Assembly (NCBI GenBank): GCA_947482115.1
Contig: CANKII010000004.1
Span: 221,630-253,629 of the forward strand
Source: Fibrobacterota bacterium
Lineage (GTDB): Bacteria > Fibrobacterota > Fibrobacteria > UBA11236
Reading direction: 5' to 3'
Length of the DNA stretch: 32,000 bases
Part shown: positions 1-32,000 of the stretch, in pieces
Layout of the letters: every line of letters starts with the position of its first letter
Position numbering within the stretch: the first letter of the stretch is position 1
Translations under genes and position numbers: made by a program
The notes under the pieces: generated by a model
Seen by the model: only the letters and a program-made list of their open reading frames with translations
Database searches by the model: none
Told to the model about the DNA's origin: nothing

Positions 1-483
1 CAGGAGAGGCCCTTCCACGGCATTGCCAATGGGATTGGGTCGATCCAAAACCACTACGGGAATCTTCGCCTTCTCACATGCCTTCATGCACAAGTACAGC
101 GTCCAGATGAAGGTGTAATAACGCGCCCCCACATCCTGCATGTCCACGAGCAGTGCATCCAGACCTTGCAGCATTTCCGGCGTGGGTTCACGATGTTCGC
201 CATACAGGCTGTAAACCGGAATTCCCCAATTGGGATGCGCGAAACCACCCCATTCAATCATATTGTCCTGAGTCTGGCCCAAATAGCCGTGTTGAGGCCC
301 AAAAAGGGCTTTGAGGCGGAATAAATCCCCGTCATGGGACTTCAGAACGTCTGCAGAGTGAACCAGCGAAGCGGACACCGAAGCCGGGTGCAAAACCGCG
401 CCCAAAGCGGCGTTTTTCAGGGACTGCGGCCACAGGCTTTTTAGCCTGTCCAGCGGAAGTAGTACGCGATTATCTTTGCTCAC
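1..483 (-). CDS. DUF1343 family protein (NamZ-like exo-beta-N-acetylmuramidase), N-terminal part; the 3' end runs off the window
   Basis: Not in the supplied track because it is open to the window edge. My translation of the reverse strand from the GTG at 483 reads VSKDNRVLLPLDRLKSLWPQSLKNAALGAVLHPASV...GPQHGYLGQTQDNMIEW...PVYSLYGEHREPTPEMLQGLDALLVDMQDVGARYYTFIWTLYLCMKACEKAKIPVVVLDRPNPIGNAVEGPLL. The SLYGE..P..ML, DMQDVG.RYYT and VLDRPNP blocks match what I recall of DUF1343. Confidence 0.7.
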   Translation of the reverse strand, partial: MSKDNRVLLPLDRLKSLWPQSLKNAALGAVLHPASVSASLVHSADVLKSHDGDLFRLKALFGPQHGYLGQTQDNMIEWGGFAHPNWGIPVYSLYGEHREPTPEMLQGLDALLVDMQDVGARYYTFIWTLYLCMKACEKAKIPVVVLDRPNPIGNAVEGPLL

Positions 484-598
484 GGTTTTTCCTTAGGGCG
501 CCCCAGCGCGATTCGTGCAAAAGGTAAATCGCCGTCGGGAGAAGCCAATCACCACGTGCCCCCGGAATATTTCTGGGGAGAAGAAAAAGGATGCAATC

Positions 599-1051
599 AT
601 GGGTTCATTGAATAAAGTCCAGTTAATCGGAAATCTCGGGAAAGACCCCGAAGTTCGCGCGATCCCTTCCGGTGTGAAGGTCGCCAATTTTTCCATCGCC
701 ACCACCGAGAGTTATTCCGACAAGAACGGCCAGAAGGTGGAAAAGACCGAATGGCATAATATTGTGATGTGGCGCGGTCTCGCCGAAGTGGCGGAGAAAT
801 ACCTGCGCAAAGGCAAACAGGTTTATATCGAAGGCCGTCTGCAAACCCGTTCCTGGGATGATCAAACCGGCCAGAAGAAATACATGACGGAAATCGTGGC
901 CGACAATATGGTCATGCTGGGCAGCGCACGCGACGGCGGCGGTTCTGAAGGTTATACTCCCCGTGAAAATTCAGGTGCCGGTTCCATGCGGTCGGAAAGC
1001 TCCATGCCTTCCAGTTTACCCCCAGCACCTGAGGATGATTTGCCGTTCTAA
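599..1051 (+). CDS. ssb: single-stranded DNA-binding protein
   Basis: [20 protein letters not shown]...[39 protein letters not shown] is an OB-fold SSB signature. It has a Gly/Ser-rich linker and the acidic C-terminal tip DDLPF. I chose the ATG at 599, preceded by the purine-rich GGGGAGAAGAAAAAGG, rather than the track start at 515. Confidence 0.95.
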
Positions 1052-1060
1052 TTCCTGTTG

Positions 1061-1093
1061 GGCGTAGGGGCGGGATAATCCCGCCCCTACGCC
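1061..1093. terminator. perfect 14-bp stem hairpin between convergent ssb and the ABC ATPase gene (putative bidirectional terminator)
   Basis: GGCGTAGGGGCGGG-ATAAT-CCCGCCCCTACGCC read directly from the sequence. It sits 10 nt after the ssb stop and overlaps the stop of the minus-strand gene. There is no clear U-tract. Confidence 0.55.
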
Positions 1094-1902
1094 CCGATTA
1101 ACCTTCCGTAAAGCCGTCCGTTTTGCGACGAAATCGTGAAACGGGCGGCAAAGGTTTTCTCCAGTATTTTCGGTGTCAAAACTTTCTTCCGCGGCCCCGC
1201 AGCGACGACTCGCCCTTCACGCAGAAGTAACACATGACTGAAACCCGGCAGAATCTCTTCCAGATGATGGGTGATATAAACAACCAACGGTCCGCCGGAA
1301 TTGGGCCTTAAAAGTCTTTCGACCCGTTCCAAGAATCGCTCGCGCGCCACGGGATCGAGTCCGGATGTCGGTTCATCCAACAACAACAAATCGGGTTGCA
1401 TGGCCAATGCCCGGGCAATCACCACCAAACGCCGTTGCCCCTGACTTAATTGACGAAATGATCGGGTCGCAAGATGAGTCAACCGAAGCAGCTTCAAAGC
1501 TTGTTTGACGGCCACTTTTTGTTTGGCATCGGGAAGATCGAATTGAATGCCCAAGGTTCCCACCGTGCCGGAAGCCACGACCTCGCCCACAGTTTGATGG
1601 GCTGGAAACTCGGGCTCCACTTCGTTGCCAACCCAAGCCACATGACGCCGTAATTCAGCCACATCATCCGATCCAAAATTGCGGCCCAACACCGATACTT
1701 CTCCCTCTTGAGGCCAAAGCCAACCCTGTAAAACCTGCACGAGAGTGCTTTTACCAGAACCATTGGGACCGAGAATAACCCAATGCTCTCCCTTTCCCAC
1801 CGACCAGGAAAATTCACGCAAGGTCAGGTTTTCACCACGGGTCAAAGTGACTCCGTGAACCTGAAGAACAGGTTCTTTCATTTCTTTTCGATTTTTCGCC
1901 AT
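1087..1902 (-). CDS. ABC transporter ATP-binding protein (ModF/YlmA-like, COG1119-type)
   Basis: Walker A is GPNGSGKSTL, the ABC signature is LSQGQRR, and Walker B is LLLLDEPTSGLD. The start is uncertain: ATG at 1902 or 1881. The track ORF extends to 1956. Confidence 0.85.
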   Translation of the reverse strand: MAKNRKEMKEPVLQVHGVTLTRGENLTLREFSWSVGKGEHWVILGPNGSGKSTLVQVLQGWLWPQEGEVSVLGRNFGSDDVAELRRHVAWVGNEVEPEFPAHQTVGEVVASGTVGTLGIQFDLPDAKQKVAVKQALKLLRLTHLATRSFRQLSQGQRRLVVIARALAMQPDLLLLDEPTSGLDPVARERFLERVERLLRPNSGGPLVVYITHHLEEILPGFSHVLLLREGRVVAAGPRKKVLTPKILEKTFAARFTISSQNGRLYGRLIGA

Positions 1903-2051
1903 ATTTTCAAAATCTACATGACGTTTGCGGGATATCGTAATGCCGTTGAAACACATCTTATCTTGGGTTGGCCGGGTTTAGTCCTAAATTTTTGCAAATC
2001 GAGAGAACGGAATGGGAAATATTCCGGAAACAGAACAGTAAAGGAAATGAT

Positions 2052-2741
2052 GTGGAAGAGCCCAGCGTCCTGATCACCGAAGACGATGCCGATATTCTCG
2101 AGCTCGTCACCTACAGCCTTGAGGCCGAGGGGTTCAAAGTGTTCGCGGCCAAAACCGGGAATGAAGCGCTTTCCATTTTGAATGACGAAAGCGTGGACTT
2201 GGCATTGCTCGACGTGATGCTTCCCGACATGAGCGGCACGGAGCTTTGCCGCCGCATGAAAAACGACGAGCGCATGGAACGCGTCCCCGTCATCTTTCTC
2301 ACCGCTCGCGATGAAGAAACCGATAAACTCGTGGGCTTCAAGGTGGGTGCCGAAGATTATATCACCAAACCTTTTTCACCGCGTGAACTCACCGCCCGTG
2401 TGCGCGCGCTCATCAAACGCGTTCGTGGAGGCGAGGACTATGCGTTTCAAGGTCTTCGCGTCGCCTTGGAAAGCCATCGCGTCGAGGTGAACAACCGCCG
2501 CGTGCATTTGTCGCCACGCGAATTCTCCCTACTGAAAGCCCTGCTGGAAGCCAAACCCAAAACCGTGGATCGCTCTACCTTGCTGGAACGCGCCTGGGGC
2601 ATGGACGCCAAGGCTGGTTTGCGCAGTGTGGACGTGGCTGTCACCCGCTTGCGCGAAAAGCTGGTCTCCTACGGAACCTGCATTCGCACGGTGACCGGCT
2701 TTGGCTATCAATGGGATACTGAGGGATATACCCTCGAATAA
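2052..2741 (+). CDS. OmpR/PhoB-family two-component response regulator
   Basis: The receiver domain reads VLITEDDADILELV...LLDVMLPDMSG...KP. The winged-helix output reads LSPREFSLLKALLE...VDVAVTRLREKL...TVTGFGYQW. The likely start is GTG at 2052, 5 nt after AAGGAA. The track ORF from the TTG at 1968 has a non-homologous leader. Confidence 0.9.
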   Translation: MEEPSVLITEDDADILELVTYSLEAEGFKVFAAKTGNEALSILNDESVDLALLDVMLPDMSGTELCRRMKNDERMERVPVIFLTARDEETDKLVGFKVGAEDYITKPFSPRELTARVRALIKRVRGGEDYAFQGLRVALESHRVEVNNRRVHLSPREFSLLKALLEAKPKTVDRSTLLERAWGMDAKAGLRSVDVAVTRLREKLVSYGTCIRTVTGFGYQWDTEGYTLE

Positions 2742-2754
2742 GGGCGCTGAAAAT

Positions 2755-4515
2755 ATGCGCCCGCATTCCTCCCTCTTCACCCGTTTCCTTTTTCTCCTCA
2801 TCGGATTGGGAATCGGTTTTCTTGCCCTGACCTGGCATCTTTACCATTCCACCGAAAATATCTTTTACGGCGAACTGCAATCCGAATTGCGCGGCGATGT
2901 GGAATGGCTATCCCAACTCACCATTTCCGATTCGAGCCTGTTGCATTTTCCCCGTTCGGATTCCCTTGCAAAGACCGTGTCCCAATTCAAGGGATATCGT
3001 ATCACAATTATCGGTGCCGATGGAAAACTTCTCGGTGATTCCCATGTTCCCGCAGAAAGCCTCGCCTTCACGGAAAACCATTCGACAAGACCGGAAATTA
3101 TCGCGGCACGCAGCGGAGGCTTCGGAACCGCACGGCGTTTTTCCCGTACCGTCGGTGTGGAAATGTTGTACGTCGCCAAGGCGCTTCCCAACGGAGTGGT
3201 GGTGCGCATAGCCGCCGGTTCAGCCACCTTGGAACACTTTCGCCATGCCGCGCTGCGAACTTCATTACTCGCACTTTTGCTTTTCCTTCTCGCCGCATCG
3301 GCCATAGCCTTCTGGATTTCCAGAAATGTCAGTCGCCCGCTTTTGCATTTGCGGGACAAGGCCCGCGATGTATCCAAGCCTTTGCGATGGGACGCGCCTT
3401 TTCGTGAAGCCGATATTCTCAACCAGGCTTTCCTTGAATATGCACAAGCGGTCGGAACCCTTTCTTCGGGCTTGCAACAGGAACGCGATCGGCTGCGGGC
3501 TGTGCTGGATCGGCTCGAGGAAGCCGTTCTGCTGCTGGATGGAAAGGGCATCATCAGGGCGGTCAATTCCTCCGCTTTGCAACTGATTCCGCTGAAGAAC
3601 AACTCCACTTCATTGGAAGGAAAATCATTTTCCGAAGTTGTGGCCCATGAAAAACTTTTGCAATGGATTTCGGACACAAATCCCAAACGCCTGCCTGTGC
3701 TGCAACTAGACAAGGGACCGGAAAATCCACTGGATCTTCTTTGCCATTTGCGTTTACTGCAACCGGAAAATCCCAACGGCGAGTCTCTTCTCACCGTCAT
3801 GGACGTGACCCGCTTCCGCAATCTGGATCGCGCCAAAACCGATTTCGTGGCCAATGCTTCGCATGAATTAAAAACACCACTTTCCTCCATTTTGGGATAT
3901 ACAGAAGCGCTGTTCGACGGCGCCATGGAAAATCCGAAAACGTTGGAACATTTTCTGCGCAAGATTCACGACAACGCCTTACGTTTGCAAAACCTGATCA
4001 AGGATTTACTTAGTCTTTCGCAACTGGAAAATCAGGACGGCCCGGCGGTTACCGAAACCCTGCCCGTGAATCGGTTCGCTGTGGCGGCATGGAACCAACA
4101 TCGCGTGGAGGCCGAGAAAAATGGAATCCGCTTTGAAAACCGCGTGCCGGAAAATTTAACGTGGAACATGGAGCCGCGCGACATGGATTTGTTGCTGGGA
4201 AATCTGATTGGCAATGCCATCCGTTATAACAAGCCCGGTGGAAAAGTTCAGGTGGAATGGGACGAAGAAACCCGTTCACTCGGAGTACGGGATACCGGGC
4301 ACGGCATCATGGCGGAAATGCTTCCACATATTTTTGAACGCTTCTATCGCGGTGATCCGGCGCGCGCCCGCGGTGACGGCACAGGATTGGGACTCGCGAT
4401 TGTCAAACATGCGGTGCAGCGGTATGGGATTCAAATCTCGGCGGAAAGCACGGTGGGTGAAGGCAGCCGCTTTCGGCTCGAAATTCCCGAAGAGCGAATC
4501 GGGTTGCTGGCTTAA
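2755..4515 (+). CDS. sensor histidine kinase (TM, periplasmic loop, TM, PAS-like, HisKA, HATPase_c)
   Basis: The H-box is FVANASHELKTPLSSILGYTEAL. The N-box is LLGNLIGNAIRYNKPGG. The G-boxes are RDTGHGI and GTGLGLAIVKH. There are two hydrophobic segments: FLFLLIGLGIGFLALTW and LLALLLFLLAASAIAFWI. The ATG at 2755 follows the regulator stop by 13 nt. Confidence 0.9.
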   Translation: MRPHSSLFTRFLFLLIGLGIGFLALTWHLYHSTENIFYGELQSELRGDVEWLSQLTISDSSLLHFPRSDSLAKTVSQFKGYRITIIGADGKLLGDSHVPAESLAFTENHSTRPEIIAARSGGFGTARRFSRTVGVEMLYVAKALPNGVVVRIAAGSATLEHFRHAALRTSLLALLLFLLAASAIAFWISRNVSRPLLHLRDKARDVSKPLRWDAPFREADILNQAFLEYAQAVGTLSSGLQQERDRLRAVLDRLEEAVLLLDGKGIIRAVNSSALQLIPLKNNSTSLEGKSFSEVVAHEKLLQWISDTNPKRLPVLQLDKGPENPLDLLCHLRLLQPENPNGESLLTVMDVTRFRNLDRAKTDFVANASHELKTPLSSILGYTEALFDGAMENPKTLEHFLRKIHDNALRLQNLIKDLLSLSQLENQDGPAVTETLPVNRFAVAAWNQHRVEAEKNGIRFENRVPENLTWNMEPRDMDLLLGNLIGNAIRYNKPGGKVQVEWDEETRSLGVRDTGHGIMAEMLPHIFERFYRGDPARARGDGTGLGLAIVKHAVQRYGIQISAESTVGEGSRFRLEIPEERIGLLA

Positions 4516-4527
4516 CAATTCCGGATT

Positions 4528-5310
4528 TTATTTTCCGTTCAACGGCCAGATGATTTGCGCCGCAGCATATCCTGCGCCAAATCCATTATCAATATTCACT
4601 GTGACCAAACCCGGCGCGCAACTGTTTAACATGGAAAGCAGCGCGGCATAGCCTTTGGCCCCGGTTCCATAACCCACTGATGTTGGCAAAGCAATGATCG
4701 GTTTGCCCACCAAGCCAGCCACCACGCTGGGCAAGGCGGCTTCCATTCCCGCCACTGTGATGATCACGGTGGCCCGACGCATTTCAGGAAGACGAGCGAG
4801 CAACCGGGACAAGCCCGCCACACCCACATCCGCGATCAACTTGGCACGACATCCCAACAAGGAAGCTGTGAGCAAGGCCTCTTCGGCCACAGGAAGATCG
4901 GAGGTACCCGCCGCCAACACAAGAATATTTCCTTTGCGATGCTGAACCTTGGGCCGCAAGGGATAATGCAAACAGCGAGCTTGGGGATTCCAATGAAGTT
5001 GCGGGATTTTTTTTTGAATCGCGAATACTTTCTCTTCGCCAACACGAGTCACTAGAATCTTGCCTGAGCGTTCCAATAATCGCGGAATGATTTCCAAAAG
5101 TTGGGGAACGGTTTTGCCTTCGCCAAACACTACTTCAGGATATCCCTTGCGCGTTTCGCGGCTGTGATCCAAGGTGGCGAACCCAATATTCTCCTGCGTA
5201 AGCAAAGCCAGTTGACGCCAAAACTCCGACTTGGAGATGCGATTTTTTTCCAAAGCGGCAGCCAACTTTTGAAATTGGCGGAGAATTTGGGGAGGAATTT
5301 GGGATTTCAA
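4528..5310 (-). CDS. larB: nickel-pincer cofactor biosynthesis protein LarB (PurE-like AIR carboxylase family)
   Basis: DHSRETRKGYPEVVFGEGKT...ILVLAAGTSDLPVAEEA...VAGMEAALPSVVAGL...IALPTSVGYG...LLSMLNSCAPGLVTVNIDNGFGAG is a pattern typical of COG1691/LarB. The start is a TTG at 5310 with no visible SD, so it is uncertain. Confidence 0.8.
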   Translation of the reverse strand: MKSQIPPQILRQFQKLAAALEKNRISKSEFWRQLALLTQENIGFATLDHSRETRKGYPEVVFGEGKTVPQLLEIIPRLLERSGKILVTRVGEEKVFAIQKKIPQLHWNPQARCLHYPLRPKVQHRKGNILVLAAGTSDLPVAEEALLTASLLGCRAKLIADVGVAGLSRLLARLPEMRRATVIITVAGMEAALPSVVAGLVGKPIIALPTSVGYGTGAKGYAALLSMLNSCAPGLVTVNIDNGFGAGYAAAQIIWPLNGK

Positions 5311-5378
5311 AGGGAAAGACTCTTTCGAAGGATTAAGGGAATCTTAATAATCCTCCAATTTTGCATATTAACCCCCCT

Positions 5379-6344
5379 ATGCATCTCATCGTAACCGGCG
5401 GCTGCGGCTTCATCGGCAGCAATTTTGTGCGTCTCATTTTGACCGAAAAACCCGACTGGCGCGTCACCAATATCGATAAGTTGACCTATGCGGGCAATCC
5501 CGCCAACCTGAAGGATTTGGAATCAAACCCGAATTACCGGTTTGTCAAAGCCGACATTTGCGACAAGGCAGCAATGGCAGCATTGTTCGCGGAAAAGCCC
5601 GATGCCGTGGTACATTTCGCCGCCGAGTCGCATGTGGATCGCTCCATCACCGGTCCGGAAATTTTCGTGCAAACCAATGTCATGGGAACTCAAATCCTCC
5701 TCGAATGCGCGCGCGAGGCCAAGACCTCCCGCTTTCTGCATGTCTCCACAGATGAAGTCTATGGTTCGCTGGGACCCACCGGTTATTTCACCGAAGAAAC
5801 TCCCTACGCACCCAACTCTCCCTATTCCGCCAGCAAGGCCGGTTCGGACATGTTGGCGCGGGCTTATCACCATACTTTCGGCATGGACACGGTCATTACC
5901 AACTGTTCCAATAATTACGGGCCTTATCAATTTCCGGAAAAACTGATTCCTCTGTTGATCACCAATCTCATGGATGGAAAAACCATTCCGATTTATGGGG
6001 ATGGGAAAAACATGCGCGACTGGCTGCATGTCGAAGACCATTGCCGCGGCATTTTGCTGGCATTGGAAAAAGGCAAGGCCGGTGAGACTTACAACATCGG
6101 CGGGAACAACGAGTGGAAGAACATCGACATTGCCAAAGAAATCCTGCGCATCATGGGCAAGGAGGAGTCCTCCATCCGTTATGTGACGGATCGTTTGGGT
6201 CATGACTTGCGCTACGCGATCGATTCCTCAAAGATTCAACGCGAACTGGGCTGGAAGCCGAAGCATCGTTTTGAAACCGGACTTCCCGCCACGGTAGCCT
6301 GGTATCAAGCGAATGAAACCTGGTGGCGTCCGCTAAAGAAGTAG
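5379..6344 (+). CDS. rfbB: dTDP-glucose 4,6-dehydratase
   Basis: MHLIVTGGCGFIGSNFVR is the GxxGxxG Rossmann motif. The catalytic YSASKAGSD (YxxxK) is present, along with DKLTYAGN and the HVEDHC block. I preferred the ATG at 5379 over the TTG at 5361. Confidence 0.93.
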   Translation: MHLIVTGGCGFIGSNFVRLILTEKPDWRVTNIDKLTYAGNPANLKDLESNPNYRFVKADICDKAAMAALFAEKPDAVVHFAAESHVDRSITGPEIFVQTNVMGTQILLECAREAKTSRFLHVSTDEVYGSLGPTGYFTEETPYAPNSPYSASKAGSDMLARAYHHTFGMDTVITNCSNNYGPYQFPEKLIPLLITNLMDGKTIPIYGDGKNMRDWLHVEDHCRGILLALEKGKAGETYNIGGNNEWKNIDIAKEILRIMGKEESSIRYVTDRLGHDLRYAIDSSKIQRELGWKPKHRFETGLPATVAWYQANETWWRPLKK

Positions 6345-6352
6345 GGACGAAT

Positions 6353-7282
6353 TTGAATCTCGTTTTCATGGGCACACCTGCCTTCGCCGTGCCCACACTG
6401 GAAGCCTTGATCCAAAAAGGCCACCAAGTTAAACTGGTTGTGACCCAGCCGGACAAACCCAAAGGCCGTGGACAAAAACTGGCAATGTCTCCCGTGAAAG
6501 AAAAGGCAATGGAATTGGGGTTGCCCGTAGCCCAACCTGCTTCGCTTAAAACATCCGAGTTTCATGATCTGATCGCAGAACAAAAAGCGGATTTGTTGGT
6601 GGTGGTTGCTTTTCGAATTCTTCCCGCCACCTTATTTCCTCTGGCGAAATTTGGAGCCGTTAACATCCACGGATCTTTGCTTCCCAAATATCGAGGAGCG
6701 GCTCCCATTCAATGGGCCGTGGCTAAAGGAGAAACGGAAACGGGCGTTACCATTTTCCGACTCGACTCTGAAATTGATCACGGTGGCATTCTGGCGCAGG
6801 CGAAAACACCGATTGGACCGGATGAAACGGCGGGTGAACTGTTTGAGCGACTCAGCGTTATGGGCCGTGATTTATTGCTGAATACACTGGAAGATTTGGA
6901 AGCGGATCGAATCGCACCGCAGGAACAGGATCACGGTAAGGCCAGTCCGGCTCCCAAGCTCAAAAAGGAGGACGGCCGGCTCGACTGGACACTCCCCGCC
7001 GCCGCGCTTCACAATCGCATTCGGGCTTTCAATCCCTATCCGATCTGTTACACCACCGAGGCGGGATCCGGTCGCGTACTGCGCATTCACCGTACGCAAG
7101 TCCTTTCTGGGAATAGCTCCTCAGCCGGAATGTTCGGTGTGGATTCGGAACATCACCCCTTTATCGGAACGGGAGAAGGCTCCCTGCGGCTGGTTGAAGT
7201 TCAATGGGAGGGGAAACCCCGGATTTCAGGACGAGACTTGGTCAACGGACTCCGCGGCGCGGAAGAACTGCGCTTCGCCTGA
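6353..7282 (+). CDS. fmt: methionyl-tRNA formyltransferase
   Basis: (M)NLVFMGTPAFAVPTLEALI...VVTQPDKPKGRGQKL...NIHGSLLPKYRGAAPIQWA are classic Fmt motifs. The start is ambiguous: a TTG at 6353 gives the usual N-terminus, and the alternative is the ATG at 6368. Confidence 0.9.
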   Translation: MNLVFMGTPAFAVPTLEALIQKGHQVKLVVTQPDKPKGRGQKLAMSPVKEKAMELGLPVAQPASLKTSEFHDLIAEQKADLLVVVAFRILPATLFPLAKFGAVNIHGSLLPKYRGAAPIQWAVAKGETETGVTIFRLDSEIDHGGILAQAKTPIGPDETAGELFERLSVMGRDLLLNTLEDLEADRIAPQEQDHGKASPAPKLKKEDGRLDWTLPAAALHNRIRAFNPYPICYTTEAGSGRVLRIHRTQVLSGNSSSAGMFGVDSEHHPFIGTGEGSLRLVEVQWEGKPRISGRDLVNGLRGAEELRFA

Positions 7283-7435
7283 GCATTTCGACGTTTTATT
7301 CCATAAAAAAGGGACAATAAATCTTCGTCCGGAATCGCCCTTAGGCTCTTCGGAGCCTTAGTAACTTATACCCCATCAGTTTGGAGTCCCTGCTGTTGGG
7401 TCTTTCCAATCCAAAACCACTAAGGAGAATCTGTC

Positions 7436-7657
7436 ATGAAAAAATGGATTACCGGCTTCCTGATTTGCTCGGCTTTGATCGCTCCCGCCGCGCTTGCCTC
7501 GGCACGCACCGATTGTCTGAATGCCGCCAAGGCCCAATTCAAAACCGATTCGGGAACCTGCAAGGATTTGCAGAATAAAGAAAGAAGAGATTGCCAGCGC
7601 GATGCAGGCAAGAAATTCAAGGAAGCCCGCAAGGCTTGTCCGGGCAAAGCCAAATAA
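7436..7657 (+). CDS. small secreted Lys-rich four-cysteine protein, function unknown
   Basis: AAGGAG lies 8 nt upstream of the ATG. The signal peptide is MKKWITGFLICSALIAPAALASA. The mature part has four Cys residues and many Lys/Arg residues. A strong terminator follows. Confidence 0.6.
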   Translation: MKKWITGFLICSALIAPAALASARTDCLNAAKAQFKTDSGTCKDLQNKERRDCQRDAGKKFKEARKACPGKAK

Positions 7658-7676
7658 TCTTTAAAAGGATTCGTCC

Positions 7677-7714
7677 AATAAAATAAGCCCGCTTAAAGCG
7701 GGCTTATTTTATTT
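7677..7714. terminator. bidirectional rho-independent terminator between convergent genes
   Basis: AATAAAATAAGCCCGC-TTAAA-GCGGGCTTATTTTATTT. The GC stem AAGCCCGC/GCGGGCTT is flanked by an A-tract and a T-tract, so it can terminate transcription on both strands. Confidence 0.85.
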
Positions 7715-7722
7715 CAAAGACT

Positions 7723-8361
7723 TCAGACTGCAGTGTCGGCTTCAATGGCCTGTTCCTGCTTGGCCTTGCATTGAATGCACATCTTGGCAGTGGGTACCGC
7801 TTCTAAACGTGCCTTGGGAATAATCTTTCCACAGCTCTTACATATGCCATAAGTTCCCGCGCGAACCCGATCCAACGCTTCCTCGATGTAGAACAGGTAA
7901 CGGCCTTCGCGGCTGGCCATGTGAAAGGCCTGCTCGCGATCCTGCGTTTCCGTGGCGTGATCCGCCAGATGATAGGCATGGCTGGACAAATCACCCGCAC
8001 CATCCTTGGCGTTGAGGCGCATACTGTTGTCTTCGATGTAATCGAGTTCCTGAATCAGGGTTTCTTTTTTCTCGTTGAGGAGCTTCTCGAAAAATTTGAG
8101 CTCTTCCTTGTTCATGCGCGTGCGCGTATCCGTGGACACTTTGGAATTTCCTTTGGGGTGTTTGGATTGAACCGGTGCCGGACTTTTGGCCGCCGGTTTT
8201 GAAATGACAACAGGTTTGGCCTTGACTGCCGCCTTGGCAATGGGTTTGGCGGCGGGTTTGGCCTTTGCCACAGCCTTCTTAGGAGCCGCTTTTTTCACAG
8301 GCTTTGCCGCGGATTTCACCGAAGCTTTGGGTTTGGAAGCCTTTTTATTCGCCTTTTTCAT
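7723..8361 (-). CDS. DksA/TraR-family C4 zinc-finger protein with a Lys/Ala/Pro-rich (histone H1-like) N-terminal extension
   Basis: The C-terminal part reads DLSSHAYHLADHATETQDRE...YGICKSCGKIIPKARLEAVPTAKMCIQCK, a CxxC-x17-CxxC DksA/TraR finger. The N-terminal 85 or so residues read MKKANKKASKPKASVKSAAKPVKKAAPKKAVAKAKPAAKPIAKAAVKAKP.... The ATG at 8361 is preceded by GGGAAGGA and lies 19 nt after the ileS stop. Confidence 0.85.
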   Translation of the reverse strand: MKKANKKASKPKASVKSAAKPVKKAAPKKAVAKAKPAAKPIAKAAVKAKPVVISKPAAKSPAPVQSKHPKGNSKVSTDTRTRMNKEELKFFEKLLNEKKETLIQELDYIEDNSMRLNAKDGAGDLSSHAYHLADHATETQDREQAFHMASREGRYLFYIEEALDRVRAGTYGICKSCGKIIPKARLEAVPTAKMCIQCKAKQEQAIEADTAV

Positions 8362-8380
8362 GCCAAATCCTTCCCTGTAT

Positions 8381-11300
8381 TTATGCCACGACGTAAATGC
8401 GTGCTTGTTCGCCTTCAACATCCATATCGCAAAAAACCGCGCCCTCACCCGACTCATCAAAGCGGACGGAGGACGCCAAAACCTCGGCGGAAATATAAGT
8501 TAGATGGGCTTCCAGCGCTTGACGAAGCAGGGGTGTTGAACCTTTTAACAAGACGGAAACAGTGTCCGTCACGGCCAGCCCGGCCTCCTTGCGCAAGTTT
8601 TGGATTCGGCTGATGGTTTCCCGGGCCAGCATCTCTAATCGCAAGGCTTCGTCCACCACGGTATCCAGCGCCACCGTCAATTCCGGAGTAGCGGTGACCG
8701 CCAAATCGGGCGATACTTCACGGACAACTTGCAGGTCTTCCGCTGTTAAAGTCACTTCTCCCAAGTCCAAAGGCCGGCCTTCCAGAATGGCTTGGATATC
8801 GTCATGGCCAAGCTGGGCAATCTTGTCGGCCACAGGCTTCATATTTTTGCCCAAACGCGAACCCAAGGTTTTGAAATTGGCTTTGGCTTTATACTTCACG
8901 AAGGAAGACTCATCCAGAGTGACTTCCACGGACTTCACGTTCAGTTCATCGCGGATCAAATCTTCAAAAGAAACCATCCACTTGCGCTGCTCTTCCCCTC
9001 GCACCACGACAATCAATTGCTTTAAGGGCTGGCGATTCTTGATATTCCGTTCGGCGCGCAAGGTTCGACCCAGATTCACAGCCTGACGGGCCAACGCCAT
9101 CTTGGCGTTCAAGGTTTCGTCGAACAGGGCTGGGTCGAAAACAGGGTAATCGCAATGATGAACGGAAACGGTTGTGGCGGATACCGGTTCACGAACCAAG
9201 ATCTGATAAATCTCTTCCGACAAAAACGGAAGAAAGGGCGCGAGAACTTTGGAGAAATCCACAAGGATCCGGTACAACGTGGCATAAGCCCCGTTCTTGT
9301 CCTGATCATTTTCCGATTTCCAGAAACGGCGGCGCGAACGGCGGATGTACCAGTTGGTGAGATCATCCACAAATTCCACCAAGGCAGGAACGACATTATA
9401 AAGCCGATAGGCTTCCATCTCGACTTTAACACGGCTCAACAGCGATTGCAGATCGGAAAGAATCCAGCGGTCGAGTTCATTCTGTGAAACCAAATCCTGA
9501 CCGGGTTTCCAGGTCAGTTGGCCTTTGGATGCATCGGCATTTGCATAAGTGGTAAAGAGCGACAGGGAGTTCCACAACGGTAGCAGCACTGCGCGCACAA
9601 TGTTCTTCACTCCAACTTCGGAAAATTTGAGCTCTTCGCCTTTCACAGCGGCGGAGTCGATCATGAACAACCGCACCGCATCCGCTCCGACACGGTTGAT
9701 CAACTCATTCGGATCGGGATAATTGCGCAAACGCTTGCTCATCTTCTGGCCGTCTTCCGCCAGAATGATGCCGTTCACAATCACGTTCTTCATCGCGGGC
9801 TTTTGGAACAAGGCTGCGGAAAGCACGGTCAGCGTATAGAACCAGCCGCGCGTTTGATCCAAGCCCTCAGCGATGAAATCCGCCGGGAAAGATGCCTCGA
9901 AGACTTCGCGATTCTCGAAAGGATAATGGTTCTGCGCATACGGCATGGAACCGGATTCAAACCAGCAGTCGAGTACTTCGGGCGTGCGCTTGTAGGACTT
10001 GCCTTTGGCATTGAAGGTTTTTTTGTCCGATGTTTTCAGGACGATTTCATCCACGATGTGTTTGTGCAAATCTTCCACGTGAATTCCGGAAAGCGCTTCC
10101 AGTTCTTCGCGGCTGCCCACGCAAATCATGTCGCCGTCTTCTGCGATCCAAACCGGAATACAGGTTCCCCAAAAGCGATTGCGGGAAAGATTCCAGTCGC
10201 GCGCACCATCCAGCCATTTTCCGAAACGTCCATCGCGAATATGTTCCGGCACCCAGCGGATTTGCTGATTGCTGTCGATCATCCATTGCTTCAAAGTTTT
10301 GGTTACTGCGGGCCCTTCGACAGGCTCAGGGACCGCAGTAAGCTCCTTATCCAACGCGAGGAACCAATTCTTCTGCGCTCGATATAGCAGTGGCACATCA
10401 GTACGCCAGCAATGCGGATAGCTATGCTCAAATGTTTCGTGTTTGAAAATCCGGTTCTGGGATTTGAGATGATGGATAATGCTCTTGTCAGCATCCTTCG
10501 CTCCGACCGAAGTCCATTCGGGAACGAGATGCGTGAATTTCCCCTCGGCGTCCAGTGGATCGAAAAGACCCAGACTCTCCTTCATGCCGAGCTGGAAATC
10601 CTCTTCGCCAAAACTCGGTGCGATATGCACGGCACCCGTGCCATCGGAATCGCTGACGAAATCCGCAGCCAGCAAAGTGTATTGCCGTTCGCTCATATAC
10701 GGAGCGTATTCAAACAAAGGCTTGTAACGGCGGCCCAACAAGGCCTTCCCCATTACCTTATCCAACACCGGATCGTTTTCACCGAAATAAGACAACCGTC
10801 GCGACTCGGCGATCCAGTATTTCTTTTCCTGATGCGACACCAGGGTGTATTCCAGATCCTCTTTGATCGCGATGGCGAGGTTGCTCGGCAAAGTCCATGG
10901 CGTCGTCGTCCACACCAGCAGCACTTCGTCGGAACCTTCCAACGGAAAGCTGACGGTGATGGAAGGATCCTGCCGCATGCGATAGCCCTGATTGACTTCG
11001 AAGTTGCTGAGCGACGTCGCGAGCGCGGGGCTGTAGGGTTGAATGCGGTAGCCCTGATAAATGAGGCCCTTGTCGAAACATTGTTTGAACACCCACCACA
11101 CGGATTCCATGAAGGAGAGATCCATGGTTTTGTATTCGTTGTCGAAATCGACCCAGCGGCCCATGCGCGAAACGGTGCGGCGCCATTCCTGCGTGTACTT
11201 CAACACTCCGGCGCGGCAGGCTTCGTTGAAATTCCCGACGCCGTGGTTCTGGATGTCGCGCACGGTGTTCAGGCCGAGTTGATCCTGGATGATGTTTTCG

Positions 11301-11575
11301 ATGGGCAGGCCGTGGCAGTCCCAGCCGAAGCGGCGCTCGACACGGAAACCCTTCATGGTCCAGTAGCGCGGGACAATGTCCTTGATGGTTCCGGCGAGGA
11401 GATGGCCGTAATGCGGAAGCCCGGTCGCAAACGGTGGACCATCATTAAAGACGAAGCTTTTTTCCGCGGGCCGGCGGCTGACGCTTTCGCGAAAAGCATT
11501 ATCCTTTTCCCACAGCGCGAGAATGCGCTCTTCGAGCGAAGGGAACGAGGCGTCGGAATCTATGGGACGGAACAT
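8381..11575 (-). CDS. ileS: isoleucine--tRNA ligase (long, type-2 form, 1064 aa)
   Basis: The HIGH motif is PHYGHLLAG and the KMSKS motif is GQKMSKRLRNYPDP. The WDCHGLP, TTTPWTLPSN and DQTRGWFYT blocks are present. Confidence 0.97.
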   Translation of the reverse strand: MFRPIDSDASFPSLEERILALWEKDNAFRESVSRRPAEKSFVFNDGPPFATGLPHYGHLLAGTIKDIVPRYWTMKGFRVERRFGWDCHGLPIENIIQDQLGLNTVRDIQNHGVGNFNEACRAGVLKYTQEWRRTVSRMGRWVDFDNEYKTMDLSFMESVWWVFKQCFDKGLIYQGYRIQPYSPALATSLSNFEVNQGYRMRQDPSITVSFPLEGSDEVLLVWTTTPWTLPSNLAIAIKEDLEYTLVSHQEKKYWIAESRRLSYFGENDPVLDKVMGKALLGRRYKPLFEYAPYMSERQYTLLAADFVSDSDGTGAVHIAPSFGEEDFQLGMKESLGLFDPLDAEGKFTHLVPEWTSVGAKDADKSIIHHLKSQNRIFKHETFEHSYPHCWRTDVPLLYRAQKNWFLALDKELTAVPEPVEGPAVTKTLKQWMIDSNQQIRWVPEHIRDGRFGKWLDGARDWNLSRNRFWGTCIPVWIAEDGDMICVGSREELEALSGIHVEDLHKHIVDEIVLKTSDKKTFNAKGKSYKRTPEVLDCWFESGSMPYAQNHYPFENREVFEASFPADFIAEGLDQTRGWFYTLTVLSAALFQKPAMKNVIVNGIILAEDGQKMSKRLRNYPDPNELINRVGADAVRLFMIDSAAVKGEELKFSEVGVKNIVRAVLLPLWNSLSLFTTYANADASKGQLTWKPGQDLVSQNELDRWILSDLQSLLSRVKVEMEAYRLYNVVPALVEFVDDLTNWYIRRSRRRFWKSENDQDKNGAYATLYRILVDFSKVLAPFLPFLSEEIYQILVREPVSATTVSVHHCDYPVFDPALFDETLNAKMALARQAVNLGRTLRAERNIKNRQPLKQLIVVVRGEEQRKWMVSFEDLIRDELNVKSVEVTLDESSFVKYKAKANFKTLGSRLGKNMKPVADKIAQLGHDDIQAILEGRPLDLGEVTLTAEDLQVVREVSPDLAVTATPELTVALDTVVDEALRLEMLARETISRIQNLRKEAGLAVTDTVSVLLKGSTPLLRQALEAHLTYISAEVLASSVRFDESGEGAVFCDMDVEGEQARIYVVA
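10303..10341 (+). repeat. palindromic loop-conserved element, copy 1, in frame inside ileS
   Basis: TTACTGCGGGCCCT-TCGACAGGCTC-AGGGACCGCAGTAA has 14-nt arms with one G.A mismatch. It is read on the minus strand as ...LTAVPEPVEGPAVT... of IleRS. Confidence 0.8.
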
Positions 11576-11738
11576 GGTGTCTTTTCCAGAAAGGGAAGAA
11601 AATTAGCCTCTTTTTACCTGTTTATATTTCCTCAATATGCTCGAAGTCATAGAAATCATAGTACAGCCCTAAAACAGGCATAGGATGGGTGGAAGAGCGA
11701 GCGATGAAACAGGCAAATAGGTAGTGTAGAATGAAAAT

Positions 11739-12770
11739 ATGAATACGCAAGAAATCAAAAAAGATTTGACTGAAAATGCCTTAAAGTTTTTGACTCAATC
11801 AATCAACGAATTTGACGAAAATCTACAGTTTTCCGTCATCCACTTTTTCTCTTCTATAGAACTTTTTTTTAAGGCTCGATTACTGGATGAACATTGGACT
11901 CTGCTATATGAAAAGCCTGAAGAGGCGCAGAGTGGAAATTTCTTAATGGGCGACTTTAAGTCTGTCACCTTAAGCTCCTCTATCAAAAGGCTTCGAAACA
12001 TTTCCCAGGCAGGCATAACGCAGGCAGAGGAACAATGCTTTCAGAAAATACGACTCCATAGAAATAAGGCGTTGCACTTTTTCCACACATTTCATAGGCC
12101 GGATCTCGCTTCATTAAAGGAGGAGATAATTTCGTTACAATGCCAAGGCTGGCAGTTTTTATATGACCTTCTTCTGAAGAAATGGGATCCGCATTTTTCA
12201 GATTTTCGCGAAAGGGTATATGAATGTCATCATCTAATGCTCGGTCAAAGAAAATATCTGACGAAAAAATTTGAACTGAAGAAAAGCGAGATTGAGTTCG
12301 CTAAAACTTCGGGAATTGAGGTGAATGTATGCAGAATTTGTGGATTTCAGTCGAGCTTGCTTCGTGAAATTTTAGGGCCCCTATTTCAAGGTGATTGTAT
12401 CGTCTGTGAAAAATGCGTGACTTTAATAACGGTCACATGCCCAAGGTGTTCAGGCAAAATTTATAGCTATGAGATGGGAGAGGGTGTTTGCGGTTCTTGC
12501 TCCGAAAAAGTCGATTTGGCCTATATGAAAGAACATCTTGACGAAGATTGCACATCTTTGAGCGATCTCGCAGCAGGAGAAGGTGGGGCTGCGTATTGTT
12601 CACTCTGTGAGTTCCGTGAAGAATGCGTGATTGAAATTCAAGAGGAATATCTTTGTCTAAATTGCCATACCATATTCAAGGATTTTTATCGATGTGGTTC
12701 ATGTTATTCTAGAGTTTCTGGAGAAGATGATTTTAGCGTTATGAATGGGTGTCCTGGCTGCTTTTATTGA
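11739..12770 (+). CDS. hypothetical protein: HEPN-like (DUF4145-like) N-domain with an R-N-x3-H motif, fused to a C-terminal module with eight CxxC pairs
   Basis: A long ORF sits in a visibly AT-rich stretch. The N-terminal helical region contains QKIRLHRNKALHFFH (Rx4H). The C-terminal half has CRIC, CIVC(EKC), CPRC, CGSC, CSLC, CLNC, CGSC and CPGC. I recognise no family for the whole protein. Confidence 0.6.
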   Translation: MNTQEIKKDLTENALKFLTQSINEFDENLQFSVIHFFSSIELFFKARLLDEHWTLLYEKPEEAQSGNFLMGDFKSVTLSSSIKRLRNISQAGITQAEEQCFQKIRLHRNKALHFFHTFHRPDLASLKEEIISLQCQGWQFLYDLLLKKWDPHFSDFRERVYECHHLMLGQRKYLTKKFELKKSEIEFAKTSGIEVNVCRICGFQSSLLREILGPLFQGDCIVCEKCVTLITVTCPRCSGKIYSYEMGEGVCGSCSEKVDLAYMKEHLDEDCTSLSDLAAGEGGAAYCSLCEFREECVIEIQEEYLCLNCHTIFKDFYRCGSCYSRVSGEDDFSVMNGCPGCFY

Positions 12771-12918
12771 TGCAACAACTCAAGATGTTAACATAAGGAA
12801 CAGAAAAACTGTCTCCACTTGGCCAATACCGTTTAAGCCACCATTTCTCTCAAATCCTGCTGAAAAAGCACTGAAAATCCGGCTTGCTCCTTCCATCGAA
12901 TAGGATTACCTTAAATAC

Positions 12919-13137
12919 ATGATGAAGGCGAAAGAAGTCGAAAAGCTTGCGCTGGAGCTGCCCGAAGAGCAAAGAGCCGCGCTCGCTGCCCATATTCTGG
13001 ATTCCCTCCCCCCGCTTTTGACTGACGAAGATGAAGGCCTTGCGGAAGCCCTGCGAAGAGACGCAGAAATGAATTCCAATCCAACTATCGGAATATCCCT
13101 GCAGGATTTCGATCGGCGGATTCGCCAGCGTAAGTGA
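12919..13137 (+). CDS. type II antitoxin, 'putative addiction module component' family (PF09720-like)
   Basis: MMKAKEVEKLALELPEEQRAALAAHILDSL...EALRRDAEM matches the L.LP..ER..LA..LL.SL pattern of this family. Its stop overlaps the toxin start as GTGA. Confidence 0.75.
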   Translation: MMKAKEVEKLALELPEEQRAALAAHILDSLPPLLTDEDEGLAEALRRDAEMNSNPTIGISLQDFDRRIRQRK

Positions 13138-13433
13138 CCTTGAAGGTCGCCTTCCACCCGAAAGTTTTTTCGGAGGTGGATGCGATTCTTTCCTACTACG
13201 AACAGATTTCCCACTCCACGCTTGCTGCGGATTTTTACGAAGAGTTTCTTTGGTTTGTTCGCAAAGCCGCGGAGCAACCCGATATTTACAGCCTTCAGGC
13301 AGGGAGTTTACGCAGAGTGAATCTAAGCCGCTTCCCTTACAACTTTCTGTTTCGAATCCTAGATGACCATATTCGAATTCTTGTGGTTCGGCATCACGCC
13401 AGAAAACCGTCTTATGGAACCGGAAGGGCTTAG
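13134..13433 (+). CDS. type II toxin, RelE/ParE superfamily
   Basis: It is 99 aa. ...LRRVNLSRFPYNFLFRILDDHIRILVVRHHARKP is the characteristic ParE/RelE C-terminus. A 4-nt overlap with the upstream antitoxin suggests translational coupling. Confidence 0.8.
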   Translation: MTLKVAFHPKVFSEVDAILSYYEQISHSTLAADFYEEFLWFVRKAAEQPDIYSLQAGSLRRVNLSRFPYNFLFRILDDHIRILVVRHHARKPSYGTGRA

Positions 13434-13470
13434 TCTCCCCGATTTCAGGACAAAGACCTAATTTTTTGGC

Positions 13471-14046
13471 ATGAGCAGCGAAAAGATTATTCTCGAACCG
13501 AACGAAGACGGGGTTTACGTTCCCAGCGGTGCGGCAGCGGACAACTCAAGTTCCCCCGGAAAACGACTTTTCAAGTCCATGGGCCGAGTGATCATCGGAC
13601 TTGGTTTGTTGACCGGGTTGATGCTGCTGATTCTCATGTTCGTCAAAGGCGGCGTATGGGTGGGGGAACAAGCCTATCCCCTGCTGGCCTCCATTTCCAA
13701 ACTCGCTTTATTCCTCACCATCTTCATTCTCACACCCCTCGCCTATTTCAAACCCACCCGAAGTTTCGCGGGTCTCGGCATTTACTTCGCTTCATACGTC
13801 TTCGGATTGACCCTTTGGGTATGGAGCTTAATCCTGACCTACAATCTCTGGGGCATTTTCGCCGTCATCATCGGTCTGTTCTTCGCGGGCCTCGGCATTG
13901 TGCCGGTGGCGCTGCTGGCAACGCTCTTCAGCGGAAAGCTATCCACCTTCGGCGAACTGCTTCTGCTCATGGCTTTTGTGCCTATCTGCCGGATGTTCGG
14001 CATCTTCATGGTGGCCAAGGCCACCGCGCTTCGCAATTCACGCTAG
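13471..14046 (+). CDS. integral membrane protein, function unknown
   Basis: It is 191 aa with about five hydrophobic spans: VIIGLGLLTGLMLLILMFV, LALFLTIFILTPLAYF, GLGIYFASYVFGLTLWVWSLIL, IFAVIIGLFFAGLGIVPVALLATLF and LLLLMAFVPICRMFGIFMV. I recall no family for it. Confidence 0.55.
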   Translation: MSSEKIILEPNEDGVYVPSGAAADNSSSPGKRLFKSMGRVIIGLGLLTGLMLLILMFVKGGVWVGEQAYPLLASISKLALFLTIFILTPLAYFKPTRSFAGLGIYFASYVFGLTLWVWSLILTYNLWGIFAVIIGLFFAGLGIVPVALLATLFSGKLSTFGELLLLMAFVPICRMFGIFMVAKATALRNSR

Positions 14047-14065
14047 CATTTTGGATTTTTAACCC

Positions 14066-15136
14066 GTGCCTAAAACACCCTTAGACCCGCATCACGGTCA
14101 CACGCTCGTTGTATGCCCCATTGGCCTGGGAAATTTTCTGATGGCCACTCCGGCATTAAAAGCACTGTCCAATGCATTGGGCGTAGATCGATTAAGTCTC
14201 CTCGCATTGAAACCCGGCATCACCGACATGGCACAGGCTAGCGGATTGTTCCAGAATGTTTTCACATGGGATCCGGATAGCGAAGGCTTGGACAAAGGGT
14301 TTTCTCTTTTGAATTCTTTGCGCGGCAAAAAATTCACACATAGCCTCGCGCTATTCCCCACTTCGCATTGGAAGTTCACCGTCTTCCACCGTTTGATCGG
14401 CGCGGACTTTCGCATGGGCTTTGCCTATCCGAATCAGAGCGCGCCGGAATGGGTGCAACATCGTTCACTGCCGCTCACCGATACTCACGACACGGTCCAG
14501 AACCTGCGATTAGTCGAAGCGTTTCTTGGCGCTCACACTAAAAATCCAGTCGATCCATTTTTCCCACAAACCCCAAAAACTCCCGCAGGAATTCCTTCGA
14601 CTCCATTTTTCACCTGTCATCCCGGCTCCAGCGCCGAACGCGGTATGGCGGAAAAGCGATTGCCACCGGAGCATTTTTCTTTTTTAATCCAGCGAGTATA
14701 TCGCGAAACAGGAATGCATTGTGTTCTTGTGGGAGGACCTGAAGAAAAAGAATTGCGCACTGTCGTCGCCGCCGGATGCCCCGAAGCCATCACCCACGTG
14801 GATATGCGATCCTTGGTGGAAACCGCCGGAGTATTGCAAGCCTCAAAGTTTTTTCTCGGCAATGACAGTGGTCTCATGCATCTCGCGGATGCCGTGGGAA
14901 TGCGCTGCGTTGCCTTCTTCGGCCCGACGGATGAAAAGAGAACGGGTCCATTTGGTTATTGGCAGCACATCAACGGTTCACCGCGTCATTTAATCCTGCG
15001 CCGGGAGGGCAAGCCGCCCGTCTGGACTTTGGAAACCGTAGGGTCCAACCCGCCGTTGAAAAACGGCAGCGCATCTTGGAATCTGGATTTGGATGATACG
15101 TGGGGGAAATTGAACGGATGGATTACGGCCCTGTAG
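14066..15136 (+). CDS. glycosyltransferase family 9 (LPS heptosyltransferase-like)
   Basis: LVVCPIGLGNFLMATPALKAL, HPGSSAERGMAEKRLPPEHF, and FLGNDSGLMHLADAVGMRCVAFFGPTD are GT9 hallmarks. The start codon is GTG. Confidence 0.85.
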   Translation: MPKTPLDPHHGHTLVVCPIGLGNFLMATPALKALSNALGVDRLSLLALKPGITDMAQASGLFQNVFTWDPDSEGLDKGFSLLNSLRGKKFTHSLALFPTSHWKFTVFHRLIGADFRMGFAYPNQSAPEWVQHRSLPLTDTHDTVQNLRLVEAFLGAHTKNPVDPFFPQTPKTPAGIPSTPFFTCHPGSSAERGMAEKRLPPEHFSFLIQRVYRETGMHCVLVGGPEEKELRTVVAAGCPEAITHVDMRSLVETAGVLQASKFFLGNDSGLMHLADAVGMRCVAFFGPTDEKRTGPFGYWQHINGSPRHLILRREGKPPVWTLETVGSNPPLKNGSASWNLDLDDTWGKLNGWITAL

Positions 15137-15167
15137 GGGCGTGATTCAATCACGCCCCTACAGGGCC
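15127..15167. terminator. perfect 20-bp-arm inverted repeat between convergent GT9 and ogt genes (putative bidirectional terminator)
   Basis: GGCCCTGTAGGGGCGTGATT-C-AATCACGCCCCTACAGGGCC read directly from the sequence. It overlaps the GT9 stop codon. It shares the GTAGGGGCG...CGCCCCTAC core with the hairpin at 1061-1093. Confidence 0.55.
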
Positions 15168-15169
15168 GC

Positions 15170-15646
15170 CTATAAAACACCTTCGATACGCAATAATTTC
15201 TTTTTGATATCCAATCCCCCGCTGAACCCGCCCAAACCGCCGTTCGATGCCACCACGCGATGGCAGGGAACAAATAATGGAATGGGATTGGCGCCGCAAG
15301 CCGAACCGACAGCACGGGCCGCACCGGGACTTCCAACCGCCTTGGCGATCTCGGCATAGGTTCGCGTCTTGCCCAACGGAATTTTTTCGATCTCACGCCA
15401 AACCTTGCGTTGAAAATCTGTTCCACCCCGGTTGCCATAGGCAAACTTCGGCAATGATTTTCCTTTGGAAAAGAAATCCTTCAACGCCTTCTCTTGCGAA
15501 CGAAAAGCCGAGGCGTCTTCCACCCGTTCTTTTTTCTTGGGCTGCACCTCTTTCGATTTGAGAAAGTCCAGCGCCACCAAACCCTTGTCATCCGACAACA
15601 GGCGCAAAGGGCCGATGAGTGAATTCACAACTATTGTTTGCCTCAT
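15170..15646 (-). CDS. ogt: methylated-DNA--protein-cysteine methyltransferase
   Basis: FQRKVWREIEKIPLGKTRTYAEIA...NPIPLFVPCHRVV carries the PCHR active site. Its ATG overlaps the rlmN stop as ATGA. Confidence 0.92.
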   Translation of the reverse strand: MRQTIVVNSLIGPLRLLSDDKGLVALDFLKSKEVQPKKKERVEDASAFRSQEKALKDFFSKGKSLPKFAYGNRGGTDFQRKVWREIEKIPLGKTRTYAEIAKAVGSPGAARAVGSACGANPIPLFVPCHRVVASNGGLGGFSGGLDIKKKLLRIEGVL

Positions 15647-16749
15647 GTGACCTCCAAGACCGGACCCTGAGCTTGTCGAAGGGACCGGGACAAAGCCCGA
15701 TTGCCCAATTGACCACAGGCCGCCATCGCATTATCACCTTTGGTGCCGCGAATGCGGCAATACTGACCGGCATCCGACAAGGTTTTGAAAAATTCCGTGA
15801 CTCGTTCTGGCGAAGGGCGAACGTAAGTTCCATCCAATCCCGGATTATAGGGGATGAGATTCACACAGGCATTGAGACCACGAAGATATTCGGCCAGCAT
15901 CAATGCGTGTTCGGGTGCGTCGTTCACGCCTTCAAGCAGCACATATTCCGCAAGAATGAAATCGTCGGGGTGATTCAAGGGCCAGCGCAACAGCGCATCC
16001 TTCAATTCCGACATGGACCACAGGCCATTCACTGGCATGATGGCCGCACGGATTTCGTCATTGGGTGCATTGAGCGACACCGCCAGATGCAAACGCTGCA
16101 GTCTCCCGGATGATTTGTCCGCTCCCACCAATTTTGCCAGTCGCTCAATACCAGTGACATGACCAACGGTGGAAACCGCGATGTTTTTCGCGGCGATGGC
16201 CAAACCGCGTTGATCCGTCAGAATGCGAATAGCATCGGCCACTGCATCGAAATTATCCATCGGCTCGCCCATGCCCATGAACACGATGTTTTCAACCGGT
16301 TCCCGTAATACATGACGTGCCACCATCACCTGCGCCACAATTTCCCCGGCGGTGAGATGACGGACGAATCCCATGCGGGCGGTTTCACAAAAACGGCAGC
16401 CCATTTTGCAACCCACTTGCGAGGATACGCACAACGTCTTGTATTTGCGCATGGGAATCACGACGGTTTCGCTTTCGAGTCCATCATGCAGTCGCAGCAG
16501 AAATTTGAACGTATCTCCATCGCCTTGTTTTCCTGCCAAAGGCGGAAGAGCAAAACTGAAATGTTGTTTCGCGCTTCGAGCCAAGGGCAGGTTCGCTACG
16601 AATTCCGGCAAACTCTCCGGATCAAAAACTCCGTCCCGGTACAATTTCTGGAACACGGCATCGGCGTGAAACACACCCTTGCCCAGTTTGCCATGCAATG
16701 CGGCAAACTTACGACATAATGCATCGTAAGGAAGGCTCAGAATATCCAT
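15643..16749 (-). CDS. rlmN: 23S rRNA/tRNA adenine-C2 methyltransferase RlmN (radical SAM)
   Basis: CVSSQVGCKMGCRFCETA is the CxxxCxxC cluster. NIVFMGMGEP is present, and the C-terminal AACGQL carries the catalytic Cys. The last 13 or so residues (SLRQAQGPVLEVT) are encoded by palindromic element copy 2. Confidence 0.93.
   Translation of the reverse strand: MDILSLPYDALCRKFAALHGKLGKGVFHADAVFQKLYRDGVFDPESLPEFVANLPLARSAKQHFSFALPPLAGKQGDGDTFKFLLRLHDGLESETVVIPMRKYKTLCVSSQVGCKMGCRFCETARMGFVRHLTAGEIVAQVMVARHVLREPVENIVFMGMGEPMDNFDAVADAIRILTDQRGLAIAAKNIAVSTVGHVTGIERLAKLVGADKSSGRLQRLHLAVSLNAPNDEIRAAIMPVNGLWSMSELKDALLRWPLNHPDDFILAEYVLLEGVNDAPEHALMLAEYLRGLNACVNLIPYNPGLDGTYVRPSPERVTEFFKTLSDAGQYCRIRGTKGDNAMAACGQLGNRALSRSLRQAQGPVLEVT
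15660..15688 (-). repeat. palindromic loop-conserved element, copy 2, forming the 3' end of rlmN
   Basis: CCGGACCCT-GAGCTTGTCGA-AGGGACCGG on the plus strand. The 9-bp arms have one central mismatch. The loop is the reverse complement of TCGACAAGCTC. Confidence 0.8.
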
Positions 16750-16752
16750 GAA

Positions 16753-17460
16753 TCAGGTCTTGATGGTGAACGGATTGAAATCCGTGTGGCGGTCGTAATA
16801 ATCTTCTTGCTCGGCGCGTTTTAGGAAGCCGACGATCCGGTAAGTCACCGGAGTCATCACCACTTCCCATCCGGTTTTCAAAACATATTGCACCATCACC
16901 ACCTTGACGATGTCTCCGGTATCCCAAATGCCATAGAAGGCAATCCCGTAAAACAACATGGAGTCCACGAATTCACCCACAATGGTTGAACCGATGGTGC
17001 GCGTCCACAACCATTTGCCCTCGCTCCAGATTTTCATCTTGGCGAGCACATAGCTGTTGGCGAAACTGCCGGACCAAAACGCAATCATCGAGCCAGCCGC
17101 AATGCGCCACGCGTTTCCGAATACACCTTCCAAGTGACCCTGATACGTTTTCATGAAGGCGCTGTCCGAAGGCGGCAAATGAACAACGACCCACGCCATG
17201 AAGGATGCAAATGTCAATGCGCCGAAACCGGCCCATACGACGCGTCTATCACGGCCATATCCGTACACCTCGGTCAATATGTCGCCGAAGATGTAGGAGA
17301 TGGGGAAGAACAATACACCGGCTCCAAATTTAGTCGCGCCGAGAATGGGCAACGTAATCACTGCCTGCTTCGCTGCGCCGATGAAATTGGAACACAACAA
17401 CACCGTGACGAATGCGGCCATCACGAAGTCGTAGTATTTGTAACTGCTGCGGTGTGTCAT
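16753..17460 (-). CDS. yhhQ: queuosine-precursor transporter (YhhQ/DUF165, VUT family)
   Basis: YKYYDFVMAAFVTVLLCSNFIGAAK...FPISYIFGDILTEVYGY...R..VW.GF, and FVDSMLFYGIAFYG match the YhhQ pattern. It ends 3 nt before the rlmN start. Confidence 0.85.
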   Translation of the reverse strand: MTHRSSYKYYDFVMAAFVTVLLCSNFIGAAKQAVITLPILGATKFGAGVLFFPISYIFGDILTEVYGYGRDRRVVWAGFGALTFASFMAWVVVHLPPSDSAFMKTYQGHLEGVFGNAWRIAAGSMIAFWSGSFANSYVLAKMKIWSEGKWLWTRTIGSTIVGEFVDSMLFYGIAFYGIWDTGDIVKVVMVQYVLKTGWEVVMTPVTYRIVGFLKRAEQEDYYDRHTDFNPFTIKT

Positions 17461-17491
17461 GATGGTAAAAGGTAAACAACCCGGATGTTCC

Positions 17492-17535
17492 GATTCACCA
17501 TAGAGGCAAATGATTATTTGCCCCTATGGTGAATC
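17492..17535. promoter_or_regulatory. 20-bp-arm inverted repeat in the rnhA-yhhQ intergenic region (operator or attenuator/terminator candidate)
   Basis: GATTCACCATAGAGGCAAAT-GATT-ATTTGCCCCTATGGTGAATC has one mismatch in 20. It lies 6 nt after the rnhA stop and about 30 nt before the yhhQ ATG. No U-tract follows on the transcribed strand. Confidence 0.4.
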
Positions 17536-17540
17536 GCCCC

Positions 17541-18038
17541 CTACAATGAACCGACGTATCCAACATCATCCTCCAAATTTGGCCCCATGGCGGCTTCCTT
17601 GGCCAGCATATCGGCACGTTCGTTTTCCACCACACCACTATGGCCCTTCACCCAGCGAAATTCGGTTTTGTGGTCGAGGCATACCCGCAGCAAACGCTGC
17701 CAGAGATCGGGATTCATGGCCGGTTTGTTCCCCGCCGTTTTCCATCCTTTGGATTTCCATTTCTCCGCCCAGCCTTCATTGATGGCTTTGACGACGTATT
17801 GTGAATCGGTGTGGAGAATGACATGACAGCGCTCCTTGACCGCTTCCAGCGCTTTAATGACAGCGAGAATCTCCATGCGATTATTGGTCGTATGCTTGAA
17901 ACCTCCGGACAATTCCTTGCGATGTCCGTCGTGCATCATGACCACACCGTATCCACCCGGCCCCGGATTCCCCAGGCAACTGCCATCGGCGTAAACTTCG
18001 ATGATTTTGAGTGTTTGCTTTTCGGGTCTTTCAGACAT
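17541..18038 (-). CDS. rnhA: ribonuclease HI
   Basis: IEVYADGSCLGNPGPGGYGVVM...TTNNRMEILAVIKALE...ILHTDSQYV...KGHSG..ENERADMLAKEAA covers the DEDD catalytic blocks. I chose the ATG at 18038. Confidence 0.93.
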   Translation of the reverse strand: MSERPEKQTLKIIEVYADGSCLGNPGPGGYGVVMMHDGHRKELSGGFKHTTNNRMEILAVIKALEAVKERCHVILHTDSQYVVKAINEGWAEKWKSKGWKTAGNKPAMNPDLWQRLLRVCLDHKTEFRWVKGHSGVVENERADMLAKEAAMGPNLEDDVGYVGSL

Positions 18039-18132
18039 GGACACGCTCTCCGGGGATTCTCTAAGAATAACTTCACGCATTGAAATCACAGCCAGTTTGA
18101 CGAAAACACACGAGTTTCAGAGGTTTTCCCCC

Positions 18133-18477
18133 ATGAAAAATTATCACATCGAACAACTGGATGAAATTCCATCAACCCTGTGTCCGTGCGGCACCACGCA
18201 ACGCGCCTTTGTCGGTGGAGACAATACCGTGGCTTCGATCCATCTGGTGGATATCTCAAAAGACAGCCGGGCGCATTACCACCGGAAACTGACGGAGATC
18301 TATTTGATTCTCGAAGGCGAAGGTCACATGGAACTCGACGGCGAAATGATTCCCGTCAAACCGCTGACCACCATTCTCATCCAACCCGGATGCCGTCATC
18401 GTGCCGTCGGGCAAATGCGCATCGTCAACATCCCGATACCGGTTTACGATCCCGACGATGAATTTTTTGACGACTGA
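18133..18477 (+). CDS. cupin domain protein
   Basis: It is 114 aa. AHYHRKLTEIYLILEGEGHMELDGE...ILIQPGCRHRAVG matches cupin motifs 1 and 2. The ATG at 18133 is internal to the track ORF. Confidence 0.75.
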   Translation: MKNYHIEQLDEIPSTLCPCGTTQRAFVGGDNTVASIHLVDISKDSRAHYHRKLTEIYLILEGEGHMELDGEMIPVKPLTTILIQPGCRHRAVGQMRIVNIPIPVYDPDDEFFDD

Positions 18478-18656
18478 AAAATGCGGAGTCCTCTGCGATG
18501 AAATGAAATTGTATCCCGCAACAGATGAAGAATCAGATCCTCCGGATGCCATTGAGTTTGACGAATACAACTTTGTATAACAGATTTGATGGGTGATTAC
18601 ACAATTTTTTGTCACTGGACAATAATCACATCAACCACATAACCAAGGAGCCATCG

Positions 18657-18770
18657 ATGGCAAAGAAGAAAGCAGCAAAGAAGACGGCAAAGAAAGCCGC
18701 GCCTGTGAAAGCAGCTCCCGTGAAAAAAGCCCCTGCTAAAAAGGCCGCAAAGAAAGCCGCCAAAAAATAG
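18657..18770 (+). CDS. 37-aa Lys/Ala-rich histone H1-like basic protein (not in the ORF track)
   Basis: AAGGAG at 18645-18650 lies 6 nt before the ATG. My translation is MAKKKAAKKTAKKAAPVKAAPVKKAPAKKAAKKAAKK followed by a stop. Confidence 0.6.
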   Translation: MAKKKAAKKTAKKAAPVKAAPVKKAPAKKAAKKAAKK

Positions 18771-18780
18771 GCTGTAAGTA

Positions 18781-18932
18781 TTAGCCCAGTACGGCTTTGA
18801 GGATGACGTCGCGAACCGATGTCATCGGCATTGAAGTCCCGCTTACCAGGGACTTATCCCCGATCAGCAATGGAGCCTCCGCCGGATTATCGGCGGGGGT
18901 TCCATGCGATTCCCTTCGTATACTCCGAATCC
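18781..18932 (-). pseudogene. frameshifted remnant of the 3' end of an eboF-like (AP-superfamily phosphodiesterase) gene
   Basis: The reverse strand reads ...ESHGTPADNPAEAPLLIGDKSLVSGTSMPMTSVRDVILKAVLG followed by a stop. The intact gene at 20419 reads ...KGSHGTPADDPAEAPLLIGAVALIHGTSMPMTSVHDVILQAVAGL followed by a stop. Nucleotide blocks of 19 and 30 nt are identical. There is a 1-nt indel near 18915, and no upstream coding body. Confidence 0.7.
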
Positions 18933-18947
18933 GCATCTTGCCGGGAG

Positions 18948-18973
18948 AAGAAAAAAAGGCCCGACCTTCGGCC
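18948..18973 (-). terminator. rho-independent terminator of the BNR/T9SS gene
   Basis: The minus strand reads GGCCGA-AGG-TCGGGCC (one bulged G) followed by TTTTTTT. It starts about 25 nt after the stop at 19000. Confidence 0.55.
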
Positions 18974-18999
18974 GCGGCAACAATTCGTGATAAGCACGG

Positions 19000-20307
19000 C
19001 TAAGGCCTCTTGATTACCGGCCAGGATCTGTGTACACTGCCCGCACGAAAATCCAGAAAATACTTCCCGGCGGGCAGGATTTTGAATGGCAGGCTTAAAG
19101 AATGGTTCCCCGGGGCCTCTACGCGTTGCAGGTTCCAAACAGGGCGCCCCAAGGCGTCGCGCACGGTGAGGGAAACTTCCAGAGCATATGGAAGACGATA
19201 AACTATCACACCATTCGCCAGATCAGCTAAAGTGTTCGATTCCAACTTAGTCTGAATTCCCACAATGACTGCAGCGGAGGGATCTGTCTTGAGCAAGGTC
19301 CCACTATCGCCTACGGCGAAGGCGGTAGTTGAGGAGGCCACTTCAACGGCATAAAGGGTCCTGTTCGTTATGGGCGCTTCCGTAAGCCAAGAATCGCCCC
19401 CATCCGTGGTTTTCATTACCAAGCCGCTGTTGCCCACGGCATAACCGATGCTTTTTCCGGAAAAAGTGATGTTGTTCAGAATTTTGGAAGGCGTCACACG
19501 ATTCACCCAAGTGGCACCCCCGTTCGTGGTCTTTTGAATATTGCTCACTTGAAACGTCCCTCCGGGGCAAAGTGGAGTGACGCCGCAAATTCCGGGAGGG
19601 GTGTATCCCGTATACCCCACCACGGCAAACCCCGTATCGTTGCTTAAAAATTGTCCGGCTTTCCACGGACTACTGGATGTACTGAGATTTGACCATGCCG
19701 TCCCTTGGCCGCTGTCGGTCAGGATTTCACCCCAAGATTCGGAGCTGCTCACCGTTGAGACACGAACGGCGCCGAAGAAAATCCTCTTTGGACCCGAGGA
19801 GCGCAGCGGAATGGAGACATACAAACCTCCGGAGACCATAAGATTTTCCTTCCTGCCATAGACGGGAAGTGTATGAACGCCACCGTCCGTAGTCTTGAAA
19901 ACTTCCAGCGAGTCGTTTGACACCAACGCAAACCATCCCGTGTTCACGTTGATGAAGGAAAAGGCGCGGATGTCGGCCGACGCCTTTGTCACGAAGCTCC
20001 AATTCACACCGCCATCCGTGGTTTTATACAGGGAGTCGCCTCCGGCCACGACCCACCCGGTTCGACCGGTGATAAATTGTGCCGGACCGAGGTTGGCTTT
20101 GAGAGCCGCGAAGGACAACTTGATCCATGCGGTTCCCCCGTTGGTGGTCTTCAAATAGACGCCTGAGTCCCCGAACGCGTATCCGGTGTCCGTTCCGATA
20201 AATTGCAGAGAACGCAACGAGGCAAGGGTGGTGGTGGGAACGACTTCCCAAGCCTGGATCGAGGACACGCAAACAACCATCGTGACGATCCAGCGCAAGA
20301 GTTTCAT
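19000..20307 (-). CDS. secreted BNR/Ycf48-like beta-propeller protein with a T9SS C-terminal sorting domain
   Basis: AAGGAGG lies 7 nt before the ATG at 20307. The signal peptide is MKLLRWIVTMVVCVSSIQA. T(T/N)(D/N)GG..W motifs recur: KTTNGGTAW, KTTDGGVNW, KTTDGGVH, KTTNGGATW and KTTDGGDSW. The C-terminal domain reads ...LTVRDALGRPVW...LPAGKYFLDF.... Confidence 0.8.
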   Translation of the reverse strand: MKLLRWIVTMVVCVSSIQAWEVVPTTTLASLRSLQFIGTDTGYAFGDSGVYLKTTNGGTAWIKLSFAALKANLGPAQFITGRTGWVVAGGDSLYKTTDGGVNWSFVTKASADIRAFSFINVNTGWFALVSNDSLEVFKTTDGGVHTLPVYGRKENLMVSGGLYVSIPLRSSGPKRIFFGAVRVSTVSSSESWGEILTDSGQGTAWSNLSTSSSPWKAGQFLSNDTGFAVVGYTGYTPPGICGVTPLCPGGTFQVSNIQKTTNGGATWVNRVTPSKILNNITFSGKSIGYAVGNSGLVMKTTDGGDSWLTEAPITNRTLYAVEVASSTTAFAVGDSGTLLKTDPSAAVIVGIQTKLESNTLADLANGVIVYRLPYALEVSLTVRDALGRPVWNLQRVEAPGNHSLSLPFKILPAGKYFLDFRAGSVHRSWPVIKRP

Positions 20308-20418
20308 GGGGGATCCTCCTTTTGGGTTCATCTGTAATATACTCGGCGATTTTGAAAATCATCGGGAGGCGAAAAAATTCTTCTCGTCTTGTTCGAAAAA
20401 ATCTCGTTTTTCCGGTTT

Positions 20419-21798
20419 TTATAGGCCTGCCACAGCCTGGAGAATCACATCGTGAACCGATGTCATCGGCATGGATGTTCCGTGAATCAGCGCAACGGCC
20501 CCGATCAGCAATGGAGCCTCCGCCGGATCGTCGGCGGGGGTACCATGCGATCCCTTTACCAGCGATGCATCCAGCGGAATCACATCCATGTAATAGCGGA
20601 AGCCCAGCTTCTTCTTGAGCAAGGTGAATCCCATCTTCGCCTTCACCAGCGGTTGCGCCGGATCGAGAAACAGCTCCACCGGATCATAACCCGGTTTGCG
20701 ATGAATATCCACACAGCGTGCGAAGTCCGGCGCAAGCTTCTCATCTTCCCAGAAATAGTAAGTGTACCAGTTGTCCGGCTCGGCCATGAGGATGACATCT
20801 CCGGCACGTTCATGATCGAGTCCATATTGTTTACGCTCATCCCCCACCAGAATCTTCCGCGTTCCCGGTTCCTTTTTAAACAGCTCGACAACCTGATTGA
20901 GACAGGATTTATCATTCAAATAGATGTGGCAAATCTGATGATCCGAAACCGCGAAGGCTTTGCTGGCTCCCGCATCCAGAATTTCCCAAGTCACGCTGGG
21001 CCTCACTTCAAGCAGACCCGCTTTGCGCAGAATGCGATTGGGATCGGTATGCCGGGTGACCTTGGTAATCCCGTATTCAGAGACCACCAAAACTTTCACA
21101 CCCTGTTTTTCGTAGAACTCGATCAAATCTCCGGCCACCGCATCAATGGCTTTCAACTCTTCGGGAATTTCCGGTGCATCCGGTCCAAACTTCTGCAAAC
21201 TGTAATCGAGATGCGGCAAATACACCAGCGACAAGGTGGGATGTTTTTTCTCCTGAATCCATTTTGCGCTGGCGGCAATCCACTTCGAAGAACCGATGCC
21301 TGCCGCCGGACCCCAGAAGGCCGGGAAGGGAAAGAGGCCGAGATCCTTCACCAAAGGATCATGCAATTCCAACGGATGTGTGTACACGTCGAAAACCTTG
21401 CGGCCATCGGCGGGATAATGCGGTCGTGGCGTCACCGACCAGTCCACACCGGAATACATGTTGTACCACCAGAACAGCTTGGCACAGGTGAAGCCAGGAT
21501 ATTGTTTCAGCGTGTCATAAATCTTTTCGCCCTGAATCAACGTATTGCTTTGCTTCCAGAATCCCACTTCGGCGAGATCATGGAAGTACCAGCCATTGCC
21601 CACAATACCATGATCGTCTGGAAGCTTTCCCGTCAACATAGTGGCTTGACTCGTGCAGGTCACCGCAGGAAACGGTTCTTCGAGTCGCACATGCGCATTG
21701 CGCTCCCAAAACGCTTTGAGCTTCGGAGTATGCTCTCCGATCAACGACGGCGTCAGCCCGACAATATTGAGTACAGCAGTGGGATTAAGCTTTGTCAT
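20419..21798 (-). CDS. alkaline-phosphatase-superfamily nucleotide pyrophosphatase/phosphodiesterase (EboF-like)
   Basis: MTKLNPTAVLNIVGLTPSLIGEHTPKL...AVTCTSQATMLTG...YLPHLDY...VSEYG are AP-superfamily metal and nucleophile blocks. The ATG at 21798 overlaps the upstream gene by 14 nt. Confidence 0.75.
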   Translation of the reverse strand: MTKLNPTAVLNIVGLTPSLIGEHTPKLKAFWERNAHVRLEEPFPAVTCTSQATMLTGKLPDDHGIVGNGWYFHDLAEVGFWKQSNTLIQGEKIYDTLKQYPGFTCAKLFWWYNMYSGVDWSVTPRPHYPADGRKVFDVYTHPLELHDPLVKDLGLFPFPAFWGPAAGIGSSKWIAASAKWIQEKKHPTLSLVYLPHLDYSLQKFGPDAPEIPEELKAIDAVAGDLIEFYEKQGVKVLVVSEYGITKVTRHTDPNRILRKAGLLEVRPSVTWEILDAGASKAFAVSDHQICHIYLNDKSCLNQVVELFKKEPGTRKILVGDERKQYGLDHERAGDVILMAEPDNWYTYYFWEDEKLAPDFARCVDIHRKPGYDPVELFLDPAQPLVKAKMGFTLLKKKLGFRYYMDVIPLDASLVKGSHGTPADDPAEAPLLIGAVALIHGTSMPMTSVHDVILQAVAGL

Positions 21799-23077
21799 CA
21801 AATACTCCAGGCTCTTGCTTGCGAATAAAATCCAATTCCTGCGCCAAACATTGCGCCAATGCCGTATCCGAATCGGGACGATGGGCTTCCGGCAGAACAC
21901 TCCATGTGTAAGTTTCAATTTCGAATTGGGAACACAGATTATGCTTCAGCGCATAGCGTAAGGCGCGCAGCATATCCCCGCGCGTGGTACGAATGGATCC
22001 ATCCAGCAGCGATTCCGCATGAATGGGCACATGATAATGCACCCGCCAAGGATGCGCGAATAAATCTGCTCCTGCTTCCAACACCTGTGGTAAATCATCA
22101 AAATCGATCACGCCTTGCGGAGTATTCACCCGGGTTTGATGCAAAAATTTCGGTTCCACAAATTGGGAACGTAAAGCGCGGGATTGGCCATCGGCATCAA
22201 CCGGAAATTCCAAAGCGCTGGAAAGCTGTATCTTGTGAATGGGAATTCCGGCTTGATGCAAGGATTCCAAAGCCTCTTCGGGATTTTCAAATTGCACGGC
22301 CTGATGACAGGTGTCGTAGCAAATCCCCAAATGTGTGTCGATGAGTTCTGAAATTCCGGCGTGCGAGGCGGCGGGACGTAGAACATCTTTCCAGAATGCC
22401 AATACTTGAGGCGTTCGCTCCAACACACAACCCGGTTCCGGTTCAATTGCCAGCGCAATTGTTTTTCCAGTCCGAGTTCGAAGAGCATCGAGAAAACGTG
22501 TTAGCTCGATCAAAGCCTCTGCCGCTCTTTCACTTTGGTTTTGAGTCCAACCTTCGCGCCAACCCAAGGGCAAAGTTGAGATGGATCCAAATCCATTTTC
22601 AGGAAGCAATGCGGCCAGAACTTCGGCGCAACCTTGTGTGTATTTCAACCGGGCAGGCTCGGTCCAATCCGGCAAATACACTTTTCGTTTAACAACCGCT
22701 TCGTGGAAATCACCGTAAGGAAAGGCGTTCAAAGTGAATGTCGAGACACCCCAAGCTTCCAGCTCTTTGCGCAGACTTTCCACGCCCTCTTGCAGTACGT
22801 CCTGCAGCACATCATTGCTAAACCAGAGGCCCATGGGAAAGGGTTTCCAGCCCAGCGCAGAGCCGACTTGGGGGCCGAAAAACCGGATCTTGTCCTTCCA
22901 AACCGCCCAATTTTGGAGCGGATGGACGTTAGTACAGTATGTAAGTGCCTGCTTTTTCAAGATTTGTGGGGGTTTAATTGATTTTCCTCGCCCCAAAATA
23001 GAGCTTTTGCTGTACTTTAATCTATAAACCGTCAGCTTTCCGGCTTTTGAGAGGTGGGTAATCCACATGGTTCGCAT
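21785..23077 (-). CDS. xylose-isomerase-like TIM-barrel protein (EboE-like)
   Basis: LTYCTNVHP...NAFPYGDFH..VVK..VY.PDWT.P.R..YT...LLPE...SIST.PLG resembles what I recall of EboE. The start is uncertain. The first 40 or so residues of the track ORF look non-homologous. An in-frame TTG at 22960 would give MKKQALTYCTNVHP. Confidence 0.7.
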   Translation of the reverse strand: MRTMWITHLSKAGKLTVYRLKYSKSSILGRGKSIKPPQILKKQALTYCTNVHPLQNWAVWKDKIRFFGPQVGSALGWKPFPMGLWFSNDVLQDVLQEGVESLRKELEAWGVSTFTLNAFPYGDFHEAVVKRKVYLPDWTEPARLKYTQGCAEVLAALLPENGFGSISTLPLGWREGWTQNQSERAAEALIELTRFLDALRTRTGKTIALAIEPEPGCVLERTPQVLAFWKDVLRPAASHAGISELIDTHLGICYDTCHQAVQFENPEEALESLHQAGIPIHKIQLSSALEFPVDADGQSRALRSQFVEPKFLHQTRVNTPQGVIDFDDLPQVLEAGADLFAHPWRVHYHVPIHAESLLDGSIRTTRGDMLRALRYALKHNLCSQFEIETYTWSVLPEAHRPDSDTALAQCLAQELDFIRKQEPGVFDDKA

Positions 23078-23129
23078 TCAATCCGCGACTTCCGCGGATA
23101 CTAATACGCATTCGTCCGCCCAAACTGGG

Positions 23130-24236
23130 ATGGCTGTGGAGACGTGGAATTCGCCACTCACGGGCAATATGCCCATTCATTTCGGAGATGGCGCCTTGGA
23201 TACCCTTCCCGCCTTGTTGCAGGAGCTTTCCCCGGACAAGGTTTTTCTGGTTTCCGACCCGCATGTTTTTGATTTGTACGGTGCCTTCCTGATTCACCTG
23301 CTTTCCAGCCGCTTTGCCCCCGAAGTGGTGCTCATTCCCGAAGGCGAGAATGAAAAGAAACTTTCCAACCTCGAAGAATTGTGCGAAGAGCTGTTCAATC
23401 GAGGGGCGACCAAGTCCTCAGTAATCGTGAACTTCGGTGGCGGTGTAGTGCTGAATGTCGGCGGCATGGCTGCCAGTTTGATTTATCGCGGCATCCGCTT
23501 CGTGCATGTGCCCACCACTTTGATGGCGCAAAGCGACGTGATTGTTTCCAACAAACAAGGCGTTAATTTTGCGAACGGAAAAAATCGACTCGGTCTTTTT
23601 TCCAAACCCGTGGCAGCTTTCGCTGATCCGCGCTTCTACAACACCGAATTGCCGCGCCAGTTGCGCGCTTCCTTGGTGGAATATTGCAAGAACGCGATTC
23701 TGCTCGGTGGCAAACATTTTGAAACCGCGATGGCATACTTTGAAGCGGGCAATGCGCTGGCTCCCGCCAAGCTGCGCCAGTTGCTGCGCTATTCGCTGGA
23801 ACAGAAATTTGAAATCGCAAAACTGGATCCGACAGAACGCGGCTTCGGCCTCGTCCTGGAATACGGTCATACGGTAGGCCATGCGGTGGAGTTTTTGTCA
23901 CAGGGCCGCGTACTGCATGGTGAAGCCGTGTACCATGGAATGCGAGTAGCCGGAAGACTGGCCAATATTCTCGGGATTTTTCCGGATGCGGAATACAAGA
24001 AGCAAACGTCGCTGTTGAACAAGATTCCCGACATCCAAAGCATTCCTGCGGACATTTCTGTCGGACAGATTTTGCAGGCCGTGCAGCGCGACAACAAGAA
24101 GCGCGACAAGGGGCTGGCGTTCATTCTGATGCAGGCCATTGGCCAGCCGAATCGCCGCGGCGAATCGGTGCTGACGCCGGTGCCGGAAGAGGCCCTGCAA
24201 CAGGTGCTGCTGGAATACCGGGATGCTTTGCTATAG
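23130..24236 (+). CDS. 3-dehydroquinate-synthase-family sugar-phosphate cyclase (EboD-like)
   Basis: FGGGVVLNVGG is the NAD-binding glycine loop. VHVPTTLMAQSDV..SNKQGVNF, EYGHTVGHAVE and LHGEAVYHGM are the metal-binding His motifs. I chose the ATG at 23130 so that it does not overlap the divergent gene. Confidence 0.8.
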   Translation: MAVETWNSPLTGNMPIHFGDGALDTLPALLQELSPDKVFLVSDPHVFDLYGAFLIHLLSSRFAPEVVLIPEGENEKKLSNLEELCEELFNRGATKSSVIVNFGGGVVLNVGGMAASLIYRGIRFVHVPTTLMAQSDVIVSNKQGVNFANGKNRLGLFSKPVAAFADPRFYNTELPRQLRASLVEYCKNAILLGGKHFETAMAYFEAGNALAPAKLRQLLRYSLEQKFEIAKLDPTERGFGLVLEYGHTVGHAVEFLSQGRVLHGEAVYHGMRVAGRLANILGIFPDAEYKKQTSLLNKIPDIQSIPADISVGQILQAVQRDNKKRDKGLAFILMQAIGQPNRRGESVLTPVPEEALQQVLLEYRDALL

Positions 24237-25035
24237 CACGGCATCGCTGCCGGATCGTTTCACCCCTTCACAAATCGCCGAGACCTTGCTTCCCACACCC
24301 TTTCGCGGTGTGGAACTCGCCGTTACTCCCGGGCATTTGCGCCGTGCGAACGATGCCAGTTTCTGGTTGGGCTTTCGCACGGAATTGGAAACACGCGGAC
24401 TGTGCATCCGCAACGTGCAACTCGGCCACCCTTTTCTTCTCGGACCTGTCGCCCACTCCCCCGGCCTCTCTTCGCCGGATCCCGTGGGACGTCAACGCCG
24501 CATCGAAGCCGCATTAATAGCGGCATCCATTGCAGAAAAAGTCGGAAGTCCGTTTCTGACGGTGACGACAGGTTTGCCGGAACGCGCCGGAGATTTTGCG
24601 GTTCAGGAAAAACTGTTTTTCGATTCCCTGTCTGAAATCGTTTCAGGTCGTCCCAAAAAAGTGAAGGTTGCGATTGAACAGGAACCGGAGCATGTCATCC
24701 ATCGCACCGATCAAATGCTCTTTCTCTGCCGCAGCTTTGAGGGCGAAGTGTTCTCCAACTTCGACGTAGGTCACAGCTTCGTGGCCGGTGAAGATCCGGC
24801 GCAATGCATTCGTGAACTGGGTCGCTATCTATCGAACATTCATCTGGAAGACATCAAGGGCCGGGTTCACAAGCATTTGATGTTTGGGGATGGCGACATC
24901 GACTTCCGCGCCTTGTTTGCGGCGTTGAAGGAGATCAGATATCAGGGCGATCTGACGCCAGATCTGTATCCGTTCAAGGATGAACCGGTGAAGGCATTGA
25001 GGGAGTCAGCGGAGTTTTTGGCACGGATGGGGTAG
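24223..25035 (+). CDS. sugar phosphate isomerase/epimerase (xylose-isomerase-like TIM barrel, AP_endonuc_2 family)
   Basis: VAIEQEPEHV, NFDVGHSF, NIHLEDIKG..HKHLMFGDGDIDF and YQGDLTPDLYP fit the family pattern. It overlaps the cyclase gene by 14 nt. Confidence 0.8.
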   Translation: MLCYSTASLPDRFTPSQIAETLLPTPFRGVELAVTPGHLRRANDASFWLGFRTELETRGLCIRNVQLGHPFLLGPVAHSPGLSSPDPVGRQRRIEAALIAASIAEKVGSPFLTVTTGLPERAGDFAVQEKLFFDSLSEIVSGRPKKVKVAIEQEPEHVIHRTDQMLFLCRSFEGEVFSNFDVGHSFVAGEDPAQCIRELGRYLSNIHLEDIKGRVHKHLMFGDGDIDFRALFAALKEIRYQGDLTPDLYPFKDEPVKALRESAEFLARMG

Positions 25036-25064
25036 CCGGTCGTTTCGACAGGCTCAACGACCGG
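25036..25064 (+). repeat. palindromic loop-conserved element, copy 3 (intergenic, upstream of GIY-YIG)
   Basis: CCGGTCGTT-TCGACAGGCTC-AACGACCGG is a perfect 9-bp stem. It starts 1 nt after the TIM-barrel stop. Confidence 0.85.
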
Positions 25065-25123
25065 TCTGTGGAATCTCTCAATGATCAACAAATTCATTGA
25101 AATGACTATTGGATAAATAGCAG

Positions 25124-25468
25124 ATGCCCCATATGTATATACTCGAATGCGCGGACGGTACGTATTACACGGGCAGTACCGTGAACTTACGAGAGCGATT
25201 CTGGCAGCATCAAGACGGGATTGGTGCCAACTATACCGCAAAGCGATTACCTGTGAAATTGGTGTATTGGGAAGAATACCACCGCATTGATGATGTCTTC
25301 GAGCGTGAGAAACAAGTTCAGGGCTGGAGCCATGCGAAAAAGAAAGCGTTGATTGAAACCAACAACAAGGCGCTTCCCGATCTTTCCCGAAACTACATGC
25401 AACACGGTAGACCGGTCATTGAGCCTGTCGAAATGACCGACGAAGACGACACACGAAAGAAAAAATGA
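25124..25468 (+). CDS. GIY-YIG nuclease family protein (COG2827/YhbQ-like small URI-domain protein)
   Basis: MYILECADGTYYTGSTVNLRERFWQHQDG.GANYT...PVKLVYWEEY......EREKQVQGWSHAKKKALI covers the GIY..YTG, R..H and E catalytic blocks. The C-terminal GRPVIEPVEMTD is encoded by element copy 4. The start could also be the ATG at 25133. Confidence 0.85.
   Translation: MPHMYILECADGTYYTGSTVNLRERFWQHQDGIGANYTAKRLPVKLVYWEEYHRIDDVFEREKQVQGWSHAKKKALIETNNKALPDLSRNYMQHGRPVIEPVEMTDEDDTRKKK
25413..25439 (-). repeat. palindromic loop-conserved element, copy 4 (inside the 3' end of the GIY-YIG ORF)
   Basis: CGGTCATT-GAGCCTGTCGA-AATGACCG has an 8-bp stem. It is in the opposite orientation to copy 3. Confidence 0.85.
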
Positions 25469-25863
25469 AAGTCCTCGGCATCCACCACATCGCCATCCAA
25501 ACCACCGACATGGATCGGTCGATCCATTTTTACACAAACATTCTCGGTGCGGAGCTCATCTCACGAAATCCATTCAAGAAGCGGGAGATGGCTTGGCTCA
25601 AGGTCGGAAATATTTCTCTCGAACTGTTCAGCGCACGGCGTGATGAAACACTAAACATATGGAATGATTTCATTCCGGGACCGGTTCACATTGCTTTTCT
25701 CGTGGAAGACCTGGATGTTTTCCTAGCTCATGTGAAAGAACAGGGAGCAACTTTGCATCCGTCCCATCCCGAACCGTTCACACCACCCGTCCTCGGGGCC
25801 GGAAGAATGGTCTATCTTCTCGGTCCTGACGGCGAAGAAGTCGAGATCCGAACAAACGAATAA
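25465..25863 (+). CDS. VOC/glyoxalase-family protein
   Basis: GIHHIAIQTTDMDRSIHFYTNILG...HIAF.VEDLD......G......P........R..Y..GPDGEEVEI fits the family. An ATGA overlap links it to the GIY-YIG stop. Confidence 0.8.
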   Translation: MKVLGIHHIAIQTTDMDRSIHFYTNILGAELISRNPFKKREMAWLKVGNISLELFSARRDETLNIWNDFIPGPVHIAFLVEDLDVFLAHVKEQGATLHPSHPEPFTPPVLGAGRMVYLLGPDGEEVEIRTNE

Positions 25864-25876
25864 ATGAACAACACCG

Positions 25877-25907
25877 ACCGGTCATTGAGCTTGTCGAAAT
25901 GACCGGT
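25877..25907 (-). repeat. palindromic loop-conserved element, copy 5 (intergenic, after the VOC gene)
   Basis: ACCGGTCATT-GAGCTTGTCGA-AATGACCGGT is a perfect 10-bp stem. It is in the same orientation as copy 4. Confidence 0.85.
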
Positions 25908-25909
25908 GA

Positions 25910-27106
<1,197 letters not shown>

Positions 27107-27115
27107 TTTTATTCC

Positions 27116-27694
27116 ATGCCTAAAACAAAAACGATTCATCGCTGTCCCTGGGTGGACTTGAGTAAACCCGATTACGTCGAATACCATGACAAGGAATGGG
27201 GTGTTCCCGTTCATGACGATCTAATCCTGTTTGAATTCCTCACCCTGGAGGCTGCGCAAGCCGGACTCAGTTGGTACACCGTATTGCGCAAGCGGGAGAA
27301 TTACCGCAAAGCCTTTGACGGCTTCGATGTCAAAAAGATCGCGAAGTATGGCGACAAGAAAGTTGCGGAACTTCTCGGCAATGCAGGGATCATTCGCAAT
27401 CGCTTAAAGATTGCAGCGGCGATTAACAACGCACAACGGTTCCTCGAAATCCAAAAAGAATTCGGCAGTTTCGATGCCTACATCTGGAAATTTGTGAACG
27501 GCAAAACCATCGTCTATAAACCCAAAACGATGAAAGATTTCCGCGCCACCAGCCCCGAATCGGATGCGATGAGCAAGGATTTGATCAAGCGGGGCTTCAA
27601 ATTCGTGGGCTCCACGATTTGCTATGCGCATATGCAGGCGACGGGCATGGTGAATGATCACACCGTGGATTGTTTTAGAAAAAAGAAAGTTTAG
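27116..27694 (+). CDS. tag: DNA-3-methyladenine glycosylase I
   Basis: RCPWV......YHDKEWGVPVHDD..LFEFL.LE..QAGLSW.TVL.KRENYR.AF..FD...I, GIIRNRLKI and VDCF match Tag. Confidence 0.92.
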   Translation: MPKTKTIHRCPWVDLSKPDYVEYHDKEWGVPVHDDLILFEFLTLEAAQAGLSWYTVLRKRENYRKAFDGFDVKKIAKYGDKKVAELLGNAGIIRNRLKIAAAINNAQRFLEIQKEFGSFDAYIWKFVNGKTIVYKPKTMKDFRATSPESDAMSKDLIKRGFKFVGSTICYAHMQATGMVNDHTVDCFRKKKV

Positions 27695-27717
27695 ACGTTT
27701 CGATGGTTCACCTTGTT

Positions 27718-28527
27718 CTAAGCCATCGCCAGCTTTGCCACATAGGTTCGCTCTTCAGGCCCGAACCATGGGCCTGATCCGGCTGCCGCATTTTCCGTCA
27801 TGCGCTCCGGCTTCGACGTAGCCGGAATGGCGACATGACATCGGGGATCGCTTAAAACCCACTTGAGCAAAGCCTGCGCCCAAGTTCGCACTCCGAATTC
27901 CGCAAGCGGTTTGAGTTGTGATTCCGAAATATTTTTCCGCATCAATTTTCCCTGGAAAAGGGGACGCATCACAATCACACCAAGGCCAATATCTGCCGCC
28001 AATGGGAGAATTTCTTTCTCCACATCCCTTTCCATCGGATTATACGGGATTTGAATGGTTGTGATGCGCCCTGTTTTCATCACCGTTTTCAATTCACCGA
28101 AAGCGCTGGCTTGATAATGCGTGGCTCCAATTGCGCCAATTTTCCCTTCCTGCTTCAACCCTTCCACTGTGGCGAGATGTTCCTTCCAGTTCACCAGATT
28201 GTGGATTTGATACAGATCGACATATCCGCCGAAGTATGCGAAAGCTCGTTCCATCTGTTCGCGTCCCTCGGCCATGGAGTTTGTCCACACCTTTGTGGCG
28301 ACAAGAGCTTTGTCTCTTCTGCCTTGAAGCGTTCCGCCCAAAACCCGTTCCGATTCTCCGTACATCGGCGAAGAGTCAAAGAAATTTGCGCCCGCAGCCA
28401 AAGCTCGATCGACAACCACACTAGCATTTTCTTCAGCTTGAGTTCCGTGAACATCGAACGTCTGCCATGTGCCCATTCCCACAACGGGGACGGTCAGCCC
28501 TGATTCACCCAATGTCCGGTTTTCCAT
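27718..28527 (-). CDS. aldo/keto reductase
   Basis: LGESGLTVPVVGMGTW, FFDSSPMYGESERVLG, VATKVW, DLYQIHN and IGATHY fit the AKR family. Confidence 0.88.
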   Translation of the reverse strand: MENRTLGESGLTVPVVGMGTWQTFDVHGTQAEENASVVVDRALAAGANFFDSSPMYGESERVLGGTLQGRRDKALVATKVWTNSMAEGREQMERAFAYFGGYVDLYQIHNLVNWKEHLATVEGLKQEGKIGAIGATHYQASAFGELKTVMKTGRITTIQIPYNPMERDVEKEILPLAADIGLGVIVMRPLFQGKLMRKNISESQLKPLAEFGVRTWAQALLKWVLSDPRCHVAIPATSKPERMTENAAAGSGPWFGPEERTYVAKLAMA

Positions 28528-28586
28528 GAAAGATCGTCTTTCTTCTTTCTAGTATATTAGCTCAACAACCCGGTGAATGGAAGAAT

Positions 28587-29009
28587 ATGCTTAAACTCGG
28601 TTTCATCATTTCGATTTGCGCGATTTCCTGTGTGATGGCTAAGCAGGGAACCCAAAACAAAGGCGCGGACAGCCTGAAGGCGCTCAGCGTGATTTTGCAA
28701 AGCGAGTTCGACGTTAAAAGCAAAGTTTTCATCTGCAAGAATCCAAGTTTTTCGGATTCCCTCGTTCATTCCCTGTGCGACGCGTCGAGTTTCAAGCAGG
28801 CCATCTCCGACAGAACGATTCTGGTGGAAATCAATTCCAAGCGAGAGTTCAACCGGTACTGGAAAAAAGTGGAATCACAAAGCGGCTTCACGGATTTGAA
28901 AAATCAACTCAATGCGCATGACGTGGACAAGACCCTCATACCCAAGGCGTACGCGCTTGATTCATCCGTCGTGATTTATCCGGGTTGGATCATCATCCGG
29001 AAGAAATAA
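28587..29009 (+). CDS. hypothetical exported protein or lipoprotein
   Basis: The N-terminus MLKLGFIISICAISCVMAK is hydrophobic with Cys residues. I recognise no family. Confidence 0.45.
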   Translation: MLKLGFIISICAISCVMAKQGTQNKGADSLKALSVILQSEFDVKSKVFICKNPSFSDSLVHSLCDASSFKQAISDRTILVEINSKREFNRYWKKVESQSGFTDLKNQLNAHDVDKTLIPKAYALDSSVVIYPGWIIIRKK

Positions 29010-29029
29010 CCCCTCAACAGGAGATCATC

Positions 29030-29443
29030 ATGAAAATTTTTTCAAAGTTGAACCGGTTCAGTGATTTTGGACTCCTGTTGCTGCGACTCGGCATTGCCAT
29101 CATTTTTATCAAACACGGGCTGTTTAAATGGCAGATGTGGGGCATGCAGCCCTCGGATCAACTGCCCGGTTCCATGCTGATGATTTTCAAAATTCTTTCG
29201 GTGGCGGAGCCACTTGCGGGTCTGTCCATGATCGCCGGGTTTCTGACCCCTCTTGCCGCCATCGGAATGAGCGTTCTCATGCTGGGGGTCATCAACATGA
29301 AAATCAACGTGATGCACGTGGGCTTTATTGCGGGCCAAACCACCGGGTGGGAATTTGATTTCATCTGTCTGTGCGTCGCACTGTGCATCCTATTCACGGG
29401 CCCGGGGAAAATTTCGCTGGAGAAAATGATTTCCAAGGAATAA
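29030..29443 (+). CDS. DoxX-family membrane protein
   Basis: AGGAG lies upstream of the ATG at 29030. FGLLLLRLGIAIIFIKHG..K is followed by four hydrophobic spans. Confidence 0.75.
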   Translation: MKIFSKLNRFSDFGLLLLRLGIAIIFIKHGLFKWQMWGMQPSDQLPGSMLMIFKILSVAEPLAGLSMIAGFLTPLAAIGMSVLMLGVINMKINVMHVGFIAGQTTGWEFDFICLCVALCILFTGPGKISLEKMISKE

Positions 29444-29506
29444 TCCCGTTCATCCATGAGCCGTGGAGTGGCCGGAGTCAATCACTCCTATTAATATTCA
29501 AATACC

Positions 29507-30076
29507 ATGTTACACTCCGGTCCCGTGCAGCCGTTTTACTTTCTCGGAAATTCAACCGGCCCTTGGCTAATTAAAACCTCTACAGCCATTATTGGCGCCC
29601 CCATTCCCGAGGCTGAACGGGTAACGGTGTCCGGCGGAATTCACTCTCCTTTGCAGGAAGAAAATCAGTGGATTTTCAAAGGCGTGGTTAGCAACCATCG
29701 CTATACGAATCGGGACGAAAAGGAAAGTCTCGTTGCGGTACAGGAAGGTTTAAACCGGCCTCAAGCCACTTGCGCAGCCATGATCCTGATCAAAAAGTCC
29801 GAAGCTTGGTGGGAACTTCCCCAGGATGAACGACGAGCCATTCTCGAACAGCAATCCGAGCATATTAAAACCGGGATGAAGTACCTGCCCGCTATTGCGC
29901 GAAAACTTTACCACTCCCGCGACTTGGGCGAATCGATCGATTTCATCACATGGTTTGAGTTCGCGCCCGAACACGAAAAAGATTTCAACGCCTTGGTGGC
30001 GGAATTGAGAAAGACCCGGGAGTGGGAATTCGTGGAACGGGAAATCGACATCCGCATGGTCAAGGAAACGGTTTAG
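29507..30076 (+). CDS. chlorite dismutase-family protein (short, single-domain clade-2-like form)
   Basis: IKKSEAWWELPQDERRAI.E..S.HI..G.KYLPAIARKLYHSRDLGE..DFITWFEFAPEH...F..LV..LR.T.EW..VEREIDIRM fits my recollection of short Cld-like proteins. I cannot verify the catalytic residue status by eye. Confidence 0.6.
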   Translation: MLHSGPVQPFYFLGNSTGPWLIKTSTAIIGAPIPEAERVTVSGGIHSPLQEENQWIFKGVVSNHRYTNRDEKESLVAVQEGLNRPQATCAAMILIKKSEAWWELPQDERRAILEQQSEHIKTGMKYLPAIARKLYHSRDLGESIDFITWFEFAPEHEKDFNALVAELRKTREWEFVEREIDIRMVKETV

Positions 30077-30104
30077 GAAAACCGTCTCACATGGGCCGCT
30101 TGCT

Positions 30105-31112
30105 TTAAGGCCTTCTCAAATAGAGTGTGCGGAACGACTCCTTTTGTGGAAACAAAACCTCCACGTAATAAGCGCCTGCGGGAAGAATGGACAGGTCATA
30201 ACTGGAGGCATACGAGCCCTTCCATGAAAACTTCTTTTGGCCCGCCATGTTGGAAATCCAAACGGAGTGGGGTTCATTGAAAGGCACTTGGATTTTACCC
30301 TGATAAAAATCGATCAAGGGTTTTATGGCGGCTCGTCCGCGAATGCCCGTTGTTCCCACGCTGGCGCCCCATTTCAGAGCCTGGACTACCTGTCCTTTCC
30401 ATTCAGGACGATGCCAGGTTTGGCCATCGTGACCGCTGGAGTTGTAATACACCCAACCCTTCCCCTGCGGACGCACCCAGATCCACGGAGTGGCCGTGTC
30501 GACGGTATTCATCCGAGAGCGGGCAAGCACAATGGTATCGGAGACAAAATTCTTGTGTCTGCGGCCCTCGTCCCAATATGGCTGGCCACCGGTGGCAGTG
30601 GCCGAGGTTGGCAGGGTTGTAGTCCCCGTCAATGAGGCATGTAAGGGCTGCTTGAAGGTGATTGCTCCTCCATTGTCGGAGGTGCCGTTTCCGTGGTCCA
30701 AAAAGAGACCGCCGAGTAAGTTGCCCCAGTTCGTGCTGAGGGTTCCGTTATTGAGATAGGTGTTGGTGGAGCCATGAAAGGCGACCGCCACGTGACCGGC
30801 GGCAATCCACGCAATGAAATTGCTCAGTTGTGTCGCCGAGAGATCCGTTCCCGTCTGATCAGTCGTGTAAAGAAAGGCCACATCGTACTGGGCCAAACTG
30901 TCGGGAGAGAGCCAACTGTGCGTGACGGCTTCGCGGTAATTCAACGTCATATTGTTGGCCGCGAACACCGCGGCAAGTGTATCGCGCAATGCGCGAGCGT
31001 TATGCGTGGCGGTGTTCGTGCCACCCCAAAACAGAACTCGTATCGGTGTTTGGGCAATCGATAGGGTTCCAACCAATAATGCGATTGCACCGGTCTTAAA
31101 AAGAAGATCCAT
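30105..31112 (-). CDS. ThuA-like domain protein with a signal peptide and a T9SS C-terminal sorting domain
   Basis: IRVLFWGG....H.......L, L..YDV.FLY, AAGHVAVAFHGS, LGGLF.DH and P.IWVR..GKGWVYY...GHD..TW fit a ThuA-like domain. The C-terminal domain reads ...VWISNMAGQKKF...LPAGAYYVEV.... Confidence 0.65.
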   Translation of the reverse strand: MDLLFKTGAIALLVGTLSIAQTPIRVLFWGGTNTATHNARALRDTLAAVFAANNMTLNYREAVTHSWLSPDSLAQYDVAFLYTTDQTGTDLSATQLSNFIAWIAAGHVAVAFHGSTNTYLNNGTLSTNWGNLLGGLFLDHGNGTSDNGGAITFKQPLHASLTGTTTLPTSATATGGQPYWDEGRRHKNFVSDTIVLARSRMNTVDTATPWIWVRPQGKGWVYYNSSGHDGQTWHRPEWKGQVVQALKWGASVGTTGIRGRAAIKPLIDFYQGKIQVPFNEPHSVWISNMAGQKKFSWKGSYASSYDLSILPAGAYYVEVLFPQKESFRTLYLRRP

Positions 31113-31115
31113 GAA

Positions 31116-32000
31116 TCATACCCCCGGCATCCAGCGCGAATAGATGTTGTGCTTAGTGCGGACTTCCACGCGGTACATTCCATGCCGGAGCATTTTGGGA
31201 AGGATGAATCTTTTGGGCCCATTGCCATTGGCCGAGAATGCTTGATGTCCGGAAACATCCACCACCTTCAAATCATACACCTCATTCAAGTTGATTTCCA
31301 AAGTGGAATTGAAGGCGTGCAGTACAATCCTGTCTAATGATTCCCTTTGGGGATTCACACCCACCGTCTGGGTGGGTGAAACTTCGACCAGGGAAACTCC
31401 ATGCCGCGGCAAGGTGAAATTGAGGGAGACCTGTCCGTTGACCACGTCCAATTGTTGTTGTGGATTCAGCATTTCAAGCTGCATGTATTTACGCAGGGTA
31501 TCGAGTTGTGACTGCGTGGGGTTTTGCGGACTTCCAAACGCGAGCCACTTGGTGTAGGCATTGCTGTGAGTCGTGTCCATGCGCCAGTGGGTAACCCAGA
31601 CCTTGGACGGGAAAGTGGCGGGTACTTTCATGTTCAGCGTGATGTTGGCAGCGGGTACTTGCACCAGATCGTCATGGTAATTCCACATCAGCAACTGCAG
31701 AAGCGAATCCGATTTGGTGGCCATGCCATCAATATCCGGAGCCTGAGTGCCGCGCATCGCCCCGGAATTGTTCAGGATGTAAGCGAGCCCCAATGCTCCG
31801 GAGCTTTGTACTGGAACACGGTTGCCGCGGAGTTTTCCGAGCATCTTGAACACGTTCAACACCGGCTTGTGAACGCCATTGCTTGAAAGCGTCCGGAACC
31901 CCCGGAAATACGGCTGGTCATTGAACAGCCAGGCCCATGCCAGCAGGGCCCTGAGGTTCACTCCGAGGCTGTCGGCAAGTGTCAACGAGTGTTTCATCAT
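31116..32000 (-). CDS. glycoside hydrolase (GH39-like, clan GH-A) C-terminal portion with a T9SS C-terminal sorting domain; the 5' end is probably outside the window
   Basis: WAWLFNDQPYFRGFRTLSSNGVHKPVLNVFKMLG resembles GH39-type proteins as I recall them. The C-terminal domain reads ...LKVVDVSGHQAF...LRHGMYRVEV.... The ORF is open to the window edge. The stop lies 3 nt before the ThuA-like start. Confidence 0.55.
   Translation of the reverse strand: MMKHSLTLADSLGVNLRALLAWAWLFNDQPYFRGFRTLSSNGVHKPVLNVFKMLGKLRGNRVPVQSSGALGLAYILNNSGAMRGTQAPDIDGMATKSDSLLQLLMWNYHDDLVQVPAANITLNMKVPATFPSKVWVTHWRMDTTHSNAYTKWLAFGSPQNPTQSQLDTLRKYMQLEMLNPQQQLDVVNGQVSLNFTLPRHGVSLVEVSPTQTVGVNPQRESLDRIVLHAFNSTLEINLNEVYDLKVVDVSGHQAFSANGNGPKRFILPKMLRHGMYRVEVRTKHNIYSRWMPGV

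Follow-up and report, generated by a model that had tools for sequence, protein, structure and literature searches.

The window, as we call the whole 32,000-nucleotide stretch of Fibrobacterota DNA analysed here, carries a hairpin inside the coding sequence of ileS, the gene for isoleucyl-tRNA synthetase (IleRS). Very probably, this hairpin belongs to a family of very short DNA repeats dispersed through the genome, and was fixed in frame before the window lineage and its sister lineage separated. It would since have been carried as a tolerated passenger, and may be the cognate of a GIY-YIG nuclease.

The hairpin within ileS

The host gene occupies positions 8381-11575 on the minus strand, and translation of this ORF gives a type-2 (eukaryote-like) IleRS of 1064 aa. 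A profile search retrieved Pfam tRNA-synt_1 (E 2.5e-134) together with Anticodon_1 and DUF5915, and the closest solved structures (9W01, 8WND, 8C8V and 1ILE) are themselves type-2/eukaryote-like IleRS enzymes. By inverted-repeat search, the hairpin spans 39 nt (10303-10341, minus strand), with 14-nt arms TTACTGCGGGCCCT (10303-10316) and AGGGACCGCAGTAA (10328-10341) separated by 11 nt. The arms are 93% complementary, i.e., 13 of their 14 positions pair and a single T-C mismatch remains, and in the window the stem reaches three further pairs into the flanking codons. The 11-nt loop, GAGCCTGTCGA in the coding sense (10317-10327, minus strand), was identified by a genome-wide exact count as the invariant core of a repeat family. 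Read in the ileS frame, the hairpin gives residues 412-425, (L)TAVPEPVEGPAV(T), within the stretch NWFLALDKELTAVPEPVEGPAVTKTLKQWMIDSNQQIRWVPEHIRDGRFG, and the reading frame is intact across it; the initial annotation was thus right to describe a palindrome lying in frame in ileS. The window IleRS peptide across the insert region reads TAVPEPVEGPAVTK.

Chimeric reads can generate inverted repeats, which raises the question of an assembly or sequencing artefact. We found no case-specific support for one, and we regard its probability as negligible: the loop DNA is identical in three ileS copies fetched from independent ENA assemblies that differ in sample and assembler, the frame is intact, and a diverged homologous copy is present in the sister lineage. 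Contigs on which the identical protein was called number at least 24 and come from several independent ENA assemblies.

A dispersed family of hairpin repeats

The possibility that the hairpin is unique in its genome was rejected once a short-word BLAST search with the whole hairpin revealed a family. Window positions 10309-10335 (27 nt; positions 27-53 of the 79-nt query) are 100% identical to another locus in the genome, and four further loci are 100% identical to the hairpin centre over 25-26 nt. The exact 11-nt core occurs 56 times in the genome as opposed to once for its reversed control, a 13-mer of the family occurs 90 times versus once in the control, and inclusion of the C/T variant GAGCTTGTCGA brings the family to 103 copies in the 2.7-Mb genome. 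Base composition is excluded as the source of this over-representation. Five copies lie in the window, where 0.03 would be expected; besides the ileS copy and three discussed below, these include a GAGCTTGTCGA variant found by core search at 15669-15679 on the plus strand. Sequence comparison thus shows the ileS hairpin to be a member of a dispersed hairpin repeat family.

The repeat unit is about 20-28 nt long and consists of the invariant loop GAGCYTGTCGA, a T-A closing pair and a covarying stem. Across the family, the four inner stem pairs are paired in 90.7% of cases, versus 62% in shuffles, and double-sided changes in the inner stem number 107 versus 31, a count reached in none of 500 shuffles. 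The 5' consensus over the 103 copies is CCGGTC or GCTTGC.

These figures bear on the possibility that the palindrome arose locally, by template switch or quasi-palindrome slippage, and resembles the family by chance. Each arm is indeed composed half of ancestral codons and half of new sequence complementary to the opposite arm, and the outer arm TTACTGCGGNCCCT alone is no commoner in the genome than its control, being specific to the ileS copy. Nevertheless, the new sequence includes the exact 11-nt family loop and its closing pairs, and an identity of 27 nt to another locus, with 25-26 nt at others, is beyond coincidence, which makes a chance likeness exceedingly improbable. A purely local template switch is ruled out by the 25-27-nt identities and the 56 exact cores; a switch onto a family copy would itself be a form of the dispersed-repeat explanation that we prefer.

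About half of the 103 copies lie deep inside long ORFs. In-frame copies were found in IleRS, ProRS, PheT, RecN, UvrD (two), an ABC-F protein and an ABC exporter, with the family being read in five different frames, and five of its six reading frames contain no stop codon. The net length added is 18 nt for the ileS copy and 24-30 nt for other copies, i.e., 6-10 residues. Many other copies sit at gene ends, within terminator-like outer stems. The PheT gene of G000 carries one copy, and at the corresponding site the G007 gene has a degenerate one that is oppositely oriented. Beyond this genome, the 19-nt core of the family was found in many bacterial phyla and in viral contigs.

Attempts to delimit the inserted unit at intergenic sites gave little: at one such copy, the position is occupied by another hairpin in the closest genome (G006), which leaves the unit without clear limits, and at a second site the relative's sequence did not align across the copy. 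No target-site duplication is visible at the ileS, ProRS and PheT sites, although the empty sites are too diverged there for a firm reading; the nearest insert-free ileS genes are only about 78% identical to that of the window. Rfam yielded no family at the gathering threshold in the window and, around the hairpin at E <= 1, only a chance CRISPR-DR match beside it. Literature searches retrieved no description of the repeat, the sequence and peptide strings returning unrelated primers only.

Comparison of the IleRS loop with relatives

The IleRS loop into which the hairpin falls joins the WFLAL strand to the TLKQWM helix. This loop is 13 residues long in the window IleRS and 7 in all 24 of the relatives compared, which range from the same genus to the same class, a difference of 6 residues or 18 nt; the short loop is also found in 106 of 116 scored database homologues. 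About 13 residues had been proposed as inserted, a figure that has to be reduced to a net 6, as the remaining 7 residues of the loop have their homologues in that of the relatives. Codon alignments with the 24 relatives, the sister lineage and an outgroup suggest which nucleotides are new. In the most economical alignment, from which the gap placement is inferred, 12 nt without counterpart in relatives would correspond to codons V415-P418 (GTC CCT GAG CCT; 10322-10333, minus strand) and the remaining 6 nt to codons P422-A423 (CCC GCA; 10307-10312, minus strand). The latter two codons complete the 3' arm of the hairpin, where they pair with the Thr-Ala codons of the 5' arm.

The +6 insert is common to the window and P0002, the sister lineage, only, in an identical place and frame. 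A tree built with the loop masked joins the two insert-bearing genes, P0001 and P0002, as sisters with support of 97/99, and the P0003 and P0006 genes have no insert. Since only the sister lineage, whose ileS has 83% DNA identity to that of the window (about 17% divergence), shares the insert, this comparison of sequences shows it to be a derived state, gained once and then kept in both lineages. The proposal that the insertion is lineage-specific is borne out by the orthologue alignment, in which orthologues have no extra segment, including those from genomes with no detected repeat core. A degenerate 38-nt pattern used to look for further carriers of the ileS insert had no match in JGI metagenomes or GTDB genomes.

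The same loop has been entered more than once. The IleRS of P0014 has 24 additional residues here, made of two other family copies, and P0014 groups with the insert-free P0006 in the loop-masked tree; judging from this placement, the loop was invaded a second time, independently, in the P0014 lineage. Unrelated inserts of 5, 7 and 20 residues occur at this loop in other lineages. One could therefore argue that the loop is a hotspot at which the window and sister lineages acquired the element independently, which would leave the insert uninformative on age and retention. Besides the P0014 case, the two different PheT copies at one site in two genomes lend this some credit, as does the fact that the outer stems of the window and sister hairpins differ in register. 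Against it, the window and sister inserts share position, orientation, frame and net length (+18 nt), 23 of their 25 central nucleotides are identical, and the genes are sisters in the tree, whereas the events known to be independent (P0014 and the PheT of G007) differ in length, orientation and content. We therefore judge two separate gains to be quite unlikely, and retain a single gain as the preferred reading.

As for the suggestion that the site is a surface loop, mapping it gave weak support: the AlphaFold2 model of the window IleRS has low confidence around the site (residues 384-470), too low to say anything of contacts, and the segment is absent from the solved structures of IleRS.

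Entry and retention of the hairpin

Under the single-gain reading, the ancestor shared by the window and sister lineages would have fixed a family copy, in frame, in an IleRS loop of variable length, and two routes of entry may be envisaged. A patch could have been copied from another family copy, which is possible because the ancestral sequence TCG GCC GAA GGG already matched the repeat flanks CGG...CGAAGGG; alternatively, the unit could have been inserted into the middle of a short palindrome that was already there. The host would tolerate the insert because its net gain of 18 nt is a multiple of three, because five of the six repeat reading frames are stop-free, and because in other lineages this loop accommodates 5 to 24 additional residues. 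The repeat probably acts as DNA, rather than as RNA or protein, and the ileS copy would then be a neutral passenger, its neutrality being assumed.

The folding predictions for the hairpin were compared with shuffled sequence for both nucleic acids. Folded as single-stranded DNA, it greatly exceeds shuffles in stability (z -3.1 for the coding strand and -5.2 for the other strand). As RNA in a 79-nt context, it folds with z -1.29, and 20 of 200 shuffles fold as well. The initial annotation had spoken of a strong hairpin in an essential mRNA; the inverted repeat is real, but its RNA fold is not exceptional.

The main competing view is that the hairpin has been kept in ileS for a function, i.e., that it has been exapted as a DNA site for a nuclease or other protein, as an mRNA structure acting in translation or decay, or as a peptide modifying IleRS. 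Although the gene is essential, the insert has persisted through about 17% DNA divergence, and the window stem has been extended by three pairs into flanking codons. Moreover, the outer stems of the window and sister hairpins differ at two adjacent paired positions, in both arms, with pairing kept (ACTGCGG/CCGCAGT versus ACGTCGG/CCGACG). This compensatory pattern, however, is a single comparison between the only two insert carriers, and the one-base shift of the 3' arm is explained equally well by re-copying of an arm and by selection. The inserted peptide has changed faster than the protein as a whole, with 9 of 13 loop residues identical between window and sister versus 89% over the full IleRS, and a codon test between the two gave no sign that the nucleotides of the core are additionally conserved (P about 0.2), although that test is rough, being based on an ungapped alignment of genes with indels elsewhere. 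The unexceptional RNA fold and the 106 of 116 homologues that manage without any insert also weigh against a function, and we consider exaptation unlikely.

A GIY-YIG nuclease gene associated with the family

The window also encodes a candidate partner enzyme for the family, a single-domain GIY-YIG nuclease of 114 aa (25124-25468, plus strand; Pfam PF01541, E 2.2e-15). Core searches located three family copies at this locus. The first, ACCGGTCGTT-loop-AACGACCGG (25045-25055, minus strand), lies just past the stop codon of the preceding gene with its core 69 nt upstream of the GIY-YIG gene; the second, ACCGGTCATT-loop-AATGACCG (25421-25431, plus strand), lies within the 3' end of the GIY-YIG ORF and encodes the C-terminal tail of the protein (GRPVIEPVEMTD); and the third, GACCGGTCATT-loop-AATGACCGGT (25887-25897, plus strand), lies past the next downstream gene. 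Similarly, GIY-YIG homologues in G013 and G025 are bracketed by family copies, and in an alphaproteobacterial metagenome-assembled genome a homologue lies 40 nt from one. By association, we infer that the family hairpin would be the cognate of this enzyme as a single-strand hairpin, which the enzyme is predicted to bind or cut.

The association is not uniform across genomes. In relatives, nine of the 12 loci with a GIY-YIG homologue lack a neighbouring family copy, G019 has the GIY-YIG gene and no family cores, and G002 has 19 family cores and no GIY-YIG homologue at E <= 1e-8. Among 120 copy-bearing loci from other phyla, only two have a GIY-YIG homologue within 8 kb.

A bolder mechanism would give the enzyme an active role, with the GIY-YIG nuclease, acting on single-stranded DNA hairpins, either rebuilding the stems, which would then not descend from a master copy, at each site from the target flank by fold-back copying or directing the unit to centres of short palindromes and hairpin tips. 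Either process would account for a fixed loop whose outer stems are unique yet complementary, for the two differences that affect both arms when the window and sister ileS copies are compared, and for the recurrent invasion of one loop in IleRS and one in PheT. We regard this as rather unlikely; if true, it would be a transposition-like mechanism undescribed for any GIY-YIG enzyme.

Comparison with known repeat systems

The initial annotation likened the hairpin to the Rickettsia palindromic elements (RPEs), which are palindromic, about 100-150 bp long, fall into ten families, are found in Rickettsia only and encode a conserved peptide of tens of residues (PMC10969869). The likeness holds insofar as both are dispersed palindromic repeats present in frame in unrelated housekeeping genes, aminoacyl-tRNA synthetases being among those invaded by the present family, and both add a short peptide and leave the gene unbroken. 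Membership does not hold, as the Fibrobacterota unit, some 20-28 nt in size, combines a fixed loop with variable stems and is distributed over many phyla and viral contigs. The published description of RPEs thus sets the ileS element apart: by size, structure and range it is not an RPE, and is RPE-like by analogy.

A second comparison is with the Ssn nucleases and their NTS/SRM repeats, in which a small single-domain GIY-YIG gene is bracketed by hairpins of 20-50 nt (Chenal et al. 2025, Nat Commun 16:2388, PMC11893778). Those hairpins have tens to hundreds of genome copies with a conserved stem and conserved flanks (PMC11893778). The window GIY-YIG gene shares the repeat-gene-repeat architecture, with copies scattered through the genome, whereas the Fibrobacterota family keeps the loop and varies the stem. 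The published SRM pattern, HGTCWYN(0-2)YYVSBRHN(0-5)WNVSBRGN(0-2)RNCYNB, overlaps none of the 103 family copies, and its 20 matches in the genome compare with 20-23 in shuffled genomes. Ssn membership is defined by the cd10448 clade and a tblastn E < 1e-10 to N. meningitidis SsnA. The best solved relatives of the window protein are the UPF0213 proteins 1ZG2 and 1YWL, Pfam assigns it the general GIY-YIG domain only, and no NCBIfam model matched; with UPF0213 proteins as its nearest solved relatives, the enzyme may fall outside the Ssn clade.

REP/BIME (REPIN) elements are extragenic by definition and are mobilised by RAYT transposases. The Fibrobacterota family resembles them in being short hairpins in about 100 copies with self-complementary stems, many at gene ends, and differs in that its copies are often inside genes. 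The Y1 (RAYT) transposase profile PF01797 has no match in this 99.4%-complete genome, and does match in control genomes; position counts over the 103 copies revealed no conserved GTAG-type head 5' of the hairpin. MITEs, in turn, are defined by terminal inverted repeats and a target-site duplication; the whole Fibrobacterota unit is one hairpin.

Implications

In-frame insertion of a palindrome is a known kind of event, and the repeat responsible here is a different and much smaller one. Selfish palindromes lying in frame in essential genes are not confined to Rickettsia; they also occur in a free-living Fibrobacterota lineage, with a unit of about 20-28 nt. The ileS copy offers a dated case, a single gain retained through about 17% DNA divergence, and this single kept gain, together with the second, independent invasion, identifies this part of type-2 IleRS as a loop that naturally permits insertions. 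For annotators, the repeat is a recognisable common source of odd strings in predicted proteins, such as VPEPVEGP, PSTGSGT, LSLSKG, LRQAQGP and FDRLR. If the link to the GIY-YIG enzyme is true, it would widen the range of hairpins that partner Ssn-like single-stranded DNA nucleases.

A palindrome inserted in frame in ileS

The palindrome that the initial annotation had placed in frame within ileS was verified as an inverted repeat with 14-nt arms at 10303-10316 and 10328-10341, 13 of 14 positions being paired and 11 nt lying between them. It sits in an open ORF of 1064 codons on the minus strand (8381-11575), which is translated around the hairpin as ...NWFLALDKELTAVPEPVEGPAVTKTLKQWM.... Pfam finds tRNA-synt_1 (E 2.5e-134), Anticodon_1, and DUF5915 in this ORF, and the closest solved structures are human and yeast cytoplasmic IleRS, Priestia IleRS2, and Thermus IleRS; by these matches the product is a type-2, eukaryote-like isoleucyl-tRNA synthetase. 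An assembly artefact is very unlikely, since the exact protein is called on at least 24 contigs from several independent assemblies and the loop DNA is identical in the three fetched copies of the gene. Folded as single-stranded DNA, the hairpin far exceeds shuffled sequence in stability, with z -3.1 for one strand and -5.2 for the other. The further suggestion of a strong hairpin in the mRNA did not hold up, as the RNA fold in its 79-nt context is unremarkable compared with shuffles (z -1.29).

The hairpin belongs to a dispersed repeat family

When the hairpin was searched against the genome by short-word BLAST, query positions 27-53 of 79 (window 10309-10335) had a perfect 27-nt match at another locus, and four more loci matched at 100% over 25-26 nt. 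The outer arm is no more frequent in the genome than its control; it is thus unique to this copy, while the inner part is a repeat. A unique hairpin created by a purely local template switch is ruled out by these 25-27-nt perfect matches at five loci. The loop GAGCCTGTCGA occurs exactly 56 times in the 2.7-Mb genome versus once for the reversed control, the 13-mer TGAGCYTGTCGAA 90 times versus once, and the family numbers 103 copies with the GAGCTTGTCGA variant included. Five copies fall in the window, where 0.03 would be expected, the fifth (15669-15679) being of the GAGCTTGTCGA variant.

The family loop is invariant, and a T-A pair closes it in 89 of 102 distinct copies (~87%). The next three stem pairs differ between copies and stay complementary (CCC/GGG, CGT/ACG, CGC/GCG, TGA/TCA, CAT/ATG, GGC/GCC, CAC/GTG). 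Across all 103 copies, the four inner stem pairs are 90.7% paired versus 62% in shuffles, with 107 double-sided changes versus 31, a count that none of 500 shuffles reached. Farther out, CCGGTC or GCTTGC is common to the 5' side of many copies, many extend into copy-specific outer stems (e.g., AACCCACC-GGTCCCT-loop-AGGG-T-GGTGGGTT), and some are followed by T-rich, terminator-like runs. A compound form, with a unit nested in another unit's loop, is also common in the genome; it looks as though one unit entered the loop of another and the whole then spread. The arrangement ccggtccctGAGCCTG[cttgcggtGAGCCTGTCGAatccg]TCGAagggccgg was seen about 20 times, for instance at C1:258971, C1:330483, C3:91042, C7:71828, and C7:102104, and is translated within genes as PSTDSTGSPQAGSGTG. 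No Rfam family matched the hairpin repeat, and no Y1 transposase of the kind associated with REP elements (RAYT) was found in the genome.

Origin and age of the ileS copy

Between WFLALDKE and TKTLKQWM, 24 relatives, the closest congeneric and the most distant sharing only the class, carry 7 residues, typically ITSAEGV, and the window's IleRS carries 13, LTAVPEPVEGPAV. The actual gain is therefore 6 residues and not the approximately 13 first proposed. The expectation that the insert would be missing from orthologues in genomes lacking the family was borne out, as the repeat core was not found in seven relatives (G004, G012, G015, G017, G019, G021, and G023), all of which have the short loop. 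Among 116 scorable database homologues, the segment is short in 106, longer by 5 residues in four, by 6 in two, by 7 in two, by 20 in one (tandem repeats), and by 24 in one. On this comparison the ileS copy is a derived insertion. In the most economical codon alignment, the ancestral ...ACN TCN G-C GAA GGN GTN ACN is retained, with GTC CCT GAG CYT ahead of GTC GAA GGG and two codons behind it, the exact gap positions being those we infer. Against solved IleRS structures, the whole segment falls in a gap of 14-17 residues. In an AlphaFold2 model built with 52 homologues (mean pLDDT 77.6), residues 411-414 and 424-427 form two short strands, and the tip (416-422) has low confidence, below 50 at 418-420; this fits a protruding, hairpin-like loop, in a model whose surrounding catalytic core is also poorly resolved.

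Elsewhere among the scored homologues, the 6-residue insert is found only in P0002, an IleRS whose gene is 83% identical in DNA to the window's ileS. Its loop reads ATC ACG TCG GTC CCT GAG CTT GTC GAA GGG CCG ACG GTT ACT, with the insert in the same place, orientation, and frame and with the second common variant of the loop. When the loop is masked, the two proteins come out as sisters in the tree (97/99), and their next relatives, P0003 and P0006, have no insert; the simplest reading is a single gain in the common ancestor of the pair. The inserted peptide has evolved faster than the remaining protein (9 of 13 loop residues identical, versus 89% protein-wide), and a rough codon test between the two genes did not point to any added constraint on the nucleotides of the repeat core, which together fit a tolerated passenger. 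The outer stems do not fit so simply: two adjacent positions changed on both arms with pairing kept (ACTGCGG/CCGCAGT in the window, ACGTCGG/CCGACG in the sister), the codon register of the 3' arm is shifted by one base, and the stem in the window is three pairs longer, taking in bases of the Leu and Val-Thr codons on either side. In these two sequences, such changes could reflect selection for pairing, or one arm could have been copied anew from its partner.

Two routes of entry may be proposed from the sequences. The ancestral TCG GCC GAA GGG would already have matched the repeat flanks CGG and CGAAGGG, and these microhomologies would allow a patch from a different member of the family to be copied in, accounting for most of the insert. 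The second route starts from an ancestor with Ala-Asp-Gly, the state of some relatives, whose ACG TCG GCC GAC GG would hold the 12-nt palindrome CGTCGGCCGACG, with the unit entering exactly at its center; this would need an additional 2-nt loss to restore the frame.

Insertions in the same loop and in other genes

The IleRS loop was invaded a second time. P0014, from another Fibrobacterota lineage (contig L056), carries 24 additional residues there and groups with the insert-free P0006 in the loop-masked tree. The first part of its loop is a compound antisense family copy (...CCTTCGACGGATTCGACAAGCTCACCGCAGGCAGGCTCAGGA..., translated HPSTDSTSSPQAGSG), and the second is a simple sense copy (CACGGTGAGCCTGTCGAACCGT, translated HGEPVEP). 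In further lineages, unrelated insertions were also seen at this position: three tandem ADGTSA-like units in P0048 (+20), EPAPAQAGG in P0035 (+7; locus L015 of genome G010), APDASSAG in P0011 (+5), and KPDDGSAPQ in P0005 (+5). The loop is thus a general hotspot of length variation.

The family consensus is free of stop codons in five of six reading frames, the closed frame reading an invariant TGA at the stem-loop junction, and 50 of 103 copies are set 60 nt or more within ORFs of at least 150 codons, some of which may be spurious. Pfam-verified in-frame copies are present in prolyl-tRNA synthetase, the phenylalanyl-tRNA synthetase beta chain (PheT), RecN, a UvrD-type helicase (two copies), an ABC-F protein, and an ABC exporter; the ileS copy is therefore one among many. 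The extra 8-10 residues of ProRS and PheT are absent from four or five congeners. At an identical site in PheT, the window's genome has an antisense copy (C2:154245, DASTGSAR) and the relative G007 a degenerate sense copy (L062, REPVEVGG), making PheT the second case, after IleRS, of one protein loop hit twice. Either insertions merely survive in these two loops or the element is attracted to them. Immediately past a conserved gene's stop codon (C2:57849), an intergenic family copy lies within a 9-bp outer stem, and at the same position in the nearest genome, G006 (L315), there is a quite different 8-bp hairpin (AGTAGGGG...CCCCTACT); the site thus retains a hairpin, but one of replaced sequence.

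A candidate partner nuclease

A small GIY-YIG nuclease is the probable partner of the hairpin family. An ORF at 25124-25468 encodes a GIY-YIG domain (E 2.2e-15) and is effectively single-copy, the sole other match in the genome being distant (27% identity, E 2.4e-6). Copies of the family are found 69 nt upstream of this gene, within its own 3' end, and beyond the next gene. The copy in the 3' end (within the region 25400-25440) encodes the C-terminal tail of the nuclease (GRPVIEPVEMTD), so that repeat and presumed partner enzyme form an in-frame fusion. Family copies likewise bracket the GIY-YIG homologues of G013 and G025, which belong to other genera; no such bracketing was seen at nine other homologue loci in relatives, and across 30 relatives copy number and GIY-YIG presence agree only loosely. 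In other phyla, a homologue lies within 8 kb of a family copy at 2 of 120 listed loci, in one case 40 nt away, which suggests that the pairing also occurs outside Fibrobacterota. That homologue, in an alphaproteobacterial MAG (CAUZWC010000239.1, L105:3957-4278), has 39% identity (E 1.5e-15), and the copy next to its start matches the 19-nt core exactly.

Ssn nucleases, which are GIY-YIG ssDNA nucleases, bind the single-stranded form of their own hairpin and cleave next to it (PMC11893778), and they share the repeat-gene-repeat architecture of the window's locus (PMC11893778). In contrast, the published pattern of the SRM repeats is fitted by 0 of 103 family copies; the NTS repeats keep the stem with little variation, whereas here the loop is fixed; and NTS repeats rarely lie within genes, whereas 50 of the 103 copies here lie deep in long ORFs, some perhaps spurious. 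With UPF0213 proteins as its nearest solved relatives, the window's enzyme may fall outside the Ssn clade.

Distribution and nature of the element

The 19-nt core CCCTGAGCCTGTCGAAGGG occurs at no fewer than 120 loci in GTDB species genomes, where by our own arithmetic about 4 matches would be expected by chance, and in at least 120 viral contigs. The listed loci include Actinomycetota, Chloroflexota, Cyanobacteria, Acidobacteriota, Bacteroidota, several classes of Proteobacteria, Planctomycetota, Latescibacterota, Eremiobacterota, and a CPR lineage. No paper describing this hairpin repeat was found in the literature. The initial comparison with Rickettsia palindromic elements (RPEs) was right in kind, in that a repeat has entered housekeeping genes in frame, but the element itself falls outside the RPEs. 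In ileS, one member of this family of very short hairpin repeats has long been tolerated in frame.

Follow-up and report, generated by a model that had tools for sequence, protein, structure and literature searches.

The locus lies in a 32,000-nucleotide stretch of DNA (hereafter, the window) from an uncultured Fibrobacterota bacterium, in the interval between ileS and a gene for a family-9 glycosyltransferase. A 343-aa ORF on the plus strand (11739-12770), confirmed from the ORF list, is followed by genes for an Unstab_antitox-family antitoxin (12919-13137, plus strand) and a ParE/RelE-family toxin (13134-13433, plus strand). Recounting of the base composition reproduced all three hand counts of the original prediction (18 G+C of 60 nucleotides at 11761-11820, 21 of 60 at 12241-12300, and 36 of 60 at 10981-11040). 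The GC content of a compositional islet at 11576-12918 was 0.39-0.40, being 0.393 in the spacer between the start of ileS and the ORF (11576-11738), 0.397 in the ORF itself (GC3 0.38), and 0.405 in the spacer with which the islet ends (12771-12918); the reference values were 0.518 for the whole window and 0.534 for ileS (GC3 0.64). The antitoxin and toxin genes were host-like (0.539 and 0.483, respectively), and composition therefore does not place this pair in the islet. Thus, the AT-rich islet initially drawn at 11580-13433 holds for 11576-12918 and not for its toxin–antitoxin part. The upstream spacer presumably carries a putative promoter of the 343-aa ORF, and a single, weak sigma-70-like match was found in it at 11704-11732. 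Promoter-like sites in the scanned region numbered 3, versus a mean of 3.3 in shuffled sequences, representing no excess; in the combined promoter and terminator scan, the number of sites was likewise not above that in shuffled sequence.

Searches of Pfam and NCBIfam with the 343-aa protein returned nothing significant, all zinc-finger matches being sub-threshold. The PADLOC HEC-08 profile (PDLC04162) matched the protein over its full length with an E-value of 3.2e-67 and 225 bits (residues 7-341 against positions 16-349 of the 358-position profile), whereas the PDC-S64 model gave only 32 bits. As a control, the validated Escherichia coli HEC-08 protein scored 575 bits on the same HEC-08 model. 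The other four long homologues that we scanned were likewise matched by the HEC-08 model from end to end, and PDC-S64 matched the three short relatives that we scanned across nearly their entire length. In a BLASTP comparison with E. coli HEC-08 (WP_001313577.1), the window protein was 27% identical over a collinear alignment of 343 columns (E 2e-32), all 16 ribbon cysteines (16/16) were common to both proteins, and His-113 of the window protein was aligned to His-128 of the E. coli protein.

HEC-08 (Hma-embedded candidate 08) was tested as the protein of E. coli ECOR52 (WP_150698383.1/WP_001313577.1; bioRxiv 10.1101/2024.01.29.577857), which lowered plaquing in E. coli in a manner abolished by the H128A mutation (Payne et al., bioRxiv 10.1101/2024.01.29.577857). 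In that assay, the gene was carried in E. coli on a plasmid that supplied an additional inducible promoter, and phage protection was reported for the ECOR52 allele only (bioRxiv 10.1101/2024.01.29.577857). The window gene is a divergent copy of HEC-08 and, because of this, does not represent a new kind of system: the defence gene is real, and its kind has already been published. The original prediction had stated that the architecture could not be assigned to any described defence or toxin system. This does not hold, given the PADLOC HEC-08 family with its phage-tested member and H128A mutant, and given that a DUF3644-overlapping HEPN family with zinc-ribbon fusions was listed as early as 2013 (PMC3710099). 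Since identity to the sole tested member is 27%, function is transferred here over a long distance. On this evidence, we consider it quite probable that the ORF at 11739-12770 encodes a horizontally acquired, single-gene anti-phage protein of the HEC-08 family, with a predicted role in defence.

The assignment of the N-terminal part was also examined at the level of individual domain models. The PADLOC DUF3644 model matched residues 3-153 of the window protein (E 5.2e-41), and the Pfam DUF3644 model (PF12358) gave no match to it at E<=1. At E<=0.01, the Pfam model found 14 of the 53 family members, with 4.7e-6 as the best E-value, and Pfam DZR_2 was matched by 10 of the 53. Since PF12358 is silent on the window protein and matches its siblings, the window protein is a divergent relative beyond the range of the Pfam model. 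Its proposed link to DUF3644 draws on PADLOC's own models and on the sibling sequences. DUF4145, which had been named earlier as a family sharing the R-N-x3-H motif, gave no Pfam match on the window protein.

According to the PADLOC DUF3644 model, AlphaFold, and Foldseek, residues 1-150 (11739-12188, plus strand) form a DUF3644-type HEPN domain. AlphaFold models were obtained with a pLDDT of 92-94, and the HEPN core in the model consisted of helices 3-24, 29-49, 95-113, and 123-148, residues 50-94 forming an insert. HEPN domains are four-helix bundles defined by an Rx4-6H motif, in which a polar residue follows the arginine and which closes helix 3, and by an acidic E-x3-[KR] motif in helix 2 (PMC3710099). 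The R-N-x3-H motif predicted for the end of the N-terminal region was indeed present as Arg-108-Asn-109-Lys-Ala-Leu-His-113 (12060-12077, plus strand), within QKIRLHRNKALHFFH of the 343-aa ORF. In the model, this Rx4-6H catalytic motif, recognised by its conservation and by the alignment with His-128, occupies the C-terminal end of helix 3 (95-113), which ends at His-113; the loop that comes next has the lowest confidence. The second motif, Glu-41-x3-Lys-45 (11859-11873, plus strand), recognised from homologue conservation and the published definition (PMC3710099), falls within helix 2 (29-49) of the model. As judged from the model's secondary-structure string, the placement of both motifs appears to agree with the HEPN definition.

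The arginine and histidine, whose conservation among homologues had been proposed as a check, were retained in 52/53 and 53/53 homologues, respectively. Asn-109, Lys-45, Glu-51, and Trp-53 were each found in 53/53, Gly-71 was also among the invariant residues of this sample of 53, and position 41 was Glu in 47/53 and Asp in 5/53. The ORF is intact and of full length, and it keeps all of the family-invariant catalytic and zinc-binding residues. In a Foldseek search with the N-terminal model, the top match was the HEPN structure 2hsb (probability 0.99, TMt 0.63, with a non-significant E-value of 0.28), and HEPN proteins accounted for 12 of the 19 top matches, SO_3166 (5yep_B) being among those recovered. 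Neither the domain nor the whole protein gave a Foldseek match at E<=1e-3, and with the whole protein the first HEPN match had an E-value of 2.0. Searches of the PDB and BFVD with the whole protein likewise gave none at E<=1e-3, the BFVD matches being short zinc-ribbon fragments only, and the long helical region produced spurious matches to helical-repeat and BAR-domain proteins. A profile built from the family alignment and run against PDB sequences found weak zinc-ribbon or RING matches (best E 0.0016) and no HEPN chains. The proposed check of the fold thus gave a divided answer, in that HEPN structures ranked first and the motifs lay at the required places, but all E-values exceeded 1e-3. 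Together, the PADLOC DUF3644 model, the conserved motif, and the predicted fold support the reading of the N-terminal domain as HEPN.

The all-helical region had been put at about 140 aa; in the model, helices extend to about residue 190. The additional part is a helical linker at residues 151-192 (12189-12314, plus strand), in which AlphaFold places helices 154-168, 171-180, and 182-190. The remainder of the protein is cysteine-rich. Eight CxxC pairs were confirmed in the C-terminal half, starting at residues 198, 220, 234, 251, 287, 306, 319, and 338, plus a ninth CxxC at 223 that overlaps another pair. Their order suggests a pairing of the CxxC knuckles into four zinc ribbons, which supports the array originally proposed. 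Ribbon 1 would comprise C198/C201 and C220/C223, plus C226 (12330-12416, plus strand), and its four cysteines were present in 53/53 homologues, with beta-hairpins in the model. Ribbon 3 (C287/C290 and C306/C309; 12597-12665, plus strand) and ribbon 4 (C319/C322 and C338/C341; 12693-12761, plus strand) were each invariant in 53/53, giving 12 invariant cysteines. Ribbon 2 (C234/C237 and C251/C254; 12438-12500, plus strand) is kept in E. coli HEC-08 and was confined to a long HEC-08-type subgroup of 18/53 homologues, all of 335-391 aa. The sister group is PDC-S64, a PADLOC phage defence candidate. It has the HEPN domain, the invariant R-N-x3-H motif, and the E-H-W residues in common with the window protein, plus three of the latter's four zinc ribbons; its members are about 310-325 aa long and lack ribbon 2 (C234/C237/C251/C254).

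The two genes downstream were confirmed as an antitoxin and a RelE/ParE toxin that overlap by 4 bp in a GTGA sequence (13134-13137). Both Pfam scores barely exceeded their gathering cut-offs, with 26.9 bits versus 23.3 for the antitoxin (PF09720) and 24.3 bits versus 23 for the toxin (PF05016, ParE_toxin). Since all three genes point the same way and lie near one another (with a gap of 148 bp followed by the 4-bp overlap), and since related genomes lack all of them, together with a 191-aa ORF, in the corresponding interval, they might be supposed to form one unit in which the pair regulates the HEPN protein or the HEPN protein triggers the pair. This arrangement is very improbable, however: the GC content of the pair (0.54 and 0.48) differs from the 0.40 of the HEC-08-type gene, the pair is already complete as a two-gene module, no Unstab_antitox or ParE gene was found beside a HEC-08 homologue at the loci examined (0/7), and E. 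coli HEC-08 defends alone. The pair is a separate, independent module outside the HEC-08 unit. With its host-like GC content and the lack of such a pair at the seven homologue loci, it loses the value as context evidence that it had been given. Of the defence or addiction islet that was originally envisaged, the HEPN zinc-ribbon gene stands as a standalone defence-type effector, and the toxin–antitoxin context does not.

Relatives whose IleS is 76-77% identical lack the HEC-08-type gene in this interval. Because its GC content is 0.40, versus 0.52 for the window, and because it is absent from the relatives' interval, the gene was acquired horizontally by the Fibrobacterota bacterium, and its insertion site, from ileS to the glycosyltransferase gene, is a variable spot. 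Around the islet, we found no convincing flanking direct or inverted repeats as insertion signatures, and no tRNA gene, integrase, or Rfam family marking an insertion.

At 50% identity, the homologues formed 2,483 clusters at E<=1e-3 and 800 at E<=1e-30, and their distribution is patchy. We read the genomic contexts of seven loci (P0002, P0003, P0010, P0011, P0015, P0016, and the E. coli copy). P0010 lay inside a type I R-M operon that also included genes for TIR, GIY-YIG, and Ymh-HEPN proteins; P0016 adjoined a helicase/DUF1156/ATPase/DUF499 cluster; P0002 adjoined SMODS and DUF6602 genes, and P0003 a NERD gene; P0015 and the E. coli copy were within mobile-element islands, the copy in E. coli Nissle not being embedded in a multi-gene defence system. 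Most of the sampled loci were thus of a defence or mobile type, in line with the original expectation, P0011, surrounded by housekeeping genes, being the exception. Of the refuting outcomes set out with the original prediction, those on the fold, on conservation of R and H, and on genomic context were examined, and none of them refuted it. The window gene lies neither within nor beside a recognised defence system; its flanks are ileS and the toxin–antitoxin pair, and this pair, of different composition, is its sole conflict-type neighbour. The lack of an adjacent defence system and the housekeeping surroundings of P0011 would suit a gene that is a relic and no longer active, or one with a housekeeping function in RNA processing or zinc binding and no part in conflicts with mobile elements. 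Against this barely credible reading stand the intact ORF, in which no catalytic or zinc-binding residue that is invariant in the family has been lost, the patchy distribution, foreign composition, and absence from close relatives, and the defence or mobile contexts of most sampled homologues.

Compared with E. coli HEC-08, the window protein has the same architecture from end to end, with a DUF3644-type HEPN domain, a helical linker, and four zinc ribbons of CxxC pairs. Both are encoded by single genes with no conserved partner, and His-113 corresponds by alignment to the essential His-128. The differences are its 27% identity, its host in the Fibrobacterota rather than the Enterobacteriaceae, and its length, as it is 23 residues shorter, without most of the N-terminal leader of the E. 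coli protein and without that protein's C-terminal tail. The window gene also stands alone between ileS and the glycosyltransferase gene, without a surrounding Hma or R-M system; HEC-08 was discovered through its position inside Hma or other defence systems of several genes, which is not a functional requirement. The N-terminal domain belongs to the superfamily of the EC042_2821/DUF3644 HEPN family, for which the 2013 survey by Anantharaman et al. lists zinc-ribbon fusions and occurrence in R-M operons (PMC3710099), a context repeated at the P0010 locus. The C-terminal domain of the EC042_2821 prototype has the restriction-endonuclease fold, to which a wHTH is sometimes added (PMC3710099); the window protein has neither. 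By structure, the N-terminal model came closest, with modest TM values of 0.37-0.63 on the target and non-significant E-values, to HepT/MntA-type toxins (SO_3166; PDB 5YEP, 7BXO, and 6M6W) and AF_0298 (2HSB), which have the same four-helix HEPN core; HepT also has the Rx4H motif. HepT-type proteins, however, are standalone domains of about 130 aa under a nucleotidyltransferase antitoxin, whereas in the window protein the HEPN domain is fused to an array of zinc ribbons, and there is no MNT partner.

The Ishtar proteins (Ist1/Ist2) are monogenic HEPN (DUF4145 or DUF3644) effectors whose C-terminal domain is uncharacterised (bioRxiv 10.64898/2026.07.06.735840). With little toxicity, they bring about the loss of RP4, and their genes occupy variable spots flanked by core genes (bioRxiv 10.64898/2026.07.06.735840). 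The window protein shares with them the single-gene organisation, an N-terminal HEPN domain with R-N-x3-H, a C-terminal domain, and this type of location. The Ishtar C-terminal domain, however, is not a cysteine-rich ribbon array, and the Ishtar phenotype is one of plasmid loss rather than phage defence. The Ishtar protein WP_011133822.1, the one sequence compared, gave a BLASTP E-value of 6.8 and an hhalign probability of 0.8%, and membership of the window protein in Ishtar was rejected. The Ishtar precedent of single-gene HEPN effectors that clear RP4, and the similarly solitary position of the window gene in a variable spot between core genes, raise the possibility that the window protein acts mainly on plasmids or other mobile elements, by an Ishtar-like cleavage of RNA needed for replication. 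This appears unlikely, as WP_011133822.1 (again, one sequence compared) has no detectable relation to HEC-08 beyond the R-N-x3-H segment and no zinc-ribbon array, and as the one tested HEC-08 protein gave phage protection.

For the preferred reading as a HEC-08-type anti-phage protein, the following mechanism can be proposed. The N-terminal HEPN domain would be a metal-independent endoribonuclease that, like other HEPN RNases, probably dimerises to form a composite active site. The linker and the four zinc ribbons may hold the RNase off until they bind a cue of infection in the form of a phage protein or nucleic acid; the activated enzyme would then cut RNA and so stop phage multiplication, possibly at a cost to host growth. 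Phage defence and the need for the motif histidine have been shown for the E. coli homologue; the RNase activity, dimerisation, and RNA target are inferences, as are activity in this host and a sensor function of the ribbons, which is putative in the literature as well. A more far-reaching and rather improbable proposal is that the array is a modular direct sensor gating the HEPN RNase, that the split into four- and three-ribbon proteins reflects different triggers, and that the cue of the Fibrobacterota allele differs from that of the E. coli allele and possibly comes from plasmids or other elements. If this were true, the family would be a compact, reprogrammable sensor–RNase scaffold.

The Fibrobacterota gene reveals no new kind of system. 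Its gain lies in annotation, as it can be labelled a HEC-08-type defence gene in place of "hypothetical protein", the label that RefSeq gives to the E. coli counterpart. For work on the mechanism, the analysis provides the invariant residues, the split between the four- and three-ribbon subgroups, and a high-confidence model. The reach of HEC-08 now includes uncultured Fibrobacterota, in a family of about 2,500 clusters at 50% identity.

The window protein, encoded by a 343-aa ORF (11739–12770, forward strand) that was recovered as originally predicted, matched the PADLOC HEC-08 model over its full length (E = 3.2e-67; residues 7–341 against profile positions 16–349 of 358), and the PADLOC DUF3644 model matched residues 3–153 (E = 5.2e-41). 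Payne et al. described nine "Hma-embedded candidates," HEC-08 among them, and seven of these, including HEC-08, lowered the plaquing of phages in E. coli; HEC-08 defence was lost on mutation of H128, the histidine of the Rx4–6H motif, and its N-terminal domain was likened to the HEPN toxin SO_3166 (PDB 5YEP), while its C-terminal part had no structural match (bioRxiv 10.1101/2024.01.29.577857). The tested gene came from E. coli ECOR52 (WP_150698383.1/WP_001313577.1), and 342 of 5,426 complete E. coli genomes carry its first 399 bases at ≥99% identity. The RefSeq entry WP_001313577.1 is still labeled "hypothetical protein." For comparison, we used the full gene from Nissle 1917 (NZ_CP022686.1; locus L088, 9001–10101), whose protein served as a control and scored 575 bits on the HEC-08 model. 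BLASTP aligned the window protein with this E. coli protein collinearly from end to end (27% identity, E = 2e-32), with H113 aligned to H128 and all sixteen ribbon cysteines in common. The full-length HEC-08 match and the phage-tested E. coli homologue overturn the original view that the architecture fits no described system; its reading of domains and function (a HEPN motif and zinc ribbons, here in a family with a defence phenotype) was essentially right. The window protein is a new, divergent addition to a known defence family whose phenotype has been validated.

The HEPN active site, Rx4–6H, lies at the end of helix 3, ahead of the loop leading into helix 4; the motif arginine is directly followed by a polar residue (N, D or H in most cases), helix 2 often carries E-x3-[KR], and an insert between helices 2 and 3 has been described (PMC3710099). 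The predicted motif sequence QKIRLHRNKALHFFH was present in the ORF and gives R108-N109-x3-H113. AlphaFold models of the whole protein (pLDDT 92.4, pTM 0.85) and of residues 1–190 (pLDDT 94.1, pTM 0.90) placed this motif at the C-terminal end of helix 95–113, followed by the least confident loop, and E41-x3-K45 within helix 29–49, the two helices being separated by an insert (50–94) in line with the published description. In these models the N-terminal region was helical as proposed but reached approximately residue 190 rather than 140. Foldseek returned no significant match for the whole protein, HEPN proteins recurring among the weak ones. With the N-terminal domain alone, the best match was the HEPN protein AF_0298 (2hsb; probability 0.99, TMt 0.63, E = 0.28), and HEPN proteins made up 12 of the 19 top matches (HepT/MntA complexes, Csm6, and HEPN-MNT); 5yep_B was also found. 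Since neither query gave a match at E ≤ 1e-3, Foldseek support for a HEPN fold is moderate; by sequence family and by motif, the window protein has the features of HEPN proteins. The HEPN family EC042_2821, found in R-M operons, "overlaps with DUF3644" and includes fusions to wHTH, REase, and zinc-ribbon domains (PMC3710099). The eight predicted CxxC pairs were confirmed, starting at residues 198, 220, 234, 251, 287, 306, 319, and 338, with a ninth, overlapping one at 223.

Relatives numbered 14 by word-indexed search and 127 by profile search. Scanning 1.84 billion representatives exhaustively with an HMM yielded 2,483 clusters at E ≤ 1e-3, of which 800 reached E ≤ 1e-30. Nearly all of the best 150 matches were full-length, two being shorter (271 and 281 aa). 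In an alignment of the window protein with 52 homologues, K45, E51, W53, G71, N109, H113, and twelve cysteines were invariant, R108 was kept in 52/53 sequences, and residue 41 was E or D in 52/53. That the window gene might be a relic or serve a housekeeping role is argued against by its intact invariant residues and by its distribution. The alignment split cleanly into two groups. The four-ribbon group (18/53; 335–391 aa) includes the window protein and E. coli HEC-08, has a second ribbon formed by C234/C237/C251/C254, and matched the HEC-08 model full-length in the members scanned. The three-ribbon group (35/53; 308–351 aa) lacks these cysteines, and the three members scanned matched the untested PADLOC candidate PDC-S64 over nearly the whole length, scoring above HEC-08 in two cases and about equally in one. 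The extra ribbon may distinguish different sensing specificities. Pfam DUF3644 and DZR_2 (a double zinc ribbon) matched 14/53 and 10/53 members, respectively, and neither matched the window protein itself.

The hand-counted composition drop (18/60 and 21/60 G+C against 36/60 in ileS) was exact on recount, and the sliding profile fell from 0.50–0.59 in ileS to 0.36–0.44 over 11550–12900. The low-GC islet is real, but it extends only over 11576–12918, comprising an upstream spacer (GC 0.393), the HEC-08-type ORF (GC 0.397, GC3 0.38), and a downstream spacer (GC 0.405); the reference values are 0.518 over the whole window and 0.534 in ileS. By its IleS (best match 80% identical), the host falls among uncultured Fibrobacterota of the class Fibrobacteria. 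In two related genomes (loci L028 and L009; IleS 76–77% identical), a family-9 glycosyltransferase gene lies ~1.4 kb from ileS, and the interval holds unrelated ORFs of 430 aa (L028:5784–7184) and 391 aa (L009:6627–8000), whereas the window interval (11576–14065) holds the HEC-08 gene, the toxin–antitoxin pair, and a 191-aa ORF. The three cargos share no similarity, and tblastn found no homologue of the window cargo in either related interval. The interval is therefore a variable spot in Fibrobacteria, and the low-GC HEC-08-type gene was recently acquired. How it arrived is not marked by flanking repeats, a tRNA gene, or an integrase, none of which was found at the locus. The 191-aa hydrophobic ORF (13471–14046, forward strand), a putative membrane protein of host-like composition (GC 0.54, GC3 0.70), matched no Pfam family, and tblastn against the related genomes gave no match for it. 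A 423-aa ORF (10412–11683, forward strand) lies wholly antisense to ileS and is almost certainly a shadow of its GC3-rich frame, not a gene. On the reverse strand, a DksA/TraR zinc-finger ORF (7723–8460; 245 aa from a TTG start) can be read with a long N-terminal extension overlapping the ileS 3′ end; ~190–230 of its residues are conserved in relatives, and its gene model is uncertain because the ENA record of the contig calls only a 65-aa DksA gene and, on the other strand, two small ORFs.

Homologues occurred in diverse contexts. P0010 (10001–11080 in L089:4449–14311) sits inside a type I R-M operon, with hsdM/hsdS on one side and hsdR on the other, and is accompanied there by Hypoth_Ymh (HEPN), GIY-YIG, and TIR_2 genes, a multi-gene case of the "embedding" pattern. 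P0016 (L091:281–21035) is flanked by a bDLD3/AAA_5 gene set on one side and, on the other, by an SNF2 helicase/DUF1156/AAA_15 ATPase/DUF499 cluster reminiscent of helicase–methylase–ATPase (Hma-like) systems. P0002 adjoins SMODS and DUF6602 genes, P0003 a NERD gene, and the Nissle copy an integrase fragment and a dynamin-family/patatin gene cluster, while P0015 is surrounded by transposases and P0011 by housekeeping genes. In the window, the two downstream ORFs narrowly passed the Pfam gathering cut-offs for Unstab_antitox (PF09720) and ParE_toxin (PF05016), and their predicted GTGA overlap was confirmed at 13134–13137. This adjacency could be read as a three-gene unit with the HEC-08 gene, but the pair differs from that gene in composition, being host-like (GC 0.539 and 0.483) and outside the islet, and no such pair adjoined the homologues at the seven loci examined. 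We therefore treat it as an independent neighbor.

The window gene belongs to the family and has intact catalytic and zinc-binding residues; its composition is foreign, its distribution is patchy, and a fold was predicted for its product. Phage defence by the E. coli homologue depends on the motif histidine (bioRxiv 10.1101/2024.01.29.577857), and HEPN domains generally perform metal-independent endoRNase chemistry via the motif R and H (PMC3710099). In the proposed mechanism, the window protein would be kept inactive until an infection cue is detected by its linker and array of zinc ribbons, whereupon the HEPN domain, probably dimeric, would cut RNA and block phage growth. An anti-plasmid role is conceivable, as the Ishtar proteins, which cause RP4 loss, are also monogenic HEPN proteins (bioRxiv 10.64898/2026.07.06.735840), but the one Ishtar family member compared had no detectable relationship outside the motif. 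The kind of system is not new, and the worth of the finding lies in the annotation and in a family-level map of residues and subgroups.

Follow-up and report, generated by a model that had tools for sequence, protein, structure and literature searches.

A split ebo gene set in Fibrobacterota with a predicted DOIS-type cyclase coupled to an extra TIM barrel

Does a locus with eboE, eboF, a sugar-phosphate cyclase and a second TIM barrel in an uncultured Fibrobacterota bacterium represent the remains of an ebo cluster or one part of a dispersed pathway, and which enzyme supplies its cyclitol? The canonical eboABCDEF operon has been described in Bacteroidota, Cyanobacteria and eustigmatophyte plastids (Yurchenko 2016, PMC5133447; Klicki 2018, PMC6282210; preprint 10.64898/2026.05.21.724671), and Fibrobacterota is mentioned in none of these three sources. 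A preliminary description of the 32,000-nucleotide stretch analysed here (positions 221630–253629 of contig 4; hereafter the window) had read the locus as a truncated cluster with an EboD-like cyclase, making a soluble, non-prenylated cyclitol phosphate, or else as a split cluster with its other genes elsewhere. It had also referred to a role of ebo genes in scytonemin precursor traffic, a view since overtaken by the 2026 preprint, in which thallusin was found to require ebo genes and EboD to supply the cyclitol (10.64898/2026.05.21.724671).

The four-gene block and the ebo genes outside the window

The four open reading frames and their families were found where they had been described. The features of the locus, followed by the related genes elsewhere in the genome, are given below (window coordinates unless a contig is named).

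20419–21798, minus strand: eboF, AP-superfamily phosphodiesterase, 459 aa from ATG 21798; PF01663, 205.6 bits
21785–22960, minus strand: eboE, TIM barrel of the xylose-isomerase-like type, start TTG 22960 (391 aa); open frame continuing to 23077
22961–23066, no strand: divergent intergenic region with a conserved A/T-rich 20-mer at 23009–23031
23067–24236, plus strand: sugar-phosphate cyclase, predicted DOIS-type, 389 aa (start ATG 23067) or 368 aa (start ATG 23130)
24223–25035, plus strand: TIM2, TIM barrel resembling metal-dependent sugar epimerases/isomerases, 270 aa; PF01261, 96.7 bits
18781–18932, minus strand: eboF 3′-end remnant, 81% identical to 20419–20570
Contig 4, 36115–37005: EboC-type UbiA prenyltransferase, 185 kb upstream
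Contig 9, 69157–70059: eboB, TatD-like hydrolase; PF01026, 64.7 bits

In both pairs the genes overlap by exactly 14 nt, between the eboE stop and the eboF start (21785–21798) and between the cyclase stop and the TIM2 start (24223–24236), as had been noted before. The divergent spacer, previously given as about 170 bp, measures 169 bp with ATG 23130 as the cyclase start. It shortens to 106 bp with ATG 23067, a codon conserved without change across six loci of the genus and followed by an in-frame 3-nt indel. An alignment of the six loci also placed the eboE start, TTG or GTG, at the same position, and retained the A/T-rich 20-mer of the spacer, which reads GTTTATAGATTAAAGTAC on the minus strand and is a candidate shared promoter or operator. 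Around the locus, no element was matched in an Rfam search, and neither a sigma-70-type consensus promoter nor a clear terminator was found.

The assignment of the minus-strand genes to EboE and EboF held, as both proteins fell with their canonical counterparts. EboE, the sole copy in the genome, scored 412 bits against the TIM_EboE equivalog model NF035939 (cut-off 250). EboF was 46–58% identical to the products of eboF genes behind eboE in clusters of other phyla and 67–84% identical to those of Fibrobacterota; use of a longer eboF frame from TTG 21918 is unlikely. The genome contains no eboF paralogue besides the 3′ remnant, which was recovered by tblastn at 72% identity over 47 aa. This remnant marks a genome-specific insertion (a BNR/T9SS gene and a cupin) downstream of eboF, and in the closest relative, L019, rnhA directly follows eboF. 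The idea that the remnant is a trace of eboC loss was rejected because L019 also lacks eboC at that position.

Because the same four genes, with eboF and eboE divergent from cyclase and TIM2, recur in more than 20 related Fibrobacterota genomes and metagenome contigs, their arrangement is not a product of chance. Moreover, the cyclase/TIM2 overlap was again 14 nt in four more distant contigs (L101, L103, L104 and L105).

The genome is 99% complete, and its ebo genes lie at three loci, at 242–247 kb and 36 kb of contig 4 and at 68–70 kb of contig 9, rather than in a single collinear eboA–F operon; no complete operon was found elsewhere in the genome. An EboC-like UbiA and an EboB-like TatD are absent from the 32-kb window, as first described, and the genome-wide matches lie at contig 4 (36 and 17 kb), contig 3 (35 kb) and contig 9 (69 kb). 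On contig 9, eboA and eboB form a pair in which the EboA and TatD genes overlap by 8 nt. EboA scored 155 bits with the domain model NF035938 (cut-off 50) and 224.7 bits with the family model NF035937, under its cut-off of 320, and EboB was 63–71% identical to EboB of Bacteroidota, Balneolota, Rhodothermota and Cyanobacteriota clusters. The UbiA had EboC (NF035940) as its best NCBIfam match, at 136 bits and under the cut-off of 250, and was the reciprocal best hit of canonical EboCs, with 25–38% identity. In the tree it grouped (support 100) with eboF-adjacent UbiAs of other Fibrobacterota genera, nested among the EboCs of other phyla. Because of the score below the cut-off and the low identity, its substrates may differ from those of canonical EboC.

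Across 31 relatives, EboE, EboA, EboB and UbiA occurred together in 20–24 genomes, and the same seven genomes lacked all four. Every exception to this co-occurrence was a genome of 66–83% completeness. The ebo cluster is split, not truncated, as one of the two earlier readings had proposed. Given the physical separation of the three loci, their co-regulation may be presumed only.

Family placement of the cyclase

The earlier label of the cyclase as EboD-like was correct as to the DHQS superfamily but not as to the branch. Among relatives of solved structure, BtrC (PDB 2D2X), a 2-deoxy-scyllo-inosose synthase (DOIS), scored best, with 202.7 bits and 33% identity over 354 aa, compared with at most 143 bits for DHQS, 84 for EEVS and 55 for DDGS. 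The cyclase motif LEYGHTVGH resembles FEYGHTIGH of BtrC, which contains Glu243, where EboD has PLDFGHW and DHQS has LNYGHT. In the alignment to 2D2X, the metal and catalytic positions K141, E183, K186, E235, E243, H246, H250 and H262 were all matched, Lys141 included, and the Glu243-type motif was common to the cyclase and 20 DOIS-clade sequences, most of which are annotated as DOIS. Furthermore, the cyclase clade was sister to the DOIS clade (aLRT 99), the EboD (DEI synthase) clade was separate (support 100), and the AU test rejected a grouping of cyclase with EboD (p = 0.0029). Because solved-structure scores, active-site motif, tree and AU test all agree, the cyclase is classified from its sequence as DOIS-type, apparently replacing canonical EboD rather than being its orthologue. 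Consistently, no canonical EboD was found in the genome: canonical EboD queries matched aroB first, and no other candidate emerged.

The best NCBIfam match of the cyclase was aroB (TIGR01357, 238.5 bits), and public sources name it 3-dehydroquinate synthase. It might on these grounds be taken as a second housekeeping DHQS beside a dehydroshikimate-dehydratase-like TIM2, with eboE–eboF as coincidental neighbours. This reading was rejected as highly improbable, because the score lies under the equivalog cut-off of 305, the true aroB is on contig 1 (223386–224420, 360 bits), the cyclase has the Glu typical of DOIS where DHQS has Asn, and it occurs only in ebo-bearing genomes, always beside eboE.

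Since the cyclase clade branches beside the annotated DOIS enzymes rather than within them, mannose-6-phosphate or a different sugar phosphate could serve as the enzyme's substrate. The genomic setting differs as well. The cyclase shares the metal and catalytic residues of the aminoglycoside enzyme BtrC, whereas its clade sits with eboE–eboF and TIM2, and the window locus contains no aminotransferase. At three inspected DOIS-clade loci from other phyla, the neighbours were DegT/class-III aminotransferase, glycosyltransferase or radical-SAM genes, and no ebo genes were present. A search of the literature for DOIS in combination with Fibrobacter gave no result.

The coupled TIM barrel, TIM2

In all cases observed, TIM2 and the cyclase were coupled. 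All named members of its family (179 matches at E ≤ 1e-10) were from Fibrobacterota, and among 151 sampled genomes of the phylum it was present only in two families (f1 and f2); the family is almost confined to Fibrobacterota. The AlphaFold2 model (pLDDT 96) gave UlaE, D-psicose 3-epimerase, Art22 and IolI as top Foldseek matches (TM 0.77–0.86). Residues E152, D181, H184, H207, E209, D243 and D247 are invariant; judging from their positions at the ends of strands 5–8, E152, D181, H207 and D243/D247 would be the metal ligands. The modelled (beta/alpha)8 fold, of the ketose 3-epimerase/UlaE kind, and the conservation of acidic and His residues are in keeping with a metal-dependent epimerase/isomerase. 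A simple enediol epimerase could not directly interconvert DOI and DEI, because the differing carbon is not adjacent to the ketone.

In the actinomycete Lentzea (L032), a TIM domain is fused to EboA. TIM2 was the only significant match to this domain in the genome (33% identity over 190 aa, E 3e-19), and a specific "Rosetta stone" relationship was considered. It was dropped because, in a search of 1.84 billion representatives with the TIM2 profile, more than 150 stand-alone generic TIM barrels reached at least 105 bits and the Lentzea domain reached 88.6 bits. For the next tier of TIM2 relatives, all matches were generic epimerases/isomerases and no informative gene context was found.

Proposed pathway, alternatives and implications

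Gene identities, family placements, synteny and co-inheritance are direct observations, and onto them we project substrates, an order of steps and an end product that are inferred. In the best reading, an ebo pathway of otherwise ordinary make-up receives its cyclitol from an entry module specific to this lineage. We consider the locus, with a probability of roughly 0.7, to be the core of a Fibrobacterota-type ebo pathway that in this genus is split three ways and that has a two-gene, translationally coupled entry module. In the first step, the NAD+- and metal-dependent DOIS-type cyclase would most likely convert a hexose-6-phosphate, probably glucose-6-phosphate, to 2-deoxy-inosose. TIM2 would then tailor this ketocyclitol, or its sugar-phosphate precursor, for entry into the shared downstream steps. 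The cyclitol would next be processed by EboE, EboF, EboB and EboA, and prenylation by the UbiA would finally give a prenylated metabolite resembling thallusin or saccharoquinoline, or one related to such a compound.

As in the canonical operon, this genome has orthologous EboE, EboF, EboB and EboA, an EboC-type UbiA and a cluster-associated DHQS-superfamily cyclase; the Fibrobacterota genes differ in being non-collinear, in having a predicted DOIS-type cyclase and a coupled extra TIM barrel instead of EboD, and in that UbiA and EboA score under the curated equivalog/subfamily cut-offs. Actinomycetota swap eboD for another route, ino1-3 (preprint 10.64898/2026.05.21.724671). The Lentzea-type cluster also lacks canonical EboD in favour of another cyclitol route, has a xylose-isomerase-like TIM barrel tied to the pathway, and has a UbiA that groups with the present one in one region of the EboC tree. 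However, the actinomycete entry enzyme is inositol-3-phosphate synthase, not a DOIS-type cyclase, and its EboA-fused TIM domain is only a distant relative of TIM2. In Planctomycetota (Stieleria maiorica), the ebo genes are scattered and still serve one pathway (preprint 10.64898/2026.05.21.724671). The dispersal is shared, whereas planctomycetes keep canonical EboD, mostly without eboA, and the genome described here retains eboA, with EboD replaced.

Of the alternatives, the first concerns TIM2, which could work upstream of the cyclase and, as an isomerase/epimerase of sugar phosphates, provide its substrate instead of tailoring the cyclitol. The closest folds of TIM2 include phosphosugar 3-epimerases such as UlaE, its family carries the annotation sugar phosphate isomerase/epimerase in the sources, annotated DOIS enzymes form a clade distinct from that of the cyclase, and the conserved downstream Ebo enzymes argue for the same intermediate. 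Nevertheless, the Glu243-type motif of the cyclase is that of DOIS, unlike EboD, and we know of no enzyme in this TIM-barrel branch that makes mannose-6-phosphate. An upstream role is rather unlikely.

Equally to be weighed is whether the four window genes form a self-contained route to a soluble, non-prenylated cyclitol or its phosphate, as first suggested, with eboA–eboB and the UbiA serving unrelated processes. The block is the most tightly conserved unit, its flanks vary even among close relatives, the UbiA and eboA–eboB lie far from it in this genus, and the UbiA scores under the EboC cut-off. Yet in at least six other genera or contigs a UbiA orthologue immediately follows eboF, and the genes for the prenyltransferase, TatD and EboA have been kept and are jointly present or absent with the locus across the 31 relatives. 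In addition, eboB, eboC, eboE and eboF were each required for one product in the planctomycete with scattered ebo genes (preprint 10.64898/2026.05.21.724671). A soluble end product is quite improbable in view of these points.

Within the preferred reading of a lineage-specific entry module, a narrower proposal can be made at somewhat less than even odds: a third, previously undescribed ebo entry route, in one order of Fibrobacterota, in which the DOIS-type cyclase makes 2-deoxy-scyllo-inosose and the dedicated TIM barrel converts it to a pathway intermediate. If true, it would join EboD acting from mannose-6-phosphate and the actinomycete Ino1-3 as an ebo entry and, combined with the divergent EboC, could lead to a prenylated signal that derives from a cyclitol and differs from thallusin. 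2-Deoxy-scyllo-inosose is known so far as an aminoglycoside precursor, and the present locus would represent use of a DOIS-like cyclase outside aminoglycoside biosynthesis. To our knowledge, no secondary metabolism of the prenylated-cyclitol-signal kind is known from Fibrobacterota.

The ebo genes are hereby extended to Fibrobacterota, a lineage that would probably escape homology screens that start from Maribacter EboA–F and apply a filter on cluster counts. Thallusin is a bacterial signal that acts at picomolar levels on the shape of green seaweeds and is tied to the ebo genes (preprint 10.64898/2026.05.21.724671), and the step from cyclitol precursor to its quinoline core is a setting in which such a variant is informative. 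A DOIS-type cyclase with one extra enzyme, and with EboE, EboF, EboB, EboA and EboC kept, would narrow which intermediate the downstream enzymes need, and cyclase and TIM2 would offer a simple two-enzyme system for in vitro work.

The four-gene locus and its divergent spacer

The window occupies positions 221630–253629 of contig 4 in the source genome (2.72 Mb, 15 contigs, 99% complete), which has uncultured Fibrobacterota/Fibrobacteria MAGs as its nearest named kin. All four open reading frames of the preliminary description were found at the locus, and the overlap claimed for both gene pairs was exactly 14 nt in each.

Features of the locus (window coordinates)
20419–21798, minus strand: eboF, 459 aa from ATG 21798; PF01663, 205.6 bits
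21785–22960, minus strand: eboE, 391 aa from TTG 22960, frame open to 23077; NF035939, 412 bits (cut-off 250)
23067/23130–24236, plus strand: DHQS-family cyclase, 389 or 368 aa
24223–25035, plus strand: TIM2, a PF01261 TIM barrel, 270 aa; 96.7 bits

The divergent spacer was aligned across six loci of the window's genus. The eboE start position was TTG or GTG in all six loci. The cyclase ATG at 23067 was invariant, and the indel that follows it is 3 nt long and in frame, a pattern in favour of the longer cyclase. The spacer measures 106 bp with this start and 169 bp with ATG 23130. It contains a conserved A/T-rich 20-mer, GTTTATAGATTAAAGTAC (minus strand, 23009–23031), a candidate shared promoter or operator; neither an Rfam family match nor a sigma-70 consensus site was found in the spacer, the 20-mer included.

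Distribution of eboA, eboB and eboC

As described previously, the window lacks an EboC-like UbiA prenyltransferase and an EboB-like TatD hydrolase. Genome-wide searches bore out the alternative, also raised then, that the remaining genes lie elsewhere. The EboA domain had a single match in the genome (155 bits, cut-off 50; contig 9, 68661–69074), within a 246-aa gene that overlaps a 301-aa TatD-family gene by 8 nt. The TatD-family protein begins with MYIDPHIHM and shares 63–71% identity with EboBs of canonical clusters. The top match to the EboC model was a 296-aa UbiA on contig 4 (36115–37005), which scored 136 bits, under the 250-bit cut-off; even so, it matched no family better than EboC, SCO3242-type prenyltransferases scoring 120 bits, and canonical EboCs from three phyla found this protein first when searched against the genome. 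In a tree (like the other trees, a 'quick' search with SH-aLRT as the only support), it grouped at support 100 with other Fibrobacterota UbiAs, a group embedded among EboCs of ebo clusters from Acidobacteriota, Actinomycetota and Planctomycetota; the two remaining UbiA paralogues of the genome were distant outgroups. No complete eboA–F operon was found elsewhere in the genome. The ebo cluster is split, not truncated.

In other Fibrobacterota (loci L022–L025, L027, L104 and L105; genomes G012 and G014–G018), the UbiA gene directly follows eboF, indicating an ancestral layout of eboC<-eboF<-eboE | cyclase->TIM2. Therefore, eboC moved away from the locus in the genus of the window. The start of the relocated gene lies 4 nt beyond a pair of genes that match AAA_21 (AbiEii-like ATPase) and, weakly, RloB-like proteins (pair and UbiA together: contig 4, 34298–37005; L007, 4299–7006). 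The pair resembles a small module for defence or abortive infection. Downstream of eboF, an 81%-identical copy of its last ~50 codons (18781–18932) lies 1.5 kb from the intact gene, with a BNR/Ycf48-like gene bearing a T9SS-type tail in between (19000–20331) and a cupin gene beyond the remnant (18133–18477). In the closest relative (L019), rnhA directly follows eboF, so that this ~2.3-kb stretch is an insertion specific to the source genome and unlinked to the relocation of eboC.

Co-occurrence was assessed among 31 relatives, all MAGs of uneven completeness. EboE was present in 24, EboB and UbiA in 23 each, and EboA in 21; seven relatives (G020, G022 and G026–G030) lacked all four, and the few discordant ones were 66–83% complete. 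As kin are not independent, joint presence and absence was counted as support rather than as a statistic. Two larger genomes of the same family (G016 and G017) each carry two eboA–eboB pairs and a single eboE, and G018 has a second eboB with a single eboE. The eboB of the small G019 genome (1.6 Mb; contig 1, 1268312–1269172) contains an in-frame TAG, and TIM2 of G012 (contig 234, 52254–53162) is broken into two adjacent pieces; these may reflect lineage-level decay or assembly errors.

The cyclase and its coupled TIM barrel

The cyclase had been described as EboD-like, a reading overturned by scores, motif, tree and topology test, all of which assign it to the type of 2-deoxy-scyllo-inosose synthase (DOIS). 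An assignment as aroB was rejected, since its TIGR01357 score of 238.5 bits is below the cut-off of 305 and the true aroB (360 bits) is on contig 1. The closest solved structure was the DOIS BtrC (2D2X, 202.7 bits), followed by DHQS (at most 143 bits), the EEVS ValA (84) and a DDGS (55). BLASTP likewise gave 208 bits for BtrC, 139–151 for DHQS and only 89–114 for canonical EboDs. BtrC residues K141, E183, K186, E235, E243, H246, H250 and H262 were all matched in the alignment; E243 we take, from published work on BtrC, to be the DOIS-specific catalytic residue. The surrounding motif separates the families.

Motif around the active site
LEYGHTVGH: window cyclase and all Fibrobacterota orthologues
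(L/F)EYGHT(I/V)GH: 20 DOIS-clade sequences, mostly annotated DOIS (Paenibacillus, Streptomyces, Pseudomonas and others)
PLDFGHW(A/S)AH: 23 canonical EboDs
LN(Y/L)GHTFGH: DHQS

A maximum-likelihood tree of 52 sequences recovered the Fibrobacterota cyclases as a clade (SH-aLRT support 99), the DOIS clade (98) as its sister (joint support 99) and EboD as a separate clade (100). An AU test rejected the grouping of the Fibrobacterota cyclases with EboD (p = 0.0029; the choice of group followed inspection of a first tree). Furthermore, canonical EboD queries matched aroB first in the source genome, indicating that no EboD is hidden elsewhere. The window cyclase is thus not an EboD.

Neighbours in the three DOIS-clade loci inspected were DegT or class-III aminotransferases, glycosyltransferases, a PIG-L deacetylase or radical-SAM enzymes; those of the Fibrobacterota cyclase clade were always eboE–eboF and TIM2. 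A different EboE (~426 bits to the model, 34–37% identity to that of the window) is carried by two other genomes within the order, G024 (L009) and G025 (L008), and is adjoined in G025 by a canonical-type EboD. Canonical and DOIS-type ebo therefore both occur within one order, and the DOIS-type module is a replacement. On a distant contig (L103, 9938–13167), the genes after cyclase and TIM2 encode a glutamine amidotransferase/chorismate-binding fusion protein and an aminotransferase of the DegT family, which may extend the pathway in that lineage.

TIM2 belongs to a small family: a search of 5.8 billion clusters gave 179 proteins with E ≤ 1e-10, every named one from Fibrobacterota. About eight representatives (50% identity) scored above 219 bits against its profile, and the next tier consisted of generic TIM barrels. 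When 151 genomes were sampled evenly across the phylum, TIM2 turned up only in families f1 (10 of 11 genomes) and f2 (2 of 2). Four more contigs, with cyclases just 41–48% identical to that of the window, again have TIM2 overlapping the stop of the cyclase gene by 14 nt, which argues for obligatory co-expression of the two genes. An AlphaFold2 model built with 27 sequences (pLDDT 96, pTM 0.92) had as top Foldseek matches the L-xylulose-5-phosphate 3-epimerase UlaE, D-psicose/D-tagatose 3-epimerases, the isomerase Art22 and IolI (TM 0.77–0.86). Enzymes of this branch bind a divalent metal at the ends of strands 5–8. The invariant residues E152 (also E154 and E156), D181, H184, H207, E209, D243 and D247 are at or near these strand ends and, by analogy, probably occupy the metal-binding position.

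A link to actinomycete TIM–EboA fusions was considered and rejected. Such fusions were mentioned in passing by Yurchenko et al. 2016 (PMC5133447), and a Lentzea sp. ebo cluster (L032, 7819–9147) encodes one of 442 aa between eboC and eboB, with a xylose-isomerase-like TIM barrel and a C-terminal EboA domain (148.7 bits). Its TIM domain shares 33% identity with TIM2 (E 3e-19), its sole significant match in the source genome. Over 150 unrelated TIM barrels among the representatives scored higher against the TIM2 profile (at least 105 bits) than this domain did (88.6 bits). Therefore, the domain and TIM2 belong to one broad branch without being special relatives, and the match is not taken as evidence of function.

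Proposed entry into the ebo pathway

According to a May 2026 preprint on thallusin (10.64898/2026.05.21.724671), each of the 27 producers tested has ebo genes and the non-producers lack them. The quinoline core incorporates L-aspartate, a cyclitol precursor origin is also proposed, trihydroxyquinaldate is farnesylated by EboC, and Actinomycetota without eboD apparently use an inositol route (ino1–3). In this light, the locus in Fibrobacterota can be read as an ebo pathway whose entry module is of a third kind. Its DOIS-type cyclase would most likely convert a hexose-6-phosphate to a 2-deoxy-inosose, and TIM2 might either tailor this ketocyclitol (isomerisation, epimerisation or dehydration) or prepare the sugar phosphate. 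The carbon at which the DOIS product and DEI, the product of EboD, differ is C4; as it is not adjacent to the ketone, a single enediol epimerisation step should not interconvert them. Later aromatisation of the ring, as the preprint proposes, would erase the C4 stereocentre, which could explain why the entry enzyme is exchangeable. With a UbiA this divergent from canonical EboCs (25–38% identity), the product may be one other than thallusin.

Split ebo systems and ebo systems lacking eboD have already been described for Planctomycetota and Actinomycetota. Neither Fibrobacterota, a DOIS-type cyclase nor this TIM barrel is mentioned in PMC5133447, PMC6282210 or 10.64898/2026.05.21.724671, and a full-text literature search combining DOIS with Fibrobacter gave no hits. 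The screen in the preprint used Maribacter EboA–F queries and kept only phyla with at least 10 clusters and orders with at least 10 genomes (10.64898/2026.05.21.724671), which may explain why the Fibrobacterota lineage was not noted. The biochemistry of this Fibrobacterota ebo variant is testable.

Follow-up and report, generated by a model that had tools for sequence, protein, structure and literature searches.

The closest described system is that of the Ssn nucleases. SsnA of Neisseria meningitidis is a strand-specific single-stranded DNA (ssDNA) nuclease, and its gene, ssnA, is flanked by hairpin repeats that occur in hundreds of copies in the genome (Chenal et al., Nat Commun 2025; PMC11893778). 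Cleavage by Ssn is limited to ssDNA and to one strand only, the NTS repeat is the specific substrate of SsnA, and RNA is not bound by the enzyme (PMC11893778). Recognition of the NTS needs the sequence of the stem, the identity of the loop is dispensable, and the C that follows the palindrome is essential (PMC11893778). The Ssn clade coincides with CDD cd10448, Neisseria carries uptake sequences besides the NTS, and the authors themselves drew an analogy with REP/RAYT systems (PMC11893778).

REP/REPIN-RAYT (TnpA-REP) systems also resemble the locus described here, in that an enzyme gene present once has short palindromic repeats of its own on its flanks, often as inverted doublets, in that many copies are dispersed, and in that a RAYT recognises a folded single strand. 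Unlike a RAYT, however, the enzyme encoded here is a hydrolytic GIY-YIG nuclease and not an HUH/Y1 transposase, and it is the loop of the repeat that is conserved, not the foot of the stem. The GTAG or CGTC tag was absent from the columns 5' of the stem in the aligned copies.

The window, that is, the whole 32,000-nt stretch of Fibrobacterota DNA that was analysed, contains exactly five exact matches to the loop TCGACARGCTC, which start at 10317 (+), 15669 (-), 25045 (+), 25421 (-), and 25887 (-). The chance expectation in dinucleotide-preserving shuffles of the window was 0.04, and five matches were reached in 0 of 100 shuffles. All five positions claimed in the initial annotation were confirmed, with inverted arms that fold as a hairpin at every copy. 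A sixth match at 8080, with one mismatch, was without arms and was not counted as a copy. The hairpins exist, fold, and covary, and they cluster tightly at a nuclease gene in about 80 genomes of many phyla; the majority of copies lie scattered at a distance from this gene, some of them inside coding sequence. We consider it likely that the five hairpins are a dispersed, REP-like DNA repeat and serve as partner motif to the product of 25124-25468, a small GIY-YIG nuclease related to the site-specific ssDNA nucleases of the Ssn family. The features are:

10303..10341, + (the strand bearing TCGACAGGCTC): hairpin copy 1, arms TTACTGCGGGCCCT / AGGGACCGCAGTAA, one mismatch
15660..15688, -: hairpin copy 2, reading CCGGACCCT-GAGCTTGTCGA-AGGGACCGG on the + strand
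25036..25064, +: hairpin copy 3, CCGGTCGTT-TCGACAGGCTC-AACGACCGG
25124-25468, +: single-domain GIY-YIG nuclease gene, Ssn-like, 114 aa, presumed partner of the hairpin
25413..25439, -: hairpin copy 4, reading CGGTCATT-GAGCCTGTCGA-AATGACCG on the + strand
25877..25907, -: hairpin copy 5, reading ACCGGTCATT-GAGCTTGTCGA-AATGACCGGT on the + strand

The stem sequences of all five copies matched the earlier description, with CCGGTCGTT/AACGACCGG in copy 3, (AC)CGGTCATT/AATGACCG(GT) in copies 4 and 5, and GG(G/T)CCCT/AGGG(A/T)CC, with one internal mismatch each, in copies 1 and 2. The stem of copy 1 was as claimed, but its palindrome is longer than had been stated, with arms of 14 nt and a total length of 39 nt. 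Folding of the ssDNA gave a hairpin with an 11-nt loop on both strands for all five copies, with free energies of -6.2 to -14.7 kcal/mol (z -1.7 to -4.5).

Copies 3 and 4 bracket the GIY-YIG gene at 25124-25468, which the initial annotation had overlooked; its statement that there was no mechanistic description of such motifs is also outdated, as the biochemistry of Ssn has been described since March 2025 (PMC11893778). The final ~18 codons of the gene read through copy 4 (RPVIEPVEMTDE...), and the protein ends in a repeat-encoded tail of 15-20 aa. Its sole domain is Pfam PF01541 (residues 2-73, E 2e-15). Among 29 homologues, residues Y3, Y13, R23, H27, and E60 are invariant, with N34 conserved to at least 90%. 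An alignment with gonococcal SsnA over 86 aa shows 37% identity (E 2e-14; hhalign probability 97.8%), and the two proteins have the motif REKQxxxWxxxxKxxLIExNN in common. By these alignments, the window protein is clearly homologous to SsnA and retains its catalytic residues.

The best matches of the window protein among solved structures are the UPF0213/COG2827 proteins (BH0048, PDB 1zg2; EF2693, PDB 1ywl), small GIY-YIG proteins related to the Slx1 nuclease domain, with an E of 1e-19 by profile and of 1e-10 by single sequence. In size and in the N-terminal motif YILEC.DG..YTG.T they are like the window protein, whereas their C-terminal helix is without the REKQxxxW motif common to the window protein and SsnA. 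The BH0048 structure 1zg2 was matched by the window protein with an E of 1e-10 but barely by SsnA itself (E 0.15), and the N-terminal half of the window protein is at least as BH0048 (UPF0213)-like as it is SsnA-like. The clade of the window protein may be either cd10448, which defines Ssn, or cd10456/UPF0213. We know of no report of an association between UPF0213 and repeats, and a literature search on UPF0213, COG2827, and YhbQ found nothing on repeats. Full-text searches with the DNA motif gave just unrelated matches resembling primer or cloning sequences, and searches on the motif-encoded peptides, and on GIY-YIG with REP, RAYT, MITE, or cruciform, found nothing relevant.

The likeness to Ssn extends to the size and single-domain build of the GIY-YIG protein (94 aa in SsnA and 114 aa here, including the repeat-encoded tail), to the hairpin-gene-hairpin layout, which has the same polarity in the majority of homologous loci, and to hairpin-forming repeats of 20-50 nt that are mostly dispersed away from the gene. 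As in the NTS, a one-sided conserved C-rich position stands right after the palindrome. In contrast to the NTS, the 11-nt loop is invariant here and the stem is variable even within one genome, so that conservation is reversed. The repeats also lack the 5' CGTC tag and do not fit the SRM consensus HGTCWYN(0-2)YYVSBRHN(0-5)WNVSBRGN(0-2)RNCYNB, for which neither the window nor the sequence within 400 bp of the gene in any of 80 loci gave a match; used as a positive control on gonococcal ssnA, this regular expression recovered the eight NTS/SRM-type repeats that surround it, six upstream and two downstream. Three of the five window copies lie in coding sequence, compared with about 2% of NTS copies. 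The hosts of the present hairpin type are mainly Bacteroidota, Chloroflexota, and other environmental phyla.

The association between hairpin and gene was analysed in 80 genomic loci found via the GIY-YIG core, with a hairpin defined as a TCGR...CTC loop on a perfect stem of at least 5 bp. A hairpin was present within 400 bp of the GIY-YIG gene in 78 of the 80 loci, and on both sides of it in 48. Hairpin density was 4.47 per kb near the gene, compared with 0.116 elsewhere and about 0.013 in shuffled window sequence. The exact loop of the window flanks the gene in Chloroflexota, Bacteroidota, Verrucomicrobiota, Actinomycetota, and Pseudomonadota. The nearest upstream hairpin was in the '-' orientation in 41 loci versus 16, and the nearest downstream hairpin was in the '+' orientation in 53 versus 16. 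This prevailing polarity matches the gonococcal NTS-ssnA-NTS arrangement if the TCGAC strand is the equivalent of the NTS strand; the polarity in the window, (+) gene (-), is a minority arrangement (6 of 80 loci). Among metagenome loci seeded by the hairpin, the gene was found in 4 of 120, and in these four the nearest hairpin was within about 100 nt of it; the other 116 lack the gene, and further copies occurred in such loci at about 0.14 per kb. Loop class tracked the protein tree weakly (identity 0.696 within a class and 0.674 between classes, reached in 0 of 2000 permutations), a small signal that is confounded with host taxonomy, with some loci of mixed class, and that is not relied on. 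A strain comparison of presence and absence, made as a check of mobility, was uninformative, with L001 and L003 100% and L002 99.99% identical to the window.

The gene flanks are direct repeats of hairpin clusters (61-149 nt, 88-96% identical), and such near-identical repeats on either side of the gene would also be expected if the gene had inserted into an existing cluster or recombined with one. The hairpins could be an independent repeat family spread by another enzyme or by recombination, and the GIY-YIG gene a free-standing, selfish gene of the homing type that targets or lands in the clusters without servicing the repeats. Homing endonucleases are common among GIY-YIG proteins, the 59-78% identity to the window protein of homologues in many, distant phyla suggests horizontal transfer, and at least 120 loci on viral contigs carry hairpins with no nuclease gene in 1.1 Mb. 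However, no transposase or other candidate enzyme was seen at the loci (tblastn showed one GIY-YIG gene per locus, and two in L018), the repeat is the specific enzyme substrate in the case of SsnA, and the fixed polarity of the hairpins round the gene matches the ssnA locus. We regard this alternative as unlikely, and it and a nuclease-hairpin partnership are not mutually exclusive.

Two of the three window copies inside coding sequence form protein C-terminal tails, and the other is internal. Copy 1 adds 39 nt in frame to the isoleucyl-tRNA synthetase (IleRS) ORF 8381-11575 (-), an insertion that is translated as TAVPEPVEGPAVT. This stretch is missing from solved IleRS structures and from all nine aligned database homologues. 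The search for close IleRS orthologues returned just short fragments of at most 68% identity, which sufficed to reveal the insertion but not to place its exact borders. In the RlmN-like radical SAM ORF 15643-16749 (-), copy 2 makes up the C-terminal tail (...SLRQAQGPVLEVT*), and it is directly followed by the GGAGG and ATG of a methylguanine methyltransferase ORF, 15170-15646 (-). Copy 3 begins one base past the stop codon that ends the ORF 24223-25035 (xylose-isomerase-like), and the start codon of the GIY-YIG gene follows 60 nt downstream. Copy 4 lies within the 3' end of the GIY-YIG ORF, with its loop orientation inverted relative to copy 3, and copy 5 is intergenic, between a glyoxalase-family ORF (stop 25863) and an esterase ORF (start 25931).

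The peptides PELVEG, LSLSKG, RQAQG, and FDKLR, which the initial annotation placed in protein tails, are indeed abundant in the tails of GIY-YIG homologues, and these tails are also rich in STGSA and STSSA peptides. Rickettsia palindromic elements are likewise palindromic repeats that insert in-frame in protein genes and are tolerated as extra peptide segments. They differ in being about 100-150 bp long, compared with 27-39 bp here, in having another sequence, and in having been described without an associated nuclease.

On the TCGAC strand, the element reads (CGGT)-NNN-T-TCGACARGCTC-A-N'N'N'-ACCG, or (CGGT)NNNT-TCGACARGCTC-ANNNACCG as a search pattern; its parts are a stem-closing T-A pair followed by three freely covarying base pairs, the fixed 11-nt loop, and a one-sided 3' ACCG. 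Covariation was analysed in 108 distinct copies from the window and the 80 genomes, which were chosen by the loop alone. The loop-proximal pairs 1 to 4 were Watson-Crick in 96, 93, 91, and 92% of these copies, respectively, with double-sided changes in 36 to 55 sequences per pair. The covariation score was 0.55, compared with 0.18 for shuffled copies (reached in 0 of 500) and 0.06-0.17 for slid partners, and an independent metagenome sample gave the same outcome. The arms contained 21 distinct 3-bp boxes, and their complementarity was kept while their sequence varied. The compensatory changes noticed in the window are therefore genuine and reach far beyond it, and the data support the view that selection acts on a folded structure with a sequence-specific loop rather than on coding content. 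In the 3' ACCG, column 30 was C in 90 of the 108 copies, while its partner column was conserved in 44 of 108, and the 3' ACCG is thus conserved beyond the need of pairing.

By analogy with SsnA and the NTS of Neisseria, one strand of the repeat would fold when the DNA is single-stranded, as in replication, transformation, or repair, and the nuclease would bind the folded hairpin strand-specifically and nick the single strand nearby. The consequence may be an altered recombination or uptake of repeat-bearing DNA, and such events might drive the spread of the repeat. A hydrolytic nuclease by itself cannot insert DNA. From the sequences, we infer that recognition would depend on the loop and on the 3' ACCG rather than on the sequence of the stem, and that the recognised strand would be the TCGAC strand.

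It is possible, and we propose it tentatively, that these proteins form a separate and very widespread Ssn-like branch for which the loop of a folded DNA strand, together with the 3' ACCG, would be the recognised part, the stem sequence would be ignored, and one loop sequence would serve across many phyla. Under this proposal, the hairpin would be actively mobile, would be able to enter essential genes in frame, and would be the source of the PELVEG, LSLSKG, FDKLR, RQAQG, and STGSA peptides that are widespread in predicted proteomes of environmental bacteria. With the nuclease as the probable partner of the hairpin, an unexplained motif that is common in environmental genomes is now linked to a specific small nuclease, and the Ssn nuclease-hairpin partnership is extended to a second hairpin type, in phyla not examined before. 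If recognition is via the loop, the specificity of these enzymes as ssDNA nucleases would follow another rule than that of SsnA, a point relevant to ssDNA tools. Through the repeats, proteins acquire spurious or altered tails as well as in-frame insertions, in one case within an aminoacyl-tRNA synthetase, which matters for annotation and for understanding how repeats spread.

The hairpin had also been suggested to act as RNA, and it could serve as a site of intercistronic processing, as a terminator, as a stabiliser of mRNA, or as a translation signal that is recognised through its loop. In a run of genes on the same strand, copies 3 and 5 lie between genes and copy 4 at the 3' end of one; the next start codon follows 15-35 nt after copies 2, 4, and 5, and the ATGs at 25465 and 25931 were confirmed as the starts of the next ORFs. 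Covariation of the stem is also expected of a folded RNA. However, the copies occur in both orientations relative to the host transcript, with GAG...CGA on the sense strand in three and TCG...CTC in two, and copy 1 is in frame inside an essential ORF. No T-tract or terminator-like match was found at any hairpin. A scan for intrinsic terminators over 24800-26100, the region with copies 3 to 5, placed no site at a hairpin; the hairpins have loops of 11 nt and are not followed by a T-run. By reading, the purine tracts ahead of 25465 and 25931 resemble the ordinary ribosome-binding sites of the next genes (GGAG ahead of 25931). G-U pairs were almost absent, with 0 to 3 per pair at the four well-paired positions in the 108 copies, which suggests that both strands must stay complementary. 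There was no match to an Rfam family, with 0 hits in the window at the gathering score, none at the hairpins in 7 loci, and chance-level hits only at E up to 10. The homologous enzyme SsnA shows no RNA binding. The proposed processing, termination, or translation role is thus unsupported, and an RNA-level signal is very unlikely; a DNA structure, for which the initial annotation had allowed, is the better fit. A secondary mRNA-stabilising effect may still occur, as with REP elements, which stabilise upstream mRNA. The lone Rfam hit in the 7 loci was an unrelated SRP RNA, in L066.

That the motif is a double-stranded recognition site, such as a regulator operator or an uptake sequence, with hairpin formation irrelevant, is extremely improbable: the loop contains the palindromic tetranucleotides TCGA and, in its A variant, AGCT, the inverted arms could hold a dimer, and uptake sequences coexist with the NTS in Neisseria, but the conserved core is asymmetric (an 11-nt non-palindromic loop and a one-sided ACCG), the symmetric arms are the freely varying part and yet stay complementary, which is the signature of a folded strand and not of a dimer site, and the long-loop variants carry a nested hairpin within the loop.

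A hammerhead-like core or a kink-turn was considered for these long-loop variants and set aside; on inspection only, the hammerhead core does not fit. On the GAG...CGA strand, the ends of the loop could pair as tandem sheared G-A in a 5'-YGAR-3' context on both sides, an arrangement that would favour the strand opposite to the one favoured by the polarity and the 3' ACCG.

Five exact matches to the loop TCGACARGCTC were found across the 32 kb of the window, as the initial annotation had claimed, versus 0.04 expected from shuffles. Each loop was flanked by inverted arms 8 to 14 nt long, and a hairpin with an 11-nt loop was predicted for all five copies, on either strand, as single-stranded DNA (folding free energy −6.2 to −14.7 kcal/mol). 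The stems were confirmed as described there, and so was the compensatory change from G-C to A-T. The copies are listed below, where "+" denotes the strand carrying TCGACARGCTC.

Copy 1: 10303-10341 (39 nt; loop at 10317, +), in frame within the isoleucyl-tRNA synthetase (IleRS) ORF and translated TAVPEPVEGPAVT
Copy 2: loop at 15669 (−), encoding the C-terminus (...LRQAQGPVLEVT) of an RlmN-like radical SAM protein
Copy 3: loop at 25045 (+), the hairpin beginning one base past a stop codon
Copy 4: loop at 25421 (−), at the 3' end of ORF 25124-25468
Copy 5: loop at 25887 (−), intergenic

The copies were only partly intergenic, with copies 1, 2, and 4 overlapping ORFs. The copy 1 stretch was a gap versus solved IleRS structures and versus all nine aligned homologues, and therefore copy 1 is an insertion in IleRS. 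The enzyme itself (8381-11575, −) is of the type nearest eukaryotic cytoplasmic enzymes, and its best solved-structure match was a cytoplasmic IleRS (E 5.5e-45). The ribosome-binding site of the following gene comes directly after copy 2. Three related contigs were 100%, 99.99%, and 100% identical to the window; one of them, a metagenome contig of the same organism (L003), starts inside copy 3 (its positions 1-30, window 25038 onward), consistent with the assembly having broken at a repeat.

Copies 3 and 4, with inverted loop orientation, bracket a gene that the initial annotation overlooked. The product of ORF 25124-25468 (+) is a protein of 114 aa with one GIY-YIG nuclease domain only (Pfam E 2e-15). 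More than 1,500 database relatives were found, and the best 120, from many phyla, were at least 57% identical. In these 120, variable N- and C-terminal extensions were packed with EPVE, ELVEG, LRQAQ, LSLSK, FDKL, STGSA, and STSSA, peptides that are the six-frame translations of the TCGACARGCTC loop.

The association of gene and hairpin was examined in 80 loci found with the protein core as sole query, one genome per species, spanning Bacteroidota, Chloroflexota, Spirochaetota, Fibrobacterota, Cyanobacteria, Verrucomicrobiota, Actinomycetota, Pseudomonadota, and others. The exact loop gave 109 matches in 1.13 Mb, most of them no more than a few hundred bases from the gene by inspection of coordinates, and the adjoining stem differed from genome to genome. 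Where the exact loop was missing, the variants TCGAGAGCCTC, TCGACTMCGCTC, TCGGCTCCGCTC, and a long TCGATAC-[nested hairpin]-TACTC were present. A general detector (loop TCGR...CTC, perfectly paired stem of 5 bp or more) placed a hairpin no further than 400 bp from the gene in 78 of the 80 loci. Hairpin density was 4.47 per kb near the gene, versus 0.116 per kb elsewhere and roughly 0.013 per kb after shuffling. The nearest hairpin was usually "−" upstream (41 versus 16) and usually "+" downstream (53 versus 16), and the gene flanks were often direct repeats of entire hairpin clusters (61-149 nt, 88-96% identical). Long-loop variants (L014 9900-10300; L030 9780-10560; L022 9830-9990; L205 931-956 and 1305-1333) kept the ends TCGATAC...TACTC, or GAGTG...GTATCGA on the opposite strand, around a nested G+C-rich hairpin that gives the element two stems and an asymmetric internal loop. 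The nuclease gene was present more than once in some genomes: two copies lie 2.6 kb apart in Aquimarina rubra (L018 10001-10267, 12634-12891), and one metagenome-assembled Fibrobacterota genome has it on two contigs (L031, L059).

Covariation was measured in 108 distinct copies chosen by loop alone. Watson-Crick pairing was 91-96% in the four pairs adjoining the loop, and pairs 2 to 4 each had 36 to 55 sequences in which both sides had changed; G-U pairs were almost absent. The covariation score was 0.55 versus 0.18 in shuffles (reached by 0 of 500), and slid partners gave at most 0.17. Pairing weakened outward, with a one-sided ACCG kept on the 3' side: its C was present in 90 of 108 copies and the would-be partner G in 44. 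The same pattern was reproduced in an independent set of 120 loci from metagenomes, which showed 21 different 3-bp boxes beside the closing T-A pair, and ACCG also appeared in metagenome copies chosen without an ACCG criterion. From the pairing, the covariation, and the one-sided ACCG, the element is therefore (CGGT)-NNN-T-TCGACARGCTC-A-N'N'N'-ACCG.

Literature searches for the motif, its encoded peptides, and GIY-YIG with REP-type terms returned nothing. The Ssn family was defined by Chenal et al. 2025 (PMC11893778). SsnA of Neisseria meningitidis, a 94-aa single-domain GIY-YIG protein, binds the NTS hairpin repeat (CGTCATTCCCGCGMAVGCGGGAATCYRG) and cuts single-stranded DNA directly upstream of it, with no action on the reverse strand, duplex DNA, or RNA; ssnA is flanked by NTS, which occurs in hundreds of copies per genome, and the system modulates natural transformation (PMC11893778). 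Related hairpins ("SRM") flank the homologues of many bacteria, and the likeness to REP/RAYT was pointed out by the same authors (PMC11893778). The Ssn clade is defined by CDD cd10448 (PMC11893778), and the window protein may belong to it; its identity with gonococcal SsnA was 37% over 86 residues (E 2e-14; hhalign probability 97.8%), with the motif REKQxxxWxxxxKxxLIExNN in common. It also matched the uncharacterised UPF0213 structures 1zg2 and 1ywl. At the gonococcal locus, ssnA was surrounded by NTS copies, the nearest "−" upstream and "+" downstream. This locus came from L084 (Neisseria gonorrhoeae NZ_CP119142.1, 1880219-1883473), a 2.17-Mb chromosome catalogued as a plasmid and carrying just 17 annotated features.

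Eight sites matching the published SRM consensus surround gonococcal ssnA; the window has no match, and neither do the gene's surroundings in the 80 loci. NTS requires its stem sequence and 5' CGTC, and its loop can even be removed (PMC11893778); in the window-type hairpin, by contrast, the loop is invariant across phyla and the stem freely variable, even within the window. Both have a conserved C-rich position right after the palindrome. More distant relatives showed hairpin types differing from clade to clade: a Methylobacterium homologue (49% identity) had long-loop TCGAGG...CACCTC hairpins, and a Novosphingobium homologue (38% identity) had the unrelated hairpin GCCCCGTG-CTTGA-CACGGGGC, which matches neither the SRM consensus nor the TCGR...CTC pattern.

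N. aromaticivorans pNL2 (L207): 895-915 and 1287-1307, inverted hairpin pair bracketing the GIY-YIG gene

The window system is probably of the Ssn kind with a different hairpin variant, and on the best-supported reading the hairpins are probably the partner single-stranded DNA motif of an Ssn-like nuclease. We infer that this protein would have an Ssn-like nuclease activity with a choice of strand, loop-based recognition, and a biological role. Alternatively, the gene may be a selfish element landing in pre-existing hairpin clusters, which is compatible with the partner-motif reading. The initial annotation was right in its observation and in part in its interpretation; its suggestion of an RNA signal is unlikely, because the hairpins occur in both orientations, lie in frame inside an ORF in one case, lack T-tracts, almost lack G-U pairs, and have no Rfam match, and because RNA is ignored by SsnA.

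Among the 120 hairpin-seeded metagenome loci, the nuclease gene was present in just four, in all of which the nearest hairpin lay within about 100 nt of it. Gene-distant copies were mostly intergenic, some being inside long ORFs or ORF tails. DNA-repair genes lie nearby, encoding a methylguanine methyltransferase (15170-15646, −), a 3-methyladenine glycosylase (27116-27694, +), and, just outside the window, UvrC (L001 18054-19871, −); no evidence linking them to the nuclease was seen in the window and L001. The hairpin (TTCGACARGCTCANNNACCG) also occurred in at least 120 predicted viral-contig loci (IMG/VR, L209-L328; phage, prophage, or host fragment); among the matches listed, these 1.1 Mb held no GIY-YIG homologue and 203 loop matches.
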